This document shows, piece by piece, positions 1 to 32,117 of a stretch of 32,117 bases of DNA (the stretch's first letter is position 1; each line of letters opens with the position of its first letter). The position numbers and the translations under genes are program-made. The notes beneath the pieces are model-generated. The model had not been told where the DNA came from. It worked only from the letters and a program-made list of their open reading frames with translations, and searched no databases. This DNA is from a bacterium (GTDB taxonomy: Bacteria; DRYD01): contig JBCNVB010000029.1 in assembly GCA_039630415.1 (NCBI GenBank), positions 1 to 32,117 of the forward strand, in the 5' to 3' direction.

Positions 1-267
1 ATATTAACACTAATTAGAAACTTTGTAGCACATTTATCTAGAAGGTCATTCTTCAAATTAGCAGAATTAATACTAGACCTAGAAAATACGAATACTGAAA
101 CCAAAAGTCACATTACTATTGAAAATGTATATAGGATATTGTATAGTTCAGAAATATCTGATACAATTAATAAAATAATAAAAAATCTAAAAGTTTATTT
201 ACTTCATGAATTAGGTTTTGACAGCCGCACAGTATATTCCCTTTTTAGTTATAGAAATATCCCTTAA
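1..267 (+). CDS. 3' end of a gene entering from the left edge; putative HEPN-motif (RxxxxH) ribonuclease domain
   Basis: Frame 1 is open from base 1 to TAA at 265-267 (ILTLIRNFVAHLSRRSFF...YRNIP*). It is absent from the ORF track because it has no start in the window. RNFVAH fits the HEPN R-N-x-x-A-H motif. Confidence 0.55.
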   Translation: MLTLIRNFVAHLSRRSFFKLAELILDLENTNTETKSHITIENVYRILYSSEISDTINKIIKNLKVYLLHELGFDSRTVYSLFSYRNIP

Positions 268-297
268 TAGAAATAAACTTTCTCAAATTTTTATCTT

Positions 298-329
298 TAA
301 TTTCGTCAAATATGCATTTGACGAAATTA
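298..329. terminator. Perfect 14-bp inverted repeat between convergent genes; likely bidirectional terminator
   Basis: TAATTTCGTCAAAT (298-311), loop ATGC, ATTTGACGAAATTA (316-329); lies between the stops at 267 (+) and 395 (-). Confidence 0.55.
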
Positions 330-394
330 GTAGAGTAAAATATTTTCTATCAACTTTTGGACTTATTAGATATTTTTTGCTAACTAAGCTTGTT

Positions 395-940
395 TTATTT
401 ACTTATATTTTTACACAATTCTTTCAATCCAAAGGTGTTAACGAAAAAACTATTTTTATATTTTTTAAGTGCTTTATATATATCATTTCTTTGTTTAGAT
501 ATTTTTTCAGCATTACTTTTCGAAAGCAGATTAAAATAAGTACCATCAAGAAAAGATAAATATAATATCCTCTTTTTCACCATTGTCCAGAAAAGCGAAA
601 CATTCTTTTCTTCTTTCATTATAGTAATTAAATTCAATTTTTCAATATTTTTATTCTCTTCTATTGTGAAATCTTCAACTTCAGCAGTAATGGTTACGTT
701 GATTTGAGAATTGTTATGTTTATTAGTATTCCTATATAAAGCCTCATTGAAATCTTCTCTATTAAGTTTCACACTGGCAAGATCATAATCTCCGAACAAA
801 AGATAAATAGTCCTCAATATATTAGACTTACCGGAGTTATTTTCACCAATTAGAATAACCGGCTTATCTTTGGGAAAATCTATTTTTACTTCACTTATTG
901 ATCTATAGTTCTTGATGTATATCGATTTTAGCCAGGGAAT
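395..940 (-). pseudogene. Truncated N-terminal part of an OLD-family/AAA_15 (ABC-type) ATPase, ~181 aa
   Basis: ORF 395..817 extends in frame upstream as IPWLKSIYIKNYRSISEVKIDFPKDKPVILIGENNSGKSNIL. This has the typical 'IxIKNYRSI' start and Walker A GENNSGKS (824-847). No Walker B or TOPRIM domain before the stop. Confidence 0.7.
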
Positions 941-1066
941 AACAATTACTCCCTACAGAATTTTGTAGATATTTCATTATACTCTCAATATATTAAGTTT
1001 GCTCTTCATCAAACTGACATAACATTTTTCTTAAAGCCTTTATCTAATTTCTTTAATTCAAAATAT

Positions 1067-1669
1067 TTATTCCTTACCATTTACAACCTCATAATTAAAA
1101 TATGCAGCTATAAACTCCGGGTCTGTTGAATTTCTGAATTTTCCTCCTACTGGATAGTACCCTTCAAAATGTGAAAACATATCATTTTCAGGATATAACG
1201 ATCTAAAACTCATTTGCAAGATAATGTATCCTTTACTAAATTCGTCTATAGAATTTAGGCTCACAATTTCAAGGAAAGGAAAATATAGCCCGTATATTTT
1301 AGAATTTCTCTTCACAATAAATAAAAATTTGTAAAGGGAAGGTTCACTGGAATTTATATTACATATCCTGTAAATATTTTCTAGTTCCTCTCTTTTAAGA
1401 ATGATAATCTCAATCTTTAGTGAAACCAGAGGTTTATTGAATCTCTCTCCTATGGAAGATGTTTTTTGAATTGATGATATTTCAAAGTTTAATTTACCAG
1501 TTACAAAGCCTATCTGCCTCCAGAAGATTTCAAAATTATTGATAGTAGAATTAAAAATCTTGGTGTACATAACAAAGTGACTGTAAAAATCCTTATAGTT
1601 AATGTTTAAAAAGTACCATATACCTTCTACCATTTCAATAGATTTATGTATTACAATCAATTCCCCCAA
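1067..1669 (-). CDS. Hypothetical protein, beta-rich; pattern resembles a phage tail-tube fold
   Basis: 200-aa ORF overlapping the end of the NDT-like gene; start uncertain (TTG 1669 or ATG 1633). The resemblance is by eye only. Confidence 0.6.
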   Translation of the reverse strand: MGELIVIHKSIEMVEGIWYFLNINYKDFYSHFVMYTKIFNSTINNFEIFWRQIGFVTGKLNFEISSIQKTSSIGERFNKPLVSLKIEIIILKREELENIYRICNINSSEPSLYKFLFIVKRNSKIYGLYFPFLEIVSLNSIDEFSKGYIILQMSFRSLYPENDMFSHFEGYYPVGGKFRNSTDPEFIAAYFNYEVVNGKE

Positions 1670-2918
1670 ACAGGTTTTTTACTCTATCTTCAAGTTTAGT
1701 CTTTAAGTCTTCTAAATCTTCATAGACAATAAAGTTATACTGTTTAATATCAAAGTGAATTTCATCAAAAGTTTTATCTTTCCCATTTTCTATTTTTCGC
1801 TTTATAATTCCTATAACTTGTTTACCAGATCCCAAAGCATAACCCATTTCATATATTACACCATCATTGTTATTGGTTAGATCAGCTACTACAAATTTAC
1901 TATCTTTTATTGTAGGGAGTATAAAATTGATTATATAGTCAGCAAAATGTGTTCTATCTGCTCTTATAGCTTTATAGCCTAGTCCATCTAAAACTTTACT
2001 TATAACTTCATATACATTGTTAAATTCTTCTGAAAATGGCATAGCTACAAAAACTTTATCCCGGCATATTTCGTTTTCATAGGCTTCAACGGAAAGTGAA
2101 AAACATAATGATGGAAACATGTGCATTGCAGAAGTTTCCAAACCACCTGTTTCTAGAAACTTCAACTCCAAGTAATTTGCTAGTTGCTTAGTACTAATCA
2201 CTCTCATTAAATCTTTAGAGTCTATATCTCCTGCCTTTTTAAGTAAATCAAAATCATAAGTAAAATTAGGTAAATTATAAGTAAAAACAAGGTTGATAAA
2301 ACCTTTCTTTAAAAATTTTTTCAAATATTCATAGAAATTATCAAAATTTTTGAAGTAGCCTAATGAGTAAAGGTAAAAAAGCGTAAGAACAGAATTATTA
2401 TTAATTTTGAAAAAAGGATCTATTAAATTCTGGCATTCATTAGAATCACCATATTCTAATTCTGGTATAATCCATGGAATAACAATATATTTTGTACTGT
2501 TATTTATAAGTCTTCTACAAGCATTAATAAAAAGTTTTGTTTGATTAATAGCATATTCATTTTTTCTTAATATTTCTAGATTTTTATTAAACTGTTGTAT
2601 ATTATCAAAAGTGAATATTTCTGTGTCTTGTGTTTTTTCAAATAATGTCCTCAACCAAGAAGAAATTATAAAAAGATATGGTTACATTCTTCCCATTTCT
2701 TTAATCTCAAGGATATAATCATATACATTCTCTGAAACTCTAAACACTCCACATCTAATACATCTTACTTCAATAAAACTTTCATGATTTGGTTCCTTGT
2801 ATGAAATTGAACTACAAATAGGACAATTTTCATAATTAACATTTTCATTTGTTCTAAAGTCGAAGTATTTTTTTATCTTTAATTTTGGGGGTTTTAATTG
2901 TATATATCTTTCCCACAT
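1644..2918 (-). pseudogene. Zn-ribbon + C-terminal nucleoside 2-deoxyribosyltransferase (NDT)/TIR-like protein, interrupted by one in-frame TAA at 2682-2684
   Basis: ORFs 2682..2939 and 1644..2654 are in the same frame (…EMGRM*PYLFIISSWLRTLFEK…). The N-terminus has CPIC…CIRCG. The C-terminus has VFVAMPF…RAD…VVADLT…GVIYEMGYA…FDI. Probable ATG at 2918 after a GGGGA SD. Confidence 0.75.
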
Positions 2919-2983
2919 TCTGACAAAGTCCCCTTTCAAAATTACCTATTCCATTTGCAAACATCCTGCTGCAAAGCGATTTT

Positions 2984-5900
2984 TTATTTTGTATTGTTCA
3001 AAATCGATGTCCTTATTATTTTTTGTTCTTCATCTGTCAGATCATACAATTTAAAAACCCAATCATCTACTTGATTTTCTAGATCTTGAGTACTAAATAC
3101 AGGATTATTTTGCTTAAGATTTGTTATTTTATTGACTAAATCATGTATGTTGCTACTTAAAACTCTGTTTTCTTCTGTAATCTCAGGCACAGGTATTCTT
3201 TCTACATACTGCTTTATCCAACGATTAGAAGCCTCAGACAAAGAATAACAAACTTTAGTTATGTAAAAAAAAGAGACTGCAGAATTAAGAAAACCCAGAA
3301 GAAATGTTATTCTCTCACCTGTTAATATATAACATGTTTGGAGAGTATAAAACCTTTGCGAATCATAGCTAAATGAAGGTATCCAGCTCATTTTCTTGCC
3401 AAACTATCTTTTCCTTTTCAAATTCTGGGTAGTAATCACAATGTCTTAATTCCCACCAATAATCGCCTTGATCATCTCTGTTATATAGACCTTTACCCTT
3501 AGATTTGAAATCCTCAAAACTCTTCAAATATGAATACACAGAATGAAAAGTATTTTTGAAAAATTCTTCAGGTTCTTGTTTATCTTTATTTTTGTTAGTC
3601 CATCCAGCAGGAATCACTATCAACCACAGTCCCTTCCATTCGTAGTAGTATCTTTGTATGTCTCTTCCTTTTAAAACTGGTTTTATTATTTTCTCGGTTC
3701 TTTCTCTTTCTTCTTTTGTTCTACAGTTTTTCAAAATTTTCTCCCTAGTTTCAGTGTCTATTACGAAAGCTTCATTGAAACCTGTAATTATTCCTCTGTA
3801 TATTTTCACATTCCAATCTTTAAGCGGTTTTCCTAATTTTTCAATTTTTTCTTTTATTCCCAAAATCTTCCTATCTTCCAAAACCAAAATATCAGTTAAC
3901 ATATCTTTCTGGAACATACTCTTTTGATTCTCATATACATATTTAATGACCTGATTGTGATCTTTCAAAGTTGACGGAACATTAACAAAATAAAACTCAT
4001 GTTCTTCTTCAAACTTCCTCTTTCTTAAAATTACTATACAAGTATCTACAGACTGTTCAAAAACCGGATATCCTCCAAAATCTATAATTTTCAATATTTC
4101 ACTTTTTTCTTTTAATAGTTTTCTTAATTTGGAACCATAAGAAGCTCTCATCCATTTGTTAGAAGATATATACGCTAAAATACCATCATTCTCCAAGAGG
4201 TTTAACCCCTTCTCAAAAAAATATACATATATATCAGCTTTGGAATCAAAAACTTCATATTTTTGATTCTTAAGGGTTTCTTTGATATCTTTAATTTTTT
4301 CTTGCCTTACGTATGGAGGATTTCCTATCACAATATCAAACTTCCTATCAATAGCAAACATCCAAAAAGGATCAAACCAATTAGTAGCTTTCCTGATGCT
4401 GAGAAAAGACATCAAAACTTGCAATTTTCTCAACTTCTTCATTTTTTATCCCCGTCTTTATTAATAAATATTTCATTCTTTCCCTTATTTGTTTTGCTTT
4501 TTCCTGTAACCTTTTTTTCTGAGTTCTAGTTTTAATAGAGAAATGCTTCTTGTATATTAATTTTAGTTCTTCCTGAAGTTTTTTTGCTTCTTGGTTAACA
4601 AACTTCAATGTTCCTTCACTCTCTAATTTTATGGGAGTATTTATAGCAACAAATTTGGTTTCCAAATGAGGTAAAGGTCTTATACCAAAATTGGGCTTTG
4701 AAAAATCAACTTTCTGATCTATTAACAAACTCAGAAAAAATCTTAACTTACATATCTGAATCGCTATAGGTTGTATATCAACTCCATATAAACAGTTCTG
4801 AATAATATACAATTTCCTTGAGTAATCCGGATAATTCAGGAGTTCATCAAAGTCCTGCTCTATCTCTTTTATTGCTTGATTTATATCCATTTTCTCTCCC
4901 AACTCAGAAACTACTTTTATATCTTCTCTGGCTCTATCAAGTTGTATATCAAGCCACAAACTATTATCTGGATCCACCTTGTTAAGTATGTGAACCAATT
5001 TGTGAAGCATTCCCACAGGAAAAGCTCCAGAACCCACTGCAGGATCTAACACCTTCAAATTATCCACCGCTCTTACTATTGCCTTCCTCTCGTTTTCAGA
5101 TAAATCAATATTTTCATCACTATAAGATAGTAATTTAACTAACTTTCTTTCCTCTACCTCAGTTTTATCTTTGAAATACTCCAAAAGTGATTCATCAAGC
5201 ATAAAATCCACTATTTCCTTGGGTGTGTAATACGAACCTGTGGACTTTCTCGCTGTAGTACTAGTTTCAGGATTGTATGAAGCTAACAAGTTTTCAAAAA
5301 CATTACCTAATAACTCAGGATCCAAAGAAACCTCCACATCAATTGGAGAAGACTCATCAACCGTAAAGTTATAATCCTTAAAAATATTAATTAAACTCCT
5401 AACTTTTACTATTCGCCTCTCTCCATAAAAATCTGATAAATCTTCCTCCCGATAATCACCAAAAAACAAATAATCTGGTAATACAGCTCTCCTTTTTTCA
5501 TTCCTGCTAAATCCATCAATATATTCGTTATCTTCATCTATAAAATTTTCATCTAAACACACAAATAGACCACCATTAATGAATGGAACTCGTTCAAAGA
5601 TATTTATAAAATCTTGCTCAGAAATAAGAAGCTTATCTTGATACCTATAGAGAGTTTTTACACCATATTGAGTTCGATTCCTAAGAAAATCAGAATTTTC
5701 TGCAAATTTCCTTTCCCCCACTTCATTATTAAGTGTTGCAAAAAATAAATTCTGTAGGATAACATTGTAGTAATTACTACTACCTAAGAAATCCTTCACA
5801 ACCTTAACAAGAAACTTTGGATCAAAAATATTTTCAGGAACCAATCCCTTTTCCTTAAGAAACCATACAAAAATTAATCTTGTAATCAATCTAATCAAAT

Positions 5901-6507
5901 TCTCCTCAATCTTACCACCAGGAAAATATATAATGTTTTGTTTTGAAAGTTTAAGAGCCCAAGCATACCAATTCTGAACTTGCGTAAAAAACTGTTTCGT
6001 TAACGGATAAATCGAAAAAGATTGTTTTATCTCATCTAAACTTCCAAAACTGCATTTTAACATATTTTCATAAAATGTCCTGTTTGGCTTACCGGGACAA
6101 ACAAAATAAGTATACCTCTTGTAATAACTATACTCTATTCTTGAATAAAAAGGAACAGTGTAAACAAATGAAAACCTAAACATTTTTTCATCATTATAGA
6201 AAAAGAATAATCCAGCATCAACCTGAAAACGTGCAAGCAATTTCTTAGCCATCTCATACTGCCTCTTCTTACTACTCCTTTCATTTAAATCTGAAAGCTT
6301 AATTACAAATACCAAAACTTTTTGATATTCTAAATTAAGCTCCCCTACTTTCAATATCTCTTCTACCTTATCAAATTTTTGGGCTTCAATATCAGAAATC
6401 TTTATCCTATTTTCTAAAACTTCAAATCTCTTTAATAAAAGAAAAGATTTAAGATTATCAACCGAAAAATCGTTTATAAGATTTCTAATTATCATTTCTT
6501 GATCCAT
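2984..6507 (-). pseudogene. Type IIG / Eco57I-like fused restriction-modification enzyme (N6-adenine MTase plus TaqI_C-like specificity domain), split into three ORFs by two +1 frameshifts
   Basis: Motifs GSYYTP, DPAVGSGAF (motif I), GVDIQ, GNPPY (motif IV), WWELRHCDYYPEFEKEKIVW and a C-terminal 'VFKLYDLTDEE'. The pieces join at ~4393 and ~3391-3394. ATG 6507 follows an AAGGGGG SD. Confidence 0.88.
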
Positions 6508-6709
6508 ATAACTTGCCCCCTTACACAGCAATATAATTCTTCTGTTAAGCTTTATTTTATTAATCTTTTAGATTTAAATCTTTTGTTAACCTTTTGAATT
6601 TTTTATTTAAAACCAAAATACATTCAAGAAAATGGTTAAAGATGAAACCCAATTCTATCAAGATAACCATAAAAAGATTATCAAAAAAAAAGTTATAATA
6701 CTATACATT

Positions 6710-7040
6710 ATGGACAAGAAGTTTCCAATTGGTATTAGTTCATTTGAAGAAATAAGAGCTGGTAATTATTACTATATTGATAAGGCTCATTTTATTAAAA
6801 AACTTTGTAATCAAGGAAAATATTATTTTCTGTCTAGACCTCGCAGATTTGGTAAATCTCTATTCTTAGACACCATCAGGTGCGTTTTTGAAAACAAAAA
6901 AGAACTATTTCAAGGTCTTTTTTTTAGAAAACAATTGGGATTGGAAAAATTCATATCCCACTATTAGATTCTCTTTCGATACCTATTTTGAAAATTCTTC
7001 TGAACTCAAAAACTTTTTAAAATCAAGACAGGATTGCTAG
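6710..7040 (+). pseudogene. Remnant of an AAA-ATPase-like (PF09820-type, normally fused to a PD-(D/E)XK nuclease) gene
   Basis: MDKKFPIGISSFEEIR…YYYIDK…YFLSRPRRFGKSL is the family N-terminus. After a frameshift in T8 (6918-6925) it continues LENNWDWKNSYPTIRFSF and stops at TAG 7038-7040, far short of the usual ~500 aa. Confidence 0.85.
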
Positions 7041-7138
7041 ACTTCTTTTGCCTTCAATCTAAATATAATTTAAAAACTATAGACTTTTATTTTCTTGTTT
7101 AAAAGCTTTCATACTATCTTTTTTTCTTTATTGCTCTA

Positions 7139-8560
7139 TTATTCTATCTTTACTACTATTAGATCATAGTTTGAACCATTGTGACTAGAACCAGAAACAT
7201 AAATTTTACCGTTTTGATCTACATAGATAGAATTTCCTTCTTCACTGTTACCTCCAGCTATATTATGAACAATTACATGTCCACCAGAACCAAATGTGGT
7301 ATCTAAACTACCATCACTGTTTAACCTTGTTACTGCTAGATCAGTATCTGAAACATTGCGAGCCTGACCAGCAACATAAACCTTGCCTGTTTGATCTAGG
7401 TAGATGGAACGACCTTCTTCCCAGTTACCTCCAGCTATATTATGAACAATTACATGTCCACCAGAACCAAATGTGGTATCTAAACTACCATCGCTGTTTA
7501 ACCTTGTTACTATCAAATCTACATCTAAACTATTCCAACCTTGACCAGTAACATAAATTTTACCATTTTGATCTACATAAATGGAATAACCTCTTTCCCA
7601 GTTGCCTCCGGCTACGTTATTAAGAACAACGTGCCCTCCAGAACCAAATGTATTGTCTAAAGTGCCATTACTGTTTAGCCTTGTTACTATTAGATCTTCA
7701 TCTGAAACATTATAACTATAACCAGTGACATAAACTTTACCACTTTGATCTACGTATATTGAATAACCTACATCATCTGAATTTCCGCCAGCTATGTTAT
7801 GAAGTATAACATGTCCACTAGAACCAAACGTATTGTCTAAAGTACCATTGCTGTTTAGTCTTGTTACTATTAGATCTTCATCTGAACCATTCCAACTACA
7901 ACCAGTTATGTAAACTTTACCTGCTTGATCTACGTATATTGAATGGCCATAATCATACCAGTTACCACCAGCTATGTTATGAAGGATAACATGCCCTCCA
8001 GAACCGAATGTGGTGTCTAAACTACCATCACTGTTTAACTTTGTTACTATTAGGTCAATAATTAAACCACTGCTACTCTCACCAGTAACATAAACTTTGC
8101 CAGCTTGATCCACGTAGATTGAATTGCCTTGTTCCCAACTGTTATTGCCAACTATGTTATTAATGACAACATGTCCGCCAGAACCAAATGTGGTATCTAA
8201 ACTACCATTACTGTTTAATCTTGTTACGATTAGATCTTGATCTGAAGTATTCGAACTCTCACCAGTAACATAAATTTTACCATTTTGGTGCACGTAAATT
8301 GAATAGCCGTATTCGTGCCGGCTACCGCCAGCTATGTTATGAAAAATGACTGTAGCATCTAGGTCTCCATCATTATCTAGGTCCCTACCTAATGGAGTAC
8401 CAAAGGTATTAGAAACTTTTCCTACAGCATGTACATAACCTGAAAAATTGGTATTATCGTTGAAGCCAAAAAATCTGGCACCTCTGGATTTACAGGAGTA
8501 CATAAAAATACTGATGAATAGCGTAATTATAGGTATACAAATGATTATGAATATTTTCAT
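7139..8560 (-). CDS. Delta-60 repeat beta-propeller protein, probable lipoprotein
   Basis: Hydrophobic leader ending MYS-C23. Seven ~59-60-aa units of the type SIYVDQxGKxYVTG…DLIVTRLNSDGSLDTTFGSGG. Confidence 0.85.
   Translation of the reverse strand: MKIFIIICIPIITLFISIFMYSCKSRGARFFGFNDNTNFSGYVHAVGKVSNTFGTPLGRDLDNDGDLDATVIFHNIAGGSRHEYGYSIYVHQNGKIYVTGESSNTSDQDLIVTRLNSNGSLDTTFGSGGHVVINNIVGNNSWEQGNSIYVDQAGKVYVTGESSSGLIIDLIVTKLNSDGSLDTTFGSGGHVILHNIAGGNWYDYGHSIYVDQAGKVYITGCSWNGSDEDLIVTRLNSNGTLDNTFGSSGHVILHNIAGGNSDDVGYSIYVDQSGKVYVTGYSYNVSDEDLIVTRLNSNGTLDNTFGSGGHVVLNNVAGGNWERGYSIYVDQNGKIYVTGQGWNSLDVDLIVTRLNSDGSLDTTFGSGGHVIVHNIAGGNWEEGRSIYLDQTGKVYVAGQARNVSDTDLAVTRLNSDGSLDTTFGSGGHVIVHNIAGGNSEEGNSIYVDQNGKIYVSGSSHNGSNYDLIVVKIE
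7150..8350 (-). repeat. Intragenic tandem repeats of 177-180 bp encoding the propeller blades
   Basis: For example, 7247-7315 is identical to 7424-7492 (69 bp, offset 177). The units near 7642 and 7822 are offset by 180. Confidence 0.9.
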
Positions 8561-8830
8561 TTTTTCTTTCCCAATTTTCTATAAATGAGGAGCCTATATT
8601 AAAAATTTATACCTATGACTATTAATATCCTACCATACACTTTTAGGAAGTTTACAGATTTTTCTATCAAAAAGGCAGGTGGTTTAGCAATACTTCGAAT
8701 TAGGATAACACCTGAATTTACAGGAATAAACTGAAATGTTAGTGAATAATCTAACTACAGAAAGGAATTTATAAAGTTTAGAATTATAACTACCCTACTC
8801 TGCTTGGCTTATAGAATTTGTAAACAACGT

Positions 8831-10054
8831 ATGAAAAATTATAGATGGATATTTATCATCTCTGGTTTAGTGATAAACTTATGTTTGGGTTCTATTTATT
8901 CATATAGTGTTTTGCAAATACACTTGAAAAAATTTTTTGAAAATGTGTATGGTTTGAAAATAAGTGCAACAGAGATGCAAATACCTTTTCTTTTGTCGCT
9001 TGCTTTATTTTCTTTTTCTATGCCTTTAGCAGGAAGACTTATAGAGAGATTTAGTCCTCGAAAGGTTAGTATAGTAGGAGCTATTTTTTTAGGATCTGGA
9101 TGGTTTTTAGCATCATTTGCAAAATCACCCTTGGAATTAGCAATATTGTATGGTATTATTGTAGGATTGGGAGTAGGTATTATTTATAACTGTCCTTTAT
9201 CAGTAGTAACTAGATGGTTTATTCAAAACAGAGGATTAGCCATAGGTTTAACAGTACTAGGTTTTGGATTGTCTCCGGCTTTGTTAAGTCCCATAATAGA
9301 CTTACTAGTATATACTTATGGTCTCCAAAAATCTCTTAAATTGATAGGAGTTACTCTTTTCTTGGTTGTATTAACTTTTTCATATTTTCTGAGATTTCCA
9401 GACAAAAATGAATCACAGAACGTTAATCAATTTCAAGAAGTAGGAGGAATAAGTACTTCTCAGATGCTAAAGAAGCATTCTTTTTATGGCTTATGGATAT
9501 GTTTCTTTACTATGAATTTCATTGGTTTAATAGCTATTGGTATTTCTAAACCTATGGGATTAGAAGTTGCTAGAAATTGTGGTATACCAGAACAAGAGAT
9601 ATCGAATACCTTAACTCTATTTATGATTCCTTTTGCATTATCAAATGGGATAGGAAGACCATTATTTGGTTTTTTAACAGACAAATTTAAACCCAAAACT
9701 ACTGCTACATTATCATTCTTATCTATTCTAGTAGCAATAGGCTTGATATATTTTAATGATAGTTCATTACTAGCTTATGGAATTTCATTTAGTATTTTCT
9801 GGATGAATTTAGGAGGTTGGATGGCTATAGCTCCTACTACTACTTCAATGTTCTTCGGACTAAAAAACTATTCTAGTAACTATGGAGTAGTATTTACAGC
9901 TTATGGCGTAGGAGCTATTCTAGGAAATCTTACTGTAGGTATAGTAAAAGATATAACTGGATCTTTTATTAATGTTTTCCCCATACTATCAATTCTTATT
10001 ATAATGGCGATAATCATAGTACAGTTATATCTAAATTTCAATTTCACGAAATAG
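8831..10054 (+). CDS. MFS transporter, oxalate/formate antiporter (OFA) family
   Basis: About 12 hydrophobic segments. Motifs CLGSIYSYSV, RWF…RGLAIG, NGIGRPLFGFLTDK, FFGLKNYSSNYG. ATG 8831 preferred over TTG 8804. Confidence 0.88.
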   Translation: MKNYRWIFIISGLVINLCLGSIYSYSVLQIHLKKFFENVYGLKISATEMQIPFLLSLALFSFSMPLAGRLIERFSPRKVSIVGAIFLGSGWFLASFAKSPLELAILYGIIVGLGVGIIYNCPLSVVTRWFIQNRGLAIGLTVLGFGLSPALLSPIIDLLVYTYGLQKSLKLIGVTLFLVVLTFSYFLRFPDKNESQNVNQFQEVGGISTSQMLKKHSFYGLWICFFTMNFIGLIAIGISKPMGLEVARNCGIPEQEISNTLTLFMIPFALSNGIGRPLFGFLTDKFKPKTTATLSFLSILVAIGLIYFNDSSLLAYGISFSIFWMNLGGWMAIAPTTTSMFFGLKNYSSNYGVVFTAYGVGAILGNLTVGIVKDITGSFINVFPILSILIIMAIIIVQLYLNFNFTK

Positions 10055-10107
10055 GTAGAGTAAGAGGTAAAAAAGATGAATGTAAATAATAATAATATGA
10101 TTAGGGG

Positions 10108-10707
10108 GTGATAGTTGTGAATATAAATAAAAGAGTGATATCCAGTTTTGTTATTTTTTCTTCGGTATTCATTTTGATAATATCGTACTTAATTTATACT
10201 AATAACTTGAGTTCACAAGTTTTTGCTGAAGAAAAACAAAAAGGATACACAAAGGAAATGAGAGAAGACATACAAAATAGTCAAGAATTCTGGAACTATC
10301 TGCAAAAAAATCATCCTGAAACATATAATCTTCTTAATCACCTAAAAAATCAAGAACCTAAATACTACAAAAGATTTGTAAAAATAACCAGCAGACTCTA
10401 TATCAAATTAAAGAAAACCCAGGATCAAGAATTAAAAAACATATTCTCAGATCAAATAGATAAACATACAAAATTTGTCAAATTAATAATTGATTATAAA
10501 GATAAGAAAATCAATGAAGATCAGTTTAAAAATGAAGCAAAACAAATACTAAACAAGATACATGACAATGTTATAAGAGTAATGGAAATTAAACTTCAGA
10601 AATATAAGATGGAAAAGCAGCAAAAAATAGAAAAAACAATAGAGAAAATAGTGCAAAAAGTTGATAAACATGAAAGTTTAGAGGAGGATAATGAAAATGA
10701 ATATTAA
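10108..10707 (+). CDS. Hypothetical exported helical protein
   Basis: N-terminal hydrophobic segment ending VFA, then a charged helical body. The start may be GTG 10117 after GGGGGTGA. Confidence 0.7.
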   Translation: MIVVNINKRVISSFVIFSSVFILIISYLIYTNNLSSQVFAEEKQKGYTKEMREDIQNSQEFWNYLQKNHPETYNLLNHLKNQEPKYYKRFVKITSRLYIKLKKTQDQELKNIFSDQIDKHTKFVKLIIDYKDKKINEDQFKNEAKQILNKIHDNVIRVMEIKLQKYKMEKQQKIEKTIEKIVQKVDKHESLEEDNENEY

Positions 10708-10723
10708 CTAAGTTTTTTGATTC

Positions 10724-11662
10724 CTAATTTGTACTACTTTTTTTGGCGTAGCCTTGTGGTATTTGCAAGTCATCTAAACTAAATGGAACAATTTTAACTG
10801 ATTCTAAATTAACAGATTCCATAATGAGAGAATTATTTTTTCTTAGCTGAAGAGAGTAGATTAAATCTTTTTTCTCATGCACAATGATTTGCAGAATCTT
10901 CATCATTTGTGCATCTAGTACATTGTCAAGTGGTATACCACTAATATCCATATTTTGGGATCCATCCGAAAACTTATGCTTTGATAAATATAGTTGAAGA
11001 ATTTTAAAACTACTTGAATCATTCAAAAGATTTTTTAACTCTTCAGAACTTATTAGTTTAATCAATATTAAGAAAGGCTCATTGTTATATGCATAGTTGA
11101 TGTGTAAATCTATTGCTCCTATTTTTTGTGAGTTTACAATTGCATTAGAAGGTTTGTAGTCAATTGTTAAATTTTCTTGGTTATTAGTTTGAGTCTGGCT
11201 CAGAAAAATATTAAAGTTTAAAATATTGAAGTTTTTGGGAAAAATAAATTTGAATGTATTTGTTACTTTTTTTGATGAGTCACTTTTATCAGAAGAATCA
11301 GTTGATTGTTGACTATTCCATAAATCTAAAACTTTATTACCCTTATGAATTTTAATTGAGTATTCTTTACTGGTATGATCTAGTTCTATTTCTTGAGTAG
11401 TATTAGAAGATTGGTCATATTTAATAATTCTGCCACTTCTATGGAATGTAAAACTAAGGAAAAAGAACCTAAGGTCAGAACTACTTTCCTCTTTCCAAAA
11501 ATTATCTGAAACAAAGTAAGAGTTTTTTTGATAAACATCAATAAAATATCTAAATTTCATATATCCCTGTATATTGACTACAGTTTGTTGTGCATATGTT
11601 GCTTTTACATAGAGTAATATCATAAAAAACGATACTACCAGTGTATATAATGACATTTTCAT
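10724..11662 (-). CDS. Hypothetical secreted protein (C-terminus reminiscent of DUF4412/LolA-like folds)
   Basis: AAGGAGGT SD; signal peptide ending TYA; C-terminal 'DDLQIPQGYAK'. Confidence 0.7.
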   Translation of the reverse strand: MKMSLYTLVVSFFMILLYVKATYAQQTVVNIQGYMKFRYFIDVYQKNSYFVSDNFWKEESSSDLRFFFLSFTFHRSGRIIKYDQSSNTTQEIELDHTSKEYSIKIHKGNKVLDLWNSQQSTDSSDKSDSSKKVTNTFKFIFPKNFNILNFNIFLSQTQTNNQENLTIDYKPSNAIVNSQKIGAIDLHINYAYNNEPFLILIKLISSEELKNLLNDSSSFKILQLYLSKHKFSDGSQNMDISGIPLDNVLDAQMMKILQIIVHEKKDLIYSLQLRKNNSLIMESVNLESVKIVPFSLDDLQIPQGYAKKSSTN

Positions 11663-11860
11663 AAAACTTTACCTCCTTCCAGCCTTTACCAGAAAATTCT
11701 ATAATTAGCTCATTTGAACCTTCTTTGAATTGATCAAAGAGTTTGTAAAAAAAATGTAAATTCTCTAACAAAAAATATTTAAATATTCTCATGAAAAGGA
11801 TATATAATATCTTAGTGAGCAAACTATAGCAGTAAAAAATCATAAGGGGAGTGATAAAAG

Positions 11861-12334
11861 TTGAATAAAATAAATGACTCATTTTCATTTCCAGAAAATA
11901 CACCTCTTAAAAATATAAAGCGAGGATTAGAAGAAATAATAGAAGATAAAACCATAGAGAAAAAGGAAGAAAAAGAAAAGAAAGAAAAGGATATCAAAGA
12001 TATCTTAGAATTTCCAGATGTACTATCAGCTGTTTCAAGAGTACCTTCTTATAAAGTACCTCAAATAGATCCTATCTATAGAACAAATAATAATCAAAAT
12101 CAAAACCACAGTGGGAATCATAACCACGATTCAAATACGAATGGTACAATTGAGATAAGGGATGTATACGTTCCCAGAGATCAACAAATACCACCACACA
12201 CTCAAGACAATGTAGATGTATTTGTAAAAACTCAGAATAATAATTATCGTCAAGTAAAACTACCAAATGGTAAAGTTATAACAATGTGTAATTTTGCAGG
12301 AGATCAGTACATACTGAACGATAATATAAAATAG
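11861..12334 (+). CDS. Hypothetical protein, low complexity (K/E- and N/Q/H-rich tracts)
   Basis: 157-aa ORF with GGGGAGTGA SD before TTG. Confidence 0.65.
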   Translation: MNKINDSFSFPENTPLKNIKRGLEEIIEDKTIEKKEEKEKKEKDIKDILEFPDVLSAVSRVPSYKVPQIDPIYRTNNNQNQNHSGNHNHDSNTNGTIEIRDVYVPRDQQIPPHTQDNVDVFVKTQNNNYRQVKLPNGKVITMCNFAGDQYILNDNIK

Positions 12335-12356
12335 TCATAATCTAAGGGGGGATACT

Positions 12357-13421
12357 ATGATAAGAAAAGTAGATAAAAGTTATGTAAACCAATTAACTAC
12401 AACAAATAATAGACAAACATCAAATGCTATAAACCAAAATAGCTATGATGTTCAGGATAAGATACTAATAGATGATCATGAAAAACCTCAAATATATAAC
12501 GCGAATGATATAAAAAGTAAAGTCAAGATCCAAGCATCAGAAAATAACGTACAAATAGGAACGGAAGCACCAGTTGGTAAGGATATTGGAGAGGACAAAG
12601 AAGCAAGAATAAGGGTAACAGGATCAATAGGATACGGTAAACCTGGAGTAGATGGTCCAGGAGTAAAGAGAATAGATCCATACACAATCCAAGCTAATAT
12701 TGGATTATCAGTAAATCCTGCATCTTTTTATGCAGGAATTAAATGTGAAATAGAAGCTGTGGGTAAATCGGATAAAGCTTCAATTCAAGGAGGTATATCA
12801 TTTAGTTTTTCAAAAGGTACTTCTGCTGGTGTAGGTGTAAGTTTACCCTACAACTCATCAGCTACACTTTCCCTTAGAAGTGGAACTCTATCTTTCCAAA
12901 CCACTTTATCAACAGATGTATTAAAACTGCCTGTCAAAATTCCCGGAGGAGCAATATACATGGCTGGAAACGTTGATATAGCTGATATACTACAAAAGTC
13001 CAAAGAAGAACTGTCAAAAGGAAAAGACATAACAAGTATAAAATATCAAATTAAACAAGAAGTTAAGGAACGAATAAAACCAGCTGCAACTAATTTCACT
13101 GAAGCAGTAATCAGAAAAGTAATGGAATTTAACGAACTTTTGTCAAAGAACAGTCAAACGGGCTTCAATGTTAACCCAATGAATACCAAAACATTTGAAA
13201 TCACAAAGCCTACATCAATTCTAAATAGCTCTGGAATATTACCGACTGAGGAAGATAGAAAGTTTGAAAAAGAAGCAAAAGAAGAGCTCAAAAAATTTGG
13301 TATAAAAGTATTTTCAGTGGTAGGAGGTAACGCAATATCATCCCTACTAAGTGCTATAGCACCTTCCATAGACTTAGCTATAGATAATATAAATGAAAAT
13401 GATCTAATATCATTGGTATAA
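12357..13421 (+). CDS. Hypothetical protein with a Gly/Ser-rich amphipathic beta region
   Basis: 354-aa ORF with AAGGGGGG SD; no recognised family. Confidence 0.75.
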   Translation: MIRKVDKSYVNQLTTTNNRQTSNAINQNSYDVQDKILIDDHEKPQIYNANDIKSKVKIQASENNVQIGTEAPVGKDIGEDKEARIRVTGSIGYGKPGVDGPGVKRIDPYTIQANIGLSVNPASFYAGIKCEIEAVGKSDKASIQGGISFSFSKGTSAGVGVSLPYNSSATLSLRSGTLSFQTTLSTDVLKLPVKIPGGAIYMAGNVDIADILQKSKEELSKGKDITSIKYQIKQEVKERIKPAATNFTEAVIRKVMEFNELLSKNSQTGFNVNPMNTKTFEITKPTSILNSSGILPTEEDRKFEKEAKEELKKFGIKVFSVVGGNAISSLLSAIAPSIDLAIDNINENDLISLV

Positions 13422-13435
13422 TTGTTTTAGGATTT

Positions 13436-13939
13436 ATGTTAAAAATACCTAAGTGCTTCATTAGTACAGTAATCATACTTGTTTTACAGATAAGCCAATT
13501 TTGTTTATCCTCAGAGCTAAGACTAGGATATGAAGTAGATATGAGACCAAAAAATTTGAATGTTAGACAAAATATCTTTATTGACTATAAACTATCTGAA
13601 AGATACAGAATGAGAATGATTTTCAACGACATAGACATGGATAAAGATCTTTTCACAGATAAACTTGATGTAAGATTTAGATTGTACTATATTCCTTCAA
13701 AAGGGAAGCAGTGGTTTTTTACTCTGGGAAGTAATCTAAAAACCTTGGGTTACTCTCATAGAATAAAAGATACTGAATATGAGTTAGTAGGAGCAAGAAG
13801 AAAGCAAAGACTGGAGGTAGATGCAGCCATTAGACTGCATCTATCCCAGTTTTTTACTCTTAAGTTAGGTTTTGTTAACATTTTATCCCCTAGAAGAGAG
13901 TTCTATATTAGACCTCGTTTCGTATTTTTAATAAAATAA
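13436..13939 (+). CDS. Hypothetical exported beta-strand protein (small outer-membrane beta-barrel-like)
   Basis: Signal-like N-terminus; alternating hydrophobic/polar strands; ends …PRFVFLIK. Confidence 0.65.
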   Translation: MLKIPKCFISTVIILVLQISQFCLSSELRLGYEVDMRPKNLNVRQNIFIDYKLSERYRMRMIFNDIDMDKDLFTDKLDVRFRLYYIPSKGKQWFFTLGSNLKTLGYSHRIKDTEYELVGARRKQRLEVDAAIRLHLSQFFTLKLGFVNILSPRREFYIRPRFVFLIK

Positions 13940-13968
13940 TGTTAACGTACCTTTAGGGAACAAAATTT

Positions 13969-14316
13969 TTAGTAATTCCTTACATTATATTTCTCCATTA
14001 ACTGCAAAAGAGAGTTCAGATATATTTCTTTAGATTTTTGTATATCATACTGCCCACTAATAACTACTTTGCAACAAGGATAAAAAGACCTAACATACTT
14101 ATGTATTGCTTCAACAAATTCTTGCTCATTAATTATCATATCTTTGTTAAGATCAGAATTTTTTAAACTATGGTAGAATTTCTCAACAAATTTTTCATCT
14201 TCTGTTCCTCTTACTTTTTGATACAGGTCTTCTATGTTAATATATTCTTTGTTTTGGTTTCTATGATATTCTATTCTGAGTGGTTCTGTTCTTGGATTAA
14301 TTCTGTTTATTTCCAT
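13969..14316 (-). CDS. Hypothetical protein with an EF-hand-like loop
   Basis: AGGAGGGG SD; DLNKDMIINEQEF matches DxNxDxxIxxxEF. Confidence 0.65.
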   Translation of the reverse strand: MEINRINPRTEPLRIEYHRNQNKEYINIEDLYQKVRGTEDEKFVEKFYHSLKNSDLNKDMIINEQEFVEAIHKYVRSFYPCCKVVISGQYDIQKSKEIYLNSLLQLMEKYNVRNY

Positions 14317-14430
14317 ACTTATCCCCTCCTGGTTATATTTTTAGTGGTTTAAATTAAAGGGTTGATGTATTAATGGAGCGTGGATTAGTAGAGATAGTGT
14401 TTATTTTTTTAAGAAATTGTAAAAACTTTT

Positions 14431-14727
14431 TTATTTTCTATAAACTATCCTTCCCTTAGATAAATCATAAACGGACAATTGAACCACTACTCTATCGCCT
14501 ACTGCGACTTTGATAAAATTTATTCTCATTTTACCTGATAGATGGGCAAGTACTGTAGCTCCATTGTCTAGTTTTACTCTAAAAACACCGTTGGGTAAAG
14601 CTTCAATTATCTCTCCTTCAGTTTCTATAAAATCTTTAAGTATTTTGATATCTTTTTTTTCACCCTTGGTAGTATTATTATTGGTAGCGTGTGTTTTTGT
14701 AGTTTTCTTTTTGTTATCTTTCTTCAT
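14431..14727 (-). CDS. infA: Translation initiation factor IF-1 (N-terminally extended)
   Basis: [23 protein letters not shown]…[15 protein letters not shown]…GDRVVV…[11 protein letters not shown]. Confidence 0.97.
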
Positions 14728-14744
14728 TATGTAGATTTGAGAAG

Positions 14745-14819
14745 CGGGGACGACGGGACTTGAACCCGCGACCTTTGGCGTGACAGGCCAACGTTCTGAC
14801 CGTGCTGAACTACGCCCCC
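14745..14819 (-). tRNA. tRNA-Asp (GTC), CCA not encoded
   Basis: Acceptor stem GGGGGCG/CGTCCCC, D stem GTTC/GAAC, anticodon arm TTGGC-CT-GTC-AC-GCCAA, T arm GCGGG-TTCAAGT-CCCGT, discriminator G followed by CTT. Confidence 0.97.
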
Positions 14820-14955
14820 TTCCTTCCCTATTCTATTTTCTACTCCCAAATCAAAAATCCTTCCTAAAAATTCCAATGAAGGATTGTATTTGAAAAATAT
14901 TTAATCTTATTATGTGAATGATAGTGAATAAGAGTATATTCATAAGGAGGGCTAT

Positions 14956-15318
14956 ATGCTTATAATAACTGAAAAGGCAAAACAAAAAATAACTGAAATG
15001 CTTAATCAAGAAGGACAAGGCTATTATCTTAGACTATACGCTATACCTTCTGGATGCTGCGGAATAGATTTTGGAATGGAAATAACAAACGAAACCGATA
15101 GCTCAGATAACTTTATAGATCTCGAAAAGTTCAAAGTAGTAGTGGATGATTTTTCTTATCCATTCATAGAAAACCTTGAAATTGATGTAGTAGAAAGAGA
15201 AAATAAAGTATACTTTGTAGTTAGTCAGCAAAAACAAAATGGCTGTGGATGTTCATGTCAATCCTGTGAATGTCAATCATCCACCTGCTCTTGTGGAAGT
15301 AACTGTAATTGCCATTAA
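14956..15318 (+). CDS. HesB/IscA/SufA-family A-type Fe-S carrier with a Cys-rich tail
   Basis: MLIITEKAKQKI…LRL…SGCCG…VVVDDFS…CGC; AAGGAGG SD. Confidence 0.85.
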   Translation: MLIITEKAKQKITEMLNQEGQGYYLRLYAIPSGCCGIDFGMEITNETDSSDNFIDLEKFKVVVDDFSYPFIENLEIDVVERENKVYFVVSQQKQNGCGCSCQSCECQSSTCSCGSNCNCH

Positions 15319-15363
15319 TTCAAAAGGATAATAATCTCCATACGCAGAAATAGTATACTATCT

Positions 15364-16203
15364 ATGATACTGGGAAGCTTCCTAAAATACAATATACTAA
15401 ACATAGAAATACACCTAAACACAATAGTAAGCACATGGATTGTAATGAGTATAATCATAATATTTGGAATATTCTACAGAATGTCAGTAATGAAAACAAT
15501 AAAAACTCTCAAATCTTATCCTTATAAGTCTGATATACTTATACCCAAAAGTATAAGCATACAAAATATATTCGAAATGATTATAGAAGGAATAAACAGT
15601 ATAAATCAAAGTATTCTGGGTAAGAAAATCTCAGAAAAATATATGGTTTTACTTGTATCATATTTCATTTTTATTCTGTTTTCTAATCTTTTTGGATACA
15701 TACCTGCCTTTATTAAGTATAATGAGTATAGCTTAATAACACCTCCAACTTCAGACCTAAGTACTACACTTGCTCTAACTGTAATATCTGTGATAACCTA
15801 TAACCTAATTGCCATAAAAGAAACCGGTTTTAAGAACTGGTTAGAACATTTCATTTTCCCAATACCCTATATCCTTAAGCTAGGAAAGGAAAAAGTAACT
15901 ATAGCAATAGCTATAATCCTACTACCTCTTTTTCTTCTACTAAATATTATTGACATTCTTGCAAGAACAATATCATTATCCTTAAGATTATTTGCTAATA
16001 TATTTTCTGAACATTTGATGATAGAAAAGTTTGTAGAACAAATAATTATAAACTCACAAATTTTCATAAAAATATTTCTCTATATCTTAACGTTTTTCGT
16101 GATGTTTCTGGGGTTAGCAGCCTCGATAATACAAGCACTTATTTTTGAAGTTCTCAGTGCAATATATATTGCTTTATATCTACCCCATGATAACCATGAA
16201 TAA
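15364..16203 (+). CDS. atpB: ATP synthase F0 subunit a
   Basis: PPTSDLSTTLAL, ARTISLSLRLFANI, IQALIF. Confidence 0.93.
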   Translation: MILGSFLKYNILNIEIHLNTIVSTWIVMSIIIIFGIFYRMSVMKTIKTLKSYPYKSDILIPKSISIQNIFEMIIEGINSINQSILGKKISEKYMVLLVSYFIFILFSNLFGYIPAFIKYNEYSLITPPTSDLSTTLALTVISVITYNLIAIKETGFKNWLEHFIFPIPYILKLGKEKVTIAIAIILLPLFLLLNIIDILARTISLSLRLFANIFSEHLMIEKFVEQIIINSQIFIKIFLYILTFFVMFLGLAASIIQALIFEVLSAIYIALYLPHDNHE

Positions 16204-16236
16204 ATACAGAAACAAGAATGCAAAGGAGGAAAAAAC

Positions 16237-16611
16237 ATGAATAGAATGTCGAAAAATACTCTAGTGATTTACTCAATAATACTTATATCAATAATTCTAA
16301 CAGTTAGTATAGTAGCTGCAAGTACGACATCTGTAACACCAACACCGGAATTTATGAAAACACAAGAACTTATGAAACCTCAAATGCAAGATAAACTTTA
16401 TAAATCATTGGGAGTACTAGGATTAGGATTTGCAGCAGGATTAGGAGGATTAGGTATAGGAGTTTTATCCAAAGCTTTTATAGAAGGAATATATAGAAAC
16501 CCTGAAACAACCAACAAAATGCTAGTATGGTTCTTTGTAGCTTTTGCTCTAATAGAAGCACAAGTACTGTACACCTTATTCTTTGTATTCCAATTATTCT
16601 TTGCAAAATAA
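16237..16611 (+). CDS. atpE: ATP synthase F0 subunit c with N-terminal leader
   Basis: Gly-rich helix GLGFAAGLGGLGIG, RNPE loop, conserved Glu in ALIEAQVLY; AAGGAGG SD. Confidence 0.93.
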   Translation: MNRMSKNTLVIYSIILISIILTVSIVAASTTSVTPTPEFMKTQELMKPQMQDKLYKSLGVLGLGFAAGLGGLGIGVLSKAFIEGIYRNPETTNKMLVWFFVAFALIEAQVLYTLFFVFQLFFAK

Positions 16612-16614
16612 GGA

Positions 16615-17121
16615 GTGAACTATATGGACCAAATACTTAGCTTTTGGACGCTTATACTCCAAATAGTTAACTTCACAATATTTTCTGTATTAGCATATTT
16701 CCTTTTCTATAAACCATTTAAAATGATAACTGAAGAAAGAAAGAATATGATTCAAAAAAATATTCAAACAGCTGAAGAAATTAGAAAAGACGTAGAAAAA
16801 ATTAAACAAGACCTAGAACTAAAACTTAATGAAATATACAAGGAAAGAGAGAGAATAATACAAGAATCAATGAAAGAAGCAGAAAATATAAAAAATTATA
16901 TCATAGAAGAAGCACAAAATAAAGCAAATGAAATTCAATCTAAAACTCTAAAAGAAATAGAACTAGCTCAGAAAAAAGTTATAGATGAAATAAAAGCTAC
17001 TTATATAGAAATCATTTCCTCCCTTGCTAAAGGGGTTCTCAGAGAAGTAGTTGATACCTCGTTGAATCAAAAAATAATAGAAGTAACAACTAAAAAAATA
17101 AAGGAAATGGATAAAAACTGA
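16615..17121 (+). CDS. atpF: ATP synthase F0 subunit b
   Basis: QIVNF…FLFYKPF…EERK followed by a coiled coil; lies after atpE. Confidence 0.92.
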   Translation: MNYMDQILSFWTLILQIVNFTIFSVLAYFLFYKPFKMITEERKNMIQKNIQTAEEIRKDVEKIKQDLELKLNEIYKERERIIQESMKEAENIKNYIIEEAQNKANEIQSKTLKEIELAQKKVIDEIKATYIEIISSLAKGVLREVVDTSLNQKIIEVTTKKIKEMDKN

Positions 17122-17123
17122 CT

Positions 17124-17687
17124 ATGTTGTCAATAGCAGCAAGATATGCTTTTTCATTATTCAACAAAGCTAAAGAAAAAAATAAAGTAGAACAAGTTAT
17201 GAATGAACTACAAAAATTTACTGAGATTATACAGAAAAATAAAGATCTAGAGAGATTGTGGAATTCTCTATCAATACCGTACACGATAAAGGAAAGTATA
17301 CTTCTAAAAAGGATTAGCTTTTCTGAAATAACTACAAATTTTCTTAAGCTAATTCTACTCAAAAAAAGACAAAAGCTTTTACCAAAGATATTTTATTACT
17401 ATAAGCTAGTATACAATTACCAAAATAAAATCCTAGAAGTAGATATAAAAACAGCTTTTGAAATAAATCAAGATCAATTACAAAAAATAATACAATTACT
17501 TGAAAACAATCTAAAACTTAAAGTAAAATTAAAGAATATATCGATTGATAGAGAAATTATAGGAGGAATTATTGTCATTAGTGATGATCTGATTATAGAT
17601 CTATCAGTAAAAAAGGACTTAGATAAAGCATTAAGAAAAATAGAAGAAACAATAAATAATAAAATGGATGAACTTAAGATAGTATAA
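17124..17687 (+). CDS. atpH: ATP synthase F1 subunit delta
   Basis: IAARYAFSLF, NFLKLILLKKR, IDREIIGGIIV…IDLSVK. Confidence 0.92.
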   Translation: MLSIAARYAFSLFNKAKEKNKVEQVMNELQKFTEIIQKNKDLERLWNSLSIPYTIKESILLKRISFSEITTNFLKLILLKKRQKLLPKIFYYYKLVYNYQNKILEVDIKTAFEINQDQLQKIIQLLENNLKLKVKLKNISIDREIIGGIIVISDDLIIDLSVKKDLDKALRKIEETINNKMDELKIV

Positions 17688-17699
17688 GGAGGAATCAAA

Positions 17700-18128
17700 A
17701 TGAGACATAGAAAGAGATATAAAAAGCTAGGAAAATATACCGAACACAGAATATCTATGTTAAAAAACTTACTTAAAAGCATAATATCTAGTCCAAAACT
17801 AGAAATTGTAACTAGTATAGCAAAAGCTAAAGCTTTGTCTAAATTTGGATCAAAAGTAATAACATATTGTAAAAAGGCAGCAAAAATAAAAAATCTTATA
17901 AATAATTCTCCAGAAGAACAAAAGAATACTCTAAAATCAAAACTGGTAAATTTATCTAGAAAAATATACCAATATCTAGGAAATAGAAAACTTGTAAAAA
18001 GCGCAATTGACTTGGGAACTGTATTAAATTCAAAAAATAAAGATAAAGGCGGATATTTCAGCATATACCGTATCGGATTTAGAAAAGGAGATTGTTGTCC
18101 ACAAGCAATAGTTAAAATAAATACATAA
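17700..18128 (+). CDS. rplQ: 50S ribosomal protein L17
   Basis: MRHRKRYKKLG…HRISMLKNL…TSIAKAK…GGY…RKGD; AAGGAGG SD. Confidence 0.93.
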   Translation: MRHRKRYKKLGKYTEHRISMLKNLLKSIISSPKLEIVTSIAKAKALSKFGSKVITYCKKAAKIKNLINNSPEEQKNTLKSKLVNLSRKIYQYLGNRKLVKSAIDLGTVLNSKNKDKGGYFSIYRIGFRKGDCCPQAIVKINT

Positions 18129-18143
18129 AAGGTATAATACAAA

Positions 18144-19622
18144 ATGATAAAGTTTGGTACTGACGGTTGGAGAGCTATAATATCACAAGATTTTACTATT
18201 GAAAATTTAACTAAAGTTATATCGGCTATAGCTCAATTGATAAAATCAGAAGAAAGAAGAAAACTCGAAATTTACAATATAGATTATAGCAAATACACTC
18301 AGGCTTCCTACAAGGTACAATATAGAGATTATACTAAAGGTGTTGCTATAGGATACGATTATAGATTCATGTCGGAATACTTTGCTCAAAAAACAGCTGA
18401 AATAATCTCATCATATAATATACCTGTGTTCTTATCACAAAACCCCTGCTCAACACCAGCTCTATCAATGAAAGTAGCTAAAAATTTTGCAGCCGGTATA
18501 ATGATCACAGCCTCCCATAATCCCTACATATACAATGGAGTTAAATACAAAGCAGAATATGGTGGTTCAGCTACCGATCAAATGACCAAAATTATAGAAA
18601 AACACCTAGATCAAATAGATACAAACCTAAAACCCAATTATAGCATAATAAATCGGTCATTAGACTTTCAGCAAGAATATCTAGAGAATATCTCAAATAA
18701 CATAGATCTTGAAAAAATCAAAAAATTCATACAAAAAAATAATATAATAGTTATCGTAGATTATATGTTTGGAGTTCTATCAGGAAGTTTCAAAAAGATT
18801 CTAAATTTAGAAAGCATAATAGAAATAAATAATTATAGAAATCCATATTTTAATGGTCTTTCTCCTGAACCCATACCACAAAACTTGCAAGAGCTAAAGA
18901 AAATAGTTAAGCTTATAGGACCAAATAGTATAGGTTTTGCTTTTGATGGAGACGGAGATAGAATATTTGCAATAAATAATCAAGATTGGATAACACCTCA
19001 TGAGATATTACCTCTTCTCGCAATCCATCTGATAAAAAATAGAAAATGGGAAGGAAAGGTGGTCAGAACCATATCTACTTCAACTAAAATAGATAGACTT
19101 GCTGAAAAATTCAATATAGAATCCATACAAACTCCCGTGGGATTCAAATATATAGCAGATCTATTTATAAGGGAAAATATCTTGATTGGAGGAGAAGAAA
19201 GTGGAGGTATAGGATTTAAAAACCATATTCCAGAAAGAGATAGTCTTTTAAATGCACTCTTAATATTGGAAATGCTAGCAGATCTAAACATACACCCATC
19301 TGAAGTTCTAAACTACTTACACTCTATGACTGAACAATCTTCATGCCACAGAAAAGATCTACATTTTCAATCAATAGATGAGCAAAAATATAAATATCAC
19401 AAGATATCTCAAGATCCAAATAGCTTAAAGCAAATATTCGAACAAGCTTCTATACAAATTGAAATCAAGGATTACATTAAACTAGAAAAAGATAAAAAGA
19501 ATTGGGTTTTAATAAGGCCATCGGGAACCGAACCTGTAATTAGAATATACAGTGAAGCGGATACATACGAAAAAGCTGTAGATAACACTCAAAAAGTATC
19601 TAATATACTTCAGCAGATTTGA
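18144..19622 (+). CDS. Phosphoglucomutase/phosphomannomutase family protein
   Basis: IKFGTDGWR, TASHNP, DGDGDR, GEESGG, RPSGTEP. Confidence 0.95.
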   Translation: MIKFGTDGWRAIISQDFTIENLTKVISAIAQLIKSEERRKLEIYNIDYSKYTQASYKVQYRDYTKGVAIGYDYRFMSEYFAQKTAEIISSYNIPVFLSQNPCSTPALSMKVAKNFAAGIMITASHNPYIYNGVKYKAEYGGSATDQMTKIIEKHLDQIDTNLKPNYSIINRSLDFQQEYLENISNNIDLEKIKKFIQKNNIIVIVDYMFGVLSGSFKKILNLESIIEINNYRNPYFNGLSPEPIPQNLQELKKIVKLIGPNSIGFAFDGDGDRIFAINNQDWITPHEILPLLAIHLIKNRKWEGKVVRTISTSTKIDRLAEKFNIESIQTPVGFKYIADLFIRENILIGGEESGGIGFKNHIPERDSLLNALLILEMLADLNIHPSEVLNYLHSMTEQSSCHRKDLHFQSIDEQKYKYHKISQDPNSLKQIFEQASIQIEIKDYIKLEKDKKNWVLIRPSGTEPVIRIYSEADTYEKAVDNTQKVSNILQQI

Positions 19623-20488
19623 TGATAGTATTCATTACAGGTATATCAGGTGCAGGAAAAAATACCGCCCTCAGAATATTGGAAGACAATAACTTTTACT
19701 GTATAGATAACGCTCCACTTAACCTAATACCCAAAATAATAGATATAGCTCAAAATAGCAATATCCAAAATATAGCTTTTATAATAGATCCAAGAATGAT
19801 AATAGCCTATCAAAAAGATCAGATAAAATTAAAAAAATCTATAGATAAATTAATTAACAAAACTCTGGAATATCAGAAAAAATACGATGTAAAAATAATT
19901 TTTCTTGATTGTAACGAAAAAACTCTTTTAAAAAGATATAACTTTAATAGAAGAATTCATCCAATAAATCCAGAAAACCCTGAAGAAGGGATAAAAGTAG
20001 AAAAAAAACTTTTAAGGAGACTAAAGGAAAATTCAAATCACATAATAGATACTTCAGATTTGTCGCCGTATGATCTATCCGCAAAAATCTTAGAAATAAT
20101 ATCCCTGAAAAAAATATACTTGCTAAAAATATTATCATTTGGCTATAAACATGGATTTCCAAACACTGATATAGTAATAGACGTAAGAATGTTACCCAAT
20201 CCATTCTACGTAAAAGAATTATCAAACAAGACCGGAATAGACAAAGAAGTAAAACAGTATTTGTCTAGTGATCAAAATACCCAGGAATTTTTAAGTAAAA
20301 CTCTATCTTATTTGGAATATATTATAAATCTTTACTTTGTAAATGTAAAGAGTTTTTTAGAAATAGGAATAGGATGCACTGGAGGTAAACATAGATCAGT
20401 TTTTGTAGCAGAATATCTCTATGAACAAATAAAACAAAAATACCAAAACATGAAAATACTTATAGAACATAGGGACATATACAAGTAA
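19619..20488 (+). CDS. rapZ: RNase adapter RapZ (YvcJ-like P-loop protein)
   Basis: GISGAGK, CIDNAP, SFGYKHG, DVRMLPNPFY, IGCTGGKHRSV, EHRD. Confidence 0.95.
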   Translation: MMIVFITGISGAGKNTALRILEDNNFYCIDNAPLNLIPKIIDIAQNSNIQNIAFIIDPRMIIAYQKDQIKLKKSIDKLINKTLEYQKKYDVKIIFLDCNEKTLLKRYNFNRRIHPINPENPEEGIKVEKKLLRRLKENSNHIIDTSDLSPYDLSAKILEIISLKKIYLLKILSFGYKHGFPNTDIVIDVRMLPNPFYVKELSNKTGIDKEVKQYLSSDQNTQEFLSKTLSYLEYIINLYFVNVKSFLEIGIGCTGGKHRSVFVAEYLYEQIKQKYQNMKILIEHRDIYK

Positions 20489-21351
20489 TGCAAAATATTG
20501 CACTCTTGATAATAAATATCCTTACTATTACCTTACTAGTGATATTTGTAATATATCCTTTTACTAAGATACTGTTTTCTTCATTTTTTATAGAAATTAT
20601 CTATCTAAACTTGAAAAAGTTTATATTCCTTGATAACTATTATTACATAATAAACGATCAAAACTATTGGATCTCGCTATATAACAGTTTGAGATTTAGT
20701 ATTATATCATTTATTCTCGAACTAATAATAGGCTTTTCGTTAGCTTTTTTAATATGGAAGAATGAAAATAACAAGATATTGAGGATAAGTATAATACTTC
20801 CATGGGCTTTGCCTAGTGCTATTATGGCTCTATCTTGGAGATTTATGCTAAATGAACAATATGGTATAATACCTAAAATACTTGATAATTTTAATATTGA
20901 AAACATTTACTTATCTAACTTTGTATGGGCATTCATATGGATGATTATTATAGATGTTTGGAAAACAACTCCTTTTATAGCTATAATGTTTTACTCCGCT
21001 TTTAAGAGTATTAATAAGGAACTTTTTGAAGCCATAGATATTGAGAAAGGTAATATGTATCATAAAATATTTTGGATTATAATACCATTGAGTATACCTG
21101 CTATTTCCAGTGCTTTGTTATTTAGACTTTTATATGCCATGGTAGTTTTTGATTTACCCTATGTACTTACTGGTGGAGGACCTGCTAATTCAACAAAAAC
21201 TTTGCCCATGTACATATACGAAAACTTTTTCAAGTATTTGGATTTAGGATATGCCAGCTCTTTGACTATTTTATCTATCTTAATTATTTTTATTATTTCT
21301 CTTCTTTTTCTCGAATTTCTCAAACGTATTTTTCACTACCCAGTTAGGTAG
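20488..21351 (+). CDS. Carbohydrate ABC transporter permease
   Basis: ILPWALP, DVWKTTPF, EAA-loop variant ELFEAIDIEKG, LTGGGPANST; TAATG overlap with rapZ. Confidence 0.92.
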   Translation: MQNIALLIINILTITLLVIFVIYPFTKILFSSFFIEIIYLNLKKFIFLDNYYYIINDQNYWISLYNSLRFSIISFILELIIGFSLAFLIWKNENNKILRISIILPWALPSAIMALSWRFMLNEQYGIIPKILDNFNIENIYLSNFVWAFIWMIIIDVWKTTPFIAIMFYSAFKSINKELFEAIDIEKGNMYHKIFWIIIPLSIPAISSALLFRLLYAMVVFDLPYVLTGGGPANSTKTLPMYIYENFFKYLDLGYASSLTILSILIIFIISLLFLEFLKRIFHYPVR

Positions 21352-21419
21352 GTTTCTAAAAACTCGTTATAAGGATTTTTTATAAGTAACTTGTAAAAAT
21401 ATATATAGAGGTGATTGTA

Positions 21420-22337
21420 ATGAAAGATTACTATTCAATATTAGGAGTAAGTAAAAATGCAACGGAAAAAGAATTAAAAGAAGCCTACAGGAAAATGGTA
21501 AGAAAATATCACCCTGACTTAAATCCAAATAATAAAGAACAAGCCGAAAAAATATTCAAAGAAATAAATGAAGCATACGAAGTGCTTATTGATCCAGAAA
21601 AAAGAAAATTTTATGATAGATACGGCTCAAACTGGAAAACTTACTACGAAGCCTCAAAAAGAGGATTTAACCCAGATTCTAATTACTCATCAAGCTACTC
21701 AAATACATACTCCCGTAAAGCTTCTAAAGACCTAGAAGAAATACTACAGGAAATATTCGGCTCATTTAGCAAATCAAAATCACGTAAATCACCTTTCGAA
21801 AATTTCTTCTTCCAATTCGAAGATTTCTCCGATTATCAAATACCTAAACATTACAACAATATTCCAGAAATAGAAGTCTATTTTAATCTAGAGGAAGTAT
21901 ACAACGGGGTAAATAAAAAAATAACCTTTAACCTAAACAATCAACCACAAACAGTAGAAGTAAATCTACCTCCGAGAATAAAAGAAAATTCAAAAATTAC
22001 TATAAATACCTCACAGGGACCAGTTAAAATTAAAGTGAAAATCAATAAATCAAACTATAAAGTAATACAAGAAAAAAACCTACTACTTGTACTACCCATA
22101 GAAATAGAAAAAATCATTAATAACGAGGAAGTAACAATAATTTTGCCAAATAATAAGAAACTAAAAACTACTTTCACAATAGATCAATTGTATACAGAAG
22201 TAGTATTCAAATCTCTAGGTTTAGTCGATAGCAAACAAATACCAGGCGATATAATTGTTATACCAGTTCCTTTAATACCCAAAAACAAACAAAAATTACA
22301 ACAAATAGAAAAAATACTTCAAGAGGTGAGATTGTAA
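21420..22337 (+). CDS. DnaJ/CbpA-like co-chaperone (J domain, no Zn-finger region)
   Basis: KDYYSILGV…YHPDLN…[11 protein letters not shown]; no CxxCxGxG repeats; GAGGTGA SD before ATG 21420. Confidence 0.9.
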
Positions 22338-22747
22338 TGATTGAAAGAATTCTAAAAATGTTTTTTGAAAGTTACCCCTTGGAAGGAAGCTACTTCTCCA
22401 TTAAAACAGTATCCGAAATACTAAAAATTCATCAACAAACTATAAGAAACTATGAAAAAATAGGATTAATCAAACCTTCGAGAACTAATGGCGGTAGAAG
22501 AATGTATAGTCTCAAGGATATTGCAAAACTTAAAATAATAACAGCTCTATCCAAAGACATGGGTATTAATACTCCAGGTATTGAAGTGATTATTAAACTT
22601 CTTGAAGAAATAGAACAGCTCAAAGCTAACTACGAAAATAGAATAAAAGAACTGCAAACAAAAATAAACTACTACTATCAAAACTATGGAGAAATAGGTA
22701 TCGTAAAATATGAATCAAAAAAAATCGTTAAATCAGATAAGAAGTAA
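22337..22747 (+). CDS. hspR: MerR-family heat-shock repressor HspR
   Basis: SIKTVSEILKIHQQTIRNYEKIGLIKPSRTNGGRRMYS…MGINTPGI; coupled (TAATG) to the dnaJ-like gene. Confidence 0.8.
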   Translation: MIERILKMFFESYPLEGSYFSIKTVSEILKIHQQTIRNYEKIGLIKPSRTNGGRRMYSLKDIAKLKIITALSKDMGINTPGIEVIIKLLEEIEQLKANYENRIKELQTKINYYYQNYGEIGIVKYESKKIVKSDKK

Positions 22748-22752
22748 ACTAT

Positions 22753-24258
22753 TTATTCATACAATAAAAAATAGCAATTATAGTACCTCAGCATTTTCAG
22801 AACATTATTTATTCTACCCTCTTGCTTTAACCTTTCTACAGCCAAATCTATATCATTCGTTTGTAAAAAAATAATCCTATTCTCTGGATTATCAACATAA
22901 TCAATTTTATCATTAAATACTATCTTTTCATATTCCATATACCCATCAAAGAATGTAATACTTTTGGTTCCAAAGAAAGTATCAGTGTAACTTTGATCTT
23001 TATCTATATAGCCTAGAATTCCAGGAAAATAATAGTAAAATTTTCCCCTAGAATTAGAGTAAATATTTTGGGAAGTACTAAGAACAATATAGTTTTGGGA
23101 ATTGAAATAAATATCCTTGACAAAAGGAGGAACTATTTTCTTGTTACAAATATACATACAACTAGAACTACCCCCATCCAAATTCAGTGCATGCTTAACA
23201 CCACTGAGATAATAAGCTAGCTCATATAAGTTTAATCCTTCCTTTCTTTTTGCATCAAGCCCCCAAATTACTTCAAGGTTTAATTTGTCTTCAGAATCAA
23301 TATAAAGTATTGACCTTGGAGCAGAATCCACTATATTATTACCACCAGGCCCAAAACCTTCAACAATAGGATCCATAACTAAAGAGTAATCCTTGTATAT
23401 TAAAGGCCCTGCTTGTATTAAAAACAATATATTACCACTACCTACAAAATTCTCATATTCTTTAATAGTGTTTGGTAACCACCCAGCTAAGAAATTTAAA
23501 TCCTTCATGATAGCTAAAAATCCTCTTGGAGGTCTATAATCAACCGGGTAAGATATAATCCTACCTTGACTCACTACACCACCAACAGTTATGTATCTAC
23601 CATCTTTCTTTGCAAAATAAGTACCATTAATACCAATCCAAAAATTACTATCTCTATAAACCAAATCTTTCCTTCTATAATCTTGAACATGTCTTACTTC
23701 AAAAGCAGAAAGATCAAGAATTTGTACTCTACTACTAAAAATATCAACTTTGCTTCTTAAAAGTTCCTTTACTCCGAGATTATAATAAAGCTTGGCAATA
23801 ATTTTGTTATCTGGAGTATAAAATTCCACTATATTACTTATCTGGTACTCTAGAGGAAAAATAAAGGACACACTTTGATGATCCTCTTGCACCTCTAAAA
23901 GCTCGTAGGGAATAATATGATCAGTTTCTATCTTTACTACAGAGTAATAGTTTTGGTAGTTATAAGATTTAACTCTATAAAAGGAATAGCTAAATAGGTT
24001 GAGATTAGTTTTTTCAAATGGAATAACAATCTCAATACTATTCGGAGAAGAGTACAAAAGCTTATAATTAATTTTCTTACCAAATTTGATGTACAAACTA
24101 GACTGGTCATACTCTACTCTATACATCAATTCTTCACAAACCGTCGAAGTAGGTAAAAGAAGTATGAAAACAGTTATAAAGCTAATTAATAGACTTATCT
24201 TTATCGATAATATTCTTATTAATAAAATCGATAATTTTTTCAGAGAGCTTTTTAACAT
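22753..24258 (-). CDS. Exported phosphodiester glycosidase (NAGPA/DUF2233) family protein
   Basis: GINGTYF, QAGPLI, APRS, ALNLDGGSSS; hydrophobic N-terminus. Confidence 0.85.
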   Translation of the reverse strand: MLKSSLKKLSILLIRILSIKISLLISFITVFILLLPTSTVCEELMYRVEYDQSSLYIKFGKKINYKLLYSSPNSIEIVIPFEKTNLNLFSYSFYRVKSYNYQNYYSVVKIETDHIIPYELLEVQEDHQSVSFIFPLEYQISNIVEFYTPDNKIIAKLYYNLGVKELLRSKVDIFSSRVQILDLSAFEVRHVQDYRRKDLVYRDSNFWIGINGTYFAKKDGRYITVGGVVSQGRIISYPVDYRPPRGFLAIMKDLNFLAGWLPNTIKEYENFVGSGNILFLIQAGPLIYKDYSLVMDPIVEGFGPGGNNIVDSAPRSILYIDSEDKLNLEVIWGLDAKRKEGLNLYELAYYLSGVKHALNLDGGSSSCMYICNKKIVPPFVKDIYFNSQNYIVLSTSQNIYSNSRGKFYYYFPGILGYIDKDQSYTDTFFGTKSITFFDGYMEYEKIVFNDKIDYVDNPENRIIFLQTNDIDLAVERLKQEGRINNVLKMLRYYNCYFLLYE

Positions 24259-24613
24259 TTTCTACATCTTTCAAAGTATAATTTTGATATGGTGGTTTTA
24301 ACATATTGGCTCCCGGATATCTAGAGAGAATATAGTGTTTGTCTATTTCTTTGGCAATATCAAATAATTCTTGCGGTACTTCTATTTTTTGAGCTAAAGT
24401 TTCCAATAAGTTAAATACTGAATGTCTGAATGAATCTAAATCTAATTTTTTAAGAGCTGCTTTTATTATTTTTACTACTGCTTCTTGATAGCAAAAGCAA
24501 GCCCACTCGTAATATCCTCCCTTAAGACAGTAATCAGCTACTTCACTATCTCTTTTACCCTGCTTGTACCAAGCATCATATATGGTTTTTTTTATATCTT
24601 TTCTTTCTCTCAT
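24182..24613 (-). CDS. HEPN domain protein (type found in MNT-HEPN pairs)
   Basis: WYKQGKRD…YEWACFCYQEAVVKIIKA…HSVFNLL…YILSRYP. Confidence 0.88.
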   Translation of the reverse strand: MRERKDIKKTIYDAWYKQGKRDSEVADYCLKGGYYEWACFCYQEAVVKIIKAALKKLDLDSFRHSVFNLLETLAQKIEVPQELFDIAKEIDKHYILSRYPGANMLKPPYQNYTLKDVENVKKLSEKIIDFINKNIIDKDKSIN

Positions 24614-24903
24614 AGTGATTTTATACTCGATCTTACTATGGGCTCTTTTATGTTTTTCACACCAAATATTATCACATCTTTTGCCATATATTTAAAGCAT
24701 ATAATTGTGTAATCATTTATACTAAATGTAATATACTCAGGACCAAGATAGTTTCTGAACAGTTCTATCGCTGATAAAACCTGATTTAAAACTGAATCAC
24801 TTATACTATTACCCATGATATTCTGGTTGCCCACATATATGGATAATATTTCTTTATTATTTTTAAAAGCTTTTATAATTTTATCAATTGCTTGGTTGTC
24901 CAT
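24610..24903 (-). CDS. Small hypothetical protein (possibly roadblock/LC7-like fold)
   Basis: 97 aa, translationally coupled to rplY (TAATG) and to the HEPN gene (ATGA). Confidence 0.65.
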   Translation of the reverse strand: MDNQAIDKIIKAFKNNKEILSIYVGNQNIMGNSISDSVLNQVLSAIELFRNYLGPEYITFSINDYTIICFKYMAKDVIIFGVKNIKEPIVRSSIKSL

Positions 24904-25511
24904 TAAGATTGTTGTTCAGAAGATTCTTTTTGCTCTTCAGCAGTAACAGTAACTATAGTGGTATCCATCCTGTTTACAAACTTTATATTCTTAAAATCAT
25001 CCTGTTTTGAAAGATCTGATACATGAATGCTATCACCTATATCTAAATTGGATATATCCACTACTATTTTTTCTGGAATATTTTCGGGTAAAACTTTGAT
25101 TGATAGCGAGTTAGTTAAGATTTGTAAAATTCCACCTTTTTTTACTCCTATACTTTCACCTACAATTTCTACTGGAACCTCTACTTCAATAGCTCTATTT
25201 TCTACTAAACCCATAAAATCAACATGCAGCACCCTGTCTTTAAGATAATCATATTGTATTTCTTTTATAACCGATTTATATGTTGTACCATCAATTTTAA
25301 TGTATAAAATTTGCCCCTTTCTTAATTTGATAGCTTCTTTTGAACTTATAGAGAATTGTACATTAGGTATACCTTTACCGTATAAACAACAAGGTACCAA
25401 GTTGAGTTCTCTACACTTTTTGGCCTCTACCTTACCCTTTTTTCTTAAATTACCACTTAGTGTTACTAATTCTTTTTCACTTTTAACAATGAAAGCTCTC
25501 ACTTTTACCAC
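24903..25511 (-). CDS. rplY: 50S ribosomal protein L25 / general stress protein Ctc
   Basis: VPCCLYGKG, IKEIQYD…LHVDF, GVKKGGIL, LDIGDSIHVSDL. The true start may be GTG 25502. Confidence 0.95.
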   Translation of the reverse strand: MVKVRAFIVKSEKELVTLSGNLRKKGKVEAKKCRELNLVPCCLYGKGIPNVQFSISSKEAIKLRKGQILYIKIDGTTYKSVIKEIQYDYLKDRVLHVDFMGLVENRAIEVEVPVEIVGESIGVKKGGILQILTNSLSIKVLPENIPEKIVVDISNLDIGDSIHVSDLSKQDDFKNIKFVNRMDTTIVTVTAEEQKESSEQQS

Positions 25512-25595
25512 CTCTTCATTATTATAAATACTTCTACAAAATATGATGGTACACCTTTTAAAGGTTAAGCTTTACGGCTGCTTAATATTATAAAA

Positions 25596-26681
25596 ATGGA
25601 AGAAATTGTAGTATCTTTTATTCTCATTTTAACATTTTTCTTAAGTATATTCCTAAAATCCTCTTATGTGCTCGTGTGTGTATTATTGGGAGCTATAATG
25701 TCCTTTTATTTATCATATAATCACTCTTTCCATTTATCATTAGGTAAACTAGAATTATTTTCAGATATCGCTATATCCTTGATATTCTTTTCACTCGGAC
25801 TTGGTTACAGTATGGAAAGCTTCAAAAAAAATCTAAAAAAAACTATGGTATCATCAGTAATAGACTTACTCAACTTGATAGTACCTTTTGTATTAATGTA
25901 TATTCTAACTAAACAATACTTCATATCTTTTACAATAGCACTAATGGTCTATCCTTCAAGTACAGCAATAATAATAAAAATTCTAGAATCCCAAAAAAAA
26001 TTAGCATCAAAATTAGCTGATACTATAATTGGAATACTATTGTTTGAAGATATAGTTTTAATACTAGTATTAGCATTTCTACAAGCTTCATCGCAGCAAA
26101 CAAATCCAATAACTACTACAATTATTTCACTCATACTAATTGTATTAATTTATATTTTTTGTGAACTAGTACTAAAAAAGCATTCCTTAATTCTAGAAAG
26201 GTATATTCAGGAAGAAGTTGGTGTTTTCCTAATACTAGGCTTTTTCCTTCTAGTACACTTCATATGTCACAAATTTATCTTGCCAGAACCATTAATTATG
26301 TTTGCATCAGGTCTGTTATTCCCAGTATCAATATCTAATTACTTAAAACCTAAAATAGAAGCCGTAAAAAACTTTTCGATAGGTTTATTTATACTGGATT
26401 TTATGCTTAAAACTCAAATAACAAAACAAGCAGATATAAATTACTATCTCCTAATTCTTGCTATACTCTGTAGCTTTATCAAAATCATAACATTCTATTT
26501 CTCATTGAAAATATCCAAAATAAAACATAGTTCTGAAGATATAATATACTTTCTTCCACGCGGTGAGTTTACAGTTTACATATCAAAAATATCAAATCTG
26601 GAATATTTTGCTTTCTTCACTATCATTCTATCTAATCTAATAGTTATGATACATTTAGCTATTCCAAAACATAAGAAATGA
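25596..26681 (+). CDS. Cation:proton antiporter (CPA2, KhtU/Kef-like membrane domain)
   Basis: FFSLGL, SSTAIIIKIL, GILLFEDI, PRGEF; highly hydrophobic. Confidence 0.88.
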   Translation: MEEIVVSFILILTFFLSIFLKSSYVLVCVLLGAIMSFYLSYNHSFHLSLGKLELFSDIAISLIFFSLGLGYSMESFKKNLKKTMVSSVIDLLNLIVPFVLMYILTKQYFISFTIALMVYPSSTAIIIKILESQKKLASKLADTIIGILLFEDIVLILVLAFLQASSQQTNPITTTIISLILIVLIYIFCELVLKKHSLILERYIQEEVGVFLILGFFLLVHFICHKFILPEPLIMFASGLLFPVSISNYLKPKIEAVKNFSIGLFILDFMLKTQITKQADINYYLLILAILCSFIKIITFYFSLKISKIKHSSEDIIYFLPRGEFTVYISKISNLEYFAFFTIILSNLIVMIHLAIPKHKK

Positions 26682-27117
26682 TAAAAACCATATGATTACG
26701 ATAGTATTTGTAAAAGTAAAGCTCCTGTTTCATTTTTTGCTCTATATACTTCGGAACAATCCTTGTTGATCCCCTTATATTCTCTAGGTAAAGTAAAAGA
26801 AGAACTTTATTTGGTTTTCTGAGTTGATGAATCGTTATTTGAGTTTGCCAAGGAGAATAAATAAAATATGGTGCCTGTTTCTTTGGTAAATACTCAACAT
26901 AAGGATCTGTAAATAGATCAACAATACTATTTGGATATCTTGCTTTATCTATATAATACTTCTCTGAAGCAATTTTTATATACTTAACATTAGTTATAAA
27001 AACACCTAGTTTGGAATACTCTATATTTGATGAATAAATAGAAAGTCCAATAAAAATCAAAAGCAAGATGATAACATTGGTTATAACAAGCTCAATAGTA
27101 GAGAATCCCCTAATCAA
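26659..27117 (-). CDS. Type IV pilin / type II secretion pseudopilin-like protein
   Basis: Prepilin motif RG|FSTIELVI plus hydrophobic helix, YYIDKARYP, SPWQT. TTG 27117 overlaps the sufU stop (TTGA). Confidence 0.8.
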   Translation of the reverse strand: MIRGFSTIELVITNVIILLLIFIGLSIYSSNIEYSKLGVFITNVKYIKIASEKYYIDKARYPNSIVDLFTDPYVEYLPKKQAPYFIYSPWQTQITIHQLRKPNKVLLLLYLENIRGSTRIVPKYIEQKMKQELYFYKYYRNHMVFIISYVLE

Positions 27118-27509
27118 AGCTGAATATTTTTCTTTTTGTATTTTCTTATGGCAGCTTTCAAAACATTTAACCCCAAGGAAGCACAATTAGGCCTTATAGT
27201 GTAAACCTGTTTACCAACTACATTAATTAGATGATTTATATCTAGATTTTCTATTTCTTCAAACTTTTTACCTTCTATACTTTCAATTAGTAAAGACGTT
27301 GATGCCTGACTTATAGTACAACCTTCACCCTGAAAAAAAACCTGAACACTATTATCAGGTTCGACTTTGAGATATATTTTCACAATATCTCCACAGCCAG
27401 GATTTCCTCCTTCCACTTCAACATCATATTCATCCGGTATTTTTTTATAAGGAGAGTTTTCAAAATGTTCTATAAATAACTCCAGAGTTTCTTGATCTAT
27501 TCTATCCAC
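27114..27509 (-). CDS. SufU/IscU-type Fe-S scaffold / sulfur-transfer protein
   Basis: [21 protein letters not shown]. Confidence 0.92.
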
Positions 27510-29143
27510 TTTATTCCCCTCTCTCTTGCGGTTTTCCTAGCTATTTCATAACCTGCGTCTGCATGTCTTACAACTCCTATACCTGGATCATTTGTTAAGA
27601 CTCTTTCTAATCTATCATAAGTTGATTTCTTCCCGTCTGCTACTATTACAACTCCTGCATGAATAGAATTACCAATTCCTACTCCTCCTCCATGATGAAC
27701 TGATACCCAATGAGCACCTGAAGAAGTATTTAATAGAGCATTAAGAATAGGCCAATCAGCTACAGCATCAGAACCATCTAACATGCCTTCGGTCTCTCTG
27801 TATGGTGAAGCAACACTACCTGTATCTAAATGATCCCTACCTATTACAATAGGAGCTCTTACTATCCCCTTCTCTACTAGATAATTAAAATACATTCCTG
27901 CTTTATCCCTCTGTCCATAACCTAACCAACATATTCTAGCAGGAAGTCCTTGAAACTTAACCTTTTGTTGAGCCTTTAAAATCCATCTTCTAATTCCTTC
28001 ATCCTCTGGAAACAACTTCATTACAGCGTTATCAGTTTCATATATGTCCTTTGGATCACCAGAAAGAGCTACCCACCTAAAAGGACCTTTACCCTGACAA
28101 AATAAGGGCCTTATATACAGCTTAACAAATCCATCAAATAGAAAAGCTTCTTTTAAACCAGCTTTATATGCCTGACCTCTTATATTATTACCATAATCAA
28201 AAACTACAACTCCTTTCTTGTTAAACTCAACCATATAGTAACAATGTTTATATATAGTCTCCAAACTCCTTTTAATATAACCTTCAGGATTGGTTTTTCT
28301 TAAGATCAATGCTTCTTGAAATGTTATATTTTCTGGTACATACCCATTCAATTCATCATGGGCAGAAGTCTGATCAGTTATAACATCTGGATATATCTGA
28401 TTTTTGTACAAATACTCTAAAAGAGTAGCAGCATTAGTATTTACTCCTATTGAAATTGCTTTTTGTTCTTTTTTAGCTTCTAGAGCTGTTTTTAAAGCTT
28501 CCTCAATAGAGTCAAATGCTAAATCTAGATAACCCGTTTGCAGCCTTTTTTGAATTCTAGAAGGATCAACTTCAGCAATTAGAGCAATGCCATCATTCAA
28601 AGTGATAGCTAGAGGTTGGGCCCCACCCATCCCCCCTAAACCACCACTAACAACTAATTTACCTTTCAATGAACCATCAAAATGAATTTTAGAGAGTGAA
28701 TTAAAAGTTTCATAAGTACCCTGAACTATACCCTGCGTACCAATGTATATCCAACTACCCGCTGTCATCTGTCCATACATTATTAATCCTTTGCTTTCTA
28801 AATCTCTAAAGTAATCCCAAGTAGCCCACTTCGGAACTAACATTGAGTTAACTATTAATACTCTTGGAGAGTTTTCAAAAGTTTTGAAAACAGCAATAGG
28901 TTTTCCAGACTGAACTATTAAAGTTTCATCATTTTCCAGATTTTGTAGAGAATAAACTATTTTTTCAAATGCTTGCCAATTCCTAGCTGCTTTTCCGTTT
29001 CCTCCATAAACTATTAAATCTTCTGGTTTTTCCGCAACTTCTGGATCAAGATTATTCATAAGCATTCTTAGAGCAGCTTCTTGAGGCCAATCCTTGCAAG
29101 TTAAACTACTCCCTCTGTAAGCTCTTACTACAGACTTACCCAT
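27497..29143 (-). CDS. hutU: Urocanate hydratase
   Basis: [49 protein letters not shown]. Confidence 0.98.
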
Positions 29144-29330
29144 AATTCTATACTCTCACTCTCCTTATAAACACATTACTCACACTATAACTATTATCTC
29201 TTCTAGAAAATAAATCCTCTACAGATTTAGAAATATATATGAAAGAAATTGATAATAATCAATAAAAAAAAGATTTTTGATTGTATAAAAAAATTCACCA
29301 AGGGAATAAGATAAAAGGGAGGTGATAAGA

Positions 29331-29813
29331 ATGTTATCAATAAGAGAAAGAAGACCAATGAGAAGATCAATGCTAAGTGAGCTAGAAAGAATCCATAACC
29401 TAGTAGAAAACCTAATGAACGATGTTTTTGGACCTATGGGAATGGGTTCATTTACCACAACTAATCAAACTACTCCAACTTCTGCATGGTTACCACCAAT
29501 GAATATGTGGGTAGAAAACAATACCATCCACTGTGAAGTATTTATACCTGGAATAAACAGAGACCAAATAGAAGTAAATGTAACAGAAGATACCTTAACA
29601 ATAAGTGGTAGTTTCAGAACAACTACATCTCAAGAAACAACTCCAACATTCTATATGTACGAATATCCAAGTGGAACATTCTATAGACAAGTAAGCCTAC
29701 CATTCCCAGTAAATACTCAAAGTGTACAAGCTAAGTACGAAAATGGAGTATTAAGAATTACACTACCTGTATCAACTTCAACACCACAAGGATTCAAAGT
29801 TAAAATATCATAA
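29331..29813 (+). CDS. Small heat-shock protein Hsp20/alpha-crystallin
   Basis: IPGINRDQIEV…LTISG…GTFYRQVSLP…AKYENGVLRITLP…KVKI; GGGAGGTGA SD before ATG 29331. Confidence 0.95.
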   Translation: MLSIRERRPMRRSMLSELERIHNLVENLMNDVFGPMGMGSFTTTNQTTPTSAWLPPMNMWVENNTIHCEVFIPGINRDQIEVNVTEDTLTISGSFRTTTSQETTPTFYMYEYPSGTFYRQVSLPFPVNTQSVQAKYENGVLRITLPVSTSTPQGFKVKIS

Positions 29814-29836
29814 GATCCATAAGATATATAGAGTCC

Positions 29837-29870
29837 AAGGCCCACCTCTGTAGATGCAGAGGTGGGCTTT
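29837..29870. terminator. GC-rich hairpin terminator between hsp20 and the convergent PDO gene
   Basis: GCCCACCTCTG (29840-29850) pairs with CAGAGGTGGGC (29857-29867), flanked by AAG and TTT. Confidence 0.8.
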
Positions 29871-29891
29871 AAACTTTATATACCATGAAAC

Positions 29892-30596
29892 CTATTTGCT
29901 ACTTCTAGAGATGAAATCTATTACTTTTTCAACCAATTTTTTTTCATATAATGCACCTTCAATATATCCTTCAGAAAAAACATTTGGTCCAATTAGTGTG
30001 ATAACCGTCTTAGGAACCCCAATAACTGAATATTTCTGAGCATACTCAGGAAACTCAGCAACATCTATTATAGACAACCTTATATTTTTACATAATGAAG
30101 CAAATGCGGAACAGTTAATTGCCATTATGGAACAATACGGACAATTTGGAGTTTCTAAAACTTTCATATGTAAAGTAAAGGAATTCTTTTCCAGCAAACT
30201 TTCAACAGATTTTATCAGATCTATGGTACTAGAGTCAAAATGATATTTATTATTTGCTACCGCACTTATATATGAAAGTAACCAAGTAAATTCATAACCT
30301 ACTGGTATACCAACAAATTTGACATTTTCAGAATTAGGATTGTTAGCTGACTTAACAAGTATAACTGGTAAATCTTTACCAATATCATACTTTTTAGAAT
30401 ATTCCTCATCCAGTACAGGATTATATATTGTTAACTTTAATCTAGGTACTATTTCTATTAGTTCCTTTAGAAGCTGTTCTGTTTCTTGGCAATATTGACA
30501 TCCTATTTTTTGAGAAAAAAGAATAAGTTCTACATCATTCTGTAAATTACCAAGTTGATTTTGTATTTCAATCTTATCCTTCTCACTTATAAACAT
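29892..30596 (-). CDS. Protein-disulfide oxidoreductase with two thioredoxin folds (PDO / AhpF N-terminal-like)
   Basis: CQYC and CPYC motifs, GIPVGYEF, VIGVPKTVI, EGA. Confidence 0.9.
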   Translation of the reverse strand: MFISEKDKIEIQNQLGNLQNDVELILFSQKIGCQYCQETEQLLKELIEIVPRLKLTIYNPVLDEEYSKKYDIGKDLPVILVKSANNPNSENVKFVGIPVGYEFTWLLSYISAVANNKYHFDSSTIDLIKSVESLLEKNSFTLHMKVLETPNCPYCSIMAINCSAFASLCKNIRLSIIDVAEFPEYAQKYSVIGVPKTVITLIGPNVFSEGYIEGALYEKKLVEKVIDFISRSSK

Positions 30597-30608
30597 TTTT
30601 GCTCCCCC

Positions 30609-31583
30609 CTAAAATCTCCATATTACGTTTGCCCATGTTAGACCTGCTCCAAACGCTGAAAATAAAATTAAATCATTTTTTTGTATTATTCCACTATGAT
30701 AAGCTTCATAAAAAGCAATAGGTACTGAAGCAGCGGAAGTATTGGCAAACCTTTCAATATTATTAAAAACTTTATCATTAGATATTCCCAAGCTTTCCCT
30801 TATAGCTTCAATAATCCTAATATTTGCCTGATGAAAGATATATAGCTTAATATCATTGGGTGATAATCCATTTCTTGAAAGCAACTTTTTTATCTCTTGA
30901 GGAATTAATGAAACAACTGTCTTGAATACTTCTCTGCCTTGCATTTTGAGATATATTCTTCTTCGTTCTATTGATCTTTGATTGAAAGGTTCTTTAGTTC
31001 CCCCAGAGGGGATATATATCAGTTCGGCTTTGTTACCATCTGTACCTACATTTACATCAACTATTCCTTTTTTTTGATTCGAAGATCTAGATAATACAAA
31101 AGCTCCTGCTCCATCCCCCAGTAAAATAGAAACTGTTCTATCTGTCCAATCAAGATATTTAGATATTGCCTCTGATCCTACAAGTAAAATATTCTCAGCC
31201 AACCCACACCTTATTAAACTTGATGAAACTATTAAAGCATATACAAAGGCTGTGCAACCGGAAAAAACATCTATACTACCAGCATCTATACCCAATTTTC
31301 CTTGAAGTACTGAAGAAGTAGCAGGAATAATGTAATCCGGAGAATTAGTAGCTAAAATAATATAATCAATCCTATTTACATTTGCATTTTCAAGTGCTTG
31401 ACGGGCTGCAATATAAGCTAGATCAGAAGTAGAAGTTCCATCATCAACAATATACCTACTCTTTATACCCGTGCGCTGGTATATCCACTCATCAGTAGTA
31501 TCCATCATCTTTTCTAGTTCAAAGTTAGTAACTTTCCTGGGAGGAACATATATTCCCAATCCTTTTATTTCAACACCGTACAT
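30609..31583 (-). CDS. fabH: Beta-ketoacyl-ACP synthase III
   Basis: DTTDEWIYQRTGI, SGCTAF (Cys), GDGAGA, HQANIRII, NTSAASVP, FGAGLTW. Confidence 0.96.
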   Translation of the reverse strand: MYGVEIKGLGIYVPPRKVTNFELEKMMDTTDEWIYQRTGIKSRYIVDDGTSTSDLAYIAARQALENANVNRIDYIILATNSPDYIIPATSSVLQGKLGIDAGSIDVFSGCTAFVYALIVSSSLIRCGLAENILLVGSEAISKYLDWTDRTVSILLGDGAGAFVLSRSSNQKKGIVDVNVGTDGNKAELIYIPSGGTKEPFNQRSIERRRIYLKMQGREVFKTVVSLIPQEIKKLLSRNGLSPNDIKLYIFHQANIRIIEAIRESLGISNDKVFNNIERFANTSAASVPIAFYEAYHSGIIQKNDLILFSAFGAGLTWANVIWRF

Positions 31584-31594
31584 ATAAGAAAATG

Positions 31595-32117
31595 TTAGAA
31601 GAAATAATTTTTAAAAAATTCCCATACTTTTTGAATTGCATTTTTTGAAGTGGTGTTTCCTATAGCTCTTAGAGCTGGATACTTGTTCCTTTTGTATTCT
31701 TCTCTTATTTTAAAACTGAAGTGTTCCACCATTCCAAACAAATTAGTTAGCTGATAATCAGAAAATTTTTCTTCTGGTAAATCAGGAAAAGAAAACTTGG
31801 TTTCGAAAATATTCGAAAAAACCTTATTTATTCCTTTAATCTTAGCTCCGCCACCTACAAGTATGAAATTTGAAATAAGACTAAGATTAAAAACATTAGA
31901 TACTGCTGATTTTATTAACTTAGCCATTTCTTCTAATCGGGGATAAATAACAGTATCTATCAGATCATTTTTATGTACTTTTTCTTTTGTTAAAGATTTT
32001 GAAGAGAAAATTGGTGTATATGAAATATACTCTTCCTGCCTATTTTGTATATCTCCAATGTTTTCTAAGATACTCTCCGCTTCCTTCATATCTGTTCCGA
32101 GAGAAAAAGATATATAT
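31595..32117 (-). CDS. ftsA: C-terminal part of a cell-division protein FtsA-like actin-fold ATPase (runs off the right edge)
   Basis: The frame is open to the window end (YISFSLGTDMKEAESI…); IYPRLEEMAKLIK and ILVGGGAKIKG match the FtsA C-terminus. Confidence 0.7.
   Translation of the reverse strand, partial: YISFSLGTDMKEAESILENIGDIQNRQEEYISYTPIFSSKSLTKEKVHKNDLIDTVIYPRLEEMAKLIKSAVSNVFNLSLISNFILVGGGAKIKGINKVFSNIFETKFSFPDLPEEKFSDYQLTNLFGMVEHFSFKIREEYKRNKYPALRAIGNTTSKNAIQKVWEFFKNYFF

Follow-up and report, generated by a model that had tools for sequence, protein, structure and literature searches.

We found that the end of one contig from a hot-spring bacterium probably carries an ordinary, broken Abi-like gene with a nucleoside deoxyribosyltransferase (NDT)-like domain and, beside it, a separate and unexplained orphan gene, both lying in a decaying defence islet. 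The first-pass annotation of this DNA had proposed a new two-gene defence module, in which the NDT-like enzyme is coupled to a lone protein resembling a phage tail tube. In our analysis, the orphan gene is most likely unrelated cargo of the islet, or the leftover of a neighbouring module such as that of the OLD-like ATPase gene, now truncated, which lies 120 nt downstream. A tail-tube mimic that works with the NDT enzyme is probably not what it encodes.

The window, by which we mean the whole stretch of DNA that was analysed, is the entire contig JBCNVB010000029.1 (32,117 nt) and belongs to a 1.4-Mb hot-spring assembly that is 89% complete. The contig ends only 1 kb past the orphan open reading frame (ORF), and thus the 'lone' status of this ORF can be checked on one side only. 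The features on which our argument depends are as follows.

1-267, plus strand: C-terminal part of a gene that runs off the contig, with an R-N-x-x-A-H string; coding score 0.195 bits per codon
395-946, minus strand: AAA_15/OLD-family ABC ATPase, N-terminal 183 aa with Walker A present; truncated
1067-1669, minus strand: orphan ORF, fold not assigned; 200 aa from a TTG at 1669, or 188 aa from an ATG at 1633
1366-1616: segment swapped in the sister variant; 251 nt inside the orphan ORF replaced by 11 other letters
1644-2654, minus strand: 336-aa ORF with a C-terminal NDT-like N-glycosidase domain (residues about 196-330); residues 1-195 divergent
1848-1850, minus strand: codon of Glu269, in GVIYEMGY; presumed catalytic nucleophile, invariant in the family
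2682-2684, minus strand: in-frame TAA dividing the zinc-ribbon ORF from the NDT-like ORF; the only stop in 432 codons
2682-2939, minus strand: 85-aa ORF with an N-terminal CxxC...CxxC zinc ribbon, by hhalign to the family profile
2984-6531, minus strand: type IIG restriction-methylase gene, broken into collinear parts of 716, 357 and 135 aa
6632-6967, plus strand: 111-aa piece from the N-terminus of an AAA-ATPase_like protein (PF09820, E = 2.2e-30), covering positions 1-69 of the 201 in the profile

The three minus-strand ORFs of 200, 336 and 85 aa lie where the first-pass annotation had placed them, and all the motif strings quoted from them are present in the translations, including GVIYEMGY in the 336-aa ORF. 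The surrounding 7 kb or so is a decaying defence islet at the end of the contig, with a type IIG enzyme split three ways, an OLD-like ATPase cut to 183 aa and a second ATPase present as a fragment. The orphan ORF had been described as sitting between a type IIG gene and an OLD-like ATPase gene. Both neighbours are there, but the ATPase is an N-terminal fragment. The type IIG pieces cover positions 393-720, 807-1113 and 1118-1244 of the 1247 positions of the PADLOC model PDLC03612. There are two frameshifts in the gene, both at A-runs, and no single ORF of about 1,100-1,250 aa; across 2938-3421, the window agrees with a Logan contig that represents its own allele. The ATPase fragment matches AAA_15 (E = 1.5e-13, profile positions 3-169 of 374) and AriA (E = 8.9e-15, positions 3-187 of 373), and it also scores on the GajA, Old and PtuA models. 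Its remaining C-terminal half was sought in every frame and was not found. The islet illustrates the joint decay of defence genes in a hot-spring genome of 1.4 Mb.

Family scans with Pfam and the defence models gave no match for the ORF at 1-267, whose R-N-x-x-A-H string may be HEPN-like. A plus-strand ORF at 218-559 was ruled out as a gene (codon score 0.02, antisense to the ATPase fragment). Repeats within bases 1-7200 were short, chance-like pairs only, the scan for promoter-like sites was uninformative (17 sites, with 18.6 expected) and the scan for terminator-like sites returned none, including between the NDT-like and orphan ORFs. The genome of the same genus that we compared with the window has an MFS gene alone in common with it (57% identity), so the insertion site of the islet is not comparable. 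As had been noted previously, the window ORFs that were scanned included no phage structural family, a view that the contig end limits to one side.

The reading of the 85-aa and 336-aa ORFs as one zinc-ribbon/NDT-like gene, broken by a single stop, was borne out. The 85-aa ORF aligned with the family profile at its N-terminal end (hhalign probability 88.5%, E = 2.7e-6), and the homologues in the family begin with the same zinc ribbon. The NDT-like protein of the window matched PF05014 with E = 6.8e-5 and 23.4 bits, which is below the cut-off of 28.8; among the aligned family members, 19 of 20 matched this profile at E <= 1e-3, the best at 2.7e-8. The same ORF matched phrog_16139 (2.3e-22) and the PADLOC TIR effector model (1.6e-5), and TIR_2 was matched by one of the 20 family members. 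The structural model is confident in the C-terminal domain (pLDDT about 90 for residues 200-330). When it was compared with the PDB by Foldseek, it was closest to DNPH1, to NDTs and to two CMP N-glycosidases, MilB and BcmB (probability 1.00, E = 7e-6 to 2e-5, target-normalised TM 0.54-0.78), with SPARTA TIR structures just behind the NDT structures at E = 3e-5. Residue E269 is invariant across the 20-sequence alignment, falls within the matched Pfam stretch (246-285) and may correspond to the known nucleophile, E98, in the enzyme from Lactobacillus leichmannii. Because the gene is divided by a TAA, it would be inactive or would be produced as two polypeptides.

The window gene belongs to a large and widespread family. 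In genomes that represent species, 526 out of 564 candidate stretches were confirmed as members. We fetched 80 family loci with their neighbourhoods (2935 ORFs in all), and the NDT ORF was recovered in 79 of them. The homologues are single proteins in which the region between the zinc ribbon and the C-terminal NDT-like domain is variable. Of the 79 NDT ORFs, 66 are 290-370 aa long, with a median of 318 aa, and the CxxC...CxxC zinc ribbon is fused within the first 90 residues at 55 loci, whereas in the window it is a separate ORF. By our own reading of 145 immediate neighbours, a gene for restriction, a nuclease, a toxin-antitoxin system or a mobile element adjoins the NDT ORF at 25 of the 79 loci. 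Type I hsdS/hsdR genes flank four loci (L007, L030, L038 and L070), MmeI-type IIG enzymes adjoin two others (L027 and L045), and 11 temperate phage records contain the domain. No PADLOC model matched the family apart from the weak TIR effector match. The family has no conserved downstream partner. Its 63 same-strand downstream ORFs fell into 55 clusters, the largest of which had five members (DUF559), and the loci in that cluster belong to possibly related MAGs of the Syntrophobacterales, Desulfobaccales and Thermodesulfobacteriota.

Known systems provide a framework for this family. Anantharaman et al. (2013; PMC3710099) describe Abi-type single proteins with a variable N-terminus and a C-terminal NDT effector. 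Like the window family, these proteins have a variable N-terminus fused to a flavodoxin-fold nucleoside deoxyribosyltransferase-like domain, are encoded by single genes with conflict or defence genes around them and have a predicted role as suicide effectors. They differ in the N-terminal module, which is AbiJ-NTD1 in the Abi-type proteins described there and a zinc ribbon plus an uncharacterised middle in the window family, and in that the window copy is split by a stop.

Retrons provide a second comparison, as RcaT of Retron-Sen2 is an NDT-like defence effector. The effector of retron Ec86 (type II-A) has an NDT-like domain with a catalytic Glu, according to the preprint, and a section heading in the same source states that, once activated, the system causes depletion of adenine and adenine derivatives (bioRxiv 10.1101/2023.08.16.553469). 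The Ec86 regulator consists of msDNA and reverse transcriptase and the NDT-like domain forms the N-lobe; in the window protein, the domain is C-terminal and its own N-terminal part would serve as the regulator. The window ORFs scanned with Pfam gave no match to a reverse transcriptase family. A third comparison is with the TIR-like NADase defences SPARTA TIR-APAZ and Swarozyc, the latter a DUF4062 defence that is reportedly activated by a phage portal protein (bioRxiv 10.64898/2026.05.01.722283). They share with the window NDT protein a flavodoxin-like fold class, a conserved Glu and the abortive-infection logic of a single gene or a few genes. The window protein differs from Swarozyc in having no DUF4062 match at E <= 1 (Pfam), and NDT-type structures outscore TIR structures slightly in the Foldseek comparison.

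By analogy with the Abi-type proteins and the Ec86 effector, we propose that the N-terminal part of a family protein would detect a sign of infection. The NDT-like domain at the C-terminus, which has the invariant Glu (E269), would then cut an N-glycosidic bond in its substrate, a nucleotide or NAD-like molecule, and this cleavage would halt growth. As found, the window NDT gene is one more member, a broken one, of a predicted Abi-like effector family, and it has little significance in itself. The zinc-ribbon/NDT family is large, is often found inside restriction operons and appears experimentally untouched as far as our literature search went, which returned no experiment on this subfamily. 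Thus, it would be reasonable to test an intact member for defence against phages.

The orphan ORF is real coding DNA, beyond what chance would produce. In 200 random 32-kb sequences of islet composition, no ORF reached 188 aa (the longest was 173 aa), and the codon score of the orphan ORF is 0.205 bits per codon in frame compared with -0.38 and -0.63 in the other frames. The ATG at 1633 appears a likelier start than the TTG at 1669, because the one known relative, P0069, begins at the equivalent site. This ATG sits 10 nt past the stop of the NDT-like gene, and the TTG start would result in a 26-nt overlap. Either arrangement, with no terminator-like site in between, fits co-transcription of the two genes and hence a functional pair.

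Relatives of the orphan ORF proved to be scarce. It had no family in Pfam (E <= 1), PHROGs (E <= 0.1), PADLOC or NCBIfam, and a word-indexed search of 5.8 billion proteins returned the self-match alone. Among 1.84 billion cluster representatives, the sole relative was P0069, an 84-aa fragment with 66% identity to residues 13-80. No loci were found in JGI metagenome contigs or in GTDB genome contigs, ten other genomes of the same order held nothing credible (best E = 5e-4, 30% identity over 69 residues), PDB sequences gave no match and tblastn against 50,697 phage records gave a single match, with E = 2. Judged from these searches, the ORF is taken to be a lineage-restricted orphan gene.

A sister variant of the locus co-occurs in the same samples, and in this variant the 5' part of the orphan ORF is disrupted, which we count as a sign of dispensability. 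In Logan contigs, X1 record 3 spans the swapped segment from 1365 to 1617, and X2 records 11 and 12 stop at the same two points. When the junction was read by hand, an in-frame TAG was found six codons past the ATG at 1633. The listed differences between the variants in the orphan ORF comprise 14 non-synonymous and 9 synonymous changes (23 in total), for a pN/pS of about 0.37; this value is based on a partial list, as 12 of the 37 differences of X2 record 11 are outside it. By this measure, the orphan ORF still appears to be constrained. For the window allele, the Logan contigs also show holes in depth at 1475-1608.

The likeness to tail-tube proteins had been read by eye from the order of motifs, and it did not reappear in our sequence and profile searches: the orphan protein matched no tail family in Pfam, PHROG, PADLOC or NCBIfam, and no PDB sequence. 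When the orphan ORF was aligned by hhalign with 30 DUF2001 tail-tube proteins, the probability was 0.2%, in a comparison that has low power because the query profile holds two sequences, and for which the DUF2001 alignment was built from 30 loci, all from one bacterial family. Five further genomes were checked for DUF2001 and none was found. The single-sequence AlphaFold model of the orphan protein has a pLDDT of 45.4 and is too poor to judge the fold; at this low confidence, it consists almost entirely of beta structure plus a single helix in the centre, which is compatible with a tail-tube-like sandwich. Foldseek searches with this poor model gave a best E of 0.043 (TM about 0.1) against BFVD and of 0.16 against the PDB, and the best Z in a wide fold search by VIA was 3.4. 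The structural check that had been suggested for 1067-1669 therefore gave no tail-tube or Hcp match, from a model too poor to decide the matter.

A language-model search was the one source of a tail-tube lead. Among 30 matches to named clusters, 8 were Phi812_tail_tube, 10 were DUF2001-bearing and 5 were Phage_HP1_Orf24 clusters, with scores of 0.92-0.93; in the DUF2001-bearing cluster that was displayed, the family is annotated on only 15% of the members. The recognition value in the atlas was 1759, compared with the tool's mark of 2300, and shared features numbered at most 157 of 256, compared with a mark of 170. In the tool's own calibration, one third of shuffled proteins have all ten of their ten best family matches in one clan. 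We regard this as a weak lead, consistent as to family and below the tool's level of recognition. The three families, namely DUF2001/XkdM (PF09393), Phi812_tail_tube (PF26461) and Phage_HP1_Orf24 (PF10772), the last of which is presumably a tube protein, are like the orphan in size (about 150-180 aa) and in being predicted to be beta-rich, and they were its closest clusters in this search. The orphan differs from them in having no profile or sequence similarity to them and no surrounding tail operon.

These results bear on the possibility that the orphan is a decaying tail-tube remnant of a phage or tailocin, without a functional link to the NDT gene. A remnant would account for the language-model lead, and remnants are to be expected where the neighbouring genes are all broken. 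In addition, as the contig ends 1 kb past the ORF, the assembly could be missing other phage genes that lie beyond it. However, the neighbours of the orphan are the NDT-like gene and, towards the contig end, an ATPase fragment rather than a tail gene, there is no PHROG match at E <= 0.1, and the entire 1.4-Mb assembly, at 89% completeness, has no match to Phage_sheath_1, Phage_tube, DUF2001, Phage_capsid or Phage_portal. We consider this explanation unlikely.

It is quite unlikely, in our view, that the orphan was the second component, with the OLD-like/AAA_15 ATPase, of a now-broken two-gene defence system of the Gabija/PARIS/Septu kind. The two genes are on the same strand with a gap of 120 nt, and the models on which the ATPase fragment scores best (AriA, GajA, Old and PtuA) all have a partner or a fused nuclease. 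Nevertheless, the orphan matches no PADLOC partner model. The ATPase gene usually comes first in systems of this type, which also counts against the idea.

We then come to the proposal that a host-kept protein with a tail-tube fold acts with the NDT enzyme, as a sensor, an antitoxin or a poison of assembly, and that the pair forms a new two-gene module. The genes are adjacent, on the same strand and overlapping or 10 nt apart, and the language-model search points to tail-tube clusters. There is also a precedent, as DSR2 is described as a SIR2 NADase defence that is switched on by a phage tail-tube protein (PMC10981675; PMC11087589). There, a tail-tube protein serves as the switch of a nucleotide-degrading defence enzyme, which is the same logic; in DSR2 the tail tube is supplied by the phage and the enzyme is a SIR2, whereas in the window the candidate is a host protein with a putative fold and the enzyme is an NDT. 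Against this, the orphan has no tail-tube match by sequence or profile and none by structure, although the model is poor, and the language-model values of 1759 and 157 are below their marks. The claim of a coupled module also finds no support among the relatives of the enzyme, as none of the 2935 ORFs in the 80 family loci resembles the orphan (phmmer, E <= 10), and thus none of the 79 NDT loci has a related neighbour. The family lacks a conserved partner, and the 5' part of the orphan ORF is replaced in the sister variant. On these comparisons, the orphan ORF is evidently no recurrent partner of the NDT family, and we believe that such a module is very unlikely.

We give very little weight to the most specific form of this proposal, that the orphan is a host copy, in tail-tube fold, of the phage trigger and regulates the Abi-like NDT enzyme as an antitoxin-like plug or a decoy. 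Among the papers listed by a literature search on tail-tube decoys in defence, none concerned a host tail-tube mimic, by title and the start of the abstract. If the tail-tube reading were true, the pairing of a host structural mimic with an effector that cleaves nucleotides would be new as an idea of regulation, and a host-kept trigger with an NDT enzyme would form a so far undescribed type of defence pair. In the decoy variant, the orphan protein would co-assemble with incoming tail tubes.

The window is one complete contig (C22, 32,117 bases) of a 1.4-Mb assembly of 31 contigs that is 89% complete. Its G+C content is about 26-34%, and parts of the region are present in two hot-spring metagenome runs. 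The defence genes form an islet in its first ~7 kb; outside the islet, the window genes are housekeeping genes (ATP synthase, ribosomal proteins, urocanase and others). The features are as follows.

1-267, +, C-terminal part of a gene truncated at the contig end, coding score positive
395-946, -, N-terminal half of an AAA_15/OLD-type ABC ATPase, 183 aa (P0070; Pfam, PADLOC)
1067-1669, -, orphan ORF, 200 aa
1644-2654, -, nucleoside deoxyribosyltransferase (NDT)-like ORF, 336 aa
2682-2939, -, zinc-ribbon ORF, 85 aa, CxxC...CxxC
2984-6531, -, type IIG restriction-methylase, three ORFs that are collinear pieces of one gene (PADLOC model PDLC03612)
6632-7040, +, N-terminal fragment of a PF09820 AAA-ATPase, 111 aa, beyond the restriction gene on its far side
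7139-8560, -, DUF5122/SBBP beta-propeller-repeat protein, 473 aa
24182-24613, -, HEPN-domain protein (PF05168, 3.4e-24)

The first-pass annotation had the ORF layout right, but its 'OLD-like ATPase' is really a 183-aa stump. It had also described a Zn-ribbon/NDT-like gene broken by a stop, and this is borne out. Read as one frame, 1644-2939 comprises 432 codons with a TAA at 2682-2684 as the sole stop. The 336-aa ORF matches PF05014 (E 6.8e-5; 23.4 bits, under the 28.8-bit cut-off), the PADLOC TIR effector model (1.6e-5) and phrog_16139 (2.3e-22). We found 67 homologues of the NDT protein; the full-length ones begin with a zinc ribbon, and the 85-aa ORF aligns with the ribbon columns of the family profile (hhalign probability 88.5%, E 2.7e-6). 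When 20 family members were aligned, 19 matched PF05014 at E <= 1e-3, and E269 of GVIYEMGY was among the invariant residues. AlphaFold with an alignment modelled residues 200-330 at pLDDT ~90 and the N-terminal part poorly. Foldseek with the C-terminal domain retrieved DNPH1, nucleoside 2'-deoxyribosyltransferases and the CMP N-glycosidases MilB and BcmB (E 7e-6 to 2e-5), and SPARTA TIR domains ranked just behind these NDT-type structures. The NDT gene was not found in the 10 other genomes of the order.

Members of the zinc-ribbon/NDT family behave as stand-alone single genes. Of 564 candidate stretches in species-representative genomes, 526 were confirmed as relatives; 80 loci were retained. 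An NDT ORF is present in 79 of them; 66 of these ORFs are 290-370 aa long (median 318), and 55 carry a ribbon motif within the first 90 residues. The 63 same-strand downstream ORFs fell into 55 clusters, the largest of which (n=5) consists of DUF559 proteins. Pfam annotations of the 145 immediate neighbours of the 79 loci were read to assign context classes. By this reading a restriction, nuclease, toxin-antitoxin or mobile-element family adjoins the NDT gene in 25 of 79 loci, while the neighbours in the remaining loci are housekeeping or without a name. Type I hsdS and hsdR flank both sides in loci L007 and L030, MmeI-type IIG enzymes occur in L027 and L045, and L070 and L038 also have type I hsdS/hsdR flanks. 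Further neighbour families are MvaI, GmrSD_C, Mrr, PIN, Phd, HicB and MazE; no tail-tube family was found among the 145 neighbours. The recurrence of this restriction-embedded placement makes an intact family member a sensible choice for a defence assay.

The NDT domain is also found in 11 temperate phage records (Streptococcus, Dorea). For Abi-like proteins, Anantharaman et al. 2013 (PMC3710099) predict a variable N-terminal domain joined to an NDT effector, a pattern that the zinc-ribbon/NDT family matches. The family also agrees with retron Ec86, which employs an NDT-like effector (bioRxiv 10.1101/2023.08.16.553469). We propose that the NDT protein, when intact, would work without a partner: the ribbon and middle region in its N-terminal part would detect an infection cue, and the C-terminal N-glycosidase domain would then cleave a nucleotide or NAD-like substrate, so that growth stops. 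Family context, together with the Ec86 and TIR-like precedents, is the basis for this proposed mechanism.

Although it is an orphan, the 200-aa ORF is a real gene and not a chance reading frame. None of 200 random 32-kb sequences of islet composition gave an ORF of at least 188 aa (longest 173), which is the ORF's length from the alternative ATG at 1633. The frame scores 0.205 bits per codon; other islet genes score 0.16-0.35 and housekeeping genes 0.30-0.38. Pfam, PHROG and PADLOC gave no family for it, and NCBIfam nothing meaningful. A word-indexed search of 5.8 billion proteins retrieved the ORF alone. When 1.84 billion representatives were scanned exhaustively with HMMER, only the ORF itself and P0069, an 84-aa protein with 66% identity to residues 13-80, came back. 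Searches of JGI metagenome contigs and GTDB genome contigs yielded no locus, and the 10 other genomes of its order gave two matches, both at chance level.

Logan contigs from both runs (sets X1 and X2) were placed on window bases 1-4000. They contain a second variant, the sister variant, that is commoner than the window allele and differs at ~8% of bases; over 1617-3420 the two are separated by 146 differences and 15 gaps. X1 record 3 links 1365 to 1617 via 11 other letters, within the orphan ORF, and X2 contigs stop at both junction points. Read by hand, the junction stays in frame yet sets a TAG six codons past the ATG at 1633. Because P0069 spans the segment that the sister variant lacks, the sister variant most likely lost it. 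The sister NDT gene has indels (+5 at 2315, -1 at 2632, -1 at 2756), and P0002, the protein called from it, begins only at residue 150; thus, the NDT gene looks broken there too, in a different way. Between the variants, orphan ORF bases 1087-1331 show 14 non-synonymous and 9 synonymous changes among the 23 differences listed (pN/pS ~0.37), whereas in the NDT domain (1617-2123) at most 25 base changes altered 9 residues (ratio roughly 0.15-0.2, by hand). The orphan ORF therefore appears to have been under some constraint, weaker than that on the NDT domain, with a divergence rate about double.

The first-pass annotation had proposed the orphan ORF as a candidate tail-tube-like partner coupled to the NDT enzyme. 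The sole positive sign of coupling is how closely the ORF follows the NDT stop. Against this, no conserved partner was found in the 79 family loci, and the ORF is lost in the sister variant. Most likely the orphan ORF is a mere neighbour, perhaps unrelated islet cargo or perhaps a partner left over from the ATPase module.

A tail-tube-like fold for the orphan ORF is itself unlikely. The likeness found no backing by sequence: beyond the negative family-library searches, a single match (E = 2) came from tblastn against 50,697 phage records, PDB sequence searches gave nothing relevant, and hhalign against 30 DUF2001/XkdM proteins, a low-power comparison, gave a probability of 0.2%. The structural model, of low confidence (pLDDT 45.4), is built almost wholly of beta strands, with a single helix around residues 93-103; with it, Foldseek reached E 0.043 (TM ~0.1) against viral models and E 0.16 against the PDB, and a Foldseek-independent fold search reached Z 3.4, all three within noise. 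A protein-language-model search weakly favours the tail-tube idea. It returned mostly viral clusters (148-178 aa), and the 30 rows of its named-only version (scores 0.92-0.93) held 8 Phi812_tail_tube, 10 DUF2001-containing and 5 Phage_HP1_Orf24 clusters; in the one DUF2001-containing cluster shown, DUF2001 is on 15% of members. This pointer is weak because recognition (1759) and shared features (141-157 of 256) lie under the tool's marks of 2300 and 170, and because first hits of at least 0.9 also arise for 4-10 in 100 shuffled proteins; for one third of all shuffled proteins, moreover, the ten best family hits all fall in a single clan. No sheath, P2-type tube, DUF2001, HK97 capsid or portal family was matched in the 1.4-Mb assembly.

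Taken with the NDT stop, the type IIG frameshifts and the stumps of the OLD-like and PF09820 ATPases suggest a defence islet that is decaying at a contig end within a small genome. The type IIG pieces span PDLC03612 positions 393-720, 807-1113 and 1118-1244 (model length 1247), and the two frameshifts fall in A-runs at about 3391 and 4442. Over 2938-3421 the window sequence is matched by an independent contig that carries the window's allele. The sister variant is one base shorter at 3391, a difference that may restore continuity between the last two pieces in that variant; these changes could be phase-variation-like homopolymer length changes or plain decay. The 183-aa ATPase, 120 nt from the orphan ORF, matches AAA_15 (1.5e-13, profile positions 3-169 of 374) and PADLOC AriA (8.9e-15), as well as the GajA and Old models, and no continuation was found in any frame. 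Its database gene call (395-946) begins at a codon that the plain ORF listing does not count as a start, so that this listing gives 140 aa (395-817).

PF09820 'predicted AAA-ATPases' are usually fused to a PD-(D/E)XK_9 nuclease domain, and at locus L006 a PDDEXK_9 protein adjoins the NDT-family gene. In five other loci (L008, L013, L023, L041, L060) an AAA ATPase of ~590 aa lies upstream of the NDT-family gene and DUF559 (Vsr-like endonuclease) downstream, possibly a three-gene unit; the five MAGs (Syntrophobacterales, Desulfobaccales, Thermodesulfobacteriota) may be kin. In the window, the DUF5122/SBBP protein bordering the islet has a signal-like N-terminus, and the HEPN protein sits amid housekeeping genes. 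The 1-267 fragment, which matched no family, contains an R-N-x-x-A-H string that we take to resemble HEPN/Abi_2 motifs.
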